Counted from the stretch's first letter, positions 1 to 64,000 are shown. The stretch is 64,000 bases of DNA from a virus (IMGVR_UViG_3300036770_006330); one strand, 5' to 3'. Numbers and translations are program-made. Notes: generated from the sequence alone by a model not told the origin.

Positions 1-2
1 GT

Positions 3-566
3 GCGTGGGTGCATACGGCGCCTAGTGGACTTGTGCCTATCGCCCCAACTTCAGTTGGCAAAACTGGCACAAGCAGTACCGCAACAGCAAGTACCATCGG
101 TCAAGTCACTTTTGCGCTATGTGAAACGTTGTTGCTTAACGGAGTATTCACTAGTGCATATGCCAACTATCGCATTATGTTTACGGGGTTTGGTAGCACA
201 AGTCTGTCGTTATTGTCTCGTCTTAGTGTTAGCGGCACACCCTCCTCGGCTTCGTCTTACAATCGGCAACAGTTGGTTGCAACAAGTACAACAGTCGCCG
301 GATTGAGGGAAACCAGCCAAACCTCTTGGAACATTGCCAATAACCTTTCCACGGCGGGCGGTGACAATTTTTCGATGGATATTTTTAACCCCCAAGCAAC
401 GGCCAATACGTCATTCAACGTGTTATCGCTAAGTACGGCAAGCAGCAGCTATTGGCAATCAGTCGGTGGGTATTTCAACGCAACCACATCATTTGACGGA
501 ATACAATTTCTACCAAGCACGGGCAATTTCAGCGGAATCATTAGTGTTTATGGGTACAACCAATGA
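3..566 (+). CDS. tail fibre/receptor-binding protein, 5'-truncated
   Basis: Frame open from window start; Ser/Thr-rich; ends FDGIQFLPSTGNFSGIISVYGYN, typical of phage fibre head domains; overlaps the next gene by ATGA. Confidence 0.6.
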   Translation, partial: AWVHTAPSGLVPIAPTSVGKTGTSSTATASTIGQVTFALCETLLLNGVFTSAYANYRIMFTGFGSTSLSLLSRLSVSGTPSSASSYNRQQLVATSTTVAGLRETSQTSWNIANNLSTAGGDNFSMDIFNPQATANTSFNVLSLSTASSSYWQSVGGYFNATTSFDGIQFLPSTGNFSGIISVYGYNQ

Positions 567-748
567 GCAAAATTAGGATTTACGACGGTGGTTATTCGGA
601 TGAGCAACGCAAAGCCGACCAAGCAACGGCAAAAGAAAAACTTGAACAGGAACAAACGCAAAAAGACGCTAAAGAATCCGCCAAAGCCAAACTCGCCGCT
701 TTGGGTCTAACCGAAGACGAAGTTAACGCAATAATCGGAGGCATCTAG
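563..748 (+). CDS. small fibre-associated protein (putative fibre chaperone)
   Basis: 61 aa; AKESAKAKLAALGLTEDEVNAI C-terminus seen in small genes following phage fibre genes; coupled at both ends. Confidence 0.55.
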   Translation: MSKIRIYDGGYSDEQRKADQATAKEKLEQEQTQKDAKESAKAKLAALGLTEDEVNAIIGGI

Positions 749-1977
749 TGCCACTGACCTTCCCATCCTCTCCGTCTCCGGGCGATACGTACACGCTGAA
801 CGGTCGTACCTGGACGTACAACGGAACGTCTTGGAACCTCAGCTCCGATACGGTTGGCGTCGCCTCCGTTACGGCAAATGAAATTGCTGCCGGAGCTGTG
901 CAGGAGTCAAAGATTGCAACCGGCGCGGTAACGAGTGACAAGATAGGCGCACTCGCAGTTACAACCGGGAAGATTGATTCAAACGCAGTGACCACCGGAA
1001 AGATAGCAAGCGGTGCAGTTACGTCGGCAAAAATTGGGTCCGACGTAAATGTTATAACGGTGTGTACGTCAGGGACTCGCCCAGCATCACCGTTTACTGG
1101 ACAGACGATATTTGAGACCGATACAAGAAGAATGAAAGTATGGATTGGGTCCGCTTGGTCGACAGGAAGCCCACACGAATCAACCTTGACAATTGAGTAT
1201 CTAGTTGTGGCGGGGGGAGGAGCTGGTGCCGCTGACGGTGCGCAAAATGTAGGTAACGGCGGTGGTGGCGCTGGAGGCTATAGAACATCAGTTGTTGGCG
1301 ATACGAGTGGTGGTGGTAGTGCTGCAGAAAGTGTCTTAGTTCTTGGTCCAGGAACGTATACCGTAACGGTCGGAGCTGGTGGCGCAGGGGCGGTAAGCGC
1401 AAACAGAATCGGTGGAAATAATTCTATATTTCATACCGTTACGTCACTTGGTGGCGGCGGAGGCGGTTATTACGACAGCGCCGTCGGAGGGAATGGCGGT
1501 TCTGGTGGCGGTTCCGCTGTTGCGCAATCAGCAGCTGGACAAGGTACCGCTGGTCAGGGTTATAACGGAGCTGGATATTCTGGTGCTTACGGCGGTGGCG
1601 GAGGTGGTGCTGCATCAGCTGCAACCAACCAAAATGGCGGCTCAGGCAGGGCATCGACCATTGGCGGAACAAGCACAACATACGCTGGTGGAGGTGGGGC
1701 AACTGGGGCGTCGTCAACTGGAGGTTCGGGCGGCATCGGTGGAGGTGGCGCAGCATCAAGTGGTGGCGCCGCAACGAGTGGAACAGCAAATACCGGCGGT
1801 GGTGGTGGTGCTGGGCGTTCAAGTAATGCTTCTGGCAATGGCGGTTCGGGCCTTGTTGTAGTTCGCTATTTAACTGGAGAGGGTTCGGCATTCAATATCA
1901 CTGGAGGAACCGCTACGGTATTTGGTGCATACACGATTCGAACTTTTACGGCTAGCGGAAGTTTGGTGATTTCCTGA
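748..1977 (+). CDS. glycine-rich tail fibre protein
   Basis: N-terminal LTFPSSP..GRTW module, 10-aa AVTxxKI repeats, VCTS..RPASPF.GQ module, Gly-rich domain (EYLVVAGGG...GGSGLVVVRY). Confidence 0.75.
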   Translation: MPLTFPSSPSPGDTYTLNGRTWTYNGTSWNLSSDTVGVASVTANEIAAGAVQESKIATGAVTSDKIGALAVTTGKIDSNAVTTGKIASGAVTSAKIGSDVNVITVCTSGTRPASPFTGQTIFETDTRRMKVWIGSAWSTGSPHESTLTIEYLVVAGGGAGAADGAQNVGNGGGGAGGYRTSVVGDTSGGGSAAESVLVLGPGTYTVTVGAGGAGAVSANRIGGNNSIFHTVTSLGGGGGGYYDSAVGGNGGSGGGSAVAQSAAGQGTAGQGYNGAGYSGAYGGGGGGAASAATNQNGGSGRASTIGGTSTTYAGGGGATGASSTGGSGGIGGGGAASSGGAATSGTANTGGGGGAGRSSNASGNGGSGLVVVRYLTGEGSAFNITGGTATVFGAYTIRTFTASGSLVIS

Positions 1978-3524
1978 TGCCAATCGATTTCCCCGACAAT
2001 CCAACCAACGGAGACACTTTTACGTCAAGCGGCAAGACGTGGGAATTTGACGGCGAATCATGGTCGCTGAAGATTTCTATACCATCTGCACCAAGTGGCT
2101 CAGTGACAGCAGACAAGCTCGCTGCTAGCGCAGTTACGGCAGAAAAGATAGCCAATGATGCCGTCACAAATGACAAAATTGCAGCCGGAGCGGTGACAGC
2201 AACCGAACTTGGTGCGTTTGCCGTTACAACAGGGAAAATTGATGCACTTGCAGTAACAAGCGGAAAGCTTGCAGCAGATTCTGTAACTGAATCGAAAATT
2301 GGTGCAGGAGCCGTAACGGCAGCAAAAATCGGTTCCAACGTAAATGTTGTAACAGTGTGCACTTCTTCCAACCGCCCTGCATCACCATTTACGGGCCAAG
2401 TCATTTACATGTCTGATACCGACGAGACCGCAGTATGGAATGGGACGTTCTGGGAGGGTCTAGATAGGCCAGCAAATCGAAATATTGTGATTAACGGCGG
2501 TATGAATATTGCCCAACGCGGCACAACAAGCACCCAACCTGTTGGCTACCTTACCGCAGACAGATGGCAAACCTATCGATACGAAGCAGGCGACTTTACT
2601 CAGTCCATTAGTTCCGATGTGCCGTCGGGAACACAATTTAGAAAATCAATGGACGTAACGTGCACAGCTAAAAGAGAAAATCTGGACCCTCTATCAAATC
2701 ACATGATTCGTCAGACGTTTGAGGGGCAGTTCCTGCAACACATAATGAAAGGAACTGCAAACGCCAAGCCTCTAACCCTCTCGTTTTGGGTTAAGTCAAA
2801 TCTTACGGGCACGTACATAGCAGAGCTAATGAATGATGACCACGCCAGGGCGATTTCCGCTTCTTATGTAATAAATACATCAGATACGTGGGAACAAAAA
2901 ATAATCACATTTCCACCAGATACTGTTGGCGCTCTGTTTGACAACGATAACCAAGGGTCTCTGGTGCTGAGATTGCATCTTTGTTCTGGTAGTAATTACA
3001 ACAGTGGTGGCTCTCTCAATACCCAATGGAATTCGGTCGGCGTACATTACGACAGGGCACTGGTTGGCCAAACAAATCTAGGTCATTCCACTGGCAATTT
3101 CTGGAGAATAACAGGGATACAACTGGAAGCAAGTTCTGTTGCTACGCCTTTTGAGAACAAACCAGATGCGGAAGTATTGCTCCAGTGCAGGCGATATTAC
3201 CTAAAACTCAACGCAGAAAATAACTATGGAACATTTGCGTTTGGGTCAGCTAAGTCAACAACCCAAGTCATATTCCATATGCCATTACCCCAAAGAATGA
3301 GGCTTCGGCCAACGATTGTGCAACTAATTGGCACACATCAGATGTATGACGGAGTAAGTGTTTTTAATATTACCAACACTGTTGCAAATGCTGACCTGGC
3401 ATCAACAACGGATGCTGCGTCGTTTACGCTCTCTGCTGCAAGCGGTCTCACGCAATACAGGCCATATTTCTTGTCGGCTGGAGCAGACGCAACTGCCTAC
3501 CTTGCGATAAATGCAGAATTTTAG
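1977..3524 (+). CDS. tail fibre protein with carbohydrate-binding-like domain
   Basis: MPIDFP module, 10-aa repeats, VCTS module, RNIVINGGMNIAQRG...ADRW...QLEA...TPFE..CRRYY fibre domain. Confidence 0.75.
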   Translation: MPIDFPDNPTNGDTFTSSGKTWEFDGESWSLKISIPSAPSGSVTADKLAASAVTAEKIANDAVTNDKIAAGAVTATELGAFAVTTGKIDALAVTSGKLAADSVTESKIGAGAVTAAKIGSNVNVVTVCTSSNRPASPFTGQVIYMSDTDETAVWNGTFWEGLDRPANRNIVINGGMNIAQRGTTSTQPVGYLTADRWQTYRYEAGDFTQSISSDVPSGTQFRKSMDVTCTAKRENLDPLSNHMIRQTFEGQFLQHIMKGTANAKPLTLSFWVKSNLTGTYIAELMNDDHARAISASYVINTSDTWEQKIITFPPDTVGALFDNDNQGSLVLRLHLCSGSNYNSGGSLNTQWNSVGVHYDRALVGQTNLGHSTGNFWRITGIQLEASSVATPFENKPDAEVLLQCRRYYLKLNAENNYGTFAFGSAKSTTQVIFHMPLPQRMRLRPTIVQLIGTHQMYDGVSVFNITNTVANADLASTTDAASFTLSAASGLTQYRPYFLSAGADATAYLAINAEF

Positions 3525-3537
3525 GAGTGACTAACTA

Positions 3538-3906
3538 ATGCCAATAGATTTTCCAAACACACCGACCAACGGGGACTCGTACTCGGCCGGCGGCAAAACC
3601 TGGGTTTATAACGGCTCCGCATCTGCCTGGGCCCTTTTCGGCTTACCAACCGCGATTGCTAATGGTTCTGTTGGAACAGGCCAGATGGCTGACGGCTCAG
3701 TAACAATGGTAAAACTCCATTCTGAAGTGATGTCAACAATTGACAACATGGATGACGTCGACTTGACAGTTGCGCCAGAAGAAGGTCATTTTCTTCGATA
3801 CTCAAGCAGTGCATCAGCCTGGATATCAGCTTCTGCAGCATCTGGCGGAGGTGGCCTTGATACAGAGTCGGATGGTGCGATAATAATGATGGACATTGGG
3901 GCTTAA
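3538..3906 (+). CDS. short fibre-like structural protein
   Basis: MPIDFP module plus DDVD..PEEGHFLRY module shared with 11479..11727. Confidence 0.6.
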   Translation: MPIDFPNTPTNGDSYSAGGKTWVYNGSASAWALFGLPTAIANGSVGTGQMADGSVTMVKLHSEVMSTIDNMDDVDLTVAPEEGHFLRYSSSASAWISASAASGGGGLDTESDGAIIMMDIGA

Positions 3907-3907
3907 C

Positions 3908-4243
3908 ATGGCTATTGCAAGAACAGAATCACGACTTGGCGGACCGATTCAGCTCGGAACGACTACGACCACAATATGCACGGCTGCTGCTGGCACGACC
4001 GACATTATCAAGCAGCTCATCATTTGCAATACGGATACCGTCGAGCGGCTCTTCACGCTTGCGATTGGCTCCGCGGCAACTGCTTCAAACAGGATGTTTT
4101 CGTCAATGCCGATTGGGGCAAGTGACACGATTGTTCTCGATACCGCGATAGTTCTCGCCCCCACTGAAACGCTTCAGGGATTGGCTGACACCGGAGCCAA
4201 GGTAACAGTAACCGCATTTGGCTGGGAGAAGACAACTGTCTAA
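3908..4243 (+). CDS. small beta-rich virion protein
   Basis: ATG at 3908 just after upstream stop; similar in size and pattern to 11728..12057. Confidence 0.55.
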   Translation: MAIARTESRLGGPIQLGTTTTTICTAAAGTTDIIKQLIICNTDTVERLFTLAIGSAATASNRMFSSMPIGASDTIVLDTAIVLAPTETLQGLADTGAKVTVTAFGWEKTTV

Positions 4244-5274
4244 TGGGTCTCTCTGCTGGTCTCGGTAGCGGCGGTCTCAGACCGGGCGTTTGTACTTCGA
4301 CGAGTCTTCCAGGCTCGCCGTATATTGGGCAAACCGTATTCGAGACAGACACTGGGGTTATGAGGGTATATACAGCAAATGGTTGGTCGGCTGGATATGT
4401 TCACAATTATGTTTTGGAACTTGAGTATCTAATTATCGGGGGCGGAGGCGGCGCTGGTGGAAGCGCTGGGGTAAGCATCGCATCTGGTGGAGGTGGAGCA
4501 GGTGGCTACAGGTGCTCAGTCCAAGGAGAATCATCCGGCGGAGGAGCCACGGCTGAAGCAAAATTGCCAATTTATTCGTTGCAGAATATTGCCGTCACGG
4601 TTGGAGGAGGCGGCAGCGGTGGAGGGCCAGGGTTCGCAACTGGAGCGAACGGAGGCAACTCTTCTTTTGGTTCAATCACTTCTCTTGGCGGTGGTGGCGG
4701 TGGTACTTGGAGCAATGTGGCGACATCTGGCGGTAGCGGTGGCGGCGCAGGAGAAAATGGGCAAAGCACTGGCCCTGGCTCCGGAACGATAGGACAGGGT
4801 TATGCAGGTGGCGATGACAGTGGATACGACGGTGGAGTTCCATCTGCCGGAGGTGGAGGTGGCGGCGCTGGTGGCGTCGGCAAAAACACAACAGATACAT
4901 CAACTGGCGGCAATGGTGGAGCTGGGGTAAGTTCCTCAATAGATGGCGTTGCAACATTCCGTGCTGGTGGTGGCGGTGGAGCAGCAAATGGAACCGCTGG
5001 AACTGGTGGTAGTGGAGGGGGCGGAGCGGGCCGCCAAGGAACAACAGGTTCAGGAACAAACGGCACTGCGAATACCGGAGGAGGTGGTGGCGGGTCACTC
5101 ACAAACGCAAATGAAGCCGGCCAGCAGGGCGGTTCTGGTGGCGCAGGGGTTGTGATTGTCCGCTATCTCACATTAAATGCGTCTGGGAGAACTATTACTG
5201 GCGGAACAAAGACACTGTCTGGGCCATACACAATTCATACATTCACTTCTAGCGGAACGTTCTCAGTGGCATGA
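4243..5274 (+). CDS. glycine-rich tail fibre protein
   Basis: VCTS module followed by Gly-rich domain paralogous to that of 748..1977. Confidence 0.75.
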   Translation: MGLSAGLGSGGLRPGVCTSTSLPGSPYIGQTVFETDTGVMRVYTANGWSAGYVHNYVLELEYLIIGGGGGAGGSAGVSIASGGGGAGGYRCSVQGESSGGGATAEAKLPIYSLQNIAVTVGGGGSGGGPGFATGANGGNSSFGSITSLGGGGGGTWSNVATSGGSGGGAGENGQSTGPGSGTIGQGYAGGDDSGYDGGVPSAGGGGGGAGGVGKNTTDTSTGGNGGAGVSSSIDGVATFRAGGGGGAANGTAGTGGSGGGGAGRQGTTGSGTNGTANTGGGGGGSLTNANEAGQQGGSGGAGVVIVRYLTLNASGRTITGGTKTLSGPYTIHTFTSSGTFSVA

Positions 5275-6449
5275 GTGTTTCGGGAACAAATCAGGGCATT
5301 CGTCCGGGGGTGTGTCTTTCGACGACCAAGCCTGCAGCTCCGTTTGTTGGCCAGGTCATTTACATGTCGGATACCGACGAAACGGCGGTGTGGGACGGTA
5401 CGGCTTGGGAGGGCCTGAACAGGTCTCGTGACCGCAACGTCATAATTAATGGCGCAATGCAAGTACATCAACGTGGAACATCAGCTACGGGCAATACGAC
5501 TGGCGGTTACCTTACGGCCGATAGATTCATACTAACACCATCCTCTCTTGGGACGTGGACGCAAACAATAGAAAGTGATGCACCAACTGGTTCTGGTTTC
5601 CGTAAATCATTAAAATTGCTGTGTACGACTGCTGATGCATCTCCGGCATCGGGTGACTACCTTTTATTGCGTCAGTATATTGAGGGTCAAAATCTTCAGG
5701 GTTTTGCAAAAGGAACACCGCTAGCCAAACCACTTACTTTGTCTTTTTGGGTGAAAGCCAATGTCACCGGAACATTTGTCATGCAACTCGAAGATTTGAA
5801 TAATTCCAGAGCAATCTCCTCATCGTATACCGTTGTTTCATCGGGGACATGGGAGAAAAAAATTATTACATTTAGCGCCGACACTGTTGGCGAATTAGCC
5901 AATAACGAAAATGCCAGCCTTGTCGTCAATATGTGGCTCGCCGCTGGCTCGAATTACACGAGTTCTTCATTGCAAACAACATGGGGCGGACCAAACTGGA
6001 CAAATGGCACAACTGCTGGTGGTTTAGTGAATCTTGCTTCTGCAACGAACAATTATTGGCAAATTACCGGAATTCAATTTGAGGCTGGTTCCGTCGCAAG
6101 CCCTTTTGAATTTGAAGACTATGGAACCACACTCAGAAAGTGTCAGCGATATTACTATAGGTCAACTGGATTAAGTTATTTTACATACGCACCGACAGTG
6201 GGCAACTCATATTCGTCAAGAGTCTATTTCCCAACAACAATGCGTGGAACCCCCGTCGTAACAATGTATACAGGGGCAAATCAGACCGGAACGAGTGGGC
6301 AAATTCTTGGATACAACAGTTCTGGAAGCACTGGAGCAGCAAACGTGACGACAGAACAAGTGACAGGAGAAGGGTTCCAACACTTTGTATCCGGAACCAC
6401 AACAACAGCATCAAACTGTTCGTACGCCGTGACTGCTGAGTTAGGGTAA
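5271..6449 (+). CDS. tail fibre protein with carbohydrate-binding-like domain
   Basis: VCLS module plus RNVIINGAMQVHQRG domain paralogous to 1977..3524. Confidence 0.75.
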   Translation: MSVSGTNQGIRPGVCLSTTKPAAPFVGQVIYMSDTDETAVWDGTAWEGLNRSRDRNVIINGAMQVHQRGTSATGNTTGGYLTADRFILTPSSLGTWTQTIESDAPTGSGFRKSLKLLCTTADASPASGDYLLLRQYIEGQNLQGFAKGTPLAKPLTLSFWVKANVTGTFVMQLEDLNNSRAISSSYTVVSSGTWEKKIITFSADTVGELANNENASLVVNMWLAAGSNYTSSSLQTTWGGPNWTNGTTAGGLVNLASATNNYWQITGIQFEAGSVASPFEFEDYGTTLRKCQRYYYRSTGLSYFTYAPTVGNSYSSRVYFPTTMRGTPVVTMYTGANQTGTSGQILGYNSSGSTGAANVTTEQVTGEGFQHFVSGTTTTASNCSYAVTAELG

Positions 6450-6466
6450 AAGGATGGATAATAATT

Positions 6467-7534
6467 ATGCCACTGAGTAACGTAACCGGCGCTGGCTCAA
6501 TATCTCGTCCAGGGGTATGCACGTCAACAACTAGGCCGTCGTCGCCTTATGACGGACAAGTTATTTATATGACTGATGTTGACCAAACGGCAGTGTGGGA
6601 TGGGTCATCGTGGGTGGTACTAGCACCGATTGCTGGCGGTAGGAACAGAATCATAAATGGTGCATTTGATGTTTGGCAACGTGGAACTTCATTTACATTA
6701 GTGAACAACACTGATACATATACTGCTGACCGATGGTTGAACTGGTTCAATGGCTCATCCAATGGAACACAAACCGCTTCGAGGCAAACGCATACGGTTG
6801 GACAAACTGATGTTCCTGGAAATCCAACATACTTTTTCCGTTGGACTGGAACAACATTGGGTACAGGTCAAACCGTAATTGACCTTAGACAACGAATTGA
6901 GAATGTTGCCACCGGCGCAGGTCAAAAAGTAACATTTACTTATTATGCCAAAAGTTCTAGTGCTTTAGCATCTGGCAGTGTTGCTATTATTTTCTCACAG
7001 AACTTTGGTTCGGGCGGTTCTTCCACTGTTGACACAACCGCAACATTGTCCGCAACCAACCTTACGACAGGGTGGGTTCGCTACACCGCAACGGCAACCC
7101 TACCATCGATTTCAGGAAAGACAGTCGGAACCTCAAATTATTTGCAGGTGCTAATGCGTTTTTCAAACATAGTCAATGGTCTATCTATTGACGTATCTAA
7201 CGCTCAGTTTGAACAAGGTGCGGTAGCAACACCATTCGAGTTCGAGGACTACGGCACCACCCAAAGAAAATGTCAAAGGTACTTTTTCAGATACCAAGGA
7301 CGTCTTATCTTTTGGAAACTTCGTGAGTCTGACAGGCTTAGGAGAAGCCAGTATTACTACCCAACAACGATGAGAGCCGCACCAACGGTCACTGTTGTCA
7401 CATCAAACGCGGATGGAGGAACGACAGTAGTTCCAGCAAACTCGTATGAGCACACTGTTCAGTTTGAGTCAACTGGAGGAAACGATTCCAGCGCTCCGTA
7501 TGTTGACGAATTTACTGCGAGCATAGAATTATGA
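6467..7534 (+). CDS. tail fibre protein with carbohydrate-binding-like domain
   Basis: VCTS module plus RNRIINGAFDVWQRG...PFEFEDYGTTQRKCQRY. Confidence 0.75.
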   Translation: MPLSNVTGAGSISRPGVCTSTTRPSSPYDGQVIYMTDVDQTAVWDGSSWVVLAPIAGGRNRIINGAFDVWQRGTSFTLVNNTDTYTADRWLNWFNGSSNGTQTASRQTHTVGQTDVPGNPTYFFRWTGTTLGTGQTVIDLRQRIENVATGAGQKVTFTYYAKSSSALASGSVAIIFSQNFGSGGSSTVDTTATLSATNLTTGWVRYTATATLPSISGKTVGTSNYLQVLMRFSNIVNGLSIDVSNAQFEQGAVATPFEFEDYGTTQRKCQRYFFRYQGRLIFWKLRESDRLRRSQYYYPTTMRAAPTVTVVTSNADGGTTVVPANSYEHTVQFESTGGNDSSAPYVDEFTASIEL

Positions 7535-7683
7535 TGTACAAGGTTTTTGAAAACATGGTTGTTCGTATGTCTGACATGGCTTGGATACCTCAAGACCCAG
7601 CAAACACTGACTATCAGCAGTATTTATCATGGGTCGCTGAAGGCAACACCGCAGAAGAATGGAGTCCTGATGCCACCGAGTAA
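7531..7683 (+). CDS. tail fibre assembly chaperone-like small protein (not in ORF track)
   Basis: Hand translation, 50 aa: MMYKVFENMVVRMSDMAWIPQDPANTDYQQYLSWVAEGNTAEEWSPDATE; IPxDPxNxDYQxYLxWxAEGN motif; ATGA overlap. Confidence 0.75.
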   Translation: MMYKVFENMVVRMSDMAWIPQDPANTDYQQYLSWVAEGNTAEEWSPDATE

Positions 7684-7688
7684 CGTAA

Positions 7689-8183
7689 ATGGAAATATTT
7701 GATGACTTTCTCCCCAGGGAGACGCACGAAGAAATTGAAACAACCATGTGTGGATATCAGTTCCCGTGGTACTTCAATAGCAGCATCATCTACAAAGAGA
7801 ATGACCTATCCAAATCCATGGAACACTTCCAGTTCACTCACATTTTCTATATGTCAGGGCGTCCGGCTAGTGACTACTTCCAGATGGTTGAACCACTCAT
7901 TGGGAAGATGAAAATAAGGTCCTTAATTAGGATGAAGGCAAACCTTGTAACGAGGGGTTCGAACATAGAAGAACACGGATACCACACGGACAATGATTAC
8001 CTGGACGCAAAAACAGCTGTGTTTTATGTCAATTCAAATGACGGCTATACGACGTTCGCTGATGGACAAAAGGTACGAAGTATTGCCAATAGGTTGGTTA
8101 CATTCCCATCCAATCTGGAGCATTCGGGGACAAACTGCACCGACAAAAAGACAAGAGTTGTTATAAATATCAACTACTTCTGA
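7689..8183 (+). CDS. 2OG-Fe(II) oxygenase
   Basis: HTD...H(SGT)...R(VVININYF) facial triad and 2OG-binding Arg; FPWY motif. Confidence 0.8.
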   Translation: MEIFDDFLPRETHEEIETTMCGYQFPWYFNSSIIYKENDLSKSMEHFQFTHIFYMSGRPASDYFQMVEPLIGKMKIRSLIRMKANLVTRGSNIEEHGYHTDNDYLDAKTAVFYVNSNDGYTTFADGQKVRSIANRLVTFPSNLEHSGTNCTDKKTRVVININYF

Positions 8184-8187
8184 ACTA

Positions 8188-8196
8188 TGCCATAAT
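8188..8196 (+). promoter_or_regulatory. -10 element (CATAAT), near-leaderless start at 8206
   Basis: CATAATTGA, also found at 11465, both 8-9 nt before the ATG of a DFP-module gene. Confidence 0.4.
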
Positions 8197-8205
8197 TGAT
8201 TGCAT

Positions 8206-9270
8206 ATGCCTTCCATAGATTTCCCCGACATCAACGTAGCAAGCGGCTCAATTTTTACATCAGGTGACAAAACCTGGGAATTTAACGGCGTGTCATGGGA
8301 GCTTGTCATGTCCGTGGAGCAGATTGGCACTGCATCCATCGCTGATGAAAAGCTTGCCGCAAATTCGGTTACAACAAGCAAAATTGCTAACGCTGCAGTA
8401 ACCACGGCAAAAATAGGCACTGGAGCAGTCGGTGAATCAAATATTGCCAATGACGCAATCACCTCATCAAAGATTGCCAATAATGCAGTTGGTTCAAGCG
8501 AAATTGCTGCCGAGTCAGTTACGACGGGCAAACTTGCCAACGAGTCTGTCACGGAGTCAAAACTCGCTACTAGCGCTGTTACGACAGACAAGCTAAACGC
8601 GGGCTCTGTTGTCGAAGCAAAAATCGGCGCTGGAGCCGTAACAAATTCAAAGCTCGCAGACGGTTCTGTTGGTACAACAAAAATTGCCAACAGCGCCATA
8701 ACGACTGACAAAATTGACGCAAATGCTGTCGCTCTTGGTACGCAGACAACAGGTAATTACGTTTCAGACGTAGTGGCAGGAACAGGGGTAACGGTTACCC
8801 ACACCCCGGGCGAAGGTTCGAGTGCAACCATAGCAATCGGTCAGGCGGTCGAAACAACGAGCGAAGTTACAGTTGCAGGCCTGAAAACAACGTCTGCAAT
8901 CGAGCTGCTTACGATTTCTGCAACTGCAGCAACCGGAACAATTAACCTTGACATGGCGAACGGAACCACCTACTACACTTCGAACTCAACCGCGAACTGG
9001 ACCGTTAATCTAAGATGGAATTCGGGAACAAGTCTAAACACAAAACTTGCAATTGGGGAAATGGCGACCACATGTTTTTTGGTTACAAATGGAATCGCGT
9101 ACTATGCGACTGCGCATCAGATTGCCGGAGGGGCCGTCACTCCAAAATGGCAAGGTGGGTCTGCGCCAACAGCAGGAAACGCAAACTCAATTGACATGTA
9201 TACATATACTGTTGTAAAAACAGCAGCGAATACATTTAGCCTCTTTGCGGCATTGACTAGGTTTGCGTAG
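8206..9270 (+). CDS. tail fibre shaft protein with C-terminal adaptor domain
   Basis: MPSIDFP module, about 13 AVTxxKIAxx repeats, C-terminal TPKWQGGSAP...IDMYTYTVVK domain. Confidence 0.75.
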   Translation: MPSIDFPDINVASGSIFTSGDKTWEFNGVSWELVMSVEQIGTASIADEKLAANSVTTSKIANAAVTTAKIGTGAVGESNIANDAITSSKIANNAVGSSEIAAESVTTGKLANESVTESKLATSAVTTDKLNAGSVVEAKIGAGAVTNSKLADGSVGTTKIANSAITTDKIDANAVALGTQTTGNYVSDVVAGTGVTVTHTPGEGSSATIAIGQAVETTSEVTVAGLKTTSAIELLTISATAATGTINLDMANGTTYYTSNSTANWTVNLRWNSGTSLNTKLAIGEMATTCFLVTNGIAYYATAHQIAGGAVTPKWQGGSAPTAGNANSIDMYTYTVVKTAANTFSLFAALTRFA

Positions 9271-9272
9271 CA

Positions 9273-9740
9273 ATGCCGTACTTGAATCGAATTGGTAGCG
9301 GGTCGGCTAGAAAATTCGGGCTATCTAAGGGTTCGTTTAAGTGTTTAACGAATGCCGGGATTGTTACGCTTGGCGCCGACAACAGGTGTTATTACCCAGC
9401 AAATTATGCAGCCACTGCTACCACAACAACATATTCCTGCCAGCAGGGACCAGGTTGCTATAGCGGCGGCGGAACGTGGGGCAGCGAACCGAACGCTGGC
9501 TGTTGCAGTTGCGCTGGATGCCCCTATGCTGGCTGTATTGGATGCTTCAGCGTTTATTGCAACTGCTATAACTCGAGCTGGCAGTTTTTGGGTAACGTCA
9601 GCGGCGGTTGCTATCAGCCGTACTACATAACGACGACTTGCTCAAGCACCTCATATTCATGCCCGGTAAACAGCGGGGTTGCCACCCTAAGTGGTACGAC
9701 ATGCGTCTATCCAGCCTCCTATAATGCAACCCTAATCTGA
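9273..9740 (+). CDS. cysteine-rich protein (putative fibre tip)
   Basis: 16 Cys in 155 aa; MPYL..GSGSARKFG N-terminus; starts 2 nt after the shaft gene. Confidence 0.6.
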   Translation: MPYLNRIGSGSARKFGLSKGSFKCLTNAGIVTLGADNRCYYPANYAATATTTTYSCQQGPGCYSGGGTWGSEPNAGCCSCAGCPYAGCIGCFSVYCNCYNSSWQFLGNVSGGCYQPYYITTTCSSTSYSCPVNSGVATLSGTTCVYPASYNATLI

Positions 9741-9764
9741 TAGATACACGAGGACGCATAGCAC

Positions 9765-10085
9765 ATGTCAAACCCAGAAGTAGAATCAGCACACTCTCAA
9801 TCGGCAAATTTTGATGAAATGACATCCGAACAGAAGCAAGATTTCTTTGCGCAAATAGGATTCGCAAGCTCTCAAGTAAGCCCAGACGGATTCGAATTCT
9901 TCGCTTTTGTGGTCGATGGCAAGGTGGCGGTTGTTTTCATTGCCAACAAAGAAAGCATGCATAAAGAGATTGCTGCATGGTCGTCAAATCCGACGATAGT
10001 CAAATTGGCCCCAGAGCAGAAAAATGTTGTGCTCGAAAACTGGAATTATGATGACCAAACTGGGGAATTTTCCGAACCAGAATAG
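9765..10085 (+). CDS. hypothetical protein, paralog of 25907..26143
   Basis: Shared EFFAFVVDGxV...WxSNPxIVxLAPEQKxVV...W...GxFxxPE. Confidence 0.7.
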   Translation: MSNPEVESAHSQSANFDEMTSEQKQDFFAQIGFASSQVSPDGFEFFAFVVDGKVAVVFIANKESMHKEIAAWSSNPTIVKLAPEQKNVVLENWNYDDQTGEFSEPE

Positions 10086-10144
10086 GCAGTAAATCGGTTA
10101 ATTTCCGATAGTGTAGGCTTACCAGCACACTGAAAGGTAAAACC

Positions 10145-10459
10145 ATGTCATTTGAGATTCAAGCAACAGACCTTGGGCCAATATTTGTCCACAATGGGAA
10201 GTTCGTCGCCTTGACCAGCGAAGATTCAATGATTGAGTTGTGTTACGAGGATGGAACCCGCTTTGACCTTATTCAGGACCATCTCAAAGAAGAATTAAAG
10301 AACGAAATGGATTTATACATTGAGGGATTCTTGATGGGAATCAACCCTCCTGCCGGGAAGCTGTATGCGTATATTGCCGCATTTCAGCAGTTCTGGATGT
10401 TTAAGCACATCCGGTTCGCCAATTATCTAAGCGCAGTTACAGAGGCGGAGCAGGAATGA
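10145..10459 (+). CDS. hypothetical protein
   Basis: GAAAGG RBS upstream; 104 aa; ATGA overlap with next gene. Confidence 0.6.
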   Translation: MSFEIQATDLGPIFVHNGKFVALTSEDSMIELCYEDGTRFDLIQDHLKEELKNEMDLYIEGFLMGINPPAGKLYAYIAAFQQFWMFKHIRFANYLSAVTEAEQE

Positions 10460-10620
10460 CCTCCGAAGAAAGGGGTGATTCATATCACCAAAGTCGCTTG
10501 GAGATATGCAAACAATGCCCACGACTCTTTAAGCCGACCATGCAGTGCAAAGAGTGTGGCTGCTTCATGAGGATAAAAACCCGCATAAAGTCAGCGAGCT
10601 GCCCCATCGGCAAGTGGTGA
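10456..10620 (+). CDS. small Cys-rich metal-binding protein (DUF6171-like; not in ORF track)
   Basis: Hand translation, 54 aa: ...RLEICKQCPRLFKPTMQCKECGCFMRIKTRIKSASCPIGKW; paralog of 25683..25910. Confidence 0.8.
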   Translation: MTSEERGDSYHQSRLEICKQCPRLFKPTMQCKECGCFMRIKTRIKSASCPIGKW

Positions 10621-10632
10621 GAGCATCCATAA

Positions 10633-11394
10633 ATGGGTAAATCTCAAAAATCTGAAACAATAATCTATTGGGCGCCGACCTACTCTGCGCGAGATATGTA
10701 TGACGTTAACCACCTATATTCAGAACCAAGGTCTCTCTACGAGGAGCTAGTCGAGAAAAAGGCTCCGCTAAAAGACAACTCGCTTGACTTTCTAAGGTGT
10801 CCAGCTACATCTGACCTACTGAAACACACGTTCGTTGTCAGGGCACCAGTAGATACAAATGTCTCGCTTAACTTTGATACTCGGCGCGTAAAACAATTGA
10901 ATACTAACGCCGCTTACGAGAACACGCATAAAATCAAGTTTGACTTCATACATCAGCCAACTTTGCTGAATCACAATTTAGTCAATTATGATTACCCGCT
11001 TGTTTTCTTTTCAGAAGAAGACACAATGCCGACAACTCTTACCCCACCGTATTTCGAGCGGGTATCTAGCTATAAGTCGGGAACAATAGTCCCAGGGAAA
11101 TTCGATACCGCAAAGTGGTTTCGTCCGATGAACATGGAATTCCAACTATGGCCAGATGTGAGCACCCTGGAGATACCAGCCGGCGAGGCGCTGTGTTACG
11201 TGCATTTCGATACGGATAAAAAAATAATTTTGAAAAGGTTTGTCACGAACCAGGAAATAGAAAAACTTATTGCGTCGTTTGTCAAGATTTCCCCATTCCG
11301 AAAGTTTGCCAAGCTTTCTGAGAGGTATAGGCTCTTCGAGCAGTCGAAATCCAAAGAAAGAGTCTTGAAATTAATTAACAAGCAGCTGCTGTAG
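10633..11394 (+). CDS. hypothetical protein, DUF6065-like
   Basis: FLRCPA and EIPAGEALCYVHF motifs parallel those of 20507 and 22557. Confidence 0.5.
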   Translation: MGKSQKSETIIYWAPTYSARDMYDVNHLYSEPRSLYEELVEKKAPLKDNSLDFLRCPATSDLLKHTFVVRAPVDTNVSLNFDTRRVKQLNTNAAYENTHKIKFDFIHQPTLLNHNLVNYDYPLVFFSEEDTMPTTLTPPYFERVSSYKSGTIVPGKFDTAKWFRPMNMEFQLWPDVSTLEIPAGEALCYVHFDTDKKIILKRFVTNQEIEKLIASFVKISPFRKFAKLSERYRLFEQSKSKERVLKLINKQLL

Positions 11395-11396
11395 TC

Positions 11397-11425
11397 GGAT
11401 TATGCCGAATTACTCGGCATAATCC
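11397..11425 (+). terminator. perfect 12-bp hairpin, probable terminator
   Basis: GGATTATGCCGA-ATTAC-TCGGCATAATCC, 2 nt after a stop codon; no U tract. Confidence 0.55.
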
Positions 11426-11478
11426 TATGGGGCGCGCGTCTGGGGTCAGCAAAGCTCCTTGTGGCATAATTGAACAAT

Positions 11479-11727
11479 ATGGCCATTGACTTCCCCAACT
11501 CTCCCATCCTTTATGAGGACTTCACGGTTGGCAACCGCACATGGACATGGAATGGTGAGAAATGGGTTATCGGATTAAATCCCTCAACAACCGTTTTGGA
11601 TGACTTGGCAGACGTGAATTCTCCGTCCCCATCAGAAGGTGAATTCTTGCGTTACAACGGAACGGAATGGGTTTCGCTGGGAGCAGGCACTAGTAGCCTG
11701 GCTACAGCCTGGTGGATGGGAGCATAA
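11479..11727 (+). CDS. short fibre-like structural protein
   Basis: MAIDFP module plus LDDLADV..PSEGEFLRY; paralog of 3538..3906. Confidence 0.6.
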   Translation: MAIDFPNSPILYEDFTVGNRTWTWNGEKWVIGLNPSTTVLDDLADVNSPSPSEGEFLRYNGTEWVSLGAGTSSLATAWWMGA

Positions 11728-12057
11728 ATGGCAGCATCAATTGAACGTTTGGCAATAGTTAACCCTGCTGCTTCAACTAACTCTGTGGCCTTTACCGCGG
11801 ACAGCGCTTTTCTTGTTTCGGTGATAGCGACAAATAAGTCAACCCAAAATAACGCCACCATATCCATATGGGTAGCTCCGCTTGGGAACGACACCGCGAA
11901 TGGCCGAGGCTACATCGTTAGCCAGTTGGGTGTTTCTTATTCCAATAGCTATGAAACATTCAGGTTTGCCATGAACAATACTGATGTGCTCAGGGTTGAG
12001 GCGTCAACAGCTGATGTGTGTTTTTACGTGCAGGGAATAGACCAGCTCGTCACCTGA
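11728..12057 (+). CDS. small beta-rich virion protein
   Basis: Abuts upstream gene; resembles 3908..4243. Confidence 0.55.
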   Translation: MAASIERLAIVNPAASTNSVAFTADSAFLVSVIATNKSTQNNATISIWVAPLGNDTANGRGYIVSQLGVSYSNSYETFRFAMNNTDVLRVEASTADVCFYVQGIDQLVT

Positions 12058-12127
12058 TTTCTATAGGGCGATTATCCCTTCTGTGATAAGATTTATACGC
12101 ATTATCAGTGTTTTACGGTGGTAAAAA

Positions 12128-12406
12128 ATGCCAGGATTTGCGAAACAAGCATCTACAGCGCTAGTTGGTTCTGGCGATGTATACAACGCTAATGACATTG
12201 TAAATGTAACGTTCTATGGATTTATTTACAATAAGCACACGGGCGAACTAACAGTGGATAAAATTAATGATGGTTCGCTAATCCGATTGCCAGATGGTGA
12301 TGTCGTGAGAGACGATGACTATAAGGCATGGACATGGAGCGCCAATAATCTCACTTTTGGGTGGGATACAACTGATAAATCACATCTAACGGTGGAGGTT
12401 GCCTAA
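12128..12406 (+). CDS. hypothetical virion protein
   Basis: 92 aa directly coupled to the large fibre gene. Confidence 0.55.
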   Translation: MPGFAKQASTALVGSGDVYNANDIVNVTFYGFIYNKHTGELTVDKINDGSLIRLPDGDVVRDDDYKAWTWSANNLTFGWDTTDKSHLTVEVA

Positions 12407-15400
12407 ATGGCCCAGCTTATTGACCTTGGGAAAATTCGTTTTCATTGGGCTGGGACGTACAGCGCTGGCACCACATATGAACTAAACGATGTCGTCAAGT
12501 ACGAAGGCAACGTCTACGTCTACATCAACAATGCCGCCGGTTCCGGGAATAGCCCAACAAATACGAACTACTGGGCACTCATGGTCTCGGGAATCAAGTT
12601 CGAAGGGGCATACGACAACGGAACTGCCTACCAGGTTGGCGACGGCGTTTCCTATAACGGAGTGTTGTATGTCGCTCTGCAAAATACAACTGGAAATTTA
12701 CCGACGAACACGACGTACTGGTCTCGCTTTAACTCTGGATTTAGGTGGAGGGGCTCATGGTCCGCTTCGACTGCATACCTGCAGGATGACTTGGTATTTA
12801 ACGGATTGAGCACATATATTGCCACTGACTCTTTTACATCAGCTGGCCTCTTTGAAGACGATACAGACTGGGACCTTTTTGCTCTTGGTGCAAGCAACCT
12901 GCCAAATCAGGCCGGCAACTCCGGCAAAGTCCTTACTACTGACGGCACAACTGCGTCATGGACCACTAGCCCAACCCTTAATTCGCTTGTTGTCCAAGAC
13001 TCGTTTGAAGTGCTTGGAGATTCTGTCCAGCGCGGAAATATCAACATTTCATCCAGAACGGTAGTTGTTACCAACAAGGTTAAGGACAACAACGTTGGAA
13101 CAATCACTACAACTTCGGCACACTTTTTCGACCCAGGCGATGTCGTGGTTCTTTCCAGTGTTGGTGATGGATTCAACGGCAGCCATACGATTACTGCAGT
13201 ACCTTCTTCTACGACATTTGAATTCATTGCAACGGGTGGGAATGTTGTATCAACCCCTGTTGCTGGCGGAACGGCGACTGTGTATGGAAATATCGTCGCC
13301 TCGAACAATGTCTCCGTTGGTGGAGACCTCGCCGTAACGGGCGACGTAGAGGTTGATGGACCAGTAGTATTTGACGGACACCTGACAGTCAATAACGAGA
13401 TTCAGCTGAATGGCGACATCTTTGTTGACGTAGACGCAACAATCAAGGGCGACCTTTCAGTAACTTCATTGACTCGCTCAATCATCAACAAGGCACTTTC
13501 GGCCAGCGTGGCTACATTGACCACATCGGTCAGTCACGGATATGACGCCGGGGATACGGTTACCGTCTCCACAGTTGGAGCCCCATTTGATGGCGAATAC
13601 ACAATCGCATCAGTTCCAAGCGCAACGACATTCACATATGTTCGCAATGCGTCGAACGTAACTTCTGCTCCAGCTAGCGGTACGGCAGTGGTAAAGGGAG
13701 ATGCCAGTTTTGGAAATGACGTATCCGTTACGAGAAACATCGTCATTGATGGAACCGCACATGTGGGCGGTGAGCTGAGCTCGGACGGGGTTCCTTATTT
13801 TGGCCAAGACGCAAAAACAATCTCAGAATCAATCGGTCAAAGAACTGCTACCATCACAAATAAGGAGCTAACCGACAGCGTTGCGACACTGACAACCTCG
13901 TCAGCGCACGGCTTTTCTCCATTCCAGTACGTCATAGTTGATGGAGTCGATGCCGTATTTGACGGAGAATTTGAAATTATTGATGTCCCAACTCCGACAA
14001 CGCTCACATACTCCGTATCCGCCGCAAACGTATCCTCAACTGCTGCGTCGGGAACGGTTTCATCCATACCTGGATTTACCAATCCAATTGCATACTTTTC
14101 GACCGATTCTGACGACTACTCGCAAGTAATCGTCCAAAACCACTCAAGTAACGCAAATGCCTCAAGCGACTTCATCGCTTACCCAGACAATGGAGAAGAC
14201 TTCTCCGGATTTATCGACATGGGAATAACTTCAAGCACATTTGCCGACCCAGAGTTTACAATTACCGGTCCAAACGATGGATATATCTTCATGACTGCCC
14301 CAATTGGGACATCGGGGGACGGGAATCTCGTGCTTGCAACCGGAGACACCGGAAATGCAAACAAGATTATTTTTGCCGCTGGTGGTTTGTCGTCAAATAA
14401 CACCCAAATGGAAATCACCCCAGACCAGAACATTCACATCGAAATTGCAACCGAATCCACGTCGCCAACAACTGGCGCGTTGACAGTCGTTGGTGGCGTC
14501 GGCGTTCAGGGTGACATGAACATTCAAGGTGATGTTTCAATTGAGGGAACAATCACCTTCGGTGGCTCTGGGACAACCGTAGAAACAGCAAACCTCGCCG
14601 TAACTGACCCGGTAATTTTTGTTGGTACAAATAATCAAAATGACATCGTCGACCTTGGCCTAATCACCGAGTACACGATTGATATTGCCGACATTACGAG
14701 AACCGTTACAAACAAGGCGCTCAATAATAATACGGCCACGCTTACGACATCGGCGAATCACACTTTCGAGGTAGGCGACGTTGTCGTCGTGACTGGGGTG
14801 GACGCAACGTTCAATGGAACGTTCAATATAACTGGCGTACCGACCCCAACGACATTTACTTATGTGAAGACGGCGACGAACGTCGGCTCAACAGCATCCG
14901 GTGGAGAAGCAGTTGCAACACGACGCAGAAGATTTGCCGGTGTAGCGCGTGATGCTTCAGATGGAGTATTCAAGGCATTCCAAGGCGCAACAGCAAAGCC
15001 AACAACTACGGTTGACTTTGCTCAAGCTGGTCTTGAGTTTGCGGACTTTAATGCAAAAAATCTCGACCTAACTGGCAACATGTCTGCCTCAGGCAATGCT
15101 GCAATTACTGGCAATACATCTGTTGATGGAACACTTACCGTAACCGGAACATCGACTTTCAATGGCCCAATAACAACATCACAAAACGTAACAATATCTG
15201 GCCGGCTTGATGTTCAGGAAATACGCGAAGATGTGCTTGATGCAACAATCACTTCAAATATCCTGACGGCTGACTACAGCGCAGGGAACATATTTTATGT
15301 TGCAACAGCTCCAACCGCGAACTTCACAGTGAACCTAACAAACGCGCCAACCGACAACGGTAAGACAATATCCGTAACGGTTGTTGTTGTGCAAGGTGCT

Positions 15401-15577
15401 ACCGGATATATTCCAAGCGCATTCCAGATTGCAGGAGCAGCCCAGACACTGAGATGGTCGAGCAGCCTTACGCCGACACCGACAAGCTCGGCGGGCAAGC
15501 TGGACATATTCAACTTCACTCTTATCCGAAGAGCGTCGGCCTGGGTTGTTCTCGGCTCGGCGGTTACAAACTTCTAA
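12407..15577 (+). CDS. large tail fibre protein
   Basis: N-terminal WxGxYxxxTxYxxxDxVxYxGxxY repeats (x3), four ~75-aa TNK..ATLTT..HxFxxGDxVxV..FxG..VPxxTTF modules, beta-helical segments, C-terminal LRWSS..P..LDIFNFTL adaptor domain. Confidence 0.8.
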   Translation: MAQLIDLGKIRFHWAGTYSAGTTYELNDVVKYEGNVYVYINNAAGSGNSPTNTNYWALMVSGIKFEGAYDNGTAYQVGDGVSYNGVLYVALQNTTGNLPTNTTYWSRFNSGFRWRGSWSASTAYLQDDLVFNGLSTYIATDSFTSAGLFEDDTDWDLFALGASNLPNQAGNSGKVLTTDGTTASWTTSPTLNSLVVQDSFEVLGDSVQRGNINISSRTVVVTNKVKDNNVGTITTTSAHFFDPGDVVVLSSVGDGFNGSHTITAVPSSTTFEFIATGGNVVSTPVAGGTATVYGNIVASNNVSVGGDLAVTGDVEVDGPVVFDGHLTVNNEIQLNGDIFVDVDATIKGDLSVTSLTRSIINKALSASVATLTTSVSHGYDAGDTVTVSTVGAPFDGEYTIASVPSATTFTYVRNASNVTSAPASGTAVVKGDASFGNDVSVTRNIVIDGTAHVGGELSSDGVPYFGQDAKTISESIGQRTATITNKELTDSVATLTTSSAHGFSPFQYVIVDGVDAVFDGEFEIIDVPTPTTLTYSVSAANVSSTAASGTVSSIPGFTNPIAYFSTDSDDYSQVIVQNHSSNANASSDFIAYPDNGEDFSGFIDMGITSSTFADPEFTITGPNDGYIFMTAPIGTSGDGNLVLATGDTGNANKIIFAAGGLSSNNTQMEITPDQNIHIEIATESTSPTTGALTVVGGVGVQGDMNIQGDVSIEGTITFGGSGTTVETANLAVTDPVIFVGTNNQNDIVDLGLITEYTIDIADITRTVTNKALNNNTATLTTSANHTFEVGDVVVVTGVDATFNGTFNITGVPTPTTFTYVKTATNVGSTASGGEAVATRRRRFAGVARDASDGVFKAFQGATAKPTTTVDFAQAGLEFADFNAKNLDLTGNMSASGNAAITGNTSVDGTLTVTGTSTFNGPITTSQNVTISGRLDVQEIREDVLDATITSNILTADYSAGNIFYVATAPTANFTVNLTNAPTDNGKTISVTVVVVQGATGYIPSAFQIAGAAQTLRWSSSLTPTPTSSAGKLDIFNFTLIRRASAWVVLGSAVTNF

Positions 15578-15580
15578 GCC

Positions 15581-16552
15581 ATGCCTTTCTTCGGAGCAAA
15601 GCCACAGGGAATCTTCCACGTAAAGTCACGCCGTATTTTGCCGTATAAGTTCAGGCAGATAATCACAACCGGATATGTTGCGGCTGGATATAAAGACAGC
15701 GTTCCATGGAGAAACGTCGTTTCAATGAATCACGCTACAGACACGACAACAAACCGTGGTGACATTCTTACCGAAACAGCAAACTATACATCTGGTGCAT
15801 GCGGAAGAAATGTGGCATTCGTTTGGGGCACTGGGGGCGTGGGCGCATTCACCAGCACATCGTGTTTCAACATGAGAACAGATAGTACGCACACAAAAAC
15901 AACCGCAATGAATACCGCATATACGGTCGGGGATTCCGGAAGCATCCAGAGGGGTGACCAGGATGGCACATGGACGACCTCATATCAAACCGGTGGCCAG
16001 GGTGGTGCGTTTATACAAAAATTCAATCTGGTTACAGAAGCGCACCAAGGTGTGATTTCGACAAGCTATGACCAAGGCACGATTGGTTCAGGCGCCCACT
16101 TTGATGAGAACTCAGGAAACTTCTGGAACGATAACGGCGGCACCGCTACTACTGGAAAAATGAAGTTCACATTCGCAACAGAGACTCAGTCAAACATTGC
16201 AGCAAATCTTGGTTTCCATAGCCAGCAGAAAGGCCAGCCATCAAAAGACGGTGTCGGCTGGGCAGGAAACGAAGGAAGCTACAACGGCGGATATAACTAC
16301 AGAAGGTTTGTATACGCAACGGAAACCGTCTCTGGAACAATGGCCAAACCAATTGGGAACTCCGGAGAAGAAAATTTTGACATGGGACAGGACCGTGGAT
16401 ACATGCTCGGCATGTATGACGGAGCACAAAACAATAGAACTTGGAAGTGGATTTACGCAACGAATACAGGTTCGGAGCTTGGCGCAAGCGGACAGGTTAG
16501 TTCCCCGGGCATAGCTGGAAGGTCGTCGGGTCACGGCTTCTGGAGGGACTAA
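15581..16552 (+). CDS. putative fibre tip protein (repetitive, possibly beta-propeller)
   Basis: Repeated K/RFxxATET blades; Gly/Thr-rich; follows the shaft gene. Confidence 0.5.
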   Translation: MPFFGAKPQGIFHVKSRRILPYKFRQIITTGYVAAGYKDSVPWRNVVSMNHATDTTTNRGDILTETANYTSGACGRNVAFVWGTGGVGAFTSTSCFNMRTDSTHTKTTAMNTAYTVGDSGSIQRGDQDGTWTTSYQTGGQGGAFIQKFNLVTEAHQGVISTSYDQGTIGSGAHFDENSGNFWNDNGGTATTGKMKFTFATETQSNIAANLGFHSQQKGQPSKDGVGWAGNEGSYNGGYNYRRFVYATETVSGTMAKPIGNSGEENFDMGQDRGYMLGMYDGAQNNRTWKWIYATNTGSELGASGQVSSPGIAGRSSGHGFWRD

Positions 16553-16577
16553 ACTCCCTTAGGAACAGGGAGAAGTC

Positions 16578-17339
16578 ATGTCAAGCGAATTTGATATTTA
16601 TAAGCCAATGACCGACCGCTCAATGCTGAGCGAACGAGAAAAAGATTTGGTCCAGTTTGCTGTTGCGTTGGAGCACAACAGCCCAATGTTTAAAATACGC
16701 CACTTTGTTGGAGATGCCCAAGTCACCCCATATGCAAAATACAAGCAACTAATGCTTGAGATACGAACGCGAGAAGAACTCATTGAGACAATGGAGATGT
16801 CTGTAGCAAAACTAGAAGCCGAAGCGGCATTGCTCGAAGAGGACTACGAGAGAGCAGACGAGCGATATAAAAAGGTTTTGATTTGGGATTTGAAAACGAA
16901 ACAAAATGAAGCCCTAAAAACCAAGCGCAGACTTGAGAGCGCGTATGACGAGCGCTCCAAATATCTCCTAGCCGTTCAAGAAATGTACGCATCGGGGGAG
17001 GCATTTCTTGAGGATGGGACTGACCTAAGGGAGGTTGTGCTTGACCCTGTTCGCTCAGAAGAGATGGAACGCAACCACTGGGTGTACAGACTTGGCAAGC
17101 AGGCTGCTTTGGACATGATTTCGTATGGCCACATTGGAACTGGCAACCTAGAAGCGATTTCAATGATGGATGAGCGGACAGCCACTGAAACACTTCACCT
17201 CGCAATAACGTATTCGCATGGCGTAAAGACAGCCCTTGGAAAGATGGAGCAAGGAATCATCGAGGCAATCAACAGGGGGGAAGTCGCACAAACAATGAAA
17301 ATCGAGAATCATAAGCAGCCCAACCAGCTTGGTGCGTAA
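16578..17339 (+). CDS. coiled-coil hypothetical protein
   Basis: FVGDAQVTPYAKYKQ, long coiled coil, HWVYRLGKQAALD..SYGHIGTGNL. Confidence 0.6.
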   Translation: MSSEFDIYKPMTDRSMLSEREKDLVQFAVALEHNSPMFKIRHFVGDAQVTPYAKYKQLMLEIRTREELIETMEMSVAKLEAEAALLEEDYERADERYKKVLIWDLKTKQNEALKTKRRLESAYDERSKYLLAVQEMYASGEAFLEDGTDLREVVLDPVRSEEMERNHWVYRLGKQAALDMISYGHIGTGNLEAISMMDERTATETLHLAITYSHGVKTALGKMEQGIIEAINRGEVAQTMKIENHKQPNQLGA

Positions 17340-17341
17340 AG

Positions 17342-17932
17342 ATGGCATTTGCATACTTTGCCGTCTATGTAGACGACAAGCATTCCTTCCAGCAGTACGA
17401 AGAAATCGGTTACTGGTTGAGCTACCACATATATCGGGTCGAATCGTCAGTCATAACAAGAATGACATTTGGTGGAAAGCGTGTAATTTTTATGCCAGAG
17501 AATGTTGCCATGGCATGGAAATTTGCAGGAGCAAATAGGCCATTCATAAGGGTTAGTGGCTCTGGCTCAAAACAGCACGAACAACTGCCAAGCGACATGT
17601 TGATTCAATACAAGCCCGAAAAGGTCGACTATTTTCTTACGGAAGAAGATAATCAAAACGCCATAGCATTTATGAAGCTGATTATTCGCGGTCTAGCACA
17701 CCAGTACTACGAGCAAATCTGGGAGTCCATAAAACCACAAGTGTCAAGGCTCGAGGAACTTGGTTCTGCAGCTGGCGTATCAGTGCAACTTAAGAAAAAT
17801 CCAGAATATGCACGATTGCTAGAGGGCGTCCTTGGCCGTCTGGGGACAACGGAGGCACGTCTATCTGCAGCGAAAACCATCGCCGACTGTAATGAAGTTC
17901 TTAAACAGCTTCAAATCGATGTTGGTATGTGA
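17342..17932 (+). CDS. hypothetical protein
   Basis: 196 aa, tightly coupled in the operon. Confidence 0.55.
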   Translation: MAFAYFAVYVDDKHSFQQYEEIGYWLSYHIYRVESSVITRMTFGGKRVIFMPENVAMAWKFAGANRPFIRVSGSGSKQHEQLPSDMLIQYKPEKVDYFLTEEDNQNAIAFMKLIIRGLAHQYYEQIWESIKPQVSRLEELGSAAGVSVQLKKNPEYARLLEGVLGRLGTTEARLSAAKTIADCNEVLKQLQIDVGM

Positions 17933-19584
17933 TGTTTAGCGTCCCACTCAATCCGAAACTGTCAGAGAACGAGTTCACTGATTTTTTAGACTTTCTCAAA
18001 AGAAATAGAGAAGTAATTTATGATTTTTACTTCACCTGCCGAATGCCGCCATTTATTCAGGATGCGATGGGTGATGTATTCGGTGGAGGGGAAGAGGACC
18101 ACAGTTTCCTAATAGAGACCGCATTATTTGTTCAGCAGGAAACCGGCATACCTGCGTCTGCCGTGTTTAACAATCTTAATGTTCGACCGACACAGAACAA
18201 TCTTGATTTGTTTATAGCAAACTTTGGGCAACTCTATGAAGCGGGGATACGTTCCGCGACTATCCCTCATACACACTGGATGGCTACTGGTTTGATAAAG
18301 AAAAACTTTCCAGAGCTATTCGTCAAAAATACGATATTAAGAAACGTCACAGAACCAAGAGATGTTGAGAAATTAGCCAAGGCTGGATTTGACTACATAA
18401 ATCTGGATAGAGACCTCATGAGAGACCACGAACGACTTCTCCGGTTCAAGAAGGCCAAAGAGATATTTGGCGTCAAATTGTCGATACTTGGCAATGAAGG
18501 GTGCCTCGGCGGATGCATCATGATGGATGAGCACTACGAATTTAACAACACGCGGACCACCGGCCCGCAATATTTCATGGACCCAATCAGCCGGGTGTCA
18601 TGTCCAAAATGGGATTTTGAGGATTTGGCCGTCCCACTTAAGACAGCGAACCTTCCGCCATGGCGAGAAGACTGGGTGGAGATGTTGGAGCATCTTGGAA
18701 TAGATGTGTTCAAAATGCATGGTCGGGAGTCTGTGTCTAGATTGCAAGAGACGATGGGCATCATTGACCGATTTGTTGCAAATGAGCCGATTCTCTTCGA
18801 CACATTCAACAGTTACTTAGAGGAAACAAACCTGCTAGAAAGACCAATCGACGTTTGGCGAAAGAAAATAAAGACGTGCAAGTTCGATTGCTGGGACTGT
18901 GGTTACTGCGACAAAATTGTAAAAAACAAATTTAGAGAGAAAATACACCCGAGAGTAAGGCTTGTTACACGTGCTCTAGTTGAGTCAGTCGATACGAATC
19001 TGGACATAGATATTGCAGGTCTTACAAGCAATAGGGTTCAGTCATTGATTAATTATCTAGCAAGAGAGTCAGCCGCATATCTGGAAGTAGGCACATTTCT
19101 TGGGGCAACAGCTGTTGCTGCAGCAAAAGACACAACAACCAATATCACCTGCATAGACACCTGGGAAGAAGACATACAGCCTGCAGAGCTTAATGATGTT
19201 CTGCCAAGCAATTCAATGCATGATGCGTGGATGAACATAAGCAAGCATGCTGGAGTTGGCAGGCTCAAATTCATAAAATCAAAATTTCAGGATGTCGATA
19301 TAGAAGAAGTAGGAAATCCTGATTTAGTCTTCTACGACGGACCACACAGCGCTACTGATGTTGCTGATTTCGTATCTCGCTTTTCCGGCATATTTAGTGA
19401 GGGAACGATTTTGGTTTTCGACGATGCAAACTGGGGGGATGTGAAGGCAGGCGCAGATGATGGGCTTAGGCGTTCCGGGCTGTCAACACTTTATAGAAAA
19501 CAACTTCTCAACGAAATTGAGTCAAAACAGAACTGGTGGAATGGCTTATACATAGTCGTTGTTGGGGCTAGAATTCGGCCATGA
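17929..19584 (+). CDS. U32-peptidase-like Fe-S protein fused to class I SAM methyltransferase
   Basis: GFDYINLDRDL, NEGCLGGC..H..SC, FKMHGRE, CKFDCWDCGYC; C-terminal YLEVGTFLGA, CIDTW, VFYDGPH, LVFDD. Confidence 0.65.
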   Translation: MMFSVPLNPKLSENEFTDFLDFLKRNREVIYDFYFTCRMPPFIQDAMGDVFGGGEEDHSFLIETALFVQQETGIPASAVFNNLNVRPTQNNLDLFIANFGQLYEAGIRSATIPHTHWMATGLIKKNFPELFVKNTILRNVTEPRDVEKLAKAGFDYINLDRDLMRDHERLLRFKKAKEIFGVKLSILGNEGCLGGCIMMDEHYEFNNTRTTGPQYFMDPISRVSCPKWDFEDLAVPLKTANLPPWREDWVEMLEHLGIDVFKMHGRESVSRLQETMGIIDRFVANEPILFDTFNSYLEETNLLERPIDVWRKKIKTCKFDCWDCGYCDKIVKNKFREKIHPRVRLVTRALVESVDTNLDIDIAGLTSNRVQSLINYLARESAAYLEVGTFLGATAVAAAKDTTTNITCIDTWEEDIQPAELNDVLPSNSMHDAWMNISKHAGVGRLKFIKSKFQDVDIEEVGNPDLVFYDGPHSATDVADFVSRFSGIFSEGTILVFDDANWGDVKAGADDGLRRSGLSTLYRKQLLNEIESKQNWWNGLYIVVVGARIRP

Positions 19585-20507
19585 ACTTTTCTGTAGAGAC
19601 ATTTACAGCGAACCAGGAGTATCTCATTCTCCTGGCCCTTGTAATGGGCCTTTCCTTCGCCGCAAAGCGGACCCAGGTGTTTTTGCCCGTGTATGCCTTT
19701 ATCGCGCGTCACGTGCGCTCTAAGAGGGCTGTGGTGGCTCTTATATCGCTGGTATCCGGTGTGCTTCCAATAAATGGGAGGGCATCGGTATCGGCTGGCG
19801 CGCTCGACACCATAGCCCCAACATCACCAAGCAAGAAGAAAAGTAAAGAGATGTACGGAGTTATTGACTATCTTTCTACGCATCACTATTACTTCTGGTC
19901 GCCACTCGAGGCGACGGTGCTCGTGCCGATGGCAACACTTGGCCTGTCCTATGGACAATTCATGGGGCGCATGTGGCCACTACTTGCAACGGCGGCAGTT
20001 GTGATTCTGTTTTATATCTTTATGGTTCTCAAGGAGAGCGATATAGAGATAAACGTTTCAAAGAGGAAGTCGAAGCCATCAGCAGACGAGGACAGGGCGC
20101 AGATAATTTCCTATGCAAAAACGCTTGTATTTGTTGCCGGTGTAATTGTTCTTGGAAACTTCGCCAAAGAAAATTTTGACACCATAAACCAGTTTGTTGA
20201 GTCAGCTAGGGACCACGGGTTCCTGGTCCTTGTTGCTCTGGCTGGATTTTTGGCAAGTTTTGCACTTGGGAGCAGCGGCAAATTTGCTGGGTTCACTTCA
20301 CTTTCGGCGAGCGTTTTTGGTGTCGAGTATCTTCCTTTGTTTTTTGCAATTGATTACGCCGGTTATATGTTGAGTCCTGCACATAAATGCTTAGCGATAA
20401 CAAAGTCATACTTCGGCACAAAAATTTACGACCACTACAAAGCAATTCTCTCGCTCGTAATCCCAATTGTAGCAGTCGGGATTTTAATGTTTTTGACAAT
20501 TGACTAG
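19581..20507 (+). CDS. polytopic membrane protein (transporter-like)
   Basis: About 8-9 hydrophobic segments with internal duplication (HHYYFWSPLE / YAGYMLSPAH). Confidence 0.6.
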   Translation: MNFSVETFTANQEYLILLALVMGLSFAAKRTQVFLPVYAFIARHVRSKRAVVALISLVSGVLPINGRASVSAGALDTIAPTSPSKKKSKEMYGVIDYLSTHHYYFWSPLEATVLVPMATLGLSYGQFMGRMWPLLATAAVVILFYIFMVLKESDIEINVSKRKSKPSADEDRAQIISYAKTLVFVAGVIVLGNFAKENFDTINQFVESARDHGFLVLVALAGFLASFALGSSGKFAGFTSLSASVFGVEYLPLFFAIDYAGYMLSPAHKCLAITKSYFGTKIYDHYKAILSLVIPIVAVGILMFLTID

Positions 20508-21208
20508 TGCGCAAGAAACAAATTTCGTTCATGGCAATGTCCGAGGACATTGCGCATAAGCTCAACCCACCGATACACGCGCGAGCATTTTTGCCAAAAT
20601 GGTATATTGATTCAACTGCATTTATCGGCGGCAAAATGCTAATTGGAGAAAATGGGATAAACAAAGACTTAAAACTTTGCATCCCATTTCTTGATGCCAT
20701 GACAGCCGGATACTGCGTTGAACTATCTTGTGATGTTTATGTGGAAAGAGATGGAAACAAAATTGGGTTCTATTGGCACGAAGAGCCATTCCCGATAACG
20801 TCACGGCCAGAGGGAATAGCAGCCAATCTGCCGCGACCGGCCGGTCACATACAACAACTACACGCATGGAGCATCCATTGGGCATCAATGACCCCACCCG
20901 GATATAGCGCACTTTTCTGCCATCCGCTCAACAGGTACGATTTGCCGTTTATCACAACTTCCGGGATAGTAGATACAGACAAGTATCACCCCGGAGGAGA
21001 AATACCATTTTTTCTTAAAGAAGATTTCACCGGAGTTATCCCAGCAGGAACCCCGATAGTACAAATTATTCCACTGAAACGGGATGCATGGTCATCGAAA
21101 AATGCGAAACTGGACAAACAGCTTATTTCAAGGTTGCGCTATGCGGTGTCGCGCGTGCTCATTGGCGGATATTCAAAAATGTTTTGGGTGAAAAAACAGT
21201 ATGAGTGA
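20507..21208 (+). CDS. DUF6065-like protein
   Basis: PKWY, KLCIPFLDAMTAGY, TPPGYS...HPLN, SGIVDTD, IPAGTPIVQIIP. Confidence 0.55.
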   Translation: MRKKQISFMAMSEDIAHKLNPPIHARAFLPKWYIDSTAFIGGKMLIGENGINKDLKLCIPFLDAMTAGYCVELSCDVYVERDGNKIGFYWHEEPFPITSRPEGIAANLPRPAGHIQQLHAWSIHWASMTPPGYSALFCHPLNRYDLPFITTSGIVDTDKYHPGGEIPFFLKEDFTGVIPAGTPIVQIIPLKRDAWSSKNAKLDKQLISRLRYAVSRVLIGGYSKMFWVKKQYE

Positions 21209-21860
21209 GTTCCCGACTCGCATGATTTGCGGTCCAGAAAGTGAGTGGCCAGTACTTCCTGGGGCATTCGGCACTGGGCCAGAAAATATTGTTGTCATCC
21301 GAAACTTTATCGAAGCAGAAGACCTGGCTCAAATCCAACAATTTTGTCCAACCATAAACAAATGGAATAATTCAACTAGGTCTGTATATGCAGAAGATGG
21401 AACATGTCTTTATAACGCAGAGTATTGGCAAGACCGCACCTGTAGTTCGTGGATTCTTGAAGAACTATCTCCAACAATTTATGAACTAGTAAATAAATAT
21501 ATTGTCAAAATGAAGGAAACAATCGAGCAGCATTTTCGAGTCAAACTAGAGCAAAGGCCACCGGTAATTATGTGCTGGCGCCCTGGCATAGAACAGCTGC
21601 CCCACGCGGACAAGCAGGTGAATGACGGACGACCAAATGCGTTCCCGACCTACGACTTAAATTCCCTGTTTTACTACAACGATGATTTTGAAGGCGGAGA
21701 GCTCTACTACCCGCAACATAACATAACCATAAAGCCCGAACCAGGAATGGCTGTTTTCCATCCTGGGGATATTCATTATTTGCATGGGGTATCGATGATT
21801 ACCGAAGGGCTCAGATATACCACGCCGTCTTTCTATACCGTCACCGAGTTCCTCGACTAG
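21201..21860 (+). CDS. 2OG-Fe(II) oxygenase (prolyl 4-hydroxylase-like)
   Basis: HAD...YYNDDFEGGEL...HGV...RY. Confidence 0.9.
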   Translation: MSEFPTRMICGPESEWPVLPGAFGTGPENIVVIRNFIEAEDLAQIQQFCPTINKWNNSTRSVYAEDGTCLYNAEYWQDRTCSSWILEELSPTIYELVNKYIVKMKETIEQHFRVKLEQRPPVIMCWRPGIEQLPHADKQVNDGRPNAFPTYDLNSLFYYNDDFEGGELYYPQHNITIKPEPGMAVFHPGDIHYLHGVSMITEGLRYTTPSFYTVTEFLD

Positions 21861-21876
21861 GGACTAGTATTTCCGC

Positions 21877-22560
21877 ATGGACAAAATCTCGATAAATGTG
21901 TCTTTTGTAGACGACCCACGGCTTGGAATTATGGTGTACCACAACGCTCTGCCAGAAGAGCTGAGGTTGGTTGAGAGGCTCGAGAACACCATCGGGGACA
22001 GCTCCACAAAGCCTTATATGTGGATGGAGGCCCTGGTGGGCCACTCCGAAAAGATTCCCGAGTACAGGAATTGCTACGACTGCAAAATGAGCTCAAAGCT
22101 CGTTGATACAGCTCCACCAGAGTTCGCAGAGCTAAAAAATATTTGGAACGATACCGTCTCTCGATTGGTTCCATGTTTGAATCACTACCAGCAAATGCAC
22201 AACATAAAAATGGACTATATGGAAGCCATTAACTATGTTAGATACAACGAAGGGGAGCACTTCAGCTATCACGCCGACCATGGGTTTTCGTACGTGTGCA
22301 CTATTTCATCAATTATGTATCTGAATGATGGGTACGAGGGTGGCGAGTTGGCCTTTTCTAAACTGGGAATACAGCTAGAGCCACAGTACGGCGATATCGT
22401 GATATTCCCATCAACATATATCTACACCCACGCATCGCTACCGGTGCGGAGCGGTACAAAGTACTCCGCAGTGACGATGTTCGACTATAACGACAATAAT
22501 CACATCAAAGAAAACAACAGCATGCCCTCCGCAGAGGCCTATCTTGCCGGTGGACAATGA
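21877..22560 (+). CDS. 2OG-Fe(II) oxygenase (prolyl 4-hydroxylase-like)
   Basis: HAD...YLNDGYEGGEL...FPS..H..PV..GTKYS. Confidence 0.9.
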   Translation: MDKISINVSFVDDPRLGIMVYHNALPEELRLVERLENTIGDSSTKPYMWMEALVGHSEKIPEYRNCYDCKMSSKLVDTAPPEFAELKNIWNDTVSRLVPCLNHYQQMHNIKMDYMEAINYVRYNEGEHFSYHADHGFSYVCTISSIMYLNDGYEGGELAFSKLGIQLEPQYGDIVIFPSTYIYTHASLPVRSGTKYSAVTMFDYNDNNHIKENNSMPSAEAYLAGGQ

Positions 22561-23264
22561 CAACTGTAGATTTCATCAAAACATCTCCGCGGACAACACC
22601 AGTAAAACAGTCAAGAATCAAAAGAGACTGGATGGATGAAACCCACAAGAAACATGCCTACCAGTGCCTCCCAATGACTGCGGCAAACACATACGGATGG
22701 GAGTTCATTGTCGAAGAAGATATTACCTTTCAGTGGGACGGTGGGCCAAATCCGCCAAATATTTTAAGTGGCGAGCACACCTCGTACGGCAGGCTACAGG
22801 CAACCCCGTCCATAAACGGAATGATTTCAATTAACATGGGATGGGTTGTCAAAACTGAAGAACCATATTGGACGTGGCTGTCTGGCTCCCCAAACTATTT
22901 TAAAGATGGCATTTCGCCCCTATCTGCAACTATTCCGGCATGGTGGTGGCCAGACGAGGTACAAATGAATTGGAAAATACACAGCCCCAACCAGACAATT
23001 ACGTTCCATGCGGGTGAGCCGTTTTGCTTTCTCAACATTTACAAGCCTTCAGATATGGCTGAAGTGACAGTCAAGACATCAGGCATGTGGGATTACCCTG
23101 GTCTTTCCGAAAAACGCCAGAAATATGGCCAAGTCAAGTCTGACAACATGCGAGAAAACCCGTGGACTTGGACAAAGGGCATCCGTACTGGAATCGATGC
23201 CGATGGGTGCGTAATTGGTCCGCCAACGTCTGGCATGGTCGTCATACAGACACCGGAGCAGTAA
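22557..23264 (+). CDS. DUF6065-like protein
   Basis: RDWMD..HAYQCLPMTAANTYGW, GSPN, MNWKI, FHAGEPFCF. Confidence 0.7.
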   Translation: MTTVDFIKTSPRTTPVKQSRIKRDWMDETHKKHAYQCLPMTAANTYGWEFIVEEDITFQWDGGPNPPNILSGEHTSYGRLQATPSINGMISINMGWVVKTEEPYWTWLSGSPNYFKDGISPLSATIPAWWWPDEVQMNWKIHSPNQTITFHAGEPFCFLNIYKPSDMAEVTVKTSGMWDYPGLSEKRQKYGQVKSDNMRENPWTWTKGIRTGIDADGCVIGPPTSGMVVIQTPEQ

Positions 23265-24118
23265 TGGACGGCATACACCTTGGTGGCGGGGTTGTGTTGT
23301 TTGAGAATGCAATCACCGTACCGCAATTTGAGATTTTGCCGCATATCGACGAGATGAAGGAGCGATGGCGCCGAGAGAACTTCGAGATTGTCTATGACGA
23401 AAACGGAAAAGCTATTCATGCCATAAATAAGGGCGGATTTATATACAGCATGGATGCTATGAATAGTGCTCCAGTCAGGGTGCAGGGTTTGAGCCATCCA
23501 TTTTTCCATTCGTGTGAAGCGGCTATATACGCAAAACTTTTGGAATACATCGAGTTTTTCCCGGCACTACTGCAATGCCTGTGGTGGAAAAGCGCAGGAC
23601 ATGTTCTGTGCTACGAATCGGGGGCCTCACTGGGGCTGCACTGTGATAATGACGTTAATTACAGATATGGATATATTCCGGATACGGAGCACGCGACGCG
23701 CAATGTTGTTAGCGCATTGATTTATCTGAATGACTCCACAGATGACAATTTGGTTCCGTACTCTTTTTCTGGCGGGAAAATGGATATCCCATACTTCGAT
23801 ATTGAGATAACTCCACAAACGGGGTCAATATTGTTCATGCCAGCAAATTACCTTGGCGCTCATGTTGTAAAAGAAGTTACGCGTGGGGTTAGGTATTCAT
23901 ATTTGTCTTGGTTTGCTCAGGGCGACGCGGCTCCAGCAAAGGGTGTGTCCCCAAAGGCGTGGGGAAGCGGGAATGATGTAATTGATGGCCAATGGTGGCT
24001 TGAGACAGTAATAGAAGATTACAAAGATTCCGTAATGCGCAGGCATGCCGGAGACCAATCAACAATAAACAAGCTCCTTCATGTCCAATCGCGACAGCAC
24101 GACCATGCTAAAAATTAA
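23264..24118 (+). CDS. 2OG-Fe(II) oxygenase
   Basis: Start moved to ATG overlapping upstream TAA; HCDN...YLND...GG...AHVV...RYSY. Confidence 0.85.
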   Translation: MDGIHLGGGVVLFENAITVPQFEILPHIDEMKERWRRENFEIVYDENGKAIHAINKGGFIYSMDAMNSAPVRVQGLSHPFFHSCEAAIYAKLLEYIEFFPALLQCLWWKSAGHVLCYESGASLGLHCDNDVNYRYGYIPDTEHATRNVVSALIYLNDSTDDNLVPYSFSGGKMDIPYFDIEITPQTGSILFMPANYLGAHVVKEVTRGVRYSYLSWFAQGDAAPAKGVSPKAWGSGNDVIDGQWWLETVIEDYKDSVMRRHAGDQSTINKLLHVQSRQHDHAKN

Positions 24119-24968
24119 AGATATCCCAGACCCTGTAGTGCTCGGAACTGGAGTTCTATTATTCCCCGGAGTTCTCGATGTAGACGTGCCGCAAGCTGTT
24201 TCCGTATGCGAACAGCTTGTATCTGACGAGTTTGCCAGCCAATACTCTCCAGCTTTCAACGAGCAAACAGGGGAAGACGAGTACGTCAATAGAAGTGGAT
24301 ATTTCTTCTCCAAGGAATCCCTACTCACAATGCCAAGACGGTGCACGACCGCACATGAGTCAGATAGCGAACAAGTCGTAAAAATGTTAACAACTCTCGA
24401 GAGCGCGAAAGATGAATGTATCATTCGATACATAGCAATGTATCCAATCGTTCTCAAAACGATATGGTGGAAGATAAAGGGTCATATAGTTTCATATTCC
24501 CCCAACAGAGGAGGAATCTACCTTGGCCCACATTCAGACAATAGCGTGGATTATAAATACGGGTTTCCTCACCCCTCTCGCCAAATCGCCACCAGGGGTG
24601 TTGTTTCATGTCTTTGTTACATAAATTCTCAGGGGGATAATGACTACGGGTTTACTGGCGGTGACCACTATTTCAACTATTTGGATATTTCATATTCGCC
24701 AAAATCGGGAGATATTCTCATGTTCCCATCAAATTTTATTGCGGCGCACGAAGTGAAGCCGGTCGAGTCGGGCAATAGATATTCATATCTTGGTTGGTAC
24801 TCACATGGAACCCCAAATCCAGAAGTTGGAGAGCATGTATCAGACCCGAATACCGAAGACACATCAAAGCAAACCAATGTATATATGCCAGACCTGGAAG
24901 AGCGCGTTCGCGCATACACATCTAGCGAAGGTGCGAAATACGATAAACACTTGGTTAACCTAATTTAA
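24105..24968 (+). CDS. 2OG-Fe(II) oxygenase
   Basis: HSDN...YIN...FTGG...FPSNFIAAHEV..V..GNRYSY. Confidence 0.85.
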   Translation: MLKIKDIPDPVVLGTGVLLFPGVLDVDVPQAVSVCEQLVSDEFASQYSPAFNEQTGEDEYVNRSGYFFSKESLLTMPRRCTTAHESDSEQVVKMLTTLESAKDECIIRYIAMYPIVLKTIWWKIKGHIVSYSPNRGGIYLGPHSDNSVDYKYGFPHPSRQIATRGVVSCLCYINSQGDNDYGFTGGDHYFNYLDISYSPKSGDILMFPSNFIAAHEVKPVESGNRYSYLGWYSHGTPNPEVGEHVSDPNTEDTSKQTNVYMPDLEERVRAYTSSEGAKYDKHLVNLI

Positions 24969-24971
24969 CTA

Positions 24972-25682
24972 ATGAAAGCTTTTCATTATGGCTGCGGTGT
25001 AGTGGGGATAACTGGTCTTTCTACGCTTTCAAAAGAACAAATAGCAAAACTTGTGTCTGCTGGTTCAACGGATAAGCAATTCATATATGATGAAATAAAG
25101 GGTTGCTACATCAACGCTGGTGGCTATGAGTTCACAGAAGAACAAATGGCGGCCAGTCCTCTGCGGTTGACAGACCTGGGAGAATGTTCTCTTGGACAAG
25201 AGCAAAAACAAATGGATGAAGATATTGAAGCAGCGCTGTTGAAGTATCTATCCATGTTCCCGATAGCACTTGAAGCTATTAACGCATATATATCCGGTTA
25301 CTTAATTTATTACTCTGAGGGCCAATTCATTGGGGCACACTCAGACAACGCAATGGCGTATAACGGTGATTTACCGGTATCCGGTGCTCCAATCGGAAAC
25401 ACCCTTACCTGTGCGTATATTCTAAATTCAGACCATGAGGGTGGAGCTGTGCGGTTTCGAACCTGGGGCATTTCGCTGTCGCCCAAAGCGGGAGACATAC
25501 TCATCTACCCGTCGTCTTTCATCGGCGCCCATGAAGTTGAACCGATTGTCGGAGGAAAGCGATGCGCCTACATCTCCTGGTTCGGTCAATCGGCAAGCAG
25601 CACAAAGCAACTACAGGAAAAGCTCAGAAACATGCTTGGAGGTCAGGCGGAACACCGAACTGCCCTAATTGGCGAGTTTTAA
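24972..25682 (+). CDS. 2OG-Fe(II) oxygenase
   Basis: HSDN...LNSDHEGG...YPSSFIGAHEV...GKR. Confidence 0.85.
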   Translation: MKAFHYGCGVVGITGLSTLSKEQIAKLVSAGSTDKQFIYDEIKGCYINAGGYEFTEEQMAASPLRLTDLGECSLGQEQKQMDEDIEAALLKYLSMFPIALEAINAYISGYLIYYSEGQFIGAHSDNAMAYNGDLPVSGAPIGNTLTCAYILNSDHEGGAVRFRTWGISLSPKAGDILIYPSSFIGAHEVEPIVGGKRCAYISWFGQSASSTKQLQEKLRNMLGGQAEHRTALIGEF

Positions 25683-25910
25683 TTACCACTTCCCAATTGG
25701 GCAGACGGCCTCTCGAAGCTTTACTTTTATTGGCATGATGCAGCCGCATTCCTTACACTGTTTTGTCGACTGTATGAGTTCCGGGCATGAAAGACAGGTT
25801 AAATACCTGGCTTTTACAACCTCTGGGTCGTCATGATGCTTTGCTGGGTCGAGAATATCCCAAGGACGGGTCGAGCCCAGTTTCTTTTTATATTCTGACC
25901 ATGCGCTCAT
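25683..25910 (-). CDS. small Cys-rich metal-binding protein (DUF6171-like)
   Basis: RYLTCLSCP...QCKECGCIM..K..L...CPIGKW. Confidence 0.8.
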   Translation of the reverse strand: MSAWSEYKKKLGSTRPWDILDPAKHHDDPEVVKARYLTCLSCPELIQSTKQCKECGCIMPIKVKLREAVCPIGKW

Positions 25911-26143
25911 TCTGGTGCCGTGAAATTGCCTTCACCGTCGTGTTTCCACCCGTACATCACAACACCTTTTTGCTCTGGTGCAAGTTGAACAATTATCGGG
26001 TTGGATGTCCAGAGTGCAATTAGCTCTTCGTTGTCTGCTGGAACCGGGAAAACTTTCCCAACTTCACCGTCGACGACAAAGGCAAAAAACTCATATTCAT
26101 GCGGATGGGTGCTTATTGGGTTAAGTGGTTGTGTTTGGTCCAT
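25907..26143 (-). CDS. hypothetical protein, paralog of 9765..10085
   Basis: YEFFAFVVDGEV...WTSNPIIVQLAPEQK. Confidence 0.7.
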   Translation of the reverse strand: MDQTQPLNPISTHPHEYEFFAFVVDGEVGKVFPVPADNEELIALWTSNPIIVQLAPEQKGVVMYGWKHDGEGNFTAPE

Positions 26144-26178
26144 ATTTACATCCTAGCTTATAGATATTCTGTCGGCTA

Positions 26179-26802
26179 TCAACATTCACAATACTGAAAT
26201 AGGCCATACGCATGGCAACCGTCAGACGACACGTAAATATCCCATACTGAATATTTGCAGTATATTTCACAACACGGAGAACCGCCGGTGCACGCATCAA
26301 GACGCTGGTCATTAGAGGAAAGAACCCATGGAGATGCCGGTGGAACGCTGCTTGGGAAAGGCGAGAAGCATGGCGGCGGGAAGTGTGGCGGGAAGTATGG
26401 TGGGAAATATGGCGGGAAGTATGGGCCGAACGAAGGCGGGAAGTATGGCGGAAAGTATGGCGGAAAGTATGGACCAAAAGACGGGGGCAATGGTGTTACG
26501 GAAGATGTTGAAATGACGTCTGAATTTACAGAGTTATTGCCGCGAGCTACGATTGTGAATGAATAAGACTGAGCGGACGATAGACCGGTAACCTGTCCAG
26601 TCATGGATGCACCGGGAGCAGAAAATGATACGACCCGGGTTACATTTCCTGGAGATGATGTAATTAGGAAGTCAACTATCCCTTTGCCGACTCGCGCTGG
26701 AGCAACAAAATTAACATTGGCAGAGTCAACTGCGGCGGCCGGCGTTTGTGGTGTGGGGGTATCTGGTTTTTTCCCAGAACCAGATGTATTTCCAACTATC
26801 AT
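26179..26802 (-). CDS. fibronectin type III + (PPYF)n + Cys-rich protein (putative fibre tip)
   Basis: FN3 signature VTGLSSAQSYSFTIVARGNN; nine xPxF tetrapeptides; 8 Cys in the C-terminal 64 aa. Confidence 0.75.
   Translation of the reverse strand: MIVGNTSGSGKKPDTPTPQTPAAAVDSANVNFVAPARVGKGIVDFLITSSPGNVTRVVSFSAPGASMTGQVTGLSSAQSYSFTIVARGNNSVNSDVISTSSVTPLPPSFGPYFPPYFPPYFPPSFGPYFPPYFPPYFPPHFPPPCFSPFPSSVPPASPWVLSSNDQRLDACTGGSPCCEIYCKYSVWDIYVSSDGCHAYGLFQYCEC
26380..26487 (-). repeat. 12-bp tandem repeat x9 encoding PPSF-GPYF-PPYF-PPYF (x2) then PPHF
   Basis: Plus-strand units such as ggcgggaagtat with synonymous variation and a 48-bp higher-order period. Confidence 0.9.
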
Positions 26803-27770
26803 GTTGCGCTCAGGTCACCAACTAGATACCACTCGTCTGCCGCTCTTTTAATTAATGTGGCTGATGAATATTGGGCTCTTAAGAACGAGCCAGGGGTTGC
26901 TCTAACTGTAGTTGTAGCAGGGCTCGCCGCAACGATTTGTGTTTTCCCAGCACCATATTGAACGACGTGAATTTGAGTACCTACGGGGAATGGAGCCGCA
27001 GCGTTGGTGGGGACGCTAACTGTATTGTTCGAGCCAACATTCATTTCAATCATTTTGTTTTTATCATTGATGTTTATTGCGTAGCTAGCCACTTTTGTGT
27101 CAATGGTCATATCGGCAATTTTGTTTTGTTCTATTGCGGCAGTCGCCGAAACATCAGCGTTGACTATTGACCCAGAGCTTATCGACGTTACGCCGGCATT
27201 GCTAATTGTGACATCGCCAGTAACAGATACGGCCGTGGGGACACCAGAAGCGTTGTGGACTATCACCTGAGCGGAAGTTGCGCTTGCAAGCTTTGACAAA
27301 GCGATACCAGCAGACGCATTTATGTCAGCGTTTACAATTGTGCCGTCAACAATTTTGGAACTTGTAACAGAATTGTCGCCTATAACGCCAGCTGCAATTC
27401 CGGTAATCACCCAGCTATTAGCGGCTCGCTTAATTAGGGTTGCCCTTTGCCACTGGGCGGCAATCGTAGTTACGCCTGCTTCTGCATCAACTGTCACGCC
27501 GCCAGCACCAACGAGCGCGACCAGACCAGTAGAACCATTAAGTATTTCGATGATATCGCCGATTTCAAATGCAGTTGTTGAATCAGATGGTATCGTAACG
27601 ATAGTTCCGCCGTTGTTTTGAAACTCGACAAGTTTGCCCCTGTCTGCTAGTACCAACGTATAGGTGGTACCGGACTGCACGTTGCGCGTGTAGTTATAAT
27701 CGCTGGCCTGCAGGGTATTCATCTGCGATGCCGTCAATGTTTGTCCAGCAATAAATGTTTGAAGCGCCAT
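26799..27770 (-). CDS. baseplate-attached tail fibre with two copies of an adaptor domain
   Basis: TFIAGQTLTASQMN start; duplicated YTLVLADRGK...ATLIKRAANSW / YAININDKNK...ATLIKRAADEW; follows baseplate genes. Confidence 0.75.
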   Translation of the reverse strand: MALQTFIAGQTLTASQMNTLQASDYNYTRNVQSGTTYTLVLADRGKLVEFQNNGGTIVTIPSDSTTAFEIGDIIEILNGSTGLVALVGAGGVTVDAEAGVTTIAAQWQRATLIKRAANSWVITGIAAGVIGDNSVTSSKIVDGTIVNADINASAGIALSKLASATSAQVIVHNASGVPTAVSVTGDVTISNAGVTSISSGSIVNADVSATAAIEQNKIADMTIDTKVASYAININDKNKMIEMNVGSNNTVSVPTNAAAPFPVGTQIHVVQYGAGKTQIVAASPATTTVRATPGSFLRAQYSSATLIKRAADEWYLVGDLSAT

Positions 27771-27817
27771 AATTACTTACTCCTACTCACACCAAGTATA
27801 ACTTAACAGAAAATTGG

Positions 27818-28063
27818 CTATTCTTCATTTTGTTCTTCTTGCGACGTGAAATCACCCATCATCACCATTTGCTGTGCGTATCTCAGCATTCCATCTGCCA
27901 TCCAAGGCGTTAGGCCATTAGAGACAGATACGGTCAATTCACTTGTGTCATCATCAGCAACTTCGGCAACAATTATAAAATTTGTAATAAGTCTTGACGG
28001 AAGGACGCTACGCAGAATTGAATCAAATATCTCATTTACTGATTCCTCATCTGGCTGTTCCAT
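27818..28063 (-). CDS. hypothetical protein
   Basis: 81 aa acidic ORF in the tail operon. Confidence 0.55.
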   Translation of the reverse strand: MEQPDEESVNEIFDSILRSVLPSRLITNFIIVAEVADDDTSELTVSVSNGLTPWMADGMLRYAQQMVMMGDFTSQEEQNEE

Positions 28064-28066
28064 TCC

Positions 28067-29323
28067 TTAACCAACCATTTCATGTCGTATTAATGTGCCC
28101 AATGGCCTAGCAGGCTCAATAGCCTCAAGTACTAAGTCGGATGACTCCCCGATTACTTCAGCGCCAGTGGCACCATAAGTTTCGTACCAATAGGTTTTTA
28201 GGTCAATTACAAACGGCTCAACATCATAATTATATGACACTGACGCTGACTCTGTGCCGATAAGCATCAATTTGGTTGCTTCTATTACGGCTGGCAGGGT
28301 GCCGGCATTTTTCCCGTAATAACCATATTCGAGCTGCCAGCGGAGCAGTTCCTCCTGCGCTTCTACGGTAAGCGGAGGTGGATTCAGCTCGGTGAAACTC
28401 GTCAAACGAAGAACGTTTGCAGAATTCAAAGTGCTTTGGTCAAGAATAAACGGGTCTGACAAATAGTCTAATGATGACTCAAATTTTGTGACGGGTCGTG
28501 TCCCATTGAATTTACAAAGCCAAATCATGGTTTCAAAATCTGCCACATCATGATTGACGAGTGCGCTCTTGGTTTCATTGTCGGAATCGTCAAAACCCTC
28601 TTCAATATCCAAATAAGCAAACGACCTAGTTAGCTCCATTGAGTCGCCAAGACCGAGTGTTGCAACGTCAATTACTCTCAATAACGGAACGTCTGGTGAA
28701 ACTTCTGCATACTGGTCAGTTTCAATCATCACTTCGGGCATGATTGACGCAATAGCGTTTACGGCGATATTATTGGCAGCAAATTCGTATGCCGGATAGA
28801 GCGCTGGAAATGTGACATAAAATGGTTCTTCGGTTTGTGACGGGCTGAATAAAATTTCTATGGATACTGATGGGACACCTTGCGGCTGACCAATAATAAT
28901 TGGATTTGTTCTAAATATGAACCATTGCGGGGAGAGCACTCCTGGTGCGTTTACTGCAGCGGCAGATTCCAACAAATTTACGGTTGTGGTTACGGTTGTT
29001 GTCAATGGTTCATCGTCATGTACTAGTGTTGTTGAAACCACCCCGCCAGATGGCATTTTTACAGCGAAAACAAAAACAATTTCTTTTTCTTCATCTGATT
29101 GGTTTAGCTGGATTTCCGGCAATAAAAGTTTGCCAGTGCCTGGCAAATTGTAAACGCTTATTTCTGGTGCGAAAAGCTCAATTTGGCGGAACTGTGAATC
29201 TGGCGCAAGTTCCGAAGCGGTATCAATAGAAAAAATTAGGTCTTCGAGTTGCCACTCACCAACACCGCCAATGCTGGCCAATGTTGCGGCATTACCAGTA
29301 AGTCTATTTACTATGCCTGACAT
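28067..29323 (-). CDS. baseplate wedge protein (gpI-like)
   Basis: After baseplate J; GTLPAVIEATK and ARPLG motifs. Confidence 0.6.
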   Translation of the reverse strand: MSGIVNRLTGNAATLASIGGVGEWQLEDLIFSIDTASELAPDSQFRQIELFAPEISVYNLPGTGKLLLPEIQLNQSDEEKEIVFVFAVKMPSGGVVSTTLVHDDEPLTTTVTTTVNLLESAAAVNAPGVLSPQWFIFRTNPIIIGQPQGVPSVSIEILFSPSQTEEPFYVTFPALYPAYEFAANNIAVNAIASIMPEVMIETDQYAEVSPDVPLLRVIDVATLGLGDSMELTRSFAYLDIEEGFDDSDNETKSALVNHDVADFETMIWLCKFNGTRPVTKFESSLDYLSDPFILDQSTLNSANVLRLTSFTELNPPPLTVEAQEELLRWQLEYGYYGKNAGTLPAVIEATKLMLIGTESASVSYNYDVEPFVIDLKTYWYETYGATGAEVIGESSDLVLEAIEPARPLGTLIRHEMVG

Positions 29324-29325
29324 TA

Positions 29326-30831
29326 TTAAACGACCACGACCTCAACCGAGGCTCTAGGCAGAATGCCTGCGTAGAGCATTGCATATCCAAGCAAATTTCC
29401 ACCATCATTAAGTTCCTGGACGAGCTCTTCGTTGTTGTAACGGACTCGGATATCTCCAGCAAATTGAGGAGCTGTATATTGAGGGACCGAAGACGCGACG
29501 CTATACACATATGACACGCCAGGAACCTTGCTGGCGCGAACAACTAAATCAAAAATGCGAACTACGCTGTCCCAGTTTGGCCAGTTTGCCGGAGAAACAT
29601 ATTGTTCAAGGTCTTCGGCAGCATTCAATGCAACCTGACCAGCACCGTATTCGGGGTCTACAGAAATTGTCACCGTGAAGTTCAAATCGACTGGATATGC
29701 ATCAAGAATTCGGAATGACAGACCTGCCGGTATGCGATTGGCAATATCAATGGCAATATCCTCTTTGGTCTTGGTGTAAACGGGAGAACCGTTCTGGTCG
29801 CAAATGAAGATAACGAAGTGCCCTGGCCAATCGCCAACTTGGCCCAACTCAATAGACTCCATCGACAAAACGTCAACAGGACCAACCGGATATGCCGGCG
29901 TGCTGGATACTACATCGTTATAGTTCAACGTTGTTGAGTTGGCCGAAGCGGCGGAATAGACACCCGAAATGGCAATGGTTTCAAAATCAGTTTCGCCATA
30001 GAAGTCTGGGGCCAACACCATGAATAACCCGCCGCTTGGTGAATTGGAAATGAACTCTGAGCTGACCGTAATATTCGCGTCGTACTGAACTTTTAAGAGG
30101 TTTGCCTCTTCATCGTCAGCATCATAGAAAACGGCTTTTGTTAGGTCATATACCTTGCATCTATGCACTTCTGGGTAAGTAGAAAGAATGTACTTTTCTA
30201 CTTGTTTTGCCGTTGCCAATACAGAACTTAAAGATTCGAGTTTGGTTGTCCCACGATTGAAATACTCAGCCTCGGTCTCTGCTCTAGCACCTTGCGATAT
30301 GGCAGACGCAGTAGTTGCGGACAGCACGGTCGTGCTGGGCTGCGAAAGAACCAATGGCGTGCCAGCCGGGATATTTGGAAGAATGCCAGCCACCTGCGAC
30401 CTAGCAGTAGCCGTAACGGTCACCGAAGCGCTATCCGCAGTGACTGTGCCAAGCAATTCGAACGGATATTGAACAGAAATATCACCTTCGGTTGTTTCGT
30501 ACACCGCAATCGTCCCAGCTGGGACTGCGCCGCCTGGTTCATCGAGTTCATACTCAATCGATACTGTTCCAAAAGTAGCTTCTTTGCGCAAGATGTCCAT
30601 GTAGCGCAACACGCCCTCCATCAGCCCATCCGGCAGGCGGTTTATGTTACCGAGGTTCAATGATGATATGTATGAAGTTGCTTGAAGCAGCGCGTCTTCG
30701 ACGGTACCTGCTCGCGGTGAAAATTCAGGAAGAGCAACTCTTGCGTAATCAACAGCCTCATCGTAGATTTCATCTGGCTGTTTATCATTGATTGTTAAAT
30801 CGATGTATTGTGAAAAATCTGGAGATGGCAT
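29326..30831 (-). CDS. baseplate J-like protein
   Basis: LPEFSPRAGTVEDALLQA, VPAGT, GARAETEAEY, C-terminal VPGVSYV. Confidence 0.85.
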   Translation of the reverse strand: MPSPDFSQYIDLTINDKQPDEIYDEAVDYARVALPEFSPRAGTVEDALLQATSYISSLNLGNINRLPDGLMEGVLRYMDILRKEATFGTVSIEYELDEPGGAVPAGTIAVYETTEGDISVQYPFELLGTVTADSASVTVTATARSQVAGILPNIPAGTPLVLSQPSTTVLSATTASAISQGARAETEAEYFNRGTTKLESLSSVLATAKQVEKYILSTYPEVHRCKVYDLTKAVFYDADDEEANLLKVQYDANITVSSEFISNSPSGGLFMVLAPDFYGETDFETIAISGVYSAASANSTTLNYNDVVSSTPAYPVGPVDVLSMESIELGQVGDWPGHFVIFICDQNGSPVYTKTKEDIAIDIANRIPAGLSFRILDAYPVDLNFTVTISVDPEYGAGQVALNAAEDLEQYVSPANWPNWDSVVRIFDLVVRASKVPGVSYVYSVASSVPQYTAPQFAGDIRVRYNNEELVQELNDGGNLLGYAMLYAGILPRASVEVVVV

Positions 30832-30833
30832 AT

Positions 30834-31136
30834 TTATTGACCCTCATGAACGAAGTCGACAATCAACCGTCTTTGGCCAGTGTCCGATGCTTCTGTCTGC
30901 CTGAGTGAAGTTAACTGTATTTCTGGCCAAAATCGGTTTAATGTGTAACGAAGTTCAGCTTCTCTAAATTCGATGAACGTAGAGTCTTTGACTCCGTAGG
31001 TAATTTCCAATGGCAGCTCACCCTTCTCTATTCTGCAGGCAAGCGCGATTACCTGAGAATAGTAGGGTCGTGTGAACTCCTCAATAACTGAAATTCGGCC
31101 CTTGTCAAAGGTAATCGGTAGTTTGATTGTGTCCAT
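30834..31136 (-). CDS. baseplate wedge/sheath initiator (gp25/W-like)
   Basis: GELPLEITYG motif, 100 aa, upstream of J. Confidence 0.7.
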   Translation of the reverse strand: MDTIKLPITFDKGRISVIEEFTRPYYSQVIALACRIEKGELPLEITYGVKDSTFIEFREAELRYTLNRFWPEIQLTSLRQTEASDTGQRRLIVDFVHEGQ

Positions 31137-31142
31137 ATTTGC

Positions 31143-31520
31143 CTAATCGAAGTTGCTGTCAACGTATTGTTTTAATGCAAGTATCTCGTTATCTACGTAA
31201 AGTTTATTTGCTGCATCTGTCGATGTGGACGGTGCATCAACGTCCTTTATAATTTTACTCTTTGTTTCTCTGCCCAGTATGACGACTTCGTCAAATCTGT
31301 TGTCAAGAAAACCGCATAGAACTCTCTGCCCAAGGACTGGATAAGTTGTAAAAACAACACATGGGCCAAACGTTACAGTTGGGGCCACCCTGGGTATTTG
31401 AACAAATACTCCACCAGCCGAGACGCGCACGACTTTGCCAATATAAAGTCCGCCCGGCTTGGGGCGCCTAGAAGAGGCCTTTTTGGAATTACCGAACCTG
31501 GCAGTTGGGTCGTAAAGCAT
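31143..31520 (-). CDS. baseplate spike-like protein (gpV OB-fold)
   Basis: YIGKVVRV..VFVQIP..PVLGQRVLCGF; position between hub and gp25. Confidence 0.6.
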   Translation of the reverse strand: MLYDPTARFGNSKKASSRRPKPGGLYIGKVVRVSAGGVFVQIPRVAPTVTFGPCVVFTTYPVLGQRVLCGFLDNRFDEVVILGRETKSKIIKDVDAPSTSTDAANKLYVDNEILALKQYVDSNFD

Positions 31521-31524
31521 GGGA

Positions 31525-32913
31525 TTAGTTTAAACTCCCTGGTGTTGTTCCTGTGCGAGGTTTGATTGGTTTGCCCTTTTGGTCTTTCGGTTCCTCTGGG
31601 GTCCTGAAACTTATTTGAGCTGGCTGTGGTGAGCCTTCAGAAAACGTCACTTCTGTTATGAGGTATCCCCCGAAAAAATATGATGGGAACGGACCACACA
31701 GCGCTGTGTGACCCGGCCTAAGAGCACCACCTTGCGGCATTAGAACATTGCAGGAGCCAGTAGCAGCTAAGGGTTCATTGTCGGAAGTCGTAAAATCATG
31801 CCACGATTCAAGCTCGAACAGTTCAGTTGCGTCACCCCTAATCCATTCGGTTGCCAGAACTTTGGGGTCTTGCGTTGGGGCAAATAGCAAAGGTACAAAT
31901 TTCTTCGGAGGAGTTCCAGGTCCTGTTACGCTACCAAATTTCCAAAGCAGCCACTCTTGTGATGCATAAATAAGCACACCGTCAACTTCAAATACCACAA
32001 ATTGATTATCGTTTGCCGTTCTTACCAAAACATCCCAAACAGATTCTTCTCCGTCAGAACTTCGAGCTTTGAATGTGCTTTTCGTCTTTGATGTCTGCTG
32101 CCCCACAAACTGTAAGCCAAATTTTCGCGCTGCATTTCCTGCATATTGATACCCAGAGCTACCAGTTACTGAGCCCGGAGTCTTATCCCTGCGCATTTGC
32201 TGAAGTGCCTTATTTCGGGCTTTGATTATTACCGATGGAGAGCCGCCAGGGCCTGGTCGAGCCGAGACCTCTGCTATCTCATACCGGCGCCCACGGTACG
32301 TAATGTCACGACGAATTACGAAATAATTGCTTTCGAACATCCTGTAGTCTTCATCAATGACCTCGATTGAAATTTCAGGATTCAGGTCCATTGAGTAGCT
32401 GACAGTGACTGCGACCATATTTTCAGAAAATGTTTGTAACGATGCGCCATAAAGGTCTGACATCTGCAAGATACCGCCGAGGTTTCTATTATTCGGCTCT
32501 ATGATTTCGTTTATCGGATACCATGTTTTTTCGCCAACAAGATAATTAGGATTGTTTTTTATCTGAGAGCGATATTTCTCACCTTCTTTTTTCGAAAGTA
32601 GGGTCGCATACGAGTTTGCATCTTTGAGACGCGCAAATTTGCCCAAATGTCTGCCGGTATCCAAATACAGCAGCCGAGCGTCTTTTTCGGTAAGCTGATT
32701 TCCATCATCTGAAATGGTTGGTATTACCGTAAAAACACTTGTGCCGTCTGGGTATTTGTCCGTAATTGTTATAGACGCGATGGTCGCTATGGTGCCGTTT
32801 TTAAGCTTTACAATCGGTCGGAGGTTTAGATTGATATTCCCATAGGCGATAACGTTTGCCTCAAAGACTCCAGCCTCTTGCGCTGTCGGATATTCAGGGC
32901 GCCGTTCAAGCAT
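31525..32913 (-). CDS. baseplate hub (gpD-like) with extra N-terminal domain
   Basis: ESVWDVLVRTA..QFVVFEVDGVLIY, LRPG, YLITEVTF. Confidence 0.65.
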   Translation of the reverse strand: MLERRPEYPTAQEAGVFEANVIAYGNINLNLRPIVKLKNGTIATIASITITDKYPDGTSVFTVIPTISDDGNQLTEKDARLLYLDTGRHLGKFARLKDANSYATLLSKKEGEKYRSQIKNNPNYLVGEKTWYPINEIIEPNNRNLGGILQMSDLYGASLQTFSENMVAVTVSYSMDLNPEISIEVIDEDYRMFESNYFVIRRDITYRGRRYEIAEVSARPGPGGSPSVIIKARNKALQQMRRDKTPGSVTGSSGYQYAGNAARKFGLQFVGQQTSKTKSTFKARSSDGEESVWDVLVRTANDNQFVVFEVDGVLIYASQEWLLWKFGSVTGPGTPPKKFVPLLFAPTQDPKVLATEWIRGDATELFELESWHDFTTSDNEPLAATGSCNVLMPQGGALRPGHTALCGPFPSYFFGGYLITEVTFSEGSPQPAQISFRTPEEPKDQKGKPIKPRTGTTPGSLN

Positions 32914-32927
32914 TTATATTCACGCCT

Positions 32928-33650
32928 CTAGCCACGCCGTCCGTAAAGCTTATCGGCCAGTTGATTCGCTAAAGCGTATTGACCGGCAGCCCGCAGGGCC
33001 GCAATTTGTGCGGCCGTATCGTCTTTGTTGCCAGTTTTGTCGTCGGTGGGTTTCTTTTTTTGCTCTGGTTTAAATTTCCCATATTTGAACCTGGGTAGCA
33101 AAATCATTTTATTACTGCGCGGCTTAAATTCGACCAATGAAAGAGTGCATTGAGCGGCTGTAGTTTGGCCGTCAGTATTTATTCTGGTATGAGAAAACGA
33201 AATGTTATCTATGTACCAATGCGGAGTTGAGAGCGATTCATGAACGTTGTCAAAATCTACGGGTATGCCGTAGTTGGCGAATTCTTGAAGAAGTTTAATC
33301 TCCGAGTCAATTGGGATAAAAAATCCATCCAATCTCGATGCAATCACAAATTCAAACGAACATCTGAGCGCCTTGCCACCTGTCGTATCTATTACCGGAA
33401 CAGAATATGGTCTATTAATCTCATTTAGGGTTATGCCATAGCCTTCGTGCGTAAATGTTGTGGGCGGAAATATAAATTCATATTTTAGAAAAGGTGATGT
33501 TACCTGCCGCATCGCACGGACTTTTGGCATAAAGTCATTTTTAGTTGTGTTGCCATTTCGTGCGTTTGATTCAAGCGTCGCCCGTACCTTGGTTAGCCTC
33601 TCGAAGTCAGACGAACCAACGACATCACGTCCCGAAATTGCGATAGCCAT
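32928..33650 (-). CDS. tail tube initiator / baseplate protein
   Basis: Directly after tape measure; EINRPYSVP, WYIDNISF, CTLSLVE. Confidence 0.6.
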   Translation of the reverse strand: MAIAISGRDVVGSSDFERLTKVRATLESNARNGNTTKNDFMPKVRAMRQVTSPFLKYEFIFPPTTFTHEGYGITLNEINRPYSVPVIDTTGGKALRCSFEFVIASRLDGFFIPIDSEIKLLQEFANYGIPVDFDNVHESLSTPHWYIDNISFSHTRINTDGQTTAAQCTLSLVEFKPRSNKMILLPRFKYGKFKPEQKKKPTDDKTGNKDDTAAQIAALRAAGQYALANQLADKLYGRRG

Positions 33651-36600
33651 TTACGACCTCTGCTTCCAGTTTCTTTGCATTTTCATGATTTCTTGAGCAA
33701 CAGCGCGCGCAGTAGATTGGGCATCTCCGCCGCCGTTTACTGTTATGTTGTACGTGTCGCCAGCGTAATTTGTTGTTCCACCGCTCATCGCAGACAGCAT
33801 TGAGCTGGAGGTGTCGCCCATCGGCCCCACTGGAGGTACGACATGGAGGTGTCTTCCATCGCCAGAGCCGTGGAACTCTGCAAATCCACCAGATGCGTTT
33901 ACTAGGCCGGCGTACTGGTTGAGGTTGGAGCCGATGAGGTCATAGGCATGGCCTGTGGCATGGTCTGAATTATTTGAGCCAAGCGCAAAGTTGCGCAAAG
34001 AGCTCGTTACGGTCCTGTTGCCCGGAACCATGCTGTTAAATATGCCATGTTTGCCCATTGTCTTTTTCAGTTGAGACGATTGCGTATCTCCGATAGGAAC
34101 AAGTTTGCTGATATTTCCGTCTTTATCAAGCTGCGCCTCAAAGCCAGTATTCCACCAGTTTGGAGCGTCATCCCACCAAAGCGGTCTGTTTTCTTTTGCC
34201 ATAAAACCACTCTGAATCGCGTCAAAGAACCCTTTTCGCATCACCTCTGCCTCTGCGGTAAGAATATCTTTGAACGGGTCAAGTTGACCGGAAAGTTCTT
34301 TTGTTAGGCCAACTCCAAATAGGTTTGTGCCCTGCCGTGGGCCAGATGTGCCGACCGAGCCAAATATGCTGTTGTAGTAGGCCGAAATCTCGCTTTGGCT
34401 CTTGCCCTTGAGCGCTGTCCCTCTGGCCAAATCACCCTCAAGTTTCTGCAATGAGGCCAATGCTGTTGCGTCACCACCCATTGCCTTATTAATCATTGTA
34501 AGAATCGCATTCTCGGTTGCTTTGGCACCCTTGTCCGCATCTGAGAATACGAAACCAGACGATGCAAGCATTGCCCCCAGCTGTGTCGACATTTGCATAG
34601 CGGTTCCGGATGCGGTTTGCTTCTGTGCTTCACCAATTAGGCCTTGGGCTTCTCCACCCATGGACAGGCCCTCCAGAACTCCACCGGGCCCGAATGCTGT
34701 TCCTTTGCCAACATTTGCGCCGATTCCCATTCGCTGAGCGGTCACTATGAAGTTAGTTAGCGGGCTTTCTGGGTTTATATAATTCGAATAATCCTGAAGC
34801 TTTGTGTAGTAGTCAAGAAATGCTTCGGTCGATGTATCTCCACCACGGAGTGTTTGACCCGCCGCTTGGAGGGCATCCTTCATTTCTTTAGATTGCCTAA
34901 ACTTTGCAAATACGTCCAATGATGCAACTTGCACATCCCGCAAGGAGTCCTTAAATTGCTTAGAAGTCTTTACCATTCCTACGCCAAGCTTCTGGACAGC
35001 ATCAGTCAGGCTGAGCGTCGTGTCGTAGAGATTTACGTTTTTCTCCATCGCAAGTTCAAAAATTGCTTCCGATGTCATGCCTGTGGATTGCTTAAGGCCC
35101 TTCATGATTGCGTCAAACTGGTTAAATGCTGGACCGAGTGCCATATTCATGGTCTTGTTAACGTTCTTGAGTTCTTCGGCGGCAGTTCCGGCCCTGTCGC
35201 CAGTAGCCAATGACAGAGCATTGCCGTCAATTATGCCGGCATCGATATATGGCTTAAGAACTTTCTGGCGCGCAGCCGGTGTTTTGGCAGCAGCAAAATC
35301 ACGAGACAAGTTTGAAGACTGAGCAAGCAAATTCCGAGCACCAGCGGTACTTCCTTTCAGCCCACCAGCTAGCGCAGCGGAAGCTATTGAGGACATTTGT
35401 GCATCACCAACAGCACGCATTGCCGACTTGACCATTTTCCCCTGATTGCGTTTCGCCGCAAAATAACCGAGGCCTGCTCCAAGGAGTCCGCCAACAGCTG
35501 CGCCTAATGGCCCAGCAATCATCGAACCGATTGCCGCGCCTCCGACGGCTCCCGAAATCATGCCACCCTTGCGGGTTTTTGCGCTAAATGCTGTGAGACC
35601 AGCACCAACGGCAAGGCCAAGCATCGGATTTATTGACATCAAACCGGCTCCAGCTTGCAAGCCCCCCATAGCCTCCTCCGAGACCATTCCCGCTCCGGCA
35701 AGTTTTTCAATTGCGTATCCGCTCGCCAGAGAAGCTGCTAATCCAGCGCCGCTGAAGGAATTGCGCATGCCCGCCTTAATGCCGCGCATTCGGCTGAATT
35801 TTGCGTTAGCCGGAATTTCTCCCTTTGCCTGAGCATCAAGGAAGTTTTGACGAGCCATCCGATAGCCAGCGCCAAAGTTACCGCCCTTCTTGCCACTAAC
35901 TGTTCTGTCGAATATATTGCCGCCAGGTCCAGATTTGGCAAATCCAAGTTGCCCCATGAGTTCTTGGCGGAACCCACGATAACCGGTTGTTCCATAACCC
36001 TGACCAAGAATTCCCCTAAGTAATCCGCCCTTCAACCCGCCTGCTGCGGCAGATGTCCCACCGCCCATTGCCCCACTAATTCCTGCCTCACGAGCGGCAA
36101 GTGCAACAGCACCCTGTTCTCGTCCAAGCCACATGTTGTAGAGGCCTTGTCGACCAAATCTGGTGGCGTTTCGCATATTTGCGCGTATGGCTCCAGGAAG
36201 GGCGCGCATTCTCCCGCCAATTGACGTGTACTGTCTGCCCGGCATGAAACCAGACTGCTGGAGCCGCGCATCCGTCGCATATCTGTAAGGGTCATTGCTC
36301 AAAAGAGTGCTGTGTGGCCCGCTAGGAGCGTTGGGACGCATAGCTCGTCTTGCTCGTCGTTCTGACTCTTTATATTGCTCCCTAGTCATCATTCTCATGC
36401 CGATTGCGTCTAGGTCTTGAGAAACACCTATCTGTCTGCCATAAATATTTGTCTGACCTGACTTATCTGAATACAGGGTTGGGGCCCTATATCCTCTCTG
36501 CTCTAGTGGAAGGTCAACAGTCCCCCGATTCGCCACCTTCCACCTGATAATGTCGCGTTGATAGTCGGCATTTGACTGTCCAGGTTTTCTTCTTGGGAGG

Positions 36601-38498
36601 CTTCTGTATCGCCCTGTAGCTGGGTCAACTGAACCGCCGCCCATACCTCCCCTAAGTGAGCTACCGAAAGCTGCGGAGGAAATTGCGCCTGCTGCGGAGC
36701 TAAGGGCTCCTGCCGCGCCACTGAGGGCGCCGCCAGCTCCAGTGAGACTGCTTGCTGCTGGTGCCATTGCAGCAGATGTCGCGCTAGACATTGCGCCAGA
36801 AAGCGAACCGAGACCTGGCGGTTGCGCACCACCGGCAGGCATTGCTTTTCCGCTATAAATCATGTCATCGAACGACATTTGATATCCGCGATTTCTTTGG
36901 AACCTCGCCGCTCTGCGTCCCTTGAACGCAAGCGCTCCAAGGCCACCGACTATCGCGGCACCACCAACACTGCCAAGGCCAGCAACCCCAGATACTGCAC
37001 TACCAAGTAATTTCATAAAAAACGAAAGCGCTTTAAGAAGAGGGGTGATTATTGGAAGGGCAGCCGCAAATGCCTCCCTCACAGCGCGGCTTATCTCAAA
37101 GAAGCCTTCGACGACCGATTTGAGCGCATCTCCGAATGCTAGGAAATCGTCTTTGTACTTTACTGCTTGTTCATCAAGCGCTTTTACGCTTTTGCCGATT
37201 TGCTTGAATATTTCAAGAATCGGCTTACCGAATGTTTGAATGACTATCGAGCCGCCATCTCTCAAAGGCTCGAGCGCGTCGCGCACCTGGCGGAAATACA
37301 CAGCAAAATCTTTAAAGAAATTTGTTGTTCTTTTCCAGAAACCCTCAGTTGCGGGCAGGAATTTGCGGAACATAACAACAGCAAAATCTTCTAATTTATT
37401 TGTAAACGCAACAAGCGAGCCAATGAACGGTCCCCTACCGAATGTGACAAGGTCGCCAGATATTCTTCTAAACGTCCTCATCAGCCCTTGGAAAATGTCA
37501 AACATGCCCTTCTTAATTGGCTCAAGGACGCGTTGTCCAACGTCCGAAATCTCAACCAGCGCTTGGCTTATATACGCTTTGAATTGACCAAACAGTGTTC
37601 TGCTTATGGCATCTGCCTGCCCAGACACTCCAGCTTCTGCGGCAATCTTGCCACTTAGCAAATCATCCATAAAGGCCTGCATGTTTTTGTATGAACCCTT
37701 CTTGAAGGCCTTGTCAAATTCAGGACTTATTTGTTTTGCTGCATTCAATGCTTCAGCGGTGAATTTCTTCTCTTTTTGCAGGAGACCGATAAAGGACGCT
37801 GCAGCCTGGAGACTTTTCGCCGGGTCGCCACTCGCCTGGGCAAAGTCAGCCATCGCCTTCAGGGCATTCTTAGAGGCTGGAGTAAACGCTGTACTCTTGC
37901 TGACCGCCGCGAATGCTCCAGCAAGGGCCTGCACCCCAAATGTGGCAAGAGTTGCGTCCTGGTAGAGACTTCTGAGATTTTGTGATGACTGGTCTAGGGC
38001 GCTACCAAGCTGTGCAGAATCTTTGTATCTGAACTGAAATTGCGCTGCTTGAAACTCACGGAATGCTGCTGCTGCACCTATTGCTGCTGCACCGACAGCC
38101 GCCAGCGTCCCAGCAAGCGCCTGCATGCCATAGTTATATACACGCATGGCAAATTTGCCTATTGCAAAAGCTGCATTTACGCTTGCTATAGCAAGTGCAG
38201 AAATACCGAACTCAATGCCCATAGCTATTACAGAAAACATGATGAGTCGCGCAAACTTCAGTACGCGAGTCCCAACCTTCTCCATCAACGTCAGCTCTCG
38301 CGTGAACTTCTGGCTGCTTTTGCTCGTCTTGTTCATCGCGCCACTAAGGCGTGTCATCGAGCCTGACAGTCTGTCAGTTCTGGTTTCTAGGCGTTTTGCA
38401 ACCTTCTCAAACGCAAGTAATTTTGCAGAGGCGGCGGTGAGATTGCGTTCACCCTTGACATTAACGTCAACTGTTAAATTTACGCGCTCGTCAGCCAT
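33651..38498 (-). CDS. tape measure protein with C-terminal M15-like peptidase domain
   Basis: 1615 aa, Ala/Gly-rich helical with hydrophobic segments, after the chaperone genes; SDHATGHAYD...HLH near C-terminus. Confidence 0.9.
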   Translation of the reverse strand: MADERVNLTVDVNVKGERNLTAASAKLLAFEKVAKRLETRTDRLSGSMTRLSGAMNKTSKSSQKFTRELTLMEKVGTRVLKFARLIMFSVIAMGIEFGISALAIASVNAAFAIGKFAMRVYNYGMQALAGTLAAVGAAAIGAAAAFREFQAAQFQFRYKDSAQLGSALDQSSQNLRSLYQDATLATFGVQALAGAFAAVSKSTAFTPASKNALKAMADFAQASGDPAKSLQAAASFIGLLQKEKKFTAEALNAAKQISPEFDKAFKKGSYKNMQAFMDDLLSGKIAAEAGVSGQADAISRTLFGQFKAYISQALVEISDVGQRVLEPIKKGMFDIFQGLMRTFRRISGDLVTFGRGPFIGSLVAFTNKLEDFAVVMFRKFLPATEGFWKRTTNFFKDFAVYFRQVRDALEPLRDGGSIVIQTFGKPILEIFKQIGKSVKALDEQAVKYKDDFLAFGDALKSVVEGFFEISRAVREAFAAALPIITPLLKALSFFMKLLGSAVSGVAGLGSVGGAAIVGGLGALAFKGRRAARFQRNRGYQMSFDDMIYSGKAMPAGGAQPPGLGSLSGAMSSATSAAMAPAASSLTGAGGALSGAAGALSSAAGAISSAAFGSSLRGGMGGGSVDPATGRYRSLPRRKPGQSNADYQRDIIRWKVANRGTVDLPLEQRGYRAPTLYSDKSGQTNIYGRQIGVSQDLDAIGMRMMTREQYKESERRARRAMRPNAPSGPHSTLLSNDPYRYATDARLQQSGFMPGRQYTSIGGRMRALPGAIRANMRNATRFGRQGLYNMWLGREQGAVALAAREAGISGAMGGGTSAAAGGLKGGLLRGILGQGYGTTGYRGFRQELMGQLGFAKSGPGGNIFDRTVSGKKGGNFGAGYRMARQNFLDAQAKGEIPANAKFSRMRGIKAGMRNSFSGAGLAASLASGYAIEKLAGAGMVSEEAMGGLQAGAGLMSINPMLGLAVGAGLTAFSAKTRKGGMISGAVGGAAIGSMIAGPLGAAVGGLLGAGLGYFAAKRNQGKMVKSAMRAVGDAQMSSIASAALAGGLKGSTAGARNLLAQSSNLSRDFAAAKTPAARQKVLKPYIDAGIIDGNALSLATGDRAGTAAEELKNVNKTMNMALGPAFNQFDAIMKGLKQSTGMTSEAIFELAMEKNVNLYDTTLSLTDAVQKLGVGMVKTSKQFKDSLRDVQVASLDVFAKFRQSKEMKDALQAAGQTLRGGDTSTEAFLDYYTKLQDYSNYINPESPLTNFIVTAQRMGIGANVGKGTAFGPGGVLEGLSMGGEAQGLIGEAQKQTASGTAMQMSTQLGAMLASSGFVFSDADKGAKATENAILTMINKAMGGDATALASLQKLEGDLARGTALKGKSQSEISAYYNSIFGSVGTSGPRQGTNLFGVGLTKELSGQLDPFKDILTAEAEVMRKGFFDAIQSGFMAKENRPLWWDDAPNWWNTGFEAQLDKDGNISKLVPIGDTQSSQLKKTMGKHGIFNSMVPGNRTVTSSLRNFALGSNNSDHATGHAYDLIGSNLNQYAGLVNASGGFAEFHGSGDGRHLHVVPPVGPMGDTSSSMLSAMSGGTTNYAGDTYNITVNGGGDAQSTARAVAQEIMKMQRNWKQRS

Positions 38499-38527
38499 GA
38501 CCCTACCTAGGTAATAAATTCGATGCG

Positions 38528-38725
38528 CTAGTACCCTTGAGACTTGCGCTCGGCTGCCTCACGGTCTGCCTCAATAACTTTAGCACAGGCAAGCCTTATA
38601 ATCCATTGCTCAAACGAGCAATCCATTAGCTTTATTGGGTCCGTCCCAAACAACTCGCCCAACCGGGCTGCAGTTATTATTCGGTTGTCGTCAACTAGTT
38701 CGCTGAGGACGGAGTCGTAGGGTTT
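38528..38725 (-). CDS. -1 frameshift extension of tail assembly chaperone (gpGT-like)
   Basis: Open -1 frame PYDSVLSELVDDNRIITAARLGELFGTDP...KSQGY* beginning at slippery A-AAC-CCT (38725..38719). Confidence 0.75.
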   Translation of the reverse strand, partial: KPYDSVLSELVDDNRIITAARLGELFGTDPIKLMDCSFEQWIIRLACAKVIEADREAAERKSQGY

Positions 38726-39204
38726 TCCTGCTGCTCGACAGTGTCGCCATAACCAGCGGCGTCAATGATTGCGAGTGCGGCTGACTCGAGATGCGGGTCG
38801 AGACCGAAAAACTTTTGAACTGCATCAGGAAGGGCGCGCGTTGCACCAGTCATCTTGAGCACAGATGGAGAAGCAAATCCGAGAGACTTGCCGCCCTCGA
38901 GAACCTCTTCACCGTTCAAGTAGATGCCCTTCGTCGTGTGTCCAATGACTTGGCACGCAAAGCGGATTGCATCGAGGCCGCTCTTGGATTCTGAGCCAGC
39001 GTTCTTTTGCCACGCTTTAATTTGCTGCTGCGTAATGTTTGGGCTCACGAGAATCGACACGCCCGGCCGTTCTGGAACGTTGATAAAGATGTCTGGTCGA
39101 CTCACCTTCTTGCTGATTACAGCAGTGAGTTGGTCGAGGACATTGTCCGAATCAACGAGTGGTTCGTTGTCGAAATTGCTTGATTCTGAGTACAGGTTCG
39201 TCAT
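38695..39204 (-). CDS. tail assembly chaperone
   Basis: Between tube and TMP; ends ENPT with slippery site; TGCTAGTGT extended -10 7 nt before ATG (leaderless). Confidence 0.8.
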   Translation of the reverse strand: MTNLYSESSNFDNEPLVDSDNVLDQLTAVISKKVSRPDIFINVPERPGVSILVSPNITQQQIKAWQKNAGSESKSGLDAIRFACQVIGHTTKGIYLNGEEVLEGGKSLGFASPSVLKMTGATRALPDAVQKFFGLDPHLESAALAIIDAAGYGDTVEQQENPTTPSSAN

Positions 39205-39257
39205 GCAGAGAACACTAGCACCATGACCACCCTACTGGTGGATGTCAATAGGTTCTA

Positions 39258-39710
39258 TTACTGAGTTGGCGCGCCAGAAATGGCGAACGTCAACGCAATC
39301 GTTGCGGGGGCGCCCGATGAGGCATCGCCTTCTGGCTCCGAAAGACCAACGAGAAGCGCATTTGAATAGACGCGCTCAGACTGGGCGTTCTTGAGGTCGC
39401 AGTCAGTGTCGTAAATCTTGATTTCGTAGTAAGCCCGACCAACGACCGTACGGACATCCTTGATAATTGTCCGCATGTCTGCATCGTAGTGCTTTGTCAG
39501 CGTGATATCGCCGACTTCAGATGGCGCACACAGCACTTCCGGGAACGGAGTGCCACCTACATAAATTTTCTCGACGGCAGCCGTGATTTCACCACCAGAC
39601 ACCTGGGCAAAGTACCCAGAAAGAGATGGTCCGATAACGGCAACGTTTTGCGTAATCGGCGTGATTTCGGCAATAATCTGCCTCTGAGCCAATTTTGTGG
39701 AAAGAGCCAT
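39258..39710 (-). CDS. tail tube protein
   Basis: 150 aa after sheath; FAQVSGG, GDITLTK, GDASSG. Confidence 0.85.
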   Translation of the reverse strand: MALSTKLAQRQIIAEITPITQNVAVIGPSLSGYFAQVSGGEITAAVEKIYVGGTPFPEVLCAPSEVGDITLTKHYDADMRTIIKDVRTVVGRAYYEIKIYDTDCDLKNAQSERVYSNALLVGLSEPEGDASSGAPATIALTFAISGAPTQ

Positions 39711-39735
39711 GTATTCCTCCGTGTTCCTTTACTAA

Positions 39736-41193
39736 TTACACCAATGTTGCCGTGAGGTTGGACTTGGTGATTTCCACCTCAATCGTGTCGCCGATTGAAG
39801 ATACTCGCGCTCCAACCTTTGCCTTGATGACTCCGGTTGCAAGCTGAGACAGTGGGTTGTTGGCATTGTTGACCTGCACCGTGTAGCCAGGGTCAATCTG
39901 TTTCCCATTAGCGTCAAACGCCTCGTACAATCCTCCGCCAACTCGAATTCGGTCCATGATGGCCACAAGAGTTGCCTGCACTCTTGAGAATGTCGACTGA
40001 CGTCCATCGATTGGCAAGAACAAGAGCGCTTCAAGAGCAATCTCTGATTCATGGACAATCTGGTTCAGCACTTCTCGCGCGATGATGAAGCGATAATTCG
40101 CAACGTCATCCGATGCCGAGCGAGCACCGTACACTCTGACAGTTCCATTGATTACACGAATCGCATTGATGTAGTTATTGTCCAGACTGTCTGCATCCGC
40201 TTTTGACAGTGAAGAGTACACGCCTGTTACGAACGATGCTTCTGTTCTTTCGCCAGCGTATGGGTTCCACGAACCATAGAGATTGTGGACTCTTGCGCGC
40301 TTGCCGCAAACATAGCCTTCCGGTGGAATCGTTGTCGTAAGCGAACCGTTTGGAATCTTCACCCAAGGGTAGAAGAATGCGCCAAATTGCGCATTTGCCA
40401 AACCAGTGTGATTTGCTGCTTCAGAAATGGCAGTCGAGACGCTCGTATCTTTATCGAACGACATGATTGCGATTCTGTTATTGTTTTGAGCATGTGACAG
40501 CAAATAGTTACGGACAGTCTCGCTGGTGAATCCAGGTGCGCATACTGCGCCAGGTCCGAGATTCGAGGTAAACGTGCCGAGAGCAGCATTTACGTCAGCA
40601 TCAACAAGGGCTGAGCCATTGGTTCCGCCAGCAAATGTTGTTGCCGCAGAAACTTTTGGAATCTCCGAAGATGCTCCAGCTGCAGCGGTGAAGTACAGCG
40701 CTGCTACTGGGCTGTTGTTAATTTCCTCAATCGCTGTTTCAGGCGATGTATGTGTCGCTGAAGTGTAGACAAGGCTGCCATTCAGTCGCACCTTGACTCT
40801 AAAGCTGACGCTTGCCGATGGGTGGTCAACCTCTGCGGTAAGACCGCCCGAGTTTGCCCAAGTTCCGGTACCAGAGGCAAGAAGGTTGATGCAAGCCACG
40901 TTGTCGGCATCAAATAGGGTCAAGCCAGCTTCAACGGCATCCTCATCCACGACTCTCGATACGTACGCACGTGCGCCACCCTCTTCGAAGAAGGTTTCAA
41001 TTGTCTGATGCGTCCAGCCGGTTGATACGTAGCCACCAAAGATGTCTTCGAAGTCGGAAAGGCTGGTCACCAAGTGTGATGAACCATCAGGACCACGCTC
41101 AGTTACACCAACAACGAACATCGTTGCTGTGGCCGCGGTCTGGGTGTTGATTGGGCCCGTGCGGACCGCAGTGGTAACAACTATGCCTGGCAT
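39736..41193 (-). CDS. contractile tail sheath protein
   Basis: MPGIVV, GVTERGP, FFEEGG, FYPWVKI, IPPEG, INAIR, VYGARS. Confidence 0.92.
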   Translation of the reverse strand: MPGIVVTTAVRTGPINTQTAATATMFVVGVTERGPDGSSHLVTSLSDFEDIFGGYVSTGWTHQTIETFFEEGGARAYVSRVVDEDAVEAGLTLFDADNVACINLLASGTGTWANSGGLTAEVDHPSASVSFRVKVRLNGSLVYTSATHTSPETAIEEINNSPVAALYFTAAAGASSEIPKVSAATTFAGGTNGSALVDADVNAALGTFTSNLGPGAVCAPGFTSETVRNYLLSHAQNNNRIAIMSFDKDTSVSTAISEAANHTGLANAQFGAFFYPWVKIPNGSLTTTIPPEGYVCGKRARVHNLYGSWNPYAGERTEASFVTGVYSSLSKADADSLDNNYINAIRVINGTVRVYGARSASDDVANYRFIIAREVLNQIVHESEIALEALLFLPIDGRQSTFSRVQATLVAIMDRIRVGGGLYEAFDANGKQIDPGYTVQVNNANNPLSQLATGVIKAKVGARVSSIGDTIEVEITKSNLTATLV

Positions 41194-41291
41194 TTTTCCT
41201 CCGTCCCATTTCAGATAGGAACTACTTTGTATGAGACTACTGAAATTATACCGACCACACGCCTAATCTGGCGTATGTTTGCAGTCTCTGA

Positions 41292-41663
41292 CTATTTGAA
41301 TAGATTGCTTAACTCATCAACTTTCTGTTTTTGCTCTGCCGCAACCTTGACCTTGCTTTTTCGCTTTGGCTTGGTTTCGGAGACCGCTTCTTCCGGTTGA
41401 GATAGTGTTTGACTGCTCTTTTGGCTCTGCTTTGAGCCTTCCTGTGCAGCAGCAATTATGACGATTTTCCCAGTGTCAAGTAGACGTTTTACAAGTTCAT
41501 CATTTGGGTCAACCAGCGCAAAACATCTACCCATAAGATAAGCGCCAGCCATCACCTGAATTGTCTGTGATGTCAAATTGCGCACCTGAACGAGGTGTGA
41601 GTACTCTTTCTGGATGACATCAACTTTGTCGGCTAAACCTACAAAATTTCCGTTAGAGCTCAT
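41292..41663 (-). CDS. hypothetical protein (neck/sheath region)
   Basis: 123 aa, coupled to the upstream gene. Confidence 0.55.
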   Translation of the reverse strand: MSSNGNFVGLADKVDVIQKEYSHLVQVRNLTSQTIQVMAGAYLMGRCFALVDPNDELVKRLLDTGKIVIIAAAQEGSKQSQKSSQTLSQPEEAVSETKPKRKSKVKVAAEQKQKVDELSNLFK

Positions 41664-42295
41664 TGAACCACCACACTAGCTGCGTTCGTGAAATTCGAGA
41701 TATTCGAGTTTAGCGGGTTTTGTCCAACCGTAAGACCATATTGCAGCACCTCGTCGGCAATAAGGTCTCTGGCTATGACTTCGTCGATTGATAATTCATA
41801 TCCAAGATATGCACCAGCAAGAACTCTGTCACCCTTAAGTAAGGTCAAATCAGAAAACTCTTCCACCATCGTTGTTTCTTCTATCCGTGCTTCTCTGTCG
41901 GCCCCTTCTCTTTGCAAACATGGATAGTCAAGTAGGGCAGACCGCACGACTGTCGTCAATCTGTCCCTCATCGCCGTTGTCTGTTCGGAGCCTTCCGTGC
42001 GAACCCAGATGTATGTCCTCATCGCATAGGTAACCTTATACAGCGGGTCAAGGCCAACCCCATAATCCATTCGATTAAAAGAACGCGTTGAAATCGCCAC
42101 TGTTATGATGGTTGGCCAAGAATCAAGAGTAAGTGGTTCATATGTTAAATACTCTTCTGGGTTGGGCAAATCTGCATCATCAAGATTCCAACCGTTTCTA
42201 TACCGAATGAGGCGCCGCGGAATATCCACTTTCAAATATTCAGTCACAAATGACTTCGCAAATTGCGACCCATACATCAACTCTGCGGCCATCAC
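41660..42295 (-). CDS. tail completion/terminator-like protein
   Basis: Position between neck and sheath; WPTIITV motif. Confidence 0.55.
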   Translation of the reverse strand: MMAAELMYGSQFAKSFVTEYLKVDIPRRLIRYRNGWNLDDADLPNPEEYLTYEPLTLDSWPTIITVAISTRSFNRMDYGVGLDPLYKVTYAMRTYIWVRTEGSEQTTAMRDRLTTVVRSALLDYPCLQREGADREARIEETTMVEEFSDLTLLKGDRVLAGAYLGYELSIDEVIARDLIADEVLQYGLTVGQNPLNSNISNFTNAASVVVQ

Positions 42296-42753
42296 AGAAC
42301 CTCTCCACGCGCAATCCAGTCAAGGGCATCAACGCCAAGTTTTTTTGCAAACAGAGGAGGCTCAAACACAATTTTACGTTTTGGCATCTTCGTCGTCCCA
42401 TACTGATGGAATTTTGCGTACTCGACAGTTGTGCCAATAGTGAATGAAGTATTGGTCATTGTTTCAAGTGATGCTGTTGCGCCGGTTAGGCTTGCAAACA
42501 ATCTTCCCGAGCGAACAAGAGGTGGAGCTCCAGGGAATCTTGCCATTTTCCATGCTGCGTACTGAGCATCGAGTGGCTGCCACCCACCGACAGGTAGTCC
42601 ATTCGTCGCGAAGTTAGCAGCGTTCGCAAGTTTGACTTGTTGCTTCGCTTTCACCAACACTGGTGTAAAAAGTTTCGTTCTAGCGTGCATCGCGATTAAA
42701 CGGGCAGACGCTTCCTTTGCACCACTAACGCGCACATCGATGTCAATTGGCAC
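42292..42753 (-). CDS. virion morphogenesis protein (Mu gpG-like)
   Basis: WQPL, LVRSGRLFASL, IGTTVEYAKFHQYGT.KMPKR. Confidence 0.85.
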   Translation of the reverse strand: MPIDIDVRVSGAKEASARLIAMHARTKLFTPVLVKAKQQVKLANAANFATNGLPVGGWQPLDAQYAAWKMARFPGAPPLVRSGRLFASLTGATASLETMTNTSFTIGTTVEYAKFHQYGTTKMPKRKIVFEPPLFAKKLGVDALDWIARGEVL

Positions 42754-43607
42754 TAGATTCTCCGCCTTCTCCAGCGCCGAAGTGCAGCGAGCTCCCTGTC
42801 TGTAAAACCAGTTTCCATTGGTGCGACGTTTCTGGTTGTCAGGTCTTTCACTCCAACGGTGTCATCGTGCATGTTTTGCATTTCTCGAGTTGCTGCGCGA
42901 AGAATAAATAATTTGAACATCTTGATTGCATCGCCGTTCAGCCCGCCGGTATATGTAATTTCAACAACGTCATTTGGAAAGCCCCTGTACAGTTCGATGC
43001 CGTAACGCTGCACTGTGTAGTCATTTCCAGTCGCGGTCGCAGTGCCTCCGGATACGTATGCGCCCAGAGTCTGCGTGTATCCGCCGATTGTGAAAGAAGT
43101 TGGCGTGACTGAAAGTATTTCTCTTCCAGATACATTTAGTCCAGCAGGACTTGCATTCTGGATTGCGACCCGCTGACCTTTTGTAAAATTGTTGGCTGCG
43201 CTAAAGGTGATATTTTCGCCAGACTGAACAGCGCCGGTTATTGATGCCGAACGCTGCAATGCCTCCGCCAGATAAGTTGCGCCCTGAGCGAGATTTCGTA
43301 TTGATACAGATTTGACAGACATAATCGGAGTGTTGCGCATACTCAAGACTATTGATGGCTGTATATAGTTCAGCGTGTCACCAGTGGTATCGAGACTTGC
43401 ATCATAAAAGAAAGACGTAGCCGGAACGCCCTGGAAATAGCTTGGTATTACGTGCTGCTCGACTACTTCTTCTGCCTCGACTGGACGACGCAAAAATGCT
43501 TCAAGCTCACTTTGGAGGCCTTCAAGTACATAATCAGCCGCATCAATTTGGCGCAGACTGAACTTAATGTCCATATACGTCTGCAGTTCTTGGACTGTGA
43601 CGAGCAT
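42753..43607 (-). CDS. head-tail adaptor with inserted fibre-like module
   Basis: MLVTVQELQTYM start, VEITYTGG, RRWRRRRI end. Confidence 0.7.
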   Translation of the reverse strand: MLVTVQELQTYMDIKFSLRQIDAADYVLEGLQSELEAFLRRPVEAEEVVEQHVIPSYFQGVPATSFFYDASLDTTGDTLNYIQPSIVLSMRNTPIMSVKSVSIRNLAQGATYLAEALQRSASITGAVQSGENITFSAANNFTKGQRVAIQNASPAGLNVSGREILSVTPTSFTIGGYTQTLGAYVSGGTATATGNDYTVQRYGIELYRGFPNDVVEITYTGGLNGDAIKMFKLFILRAATREMQNMHDDTVGVKDLTTRNVAPMETGFTDRELAALRRWRRRRI

Positions 43608-43615
43608 TAACTCTC

Positions 43616-43837
43616 CTAGGTTGTTCTGGCGAGGTTAAGACGTCGTCTTTCTCTCAGCAATTCTCGGCCTTGGCCACGCGGCGTTCTTCTTCCGCCACCA
43701 CCAACTACGTCTGCTAGACGATTGAGTCCGTACGAAACGGCTCTCCTCCACCAAGCAGGGCGAAATCCACCAGCCTGCGCAGCCCTCCGCGTCGGAGAGG
43801 GAAGTTCTGTATCAACGGCATTATTAGGAATAGGCAT
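43616..43837 (-). CDS. small Arg-rich protein
   Basis: 73 aa, basic; GAGG RBS. Confidence 0.55.
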   Translation of the reverse strand: MPIPNNAVDTELPSPTRRAAQAGGFRPAWWRRAVSYGLNRLADVVGGGGRRTPRGQGRELLRERRRLNLARTT

Positions 43838-43891
43838 ATAACCTCACAGGTATTCCAAGAAAGTCTACACCATTATAAATTATGACCCCGG

Positions 43892-44437
43892 CTATCGGTC
43901 ATCATTAGGCGGTCGTTCAAGCACCACTGATTCCTGCGCCCCAGATGGAGCCTCAATAGGCACCCACGCTGGAGAGTAAACATGTTCTTTTATTTTGCGC
44001 ATCTTGATTAACGAGCCATCAAGCATCAATTCCGACTCTGTCACGTTCATATTGAACAGTTCATCAATCTGCTCAATTGTGTATTTCCTGCTTTGGTATA
44101 TCTGCTTGACAATTGAAGACATGTGTTTTGCAACGATGCTTCCCTTTGGTCGGTTAACTCGCACATGCATGACCATCGCATCAATGTCATCGACATTAAC
44201 AAGAACGCACGGAACTCCATCGCCGTAGCTTTTTGTCAAACTCTTAGACGAAGAAATTGCAATAAGCCTGTGGTATCCATCAATTACCAATCCGGATGAT
44301 TTCTGCACAATGAGCGGCGAAAGCAGCCCATAATCGGATATTGAATCAGAAAGTATTTTTAGGTCAGGCTTAAGAACGTGTGTGGCTCGCCATGGAGCTG
44401 GAGTCAGGCGTGCCGGCTTAACACTTTCGATTTTCAT
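43892..44437 (-). CDS. ParB/Srx-like N-terminal domain protein (IbrB-like)
   Basis: LSDSISDYGLLSPLIV, VIDGYHR, VNRPKG, YSPAWVP. Confidence 0.8.
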   Translation of the reverse strand: MKIESVKPARLTPAPWRATHVLKPDLKILSDSISDYGLLSPLIVQKSSGLVIDGYHRLIAISSSKSLTKSYGDGVPCVLVNVDDIDAMVMHVRVNRPKGSIVAKHMSSIVKQIYQSRKYTIEQIDELFNMNVTESELMLDGSLIKMRKIKEHVYSPAWVPIEAPSGAQESVVLERPPNDDR

Positions 44438-44775
44438 GGCTGCACCTGTACTCGGACATTTGCGTTCAGTGTTCGAAGGGCATCGATGCTCGTTCGAAGC
44501 GAAAGAAGTTTCTCACGTTTCGCCTTAACAAGACCCTCGGCTAATGCATAGTCATCAAAAAGCGATGCAGTTGTCCATACCGCATATTGTTTCTTTTCCT
44601 CAACTGGGCCCTTACCGGTGAGGTACGCCTTGGCATGTCCGTTCTTGTATGCGGATTCCTTTTTTGCCAAATCGATGCAGAGCGCTTCGAAGGCTTCTGT
44701 TTCTTCCTCAAGCATGTCTGTTAAGCGCAACAACTCTTGCTCGATATCTATTTGGCTAATCGGCCTCGTTCGCAT
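44434..44775 (-). CDS. coiled-coil hypothetical protein
   Basis: Helical; SIDALRTLNANVR end; coupled to flanking genes. Confidence 0.6.
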   Translation of the reverse strand: MRTRPISQIDIEQELLRLTDMLEEETEAFEALCIDLAKKESAYKNGHAKAYLTGKGPVEEKKQYAVWTTASLFDDYALAEGLVKAKREKLLSLRTSIDALRTLNANVRVQVQP

Positions 44776-45292
44776 TTATCAACCCCTCCAGTGGTGTCCA
44801 ATCTATCTTCTCGAGAGCTGAGAGAGCTGTGTTCGGCCATGAAAATTTTGGGCAGCCGAGTTTTGCCATAACCATTTCTTCCAATACCCATGCGTCGCAC
44901 ATATCATCGGCATGCGCGCCTTTCCAGACTATTCCAGTAATAGCTGATATTGAAGATATTACTTCCGACTTGCCAGCATTACCCTTCCCGGTAGCAAATT
45001 TGGCTCTGCATGTTGGCGGTATCTCTAGGTATGGGATATCCATATTCAGTAGGAATACTCTGACAACGCCTCCGAGTTCACCGATTGAGTGAGCCTGCGA
45101 ATTTCGGGAAGCGAAAGAGTAGCCCTCTATTGCCACAATGTCGATTCTTTTATCAACAACAATATTCTCCACTTCTCTTCCAATTTTGCGCAGTCGCTCG
45201 GCCCCAAATTCACCAGTTGATATAAAGCCAGCTTCGCCGTTGTGGCAGTAGCCGGTGGAGGTTAAAGAAAGGTCAAGCCCAAGAACATTCAC
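44756..45292 (-). CDS. ruvC: RuvC-like Holliday junction resolvase
   Basis: VLGLDLSLTSTG, VAIEGY, ELGGVV, KFATGKGNAGK, DDMCDA; GTG start at 45292. Confidence 0.85.
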   Translation of the reverse strand: MNVLGLDLSLTSTGYCHNGEAGFISTGEFGAERLRKIGREVENIVVDKRIDIVAIEGYSFASRNSQAHSIGELGGVVRVFLLNMDIPYLEIPPTCRAKFATGKGNAGKSEVISSISAITGIVWKGAHADDMCDAWVLEEMVMAKLGCPKFSWPNTALSALEKIDWTPLEGLINANEAD

Positions 45293-45309
45293 TTGCGGAA
45301 CTCTATCCC

Positions 45310-45346
45310 AAAAACAAAGACCCGCTGGCTCTAGCAAACCAGCGGG
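45310..45346 (-). terminator. intrinsic terminator
   Basis: CCCGCTGG/CCAGCGGG 8-bp stem followed by TCTTTGTTTTT on the minus strand. Confidence 0.75.
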
Positions 45347-45444
45347 GATTAATCAAGGGCGCGGTGCCCAAGCCTACTTTGCGTGAAACCACTAGACTTA
45401 GGACCACCTGCCTTTCCTCGTGTAGATACGGACTGGCTAGATGT
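45310..45444 (-). ncRNA. candidate structured small RNA
   Basis: TGGTACTCT extended -10 (45458..45450), long imperfect hairpin, terminator, no convincing ORF. Confidence 0.45.
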
Positions 45445-45490
45445 TGGTCAGAGTACCATTACAAAAGTTTCAGCTGGAGTAAATGATTAC

Positions 45491-45793
45491 TTATCTTTCC
45501 CATCCATGCCTAGCAAGACCAAGGTCAAAGGCAAGCTGCGGATAGTTTCCGATTCTGTTGTGACAACCCCTGCACACAGCCAATAAATTATTTTCATCGA
45601 GTATTGACCCTCCCTGTGAGCGACGGACTATTTCATGAATGTCCGTACTTGGTCTACGGTTGTAAATCGAAAGTTCGTCGTGTTCGGCAAAAACCGGACA
45701 CGCTTCGCAATACGGTCTCTGCGCCAACAATCGAGCGACAAGGGGTCTACGCAGCCTGTACTCGGCTTCTTTCTTTTTGGAGCGATATCGCAT
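45491..45793 (-). CDS. HNH endonuclease
   Basis: CEAC...DIHEIVRRSQGG...NLLAVCRGCHN. Confidence 0.85.
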   Translation of the reverse strand: MRYRSKKKEAEYRLRRPLVARLLAQRPYCEACPVFAEHDELSIYNRRPSTDIHEIVRRSQGGSILDENNLLAVCRGCHNRIGNYPQLAFDLGLARHGWER

Positions 45794-46275
45794 TACTGCG
45801 ATTTTATATCGTCAAAACTCCATTTGTTGTCAAGCGCTTCCCAGAGAGCCACGTCAAGGTCTGTCTCTTCCATATCGAATTCAATCATCAGTTCCTTATG
45901 CTTACGGATGGCCGCCTCAAGAAATTGAGCACGCGCAGCGACACTCTCATCTTCCCCAAGCGAAACCACATAATCAAGGCGCTTATCTACATAGAACTTG
46001 AATCGCTCTATTTTGGCCAGCCGTGAATCATATGACGTCATGGCTTCTGCAAGAAGGGCCTTTCCGTCCTCGCCGAATTGGGAATAGCGGTCGATATCAA
46101 GTTCCTTATCGCTCTTGATGTCGTCAATTTGTGCCGAAAGGTTGCGCACCAGCGCGACCAGTGCTCGCTTCCAACGTTCGCGATTTTGCGGCAGTTCAAG
46201 ATACTCGCGCTGCGCATCCGACACGCGGTTCTTTACATCATCAGCAACAAGACGAGAGAAAATCTCGTCATTCAT
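45793..46275 (-). CDS. hypothetical helical protein
   Basis: Start moved to ATG 46275 (MNDEIFSRL) overlapping the upstream stop. Confidence 0.6.
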   Translation of the reverse strand: MNDEIFSRLVADDVKNRVSDAQREYLELPQNRERWKRALVALVRNLSAQIDDIKSDKELDIDRYSQFGEDGKALLAEAMTSYDSRLAKIERFKFYVDKRLDYVVSLGEDESVAARAQFLEAAIRKHKELMIEFDMEETDLDVALWEALDNKWSFDDIKSQ

Positions 46276-47080
46276 TCGCTGGGTTCCAATATGGGCAGAG
46301 AGTTGATTTGAAAAAGCAGAAGTTGCAGAGTCCTGATGGAATGGTAGGCCAGTTTTGTTGTTCATGTGATTTAACTATCTCCTTCTTTGTTGTAACGATT
46401 GTATTTTTTGCTTTCTCCAAATCCAACTCGGACGGAGAATATTTTTTTCGCACACCGTGCTTGATGTACAAAAGTTCTAATTCAAAGTTTTCTTTACCGT
46501 GCAATTCTCGCATCAGGAGTGCGTAAAGGCAGAGTTGAAAAAACTTATCTCCTGCGTATTTATCAGCTGGGACCTTGCCGGTTTTGTAGTCAGAGATTGT
46601 GACCAAGTTATTTGCCTCGACCCAACGGTCTATGTATCCCTTGATGAGCACGCCATCAATTTCGCCGTAAACCTCAAATTCGACACCAGAAGGATTAACC
46701 ATCACGGGGTCTTCCAGCACAAAAATGTTTTCCACACACCACCACGCACTCCAGCGGAAGTCGTTGATTGACTTCCATGTCAATTGAGGCGCGCGCATGT
46801 GGAGCAACGGAGTTACAACATCTTCCCAGCCACCATTAACCCATGTAGCCGTACAGCAAGAACGAAGCGACGCAACGTTTCGCTCTTCCGGCGGGATGGT
46901 TGTATAAAACAACTCCATCACGTCGTGCACGAAATTGCCGAACGTTGTGTGGGTCGTCGGCGGCTCTTTAATTCCGTCAACACGTGAAAGCTTGAACTTG
47001 AGAGGACACTGAATATATGTCTGGATTGAAGATGCAGACAGATGTTCAGGAAGTTTTGGCTGTGGGGCGGCATCCGTCAC
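46268..47080 (-). CDS. PD-(D/E)XK exonuclease (RecB/Cas4-like, Fe-S)
   Basis: LSASSI..Y..CP, GNFVH, GYIDR, DYKTGK, QLCLYA, CNFC....CP. Confidence 0.88.
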   Translation of the reverse strand: MTDAAPQPKLPEHLSASSIQTYIQCPLKFKLSRVDGIKEPPTTHTTFGNFVHDVMELFYTTIPPEERNVASLRSCCTATWVNGGWEDVVTPLLHMRAPQLTWKSINDFRWSAWWCVENIFVLEDPVMVNPSGVEFEVYGEIDGVLIKGYIDRWVEANNLVTISDYKTGKVPADKYAGDKFFQLCLYALLMRELHGKENFELELLYIKHGVRKKYSPSELDLEKAKNTIVTTKKEIVKSHEQQNWPTIPSGLCNFCFFKSTLCPYWNPANE

Positions 47081-47742
47081 TTTGGCTCATTTTCTACAAT
47101 AATTCCGCCAAACATGATGCGGGTTGCCTCAACGGTCAGGAACTCAATTTCCTCAGCCTTGGCCGTTTCCTTCGTCGGTGTTGGCTTTCCACCAGAGAAT
47201 GCGGACCAGGAGGCGCGGAGTTCTTCTTTTTGCTCCTTATTGAGCGACTTGCTCAAGGAGACGAACTGGTCCCACGGTGTTGGTTCTGCCTTTGGTGCTG
47301 CCTCGACTTCTGCCGTTGCTTCCATGACCTGCTCAATCTCAATTGCATCGTCAGTACGAGCAAGATACAGACCGACACCGAGCGTCTGGGCTGCCTTCTT
47401 CAACGCGTCTGAAATCGCGCCCTTGAACTCATCGCCGAGGTCAACAATCGTTCCCTGCTTCGTGCGCTTGATTTTCTGACCACCGATTCCGTCGCGGATG
47501 ATGTTTGCTCCATCGCCAGAGACGTATTCAAGACGAACGTGAGCGACAACAAAGTCCGGGTCAATCGCATCGCGTTCACACTTGATGACGGTCATTGACC
47601 ATTTGTCGACACCAAGAACTTTGTTCATGCGGTTGATGACTTCGCTGACAGGTATGTACGTCAGTGAAGTTCCGCTCTTGGTGATTGTTCGCTCCACCTC
47701 TGGGTGGAACGGCTCGGTTAGTTGCTGGTAGATGTTTGCCAC
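47077..47742 (-). CDS. Rad52/Sak-family single-strand annealing protein
   Basis: LTEPF, LTYI...VINRMNKVLG..W, RDGIG, KGAISDALKKAA..LGVGLYL. Confidence 0.88.
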   Translation of the reverse strand: MANIYQQLTEPFHPEVERTITKSGTSLTYIPVSEVINRMNKVLGVDKWSMTVIKCERDAIDPDFVVAHVRLEYVSGDGANIIRDGIGGQKIKRTKQGTIVDLGDEFKGAISDALKKAAQTLGVGLYLARTDDAIEIEQVMEATAEVEAAPKAEPTPWDQFVSLSKSLNKEQKEELRASWSAFSGGKPTPTKETAKAEEIEFLTVEATRIMFGGIIVENEPK

Positions 47743-47743
47743 G

Positions 47744-48262
47744 TTATTTCGCCTTTCGTACGATGATGTTTGTTTTTGCTTCGCCAACTTCGCAGAAGTT
47801 ATCTGCGCTGATGCCGATTTTGGATAGCTCTTTTACGCGCCAGTAAGACACCGCAGCGAATTCAAACATCTTGACCATCATGTCCTGCGGCGTCATGACA
47901 ACTTCGCCGGTATCCATATCGACTGCCATGTCGTTGATGCGGCTCGCTACGTTTTTTGCAAGTTCTGCGTGGTTCCATGACTTGCGGTCTGCGCCAGATT
48001 TTTTCTCCACCTTGTGACCGCCCTCGAGATTCACCTCCGGGATGTCGCCCATCTTGTCAATCATGATTTTGCACGCTCCGTCATACACAACAGAGATGTC
48101 CGCCTTGAGTGAGTGTAGGCCGACAATTGCATCGGCGAGTTTGGAAATATCCACGTCGTTTTCAGAGAGTGCAACAAATTGCTTCTCAAGGTCGATGAGA
48201 GCAGAACTTATTTGAGTGAGTTGCTCTTGCCATTGCTCGTAGGTTGATGCATCAGTACTCAT
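47744..48262 (-). CDS. hypothetical protein
   Basis: GGAGGG RBS; first gene after a strong promoter; YWRVKEL..IGI..D motif. Confidence 0.65.
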   Translation of the reverse strand: MSTDASTYEQWQEQLTQISSALIDLEKQFVALSENDVDISKLADAIVGLHSLKADISVVYDGACKIMIDKMGDIPEVNLEGGHKVEKKSGADRKSWNHAELAKNVASRINDMAVDMDTGEVVMTPQDMMVKMFEFAAVSYWRVKELSKIGISADNFCEVGEAKTNIIVRKAK

Positions 48263-48299
48263 AATCCCTCCTAGGTTTTATAAGTGTAGGTTTTAGGTG

Positions 48300-49604
48300 T
48301 CAGATAATTATAGACACCGGACGGCGCTGTGGCAACCCCAAACCAGCAAGATATGTAAATGCACCGACTGCCGAGTCGACCTGGTCGTCGTGGTCGCAGG
48401 CTTCAGGGAAAGACGAAAACTCATCAAGCCAATCCGTCAACCATGCCCCACGAACAACTCTTACGTTTCCATTAGCTACTGCTGCGGCAAATGGCCGAGA
48501 CCTGGTCTCCTTGTCTCCGGTGGAACGAATGCCTTGGAAGTCATAGCCTGGCAAAACGTATCTCGCATATTGGTCAACGAGGGCCTTGCCTGAAGAGCCG
48601 GGCTCCTGTTCCATTCTCACTGAAACCGAATGCCCGTCCTCGTAGGCTGTTTGAGCTATTAGCTGTTCGACTTTCTCGTTTTTGACCCGGGCGCGCTTTA
48701 CGTCCAGGATGTAGGCGATTCCTTGGTCAAAAAGCATTAACGTTCCCACCGTATAGTCGGGGTCAGGGTTTGAAGGACCAGGCTCGGAAGCCGCCAAATC
48801 CCAGAATCGAACCGCTCTCGCAGACGATAAAACCTGCGGAACTTCCTGGTGGTCAATAACAACAAAATTAGTTCTATCGAATAAAGTTCCCAGAGTAGTA
48901 GCCCACCAGTCGCCCATTTCGAGACGACGACGCTCAATCGGGTCAAGTGCAGAGAGGGCCTGTCGATACGAATCGGCATCGATGCCGGGGTTGTCGGTCA
49001 GCTTGGAGGGTACAAATATTCTGTTCTGCTCCCGCCCCTCAACGATGAATCTCTGGCGGACCCAATTGGGAGCGGGGTTTGATGCTGCCCGCATACGAAG
49101 TGGGACTTTGGATAGTTCTCCAGTTGAAGGCCTTCTTAGTCGAGAAAAGAGATAGCGATAATCTGATTCTCGAATTTCGGTCACCTCATCCATACCAATG
49201 AACTGGAATTCAGAGCCCTTGTATCTCAAGTAGTCATTCGTATTATTCAGGTATCCGAAAGATATTCGTGCCCCAGACGGGAAAGTAGCTACGTAGGTGT
49301 TGTTATTCCAATGGACTTCATCATAATTAGTTATCCATGAACGAAATCGGTCCATCAGGGCTCCCGGCAGGGCCAGGTCGGCATAGGTTTTTCTGAACAG
49401 GATTGCGGAATACCCAGGTATGTCAACGTACTGGAGGGCGGACATCAAAAGAGCGGATGATTTTCCTCCGCCAGCCGCACCGCCAAAAAGCGCTTCAATT
49501 GAGTAGGTACGCAGAAATACATTCTGTGTAATTGAAGGAGCTTCAGGACAGTAAAGCGGTTCCTTTGGTTTTAAATACTGAAGTACTTTGTTCCAGTCAG
49601 TCAT
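48300..49604 (-). CDS. terL: terminase large subunit
   Basis: GGAAGGGKS Walker A, FIGMDE Walker B, ASNP, FWDLA, HDDQVD nuclease motifs. Confidence 0.95.
   Translation of the reverse strand: MTDWNKVLQYLKPKEPLYCPEAPSITQNVFLRTYSIEALFGGAAGGGKSSALLMSALQYVDIPGYSAILFRKTYADLALPGALMDRFRSWITNYDEVHWNNNTYVATFPSGARISFGYLNNTNDYLRYKGSEFQFIGMDEVTEIRESDYRYLFSRLRRPSTGELSKVPLRMRAASNPAPNWVRQRFIVEGREQNRIFVPSKLTDNPGIDADSYRQALSALDPIERRRLEMGDWWATTLGTLFDRTNFVVIDHQEVPQVLSSARAVRFWDLAASEPGPSNPDPDYTVGTLMLFDQGIAYILDVKRARVKNEKVEQLIAQTAYEDGHSVSVRMEQEPGSSGKALVDQYARYVLPGYDFQGIRSTGDKETRSRPFAAAVANGNVRVVRGAWLTDWLDEFSSFPEACDHDDQVDSAVGAFTYLAGLGLPQRRPVSIII
48307..48335 (-). promoter_or_regulatory. sigma70-type promoter inside the terL 3' end
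   Basis: TTGCCA-N17-TATAAT pointing at the recombination operon. Confidence 0.7.
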
Positions 49605-49676
49605 GAGTTCTCATTCAAGCCACGTATTGGTACTAGTATTTAATCACATGTTCAGTGCTTATCCGAATGGGGTTCG

Positions 49677-49841
49677 ATGAAATTCGCACAATGGTTTACT
49701 CGGTCAAGAGCTGCCAATCTTCTTATCGCGTCATTTATAATTATGACAACGATAGGCGCTTTCATTTTTAGTATTCCGGTGGGTTTTATAGTCGCCGGAG
49801 TGTCGTGCGGCGCCGTCGGGCTCCTTCTCGGACTGGAATAA
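49677..49841 (+). CDS. small two-helix membrane protein (not in ORF track)
   Basis: Hand translation, 54 aa: MKFAQWFTRSRAANLLIASFIIMTTIGAFIFSIPVGFIVAGVSCGAVGLLLGLE; immediately before the portal. Confidence 0.7.
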   Translation: MKFAQWFTRSRAANLLIASFIIMTTIGAFIFSIPVGFIVAGVSCGAVGLLLGLE

Positions 49842-49850
49842 ATATAAAAC

Positions 49851-52133
49851 ATGGCTTGGAACTCCTCTAAAAACAAGTCACTTGGCTCGGCTTCGGAAAA
49901 ATCCATTCTTGGCCCAGGTGCTCCAGTTGCATTCAACGCTGGCACGGTCGGCAAGCCGTATCGCGACTCGTGGGATATTGAGCGGGCATACCGCGAGGGG
50001 ATGCAGAAGGTTACTTGGGTCAATCGGTGCATTGACGCAATCGCAGGAAATCAGGCGCGGCTCCCAGTAATTCTACGAAAAGATAATTCTCCGGATGGGA
50101 AAATTGTCACCGACAATAAAGACAATAAAATTCTCGACCTTCTTAATACAAAGTCGAACATCGGTGAAAACTCTTTCGTGTTCAGATATCGACTCTCGTC
50201 ACAACTCTTGCTTTCGTCGCGTGGAGCTTTCATCGAAAAGGTCCGTGGCAGGGACGGAAGCATTATTGGTCTTCACCTACTCCCCCCTCAGCACACTGCG
50301 CCAATCCCGCACCCAAAGACATTTGTCTCTGGTTTCGAAGTTGACATGCGCAATGGAACAAAAATTACGCTAAAGCCAGATGACGTTGTTTGGATTCGCA
50401 AGCCACACCCGCTTGACCCCTACCTCTCGCTTACTCCACTCGAGTCAGCCGGTATTGCAGTAGAAATTGAAAATCTTTCAAAAATATACAATCGCAACTT
50501 TCTCCTAAATGACGGACGTCCTGGTGGCTTGCTTGTCGTGCGTGGAGAAATAGATGACGACGACAAAGACGAATTGCGCAGCAGGTTTAGGGGCAATATA
50601 AACCGTGCTGGCGCAATAACAGTTGTGTCTTCAGATGAGGGAGTGGACTTCGTCGACACCGGCTCTAATCCGCGCGATGCGAACTATATCCAAATGCGCC
50701 AAATCACCAAAGAAGAAATTCTTGCTTCATTTGGTGTACCAGAATCAGTAATCGGAAATGCTGCAGGCCGCACATTCAGCAACGCAGCCGAAGAACACCG
50801 TGTCTTTTGGAATGAGACGATGCTCCCGCACATGGAACTGATTGGACGCGGGCTAGATGAACTCGACGACGAGTACTACATCGATTTCGACACATCAGAA
50901 GTGCCAATTCTTGTTTTGTACAAACAGGAACGTGAAAGATATTTGCTTGATGAGTTTCAGAACGGCCTCATCAGCGGCAACGAATACAGAAAAGGAACTG
51001 GCCGAAAGTCGATTGATTCGGACCTGATGCAAGCCATGTTGGCGAATCCAAACCTGACTCCGATTGGATACACAGACAAGAAGTTTGATTCAACACAGCA
51101 AGCGCAGATGGCTGGAGCTCAACCTGGAGTCCCCGGTGTCGCTGCGGCAGGGATGATGCCAGCCCCAGAGGCAGCTGCCCCAGGTGCGGAACAGGCGCCA
51201 CCAGCTCAGCCGCAAGGTCCGCAGGAGCTTCCGGCACAGATGGTTAATTTTAATGAAAAGCCAAACACGATGACTGAGGCGTTAGCTGCCGAACAAACGC
51301 AACAGCCAGCTCAGCAGCAGCCGGTAATGGCTTCGCCAACAGCTTTGTCGGCATTCGGTTCTGATATGCAATTCAAGTCTGAGACAAAAGAGGTTTCCGA
51401 TTGGGATGCGAAAGCGGAAGAGAATGCAGATAGATGGGTTGAAATTTTGGACCGCAACATTGAGCGTCTGTTTGAGCGTCAACAGCGGGTAGTCCTTGAA
51501 AAGGCAACCGGCGCAAAGTCGAAGAAACTAATTTCGGCAAACACCCTCACGGTTGAGAATATTTTTGATGATGAGGTGTGGGACAAGCAGCTTGAAGACG
51601 ATATTCGTCCTGTCATCTCTGGCATAACCGCAGACGCAGCCAGACTAATTACTGAGCAAACCGGCATGCCTGTCGACATTGATGATGAAGAGGTGAAACA
51701 GGTCGCCGAAGCGCAGATGGAACGAATTAAGAAAGTAAACCAAAACACCAAGGGCGAAATTGCATCAGCAATTTTGATTGCAATGGCACTTGCTGATGAC
51801 GAAGACAAAGTAGGCATGCTAAAGGCAGCCCTTATGGCAATCTTCATGAATCTCATATCTCAGCGTCGCCGAATGATTGCCGAGCATGAGGGTCAGGCGG
51901 CATATAACGCCGGCGTTTATTTTGGGTCCAAGCAGGTCGGTGCAACAACAAAAACGTGGATTTCGAACAAGGACTCGAAAGTCCGGGCTGAGCACAGACT
52001 GCTGGATGGCGACACAGTCGAAATGGGCGAAAACTTCAGCGTCAACGGCCAGATGATTCGTTTTCCTGGTGACCCACAGGCGCCCATAGGGCTAACAGCC
52101 AACTGTAGGTGCAGACTCCGCTTCGCAATTTAG
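49851..52133 (+). CDS. portal protein (HK97-like) fused to Mu gpF-like head morphogenesis domain
   Basis: WVNRCIDAIA, LLNTKSN, NFLLNDGRPGG, EILASFGVP; C-terminal KTW...DSKVR..H...FPGDP...NCRC. Confidence 0.92.
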   Translation: MAWNSSKNKSLGSASEKSILGPGAPVAFNAGTVGKPYRDSWDIERAYREGMQKVTWVNRCIDAIAGNQARLPVILRKDNSPDGKIVTDNKDNKILDLLNTKSNIGENSFVFRYRLSSQLLLSSRGAFIEKVRGRDGSIIGLHLLPPQHTAPIPHPKTFVSGFEVDMRNGTKITLKPDDVVWIRKPHPLDPYLSLTPLESAGIAVEIENLSKIYNRNFLLNDGRPGGLLVVRGEIDDDDKDELRSRFRGNINRAGAITVVSSDEGVDFVDTGSNPRDANYIQMRQITKEEILASFGVPESVIGNAAGRTFSNAAEEHRVFWNETMLPHMELIGRGLDELDDEYYIDFDTSEVPILVLYKQERERYLLDEFQNGLISGNEYRKGTGRKSIDSDLMQAMLANPNLTPIGYTDKKFDSTQQAQMAGAQPGVPGVAAAGMMPAPEAAAPGAEQAPPAQPQGPQELPAQMVNFNEKPNTMTEALAAEQTQQPAQQQPVMASPTALSAFGSDMQFKSETKEVSDWDAKAEENADRWVEILDRNIERLFERQQRVVLEKATGAKSKKLISANTLTVENIFDDEVWDKQLEDDIRPVISGITADAARLITEQTGMPVDIDDEEVKQVAEAQMERIKKVNQNTKGEIASAILIAMALADDEDKVGMLKAALMAIFMNLISQRRRMIAEHEGQAAYNAGVYFGSKQVGATTKTWISNKDSKVRAEHRLLDGDTVEMGENFSVNGQMIRFPGDPQAPIGLTANCRCRLRFAI

Positions 52134-52220
52134 AACTTTACTAAAACTAGCTAATTCATTCGCCAGCTTTACCCATTTATTGTTTATTATTGTGAATACC
52201 ATTCGCAGAAAGTAACCAGA

Positions 52221-54704
52221 ATGAACAATCAAGTCCAGGACTTTACTGAAACTCAGTACAAGGCAATCCCAGGTCAAATCAGCACAAACGAATCGCAGGG
52301 CATCGTTGAATGCTTTGTTGCTGGTATCGGGAACAAGGACAGCGTTGGTGACATCTGCCTGCCTGGCTGTTTTAACGGGTCTCTTAAAAGACGCAAGCCA
52401 AGAGTTGTTTGGGGCCACAATTGGAATGAGCCAATCGGAAAAGTTCTAGAAATTTATGAAGTCGGCCCAAACGACCCACGCCTGCCGGCAAAAATGAAAG
52501 CCAACGGAATCGGTGGCCTCTTTGCAAAGGTTCAGTTCAATCTCAAGTCCGAGCGCGGTCGCGAAGCTTTTAGCAACGTGCAATTCTTTGGCGAGGAGCA
52601 AGAGTGGTCGATTGGTTATAAAACTCTTGATGCAGTGTTTGATTCAACCAAGCAAGCCAACATGCTCAAAGAAGTTGAGCTGTATGAGGTGAGCCCGGTC
52701 CTGCATGGCGCCAATCAGCTCACGGGGACCATTTCAATCAAGTCAGATAAACCACTCAAGGACCCCAAGGGCGGATTGACCGCAGCAGGACGCGCACACT
52801 TCAAGAGAACCGAAGGCGCCAATCTCAAACCTGGCGTGAAGGGTCCAGCAGATACACCAATGAAGATGCGACGCAAGGGCTCATTCCTTACCCGTTTTTT
52901 CACCAATCCATCTGGTCCGATGAAAGATGAAAAGGGTCGCCCGACTCGACTTGCTCTCTCCGCTGCCGCATGGGGTGAGCCAGTTCCAAAGAATGCACAA
53001 GATGCAGCGCGTCTTGCGGCTAAGGGTCGCAGACTTCTCGAGCGCTATGAAAACTCAAAGAAGTCGGATGAAGCGTTTGAAGAAGTAGATGAAAAGAACG
53101 TACAGATTTACTCAATTTCAGACGCTTCGCAGAATCCAATAATCGGGCGCATGGGCAATCTCGCGAAGGCTCTTTCTTCCCACTTTGGTGGCGAAGTGGC
53201 GGTGCGAGAGGCGGACAGCAATGTCGTTGTTTTCGACATTGCAAAAGACGGCAAGTCCGAGACAATGAGGGCGTCTTACCACACTCCGAATGAATCAGAT
53301 TTTATGTTCGGAGCCGCACAACCAGTCCGAGTAGAAACAATCTACTTGCCGCTTGATTCAGATGGAATGCCATCCGGGTCTCCGATTCCTTCGAGTCCAA
53401 ATATGCTTAACTCCCCCCAGAAAACTGGATGTGGATGTGGTGGAGCATGCGGAATGAAGTCGTCTCCATTCGCAACATGGGAACAGTTTAAAAATGACAC
53501 ACCTGGCATCCACATGTTTGTCAAAACTGCGAATATGGAAATGTACGAAGTTGCAAACGAAATCGCTGATTACCACGGTTTTGATGTTGAGCTGCTCGAG
53601 GATGGCTTTGCCATTGCGAACATTGACTGGTACGAAGAAGATGCCAGAAAGGCTCTTGTATCAGCAATCGAGGCAATTGAACTGAAGGCATTTGCCCGCG
53701 CAGCGAGAGCGCCACTTGGAGCAGCACGACGCGCTCGACGAATGGTTAAACCCTCGTCGTTCGACGGCGATGGTGACGGCATGAGAACTGGCCCAGATGG
53801 AAGAGACAACATTCCATATAGGAAGCCAAATGTTCCATCAATGATGCCCCCGCGAAGGGAGCCAACTGAAGTTCCCGAGCGCGAGAGAAAACCAACGGTA
53901 ATCCCAAGAACCGTTCCGCGCCCGCAGCCAGCTCCAACCCCCGCCCCCGCACCAGTACGTCCGAAGACTCCAGCAAGACCGGGGACGCCAGGTGCTGTTT
54001 CTGGAAGAATGGGCTCTTCGCGTAGAGGTTCAAAGCTCAAACTGACGGATGCTGAGATTTACAAGCAGCGCATGGCGGGTGCCTCACTCGAAGATATGGC
54101 AAAGAAGCTCGGAGTAGAGCGAATTGATATTCGCCGTGCAGAGCAAAGGCATATGCAGAAGATGCGCAAGAGCCCGTCAGCGATACTCGAACAGTTGAGG
54201 GCGCTTGAAATGGACCCGTCTTCGCCATCAGGAACTCCACAACGGGCGATGGAGAGAGCGGTTGAAATGCTGGCCGAACAAAACTCTATGTCCGCCGAAC
54301 AGGTGCGGGCAAGGATACGTCGAGCTTTGGCTAACGAGCGTAAAAAGAATATGACCAAGTCCGCTCAGGACGCAAGGTCTTTGGCGGCGTCTATACACAT
54401 ATCCATTTCTGAGAACTCAGACGTGTTTGTCAAGTCGTACTGCTCTGCAGTATCAGACGAACATCGAGCAGTGATAATTCCGATTGAAAACGAATTTATT
54501 GCTGAGTTTAAGGACGCTATGGAAACTGTTGGCAGTTACCACAACGTAACAATGGAGTTCATTGACAACGCAGTAAAGATTACGAATGCGGCAGAACTTA
54601 CGGATGATGCGGTCGAGGCGTTGTCTAATGTTGTTCATTCAACTTTGATGACGGTTCCGGTAGAAGACTCTGAAATCGCAAGAGTGCTTGGCCTCACGGT
54701 CTAG
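52221..54704 (+). CDS. HK97-family prohead protease with long multidomain extension
   Basis: GNKDSVGD, WGHNW..PIGK, WSIGY, LYEVSPVLHGAN; followed by DUF6321-like KDPKGGLTAAGR, Pro-rich linker and HTH. Confidence 0.9.
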   Translation: MNNQVQDFTETQYKAIPGQISTNESQGIVECFVAGIGNKDSVGDICLPGCFNGSLKRRKPRVVWGHNWNEPIGKVLEIYEVGPNDPRLPAKMKANGIGGLFAKVQFNLKSERGREAFSNVQFFGEEQEWSIGYKTLDAVFDSTKQANMLKEVELYEVSPVLHGANQLTGTISIKSDKPLKDPKGGLTAAGRAHFKRTEGANLKPGVKGPADTPMKMRRKGSFLTRFFTNPSGPMKDEKGRPTRLALSAAAWGEPVPKNAQDAARLAAKGRRLLERYENSKKSDEAFEEVDEKNVQIYSISDASQNPIIGRMGNLAKALSSHFGGEVAVREADSNVVVFDIAKDGKSETMRASYHTPNESDFMFGAAQPVRVETIYLPLDSDGMPSGSPIPSSPNMLNSPQKTGCGCGGACGMKSSPFATWEQFKNDTPGIHMFVKTANMEMYEVANEIADYHGFDVELLEDGFAIANIDWYEEDARKALVSAIEAIELKAFARAARAPLGAARRARRMVKPSSFDGDGDGMRTGPDGRDNIPYRKPNVPSMMPPRREPTEVPERERKPTVIPRTVPRPQPAPTPAPAPVRPKTPARPGTPGAVSGRMGSSRRGSKLKLTDAEIYKQRMAGASLEDMAKKLGVERIDIRRAEQRHMQKMRKSPSAILEQLRALEMDPSSPSGTPQRAMERAVEMLAEQNSMSAEQVRARIRRALANERKKNMTKSAQDARSLAASIHISISENSDVFVKSYCSAVSDEHRAVIIPIENEFIAEFKDAMETVGSYHNVTMEFIDNAVKITNAAELTDDAVEALSNVVHSTLMTVPVEDSEIARVLGLTV

Positions 54705-54707
54705 ACG

Positions 54708-55094
54708 ATGCGTGACAATAACCTGTTGACAACGGCGCTGAACAACGCCACCAGGCTTCGCGATAAATCAATCATTAACGGCGATTTGAAGTCTGTGAGC
54801 AAATACGAAACAATTATTGACGAGCTGAGTGACGCAATTGAAAATGCGCAACTCGCTCCAGAGTTGATTGCATACAGAGTGAAGTCGTCGCGCTTTCTTA
54901 GACCGAAATCAAAACCCAACGTCAGCCGTAGTAACCCTGTTATGGGTTATGCTAAACCTATACAACATCAACGAATTTCATACAAATACAACTGCATGGT
55001 TACTGGCATAAAGCGCATGGATACGTGCGCTGGATGCAGTAATCCAAAAGGTTGTCTTTCGAATTCGATGCAATACAAGGAGCATCAGACATGA
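54708..55094 (+). CDS. hypothetical protein with C-terminal 4-Cys motif
   Basis: YNCMVTG..DTCAGCSNPKGC. Confidence 0.6.
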   Translation: MRDNNLLTTALNNATRLRDKSIINGDLKSVSKYETIIDELSDAIENAQLAPELIAYRVKSSRFLRPKSKPNVSRSNPVMGYAKPIQHQRISYKYNCMVTGIKRMDTCAGCSNPKGCLSNSMQYKEHQT

Positions 55095-56587
55095 CCGAGA
55101 AAGCAGCAGTCGTGAAATTGAACTCGGACGGTGAACTCGTCCAGTGCGCTAAGGGTCTTGCTGGCTCGGAGTGTGGCTATAAGGCTGGAGCAAAGGTATG
55201 TGGCAAGTGCGGCGCCATGGCTGTATCGATGAAAGATGACGAGAAAGAAGTTTCTGTGAAGCAGATGAAAAAGAAGAAGATGGCCGGTATGGTCGCCATG
55301 AATGCCAACCTCGATGAGGAAATGGACGACACCGACATGGAAGACACGGAAGACGAGGAATCGGAGGACATGGAGCTTGTTGACGACGAGTCAATGGATG
55401 ACGACATGGACGAAGAGGACATGGACGATGAAGAGGACATGGACGAAGAGGACATGGAGTCTGACGAAAAGATGATGTGGAGCGATGACGAGGATGACGA
55501 CATGTATGTCCGCCGTGCTGCGCCCAAGAAGAAAAAGAAGCAGTCGATGGAGGCCTCAGAAGCTGAAGTTGCAGCCGAAGAAGATGACGAAGACATCTAT
55601 GCAGATGAAATGGCGACAAGAAGCAAGATGCGCCGCAGAAGGCTTACAAGCATGGGCTACAAGTCAGAAGACTTTGATGATTCTGCATTTGTTTGCGCGA
55701 TTGACAAGAAGGTCTATCCAGGCGCCGCCAATGTGTGCGATAACTGCGTGGGTGGATGCGTTGCCGAAAAGGGAATGCCGGCGCTTATTGAAATCGAGGG
55801 CATGGCCGAGGATATGTTCAGAGGAAAGATTCTTGACTCTGGATATTCAGATGAGGCAGACCTGTTCATCGTTGACGTAGAGCGCAAGGACGGAAAGCCG
55901 ATTGAGGTGTTCTTCGACGGTTCAACCGGCGAGATGATGGGTTGGCACAGACTCCCAGAAGACGTAATGCAGGTCAAGTCGGGCTTGCAGAACAAGGTAA
56001 TGATTAGCTTTGGCGAAGCGGCTGACCTTGCCGTCAAGTCCGTTGATGGAGAAATAATTGCTGTAGAGCCAGACGTATTTGAGGGCTTTGATGTTTACGC
56101 CGTAGAAATCGAAGGCGTTAACGGAAAGTCGTATGACGTCTTCGTCTCTCTCGATGGCGAGGTGCTCGGATATGACGAGTACACGATGGAAGAAGCTTCG
56201 GAGATTGAAGCAGAGGCTGCTGAAATTGCCCTCAAGCGCGCATACTCGGAAGAGTCGCGTGGCGAGATGGCGAAGCGCGGAATGGCGCTTCCAGACGGGT
56301 CGTACCCAATCAAGGATGAAGCAGACCTCCGTAACGCAATTCAGGCATTTGGAAGAGCGAAGGACAAGTCAGCGGCAAAGGCGCACATCATGAAGCGCGC
56401 TGTTGACCTCGGCCTTGAAGACCTGATTCCAATGAATTGGGTTTCCAAGGATGACATGGAAAAGGCCAAGGGCGAAAAGTCTGCCGAGACGGCAGTTGCG
56501 TCAGACGAGTCGAAGTTCCTGTCAAGCCTCATGGAATTTGAAATGCTCACAGTCGAAGAGGAACTCAACGGCCCGAAATCCGAATAG
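55091..56587 (+). CDS. acidic head-module protein with Cys clusters and PepSY-like repeats
   Basis: Two 4-Cys clusters flanking a D/E/M tract; YAVEIEG..YDVFVSLDGEVL PepSY-like; ALPDGSYPI..DLRNAI domain. Confidence 0.6.
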   Translation: MTEKAAVVKLNSDGELVQCAKGLAGSECGYKAGAKVCGKCGAMAVSMKDDEKEVSVKQMKKKKMAGMVAMNANLDEEMDDTDMEDTEDEESEDMELVDDESMDDDMDEEDMDDEEDMDEEDMESDEKMMWSDDEDDDMYVRRAAPKKKKKQSMEASEAEVAAEEDDEDIYADEMATRSKMRRRRLTSMGYKSEDFDDSAFVCAIDKKVYPGAANVCDNCVGGCVAEKGMPALIEIEGMAEDMFRGKILDSGYSDEADLFIVDVERKDGKPIEVFFDGSTGEMMGWHRLPEDVMQVKSGLQNKVMISFGEAADLAVKSVDGEIIAVEPDVFEGFDVYAVEIEGVNGKSYDVFVSLDGEVLGYDEYTMEEASEIEAEAAEIALKRAYSEESRGEMAKRGMALPDGSYPIKDEADLRNAIQAFGRAKDKSAAKAHIMKRAVDLGLEDLIPMNWVSKDDMEKAKGEKSAETAVASDESKFLSSLMEFEMLTVEEELNGPKSE

Positions 56588-56658
56588 GGTAAGATGGTTG
56601 TTGTTCCAGCAAAAAAATAGGCGCAAGCGACTGAGCGGTCGCGCCCCAGGAGCAACAA

Positions 56659-64000: not shown

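Follow-up and report, generated by a model that had tools for sequence, protein, structure and literature searches.

Hundreds of uncultured phage contigs carry a gene for a small tail protein with a tandem Pro-Pro-x-Phe (PPxF) repeat together with a bank of 2OG-Fe(II) oxygenase genes. Because this pairing recurs so widely, we consider it probable (about 0.62), judging from sequence, that the phage hydroxylates its own PPxF tail with the oxygenases of this cassette. The analysis started from a 64,000-nucleotide stretch of viral DNA (IMGVR_UViG_3300036770_006330), here called the window, in which the bank and the tail operon face each other (Table 1).

Table 1. Genes of the oxygenase bank and of the converging tail operon in the window
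Feature	Position	Strand	Features and matches
Distant DUF6065 paralog (phrog_7084 family)	20507-21208	+	phrog_7084 E 5.5e-40
Oxygenase 1, core type	21201-21860	+	H135-x-D137...H195...R205; PF13640 23.2 bits, below cut-off
Oxygenase 2, core type	21877-22560	+	H132-x-D134...H185...K195; PF13640 48 bits
DUF6065 protein, dUTPase fold	22557-23264	+	PF19541 149.5 bits (cut-off 26.6), E 1.4e-43
Oxygenase 3, accessory	23264-24118	+	PF13640 41.8 bits; HCD...H...R
Oxygenase 4, accessory	24081-24968	+	PF13640 41.3 bits; HSD...H...R
Oxygenase 5, accessory	24972-25682	+	PF13640 41.4 bits; PDB 3dkq match
Small Cys-rich protein, DUF6171-like	25683-25910	-	phrog_13558 E 2.4e-16; last gene of tail operon
Unnamed 78-aa protein	25907-26143	-	between tail-protein and DUF6171-like genes
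Tail protein	26179-26802	-	FN3-like ~13-100, (PPxF)9 106-141, 8-Cys end 142-207
Fibre or minor tail protein	26799-27770	-	phrog_8780 minor tail protein E 1e-33; phrog_16053 tail fiber
Baseplate J-like wedge protein	29326-30831	-	PF04865 55 bits; phrog_6 baseplate wedge subunit

The original prediction described five 2OG-Fe(II) oxygenases in 4.5 kb converging on the operon that carries the repeat gene, and this arrangement was confirmed. Five intact oxygenase ORFs occupy positions 21201-25682 on the + strand, and the stop codon of the last one abuts the stop of the operon on the opposite strand (25682/25683). Four of them (oxygenases 2 to 5, 41-48 bits) exceed the Pfam cut-off of 27 bits for PF13640 (2OG-FeII_Oxy_3), of which oxygenase 1 falls short. 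As read from the translations, all 5 contain the HxD...H iron motif and a basic residue 10 positions past the distal His. Residues H135, D137, H195, and R205 are invariant among oxygenase 1 orthologs (profile A3), as are H132, D134, H185, and K195 among those of oxygenase 2 (profile A2). The 5 enzymes form separate ortholog groups. For oxygenase 3 we used the ATG that overlaps the preceding stop as start codon; an alternative, earlier GTG lies at 23162. What had been overlooked in this battery are two dUTPase-fold partner genes that are part of the conserved core. One is a DUF6065 gene within the same 4.5 kb, which shares its first 4 nt with oxygenase 2; the other is a distant paralog of it, whose last 8 nt are also the first of oxygenase 1. 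The predicted DUF6065 model (pLDDT 94) matches dUTPases (Foldseek E 1.4e-5, VIA Z 10.4), and its Cys37 is invariant across 53 sequences. A Pfam search gave no match for the paralog; profile-profile comparison joined it to the DUF6065 group (96.1% probability, E 3.3e-9) with its Cys58 aligned to the invariant Cys37, and homologs of it occur in approximately 40 PPxF loci. In 72 cases the DUF6065 gene comes immediately after a gene of the oxygenase 2 type, and its product may assist that enzyme as a non-catalytic partner.

On the opposite strand, the baseplate J-like gene places the tail-protein gene in a baseplate/fibre operon, where its start overlaps the stop of the fibre gene. This gene position suggests that the tail protein is located in the virion. 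The gene had been taken for the tip of the operon; it is instead the third-last gene, with two small ORFs beyond it. The first of these gave no family match in PHROG and Pfam scans and has weak homologs at the same position in 5 other loci (L346, L348, L359, L362, and L381), and the second scores 21.6 bits against DUF6171, below the cut-off. The proposed FN3 domain remained below threshold in the window tail protein (PF00041, 16 bits, cut-off 25 bits) but was supported through its relatives, which scored 23.5 (P0001, 74% identical), 25.1 (P0003), and 36.2 bits (P0004); most of the 64 relatives of the protein carry a precomputed PF00041 assignment. Translation and TRF (period 12, 8.2 copies) bore out the nine-unit repeat, PPSF GPYF PPYF PPYF PPSF GPYF PPYF PPYF PPHF (residues 106-141, window positions 26380-26487), and 8 Cys were found in the last 66 residues. 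The two 48-nt halves of the repeat differ at 9 positions and all 9 differences are synonymous (approximately 2e-6 expected if changes were random), so the repeat peptide is under purifying selection, as had been proposed.

The original prediction called for PPxF repeats and oxygenases to occur together in phages, and compared with random loci they did so strongly, whether the search began from the repeat or from the enzyme. Searching with a DNA pattern that encodes (PP[YF]F)3 retrieved 120 viral loci, and 118 viral loci picked by a random 14-mer, matched in total size, were used as control. Relatives of the window oxygenases were present in 84 of the 120 repeat loci (311 ORFs) versus 2 of the 118 random loci (3 ORFs), and in 53/68 versus 2/55 when only loci of at least 8 kb were considered. 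Of the long PPxF loci, 15 lacked an oxygenase within the locus itself, and 6 of these had PF13640 genes elsewhere on their fragmentary contigs. In the reverse direction, oxygenase 2 had at least 590 viral relatives; of the 80 best, 59 had a PPxF ORF in their locus, a proportion that rose to 40 of 42 for loci of at least 12 kb (controls, 0/118). In 128 of 130 cases the oxygenase nearest to the PPxF gene lay on its downstream side, at a median gap of 503 nt. As a counter-example, none of the 8 loci encoding a family of large proteins with internal PPxF stretches had an oxygenase. Prokaryote genomes (596 Gb) contained only 28 stretches matching the repeat pattern, and those with long arrays also carry oxygenase 1, oxygenase 2, DUF6065, and fibre genes. 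The PPxF loci counted here are phylogenetically non-independent, and phage backbones are not cleanly separable because single-linkage clustering merged most loci. The pairing of repeat and oxygenases is non-random and not due to chance.

Comparison of the loci separated a conserved core, which consists of the fibre, the tail protein, oxygenases 1 and 2, and DUF6065, from accessory parts, namely oxygenases 3 to 5 of the window and the Cys knob. The order of the cassette is fibre gene, small tail protein, and oxygenase bank with its DUF6065 partners, and in 93 cases the PPxF gene is immediately preceded by a fibre homolog. Orthologs of oxygenase 1 (at least 80 bits) are present in 66 PPxF loci and those of oxygenase 2 in 73 loci, versus only 12, 8, and 4 loci for oxygenases 3, 4, and 5, respectively; banks in other loci reach 13 enzymes. 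The Pro-rich tail is joined to unrelated N-terminal domains of 13 families (FN3, PASTA, and others). Loci that keep the bank also vary the repeat unit (PPPF, PPGFF, FP[FY]F, TPPV, or polyPro), and the locus most closely related to the window's fibre, L346, is among those with an altered unit. Across loci, position 4 of the unit is fixed as Phe and position 3 is mostly F, Y, or H.

The enzymes had been described as a prolyl-hydroxylase-like battery. This description fits the core enzymes, both of which appear prolyl-hydroxylase-like by profile and oxygenase 2 also by predicted fold, while three of the five are only accessory. The oxygenase 1 profile matched P3H1 (8k0e, E 2.9e-8) and the Bacillus anthracis P4H (BaP4H; 3itq, E 1e-6), and the oxygenase 2 profile matched BaP4H (5hv0, E 1.6e-6), LH3, and PBCV-1 vCPH (5c5t, E 0.0038), so that the two profiles together cover collagen P3H1, BaP4H, LH3, and vCPH. 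The model of oxygenase 2, the sole oxygenase folded, reached a pLDDT of 91.1, and its top Foldseek matches (2jig, 4iw3, 5c5t, 3gze, PHD2, 7zsc, and 5hv0; E 7e-11 to 1e-9) are almost all prolyl hydroxylases, including CrP4H (2jig), PPHD (4iw3, ranked second), and human C-P4H-II, with vCPH third. Its close structural neighbours include the EF-Tu hydroxylases 4iw3 and 5v7y, and therefore the fold alone does not name the substrate. Among the accessory enzymes, oxygenase 5 matched the PKHD-type hydroxylase 3dkq (E 1e-4), and a PDB sequence search with oxygenase 4 returned no match.

We propose that late in infection oxygenases 1 and 2, using Fe(II), 2-oxoglutarate, and O2, would add hydroxyl groups to prolines in the (PPxF)n tail, which would be exposed and probably adopt the polyproline-II form. 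The tail protein comprises a binding-type domain (here FN3-like) followed by the Pro-Pro-aromatic-Phe repeat. The three accessory paralogs may further hydroxylate the repeat or, where present, the Cys-rich end, and the modified tail could provide the fibre apparatus with a stiff stalk or an adhesive. More tentatively, at somewhat less than even odds, many uncultured tailed phages may possess a dedicated multi-enzyme system for modifying their own fibre apparatus, in which P3H- and P4H-like enzymes would work together with a varying set of further oxygenases and a new dUTPase-fold partner that has an invariant Cys. The genetically encoded Pro-Pro-aromatic-Phe tail would thereby become a stalk or adhesive that is heavily hydroxylated and possibly also cross-linked.

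Other targets for the oxygenases were weighed against this proposal. That they modify another structural protein of the phage, either the fibre or the Cys-rich end, with the PPxF tail as a mere syntenic neighbour, is unlikely. Fibre homologs do accompany the cassette nearly as often as the tail (75 loci; 93 adjacencies), and about 7 of the 30 fibre-homolog loci having oxygenases showed no recognisable Pro-rich tail in the stretch examined. However, among fibre-homolog loci with at least 5 kb downstream, oxygenases were found in 14 of the 15 with a canonical PPxF repeat, and 12 loci had neither Pro-rich tail nor oxygenase. The bank also tracks the tail across unrelated N-terminal domains and changes of repeat unit, and the fibre is not Pro-rich, whereas enzymes of the prolyl-hydroxylase type suit a Pro-rich target; as for the Cys-rich end, only 26 of 117 tail proteins have one. 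We regard tailoring of a small molecule or non-ribosomal peptide by the bank in infected cells as quite unlikely, although small-molecule products rather than a phage protein substrate were proposed for the related tandem dioxygenase and halogenase array of Syn9-type cyanophages, read as secondary-metabolite tailoring (Iyer et al. 2010, PMC2938197). Several diverse paralogs in a row do resemble tailoring clusters, and upstream lie two translationally coupled genes (17929-20507), one for a membrane protein and the other for a protein with a methyltransferase domain. Against this, both upstream genes are absent from the other loci, no scaffold-building enzyme was present among the genes examined, and the core enzymes are closer to peptidyl-prolyl hydroxylases than to small-molecule oxygenases; tailoring would also leave the linkage to the repeat protein unexplained.

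The same linkage speaks against a role directed at the host. Hydroxylation of host proteins such as EF-Tu or ribosomal proteins, as by bacterial PPHD and BaP4H, would agree with the second-best fold match of oxygenase 2, a Pseudomonas putida P4H bound to EF-Tu (4iw3), and with the match to 5v7y, and a metabolic draw-down of 2-oxoglutarate is the role assumed in cyanophage papers (PMC9602691). Neither explains the fixed place of the bank just downstream of the tail-protein gene (128/130) or the two-way co-occurrence, making such functions very unlikely. Least probable by far is that the enzymes target DNA or RNA, repairing it or modifying its bases in the manner of AlkB, TET, or JBP. This idea derives from matches to PHROG families 2297 and 274, which have DNA endonuclease names, from some PHROG and RefSeq names reading 'DNA endonuclease V', and from a Tet_JBP match of 16.8 bits, far under the cut-off of 34.9. 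The PHROG endonuclease names look like annotation carry-over, and the profile and fold matches listed contain no AlkB, TET, or JBP structure and are almost all prolyl or lysyl hydroxylases.

Hydroxylation of the PPxF tail by the cassette would have parallels in known systems. One is the chlorovirus PBCV-1, a virus of eukaryotic algae, which also encodes a P4H-type 2OG oxygenase (vCPH, 5c5t) and, in the same genome, short tandem repeats rich in Pro; in vitro, vCPH is active on peptides of the (PAPK)n type, which it hydroxylates. PBCV-1 has a single enzyme, whereas this tailed phage has five enzymes plus dUTPase-fold partners, its repeat is Pro-Pro-aromatic-Phe, and the enzyme and repeat genes form a fixed fibre-locus cassette. 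Collagen systems (C-P4H/PDI and P3H1/CRTAP/CypB) and BaP4H provide the best profile matches of the core enzymes and share their metal triad and the basic residue 10 past the distal His. By analogy, two different hydroxylases beside a Pro-Pro dipeptide recall collagen 3Hyp-4Hyp, and a fixed non-oxygenase partner recalls PDI or CRTAP. In contrast to collagen, the period here is four residues with no Gly-X-Y triplets, no triple helix is implied, and the partner, with its dUTPase fold, is not a PDI or a CRTAP. The repeat had also been called extensin-like. Like plant extensins and HRGPs, it is Pro-rich and aromatic, and it could form an extended polyproline-II stalk once hydroxylated, but it has no Ser-Pro(3-5), SPPPP, or Tyr-X-Tyr cross-link motifs and its invariant aromatic residue is Phe. 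We therefore rejected membership in the extensin/HRGP family and retain the likeness as an analogy; no glycosyltransferase was seen adjoining the bank.

The Syn9 array resembles the window in its tandem divergent classical 2OG-Fe(II) dioxygenases (here five in 4.5 kb), in its location just past tail-fibre genes, and in an accompanying dUTPase-fold gene, the counterpart of the window's DUF6065, the model of which matches dUTPases with Cys37 conserved. It differs in having two tryptophan halogenases and a JmjC (MINA-like) protein (gp41, gp42, and gp49), families that did not appear when the ten genes at 17929-26802 were scanned against Pfam and PHROG. Its fibre proteins are Gly-rich, and a PPxF protein is missing from the vicinity of the array, which counts against the proposed tail substrate. 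Our literature search found no paper tying phage oxygenase banks to a substrate of the kind proposed here. Tail hydroxylation would provide these long-unexplained banks with a testable substrate. The more tentative dedicated modification system, if it exists, would parallel in phages the maturation of collagen or extensins, and would account for the oxygenase banks described in phage genomes since about 2010.

The Cys-rich end of the window tail protein had been pictured as a knob presented by the stalk. The 8 Cys are present in this protein, but the knob is optional, and 50 of the 117 tail proteins stop directly past the repeat. Its occurrence follows that of the DUF6171-like gene: a Cys-rich ending was found in 21 of 25 loci with this gene versus 4 of 85 loci without it (Fisher p 7e-15).

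The window is a contig of a divergent tailed phage. Its genes include those for a terminase, a portal, a prohead protease and baseplate J and one of tape-measure size (1615 aa), and a search for tRNA genes gave none. Megablast of the region 20500-27800 against 50,697 GenBank phage records returned no close relative, tblastn of the tail protein, DUF6065 and the sequence P0030 against the same records gave no match (low-complexity masking may hide the repeat), and no isolate phage with the cassette was identified among these records. The plus-strand oxygenase operon converges on the minus-strand tail/baseplate operon, and their stop codons abut at 25682/25683 with 0 intergenic bases (see table). 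The repeat gene had been placed at the tip of its operon, but it is third from the end. Overlap at most junctions of the oxygenase operon suggests translational coupling. The sole terminator-like site found near the meeting point of the operons was a weak minus-strand hairpin inside the last tail-operon gene, no commoner than in shuffled sequence, and transcripts from the two operons probably overlap. Translational coupling also links the genes for the 551-aa protein and the DUF401 membrane protein to the beginning of the oxygenase operon; neither gene occurred in any other locus examined. The 551-aa protein, a phrog_1458 match, carries a Methyltransf_24 domain at its C-terminal end, and this methyltransferase could modify hydroxyls produced by the oxygenases. 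A U32-like domain considered for the same protein was unsupported, and its N-terminal 344 residues have no Pfam match or meaningful PDB match.

Positions in the window of the two converging operons and associated features
Feature	Position	Strand	Remarks
1056-aa protein	12407-15577	+	away from main structural operon
551-aa protein, methyltransferase domain	within 17929-20507	+	first in oxygenase operon
DUF401 membrane protein	within 17929-20507	+	second in oxygenase operon
DUF6065 paralog	20507-21208	+	third in oxygenase operon
Oxygenase 1	21201-21860	+	fourth
Oxygenase 2	21877-22560	+	fifth
DUF6065	22557-23264	+	sixth
Oxygenase 3	23264-24118	+	seventh
Oxygenase 4	24081-24968	+	eighth
Oxygenase 5	24972-25682	+	ninth
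75-aa Cys-rich DUF6171-like ORF	25683-25910	-	last gene, tail/baseplate operon
Terminator-like hairpin	25795-25809	-	
78-aa ORF		-	after tail protein gene, tail/baseplate operon
Tail protein	26179-26802	-	start overlaps stop of fibre gene
8-Cys domain of tail protein	26182-26379	-	
Fibre or minor tail protein, 323 aa	26799-27770	-	tail/baseplate operon
418-aa protein	between baseplate J and fibre gene	-	tail/baseplate operon
Baseplate J	29326-30831	-	tail/baseplate operon, near its end

The repeat of the tail protein consists of nine tetrads (PPSF GPYF PPYF PPYF PPSF GPYF PPYF PPYF PPHF; TRF period 12, 8.2 copies) and is composed of two 48-nt halves that differ at 9 positions. All differences are synonymous (9/9, chance expectation approximately 2e-6), and the proposal that selection acts on the repeat peptide therefore holds. 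The FN3 domain attributed to this protein is below threshold in the window and holds for the family. A protein search gave 64 relatives, and the 23 that we read mostly combine FN3 with (PP[YFH]F)n, a Cys-rich end being present in some. The PPxF tail is joined to 13 unrelated N-terminal families, and an oxygenase is present in 80/93 loci with FN3-family tail proteins and in 21/27 with tail proteins of the PASTA-domain family (Pfam).

Tail proteins end directly after the repeat in 50 cases (...PPGFK or PPRFK), whereas 26 have a Cys-rich ending, 5 a Hint-like one in appearance and 36 another, indicating that the Cys knob of the window protein is optional. This knob, with 8 Cys within the C-terminal 66 residues, is probably just a small disulfide-rich structure; it weakly resembles Toxin_21, a spider knottin family, at 17.7 bits (cut-off 21). 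The DUF6171-like gene tracks Cys-rich endings (21/25 loci with it versus 4/85 without; Fisher p 7e-15, loci not dereplicated), and its product would serve the ending that its gene tracks, possibly as a folding, metal or disulfide helper of the knob. Beyond the repeat, a Hint/intein-like domain (...PPRFG, then CINEDT...) was observed in four compared loci (L014:3762-5012, L044:6071-7390, L058:517-1863 and L084:8066-9304), where Hint_2 (18 bits) and Intein_splicing (23 bits) failed to reach their Pfam thresholds. Were the domain real, its self-cleavage would leave a free repeat C-terminus resembling the short ...PPRFK forms. In a separate family of approximately 800-1400-aa proteins, short PPxF stretches occur as internal linkers preceding FN3-like domains (8 loci: L015, L017, L019, L029, L060, L115, L120 and L127); an oxygenase was found in 0/8 of these loci, and the L017 contig has six elsewhere.

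As originally noted, the window contains five intact 2OG-Fe(II) oxygenases, all with an HxD...H triad and a basic residue 10 positions past the distal His; the gene list given for this run had missed two dUTPase-fold genes in or beside it. The iron-triad residues and the basic residue are invariant columns in the ortholog alignments of oxygenase 2 (A2) and oxygenase 1 (A3). Oxygenases 2-5 passed the Pfam PF13640 cut-off, which oxygenase 1 failed. The oxygenase-1 ortholog profile matched collagen prolyl 3-hydroxylase 1 (8k0e, E 2.9e-8), the Bacillus anthracis P4H (1e-6) and PiuC, and the oxygenase-2 profile matched the B. anthracis P4H (1.6e-6), the lysyl hydroxylase LH3 and PBCV-1 vCPH. The top fold matches of the oxygenase-2 model (pLDDT 91.1) were Chlamydomonas P4H, Pseudomonas putida PPHD with EF-Tu, PBCV-1 vCPH, PHD2, human C-P4H-II and BaP4H. 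PDB matches of oxygenases 3-5, obtained by single-sequence search, were weak. The fold of the DUF6065 model (pLDDT 94.3) resembles that of dUTPases (Foldseek E 1.4e-5, VIA Z 10.4), and W25, C37, G47 and W205 are invariant in the family. The protein encoded upstream of oxygenase 1 belongs to a distant DUF6065 paralog family in which the Cys is aligned (hhalign 96.1%, E 3.3e-9).

The association of the repeat with the oxygenases was analyzed in both directions. At least 120 viral loci (1.06 Mb in all) match a degenerate DNA pattern that encodes three PP[YF]F units; 118 viral loci (0.98 Mb in all) picked with a random 14-mer served as the control. With phmmer at E <= 1e-3, oxygenases related to those of the window were found in 84/120 repeat loci (311 ORFs) versus 2/118 control loci (3 ORFs), and in 53/68 versus 2/55 when loci of at least 8 kb were considered. 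No oxygenase lies in 15 of the long repeat loci; for 6 of these the contig has PF13640 genes at another place, and all 15 contigs are fragments (5-54% complete). Conversely, a search with the oxygenase-2 ortholog alignment matched at least 590 viral stretches; a PPxF ORF was present in 59 of the best 80 of these, and in 40/42 of those best 80 that were at least 12 kb long, as compared with 0/118 controls. The predicted co-occurrence across phages is thus borne out. Nucleotide identity or shared flanking ORFs, used for dereplication, placed most loci in one single-linkage component, probably because of repeat DNA, antisense ORFs and extra module genes, and N-terminal domain families and repeat-unit variants were used in place of an independent-lineage count. 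Because the loci are kin to unknown degrees, contingency p-values overstate their independence. The nearest oxygenase lies downstream of the repeat gene in 128/130 cases (92 co-directional, 36 with the convergent arrangement of the window), with a median gap of 503 nt, and on long contigs the repeat gene is followed immediately by 6 to 12 oxygenases and DUF6065. In 596 Gb of prokaryote genomes there are just 28 occurrences of the PP[YF]F pattern; its long arrays lie on MAG contigs and come with the cassette, and isolated (PPFF)3 matches come without it. Five MAG contigs (L322, L329, L337, L341 and L345) point tentatively to Verrucomicrobiales, Gammaproteobacteria, Cyclobacteriaceae, Chitinophagaceae and Acidibacter as candidate hosts.

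The conserved core comprises the fibre homolog, the tail protein, the oxygenase-1 type (66 loci), the oxygenase-2 type (73 loci) and DUF6065 (about 60 loci); orthologs of oxygenases 3, 4 and 5 occur in only 12, 8 and 4 loci, respectively. The most frequent gene neighbours are fibre followed by tail protein (93) and oxygenase 2 followed by DUF6065 (72). To separate tail from fibre, 80 loci were retrieved via the fibre protein and the 43 with at least 5 kb downstream were analyzed. Canonical PPxF and oxygenases occurred together in 14, PPxF only in 1, neither in 12, and oxygenases without the PPxF pattern in 16. At least 9 of these 16 have, by inspection, a variant tail at the same position, with PPPF, PPGFF pentads, FP[FY]F, TPPV or poly-Pro as the unit. 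The PPPF variant is in L346, whose fibre is the nearest relative of that in the window and whose gene order is the same (fibre, tail protein, two small ORFs, convergent oxygenases). These variants indicate that the bank goes with a tail rich in Pro and mostly aromatic, irrespective of the precise unit. A 40%-Pro window was rejected as a general tail detector, since it missed the PPGFF-type tails.

The pairing of oxygenases and repeat is well supported by comparative genomics. The observation is confirmed, and its interpretation is supported in part. We consider it probable (about 0.6) that prolines in the PPxF tail are hydroxylated by the core oxygenases; the accessory paralogs would add further oxidations, and DUF6065 would be a partner of oxygenase 2. 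P3H-like and P4H-like enzymes may divide the Pro-Pro dipeptide between them; prolines are the presumed sites of modification, the tail protein is presumably a virion component, and it would act as a stalk or adhesive. A predicted complex between oxygenase 2 and residues 92-152 of the tail protein scored 0.00 in both runs, which were made without controls, and it weighs neither for nor against this reading. That the substrate is another virion protein is unlikely; about 7 oxygenase-bearing fibre loci are unexplained, and the bank is absent where fibre homologs lack a Pro-rich tail. Small-molecule tailoring, the sole mechanistic proposal that we found for such banks (PMC2938197), seems slightly less likely again. 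For the Syn9 cyanophage array, Iyer et al. 2010 (PMC2938197) proposed organohalogen metabolites, and they predicted protein substrates (collagen-like and tail-collar proteins) for bacterial operons only. Host proteins as the target, or a drain on 2-oxoglutarate, are still more doubtful. Action on nucleic acids is very improbable, and no AlkB- or TET-type structure was among the fold matches listed for the oxygenase-2 model.

The nearest precedent is chlorovirus PBCV-1, in which a virus P4H accompanies a virus-encoded Pro-rich repeat, and the cassette is of this kind. The Syn9 genome, which we checked, is similar in that its oxygenase array also comes after fibre genes, but differs in that no PPxF protein was seen near the array, where Gly-rich fibre proteins occur instead. 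In the literature covered, subscription journals aside, we found no account of a PPxF tail in phages or of its connection to oxygenases, and nothing relevant on DUF6065, PPYF/FFPP-type repeats, phage prolyl hydroxylase or hydroxyproline in phage fibres. Few unexplained gene sets of aquatic phages are as conspicuous as oxygenase banks, and a genetically linked, phage-encoded candidate substrate makes the role of the bank simple to test. If this is confirmed, a protein from a phage fibre locus would be enzymatically hydroxylated, something of which we found no phage report, and DUF6065 and DUF6171 would gain a function; natural P4H-type enzymes that come with their own short repeat substrates could also be of use in protein engineering.

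Two further observations were made. The 1056-aa protein has CBM_5_12 modules and bactofilin-like (beta-helix) repeats, and is probably a spike or fibre. In addition, 2OG-Fe(II) oxygenase paralogs are labelled 'DNA endonuclease V', 'ferrochelatase' or 'minor coat protein' in RefSeq/PHROGs (met at the Syn9 locus L246, NC_008296, 36-45 kb, and in PHROGs 2297, 274 and 3531); these names seem to have been carried over in annotation and could lead automated readings astray.
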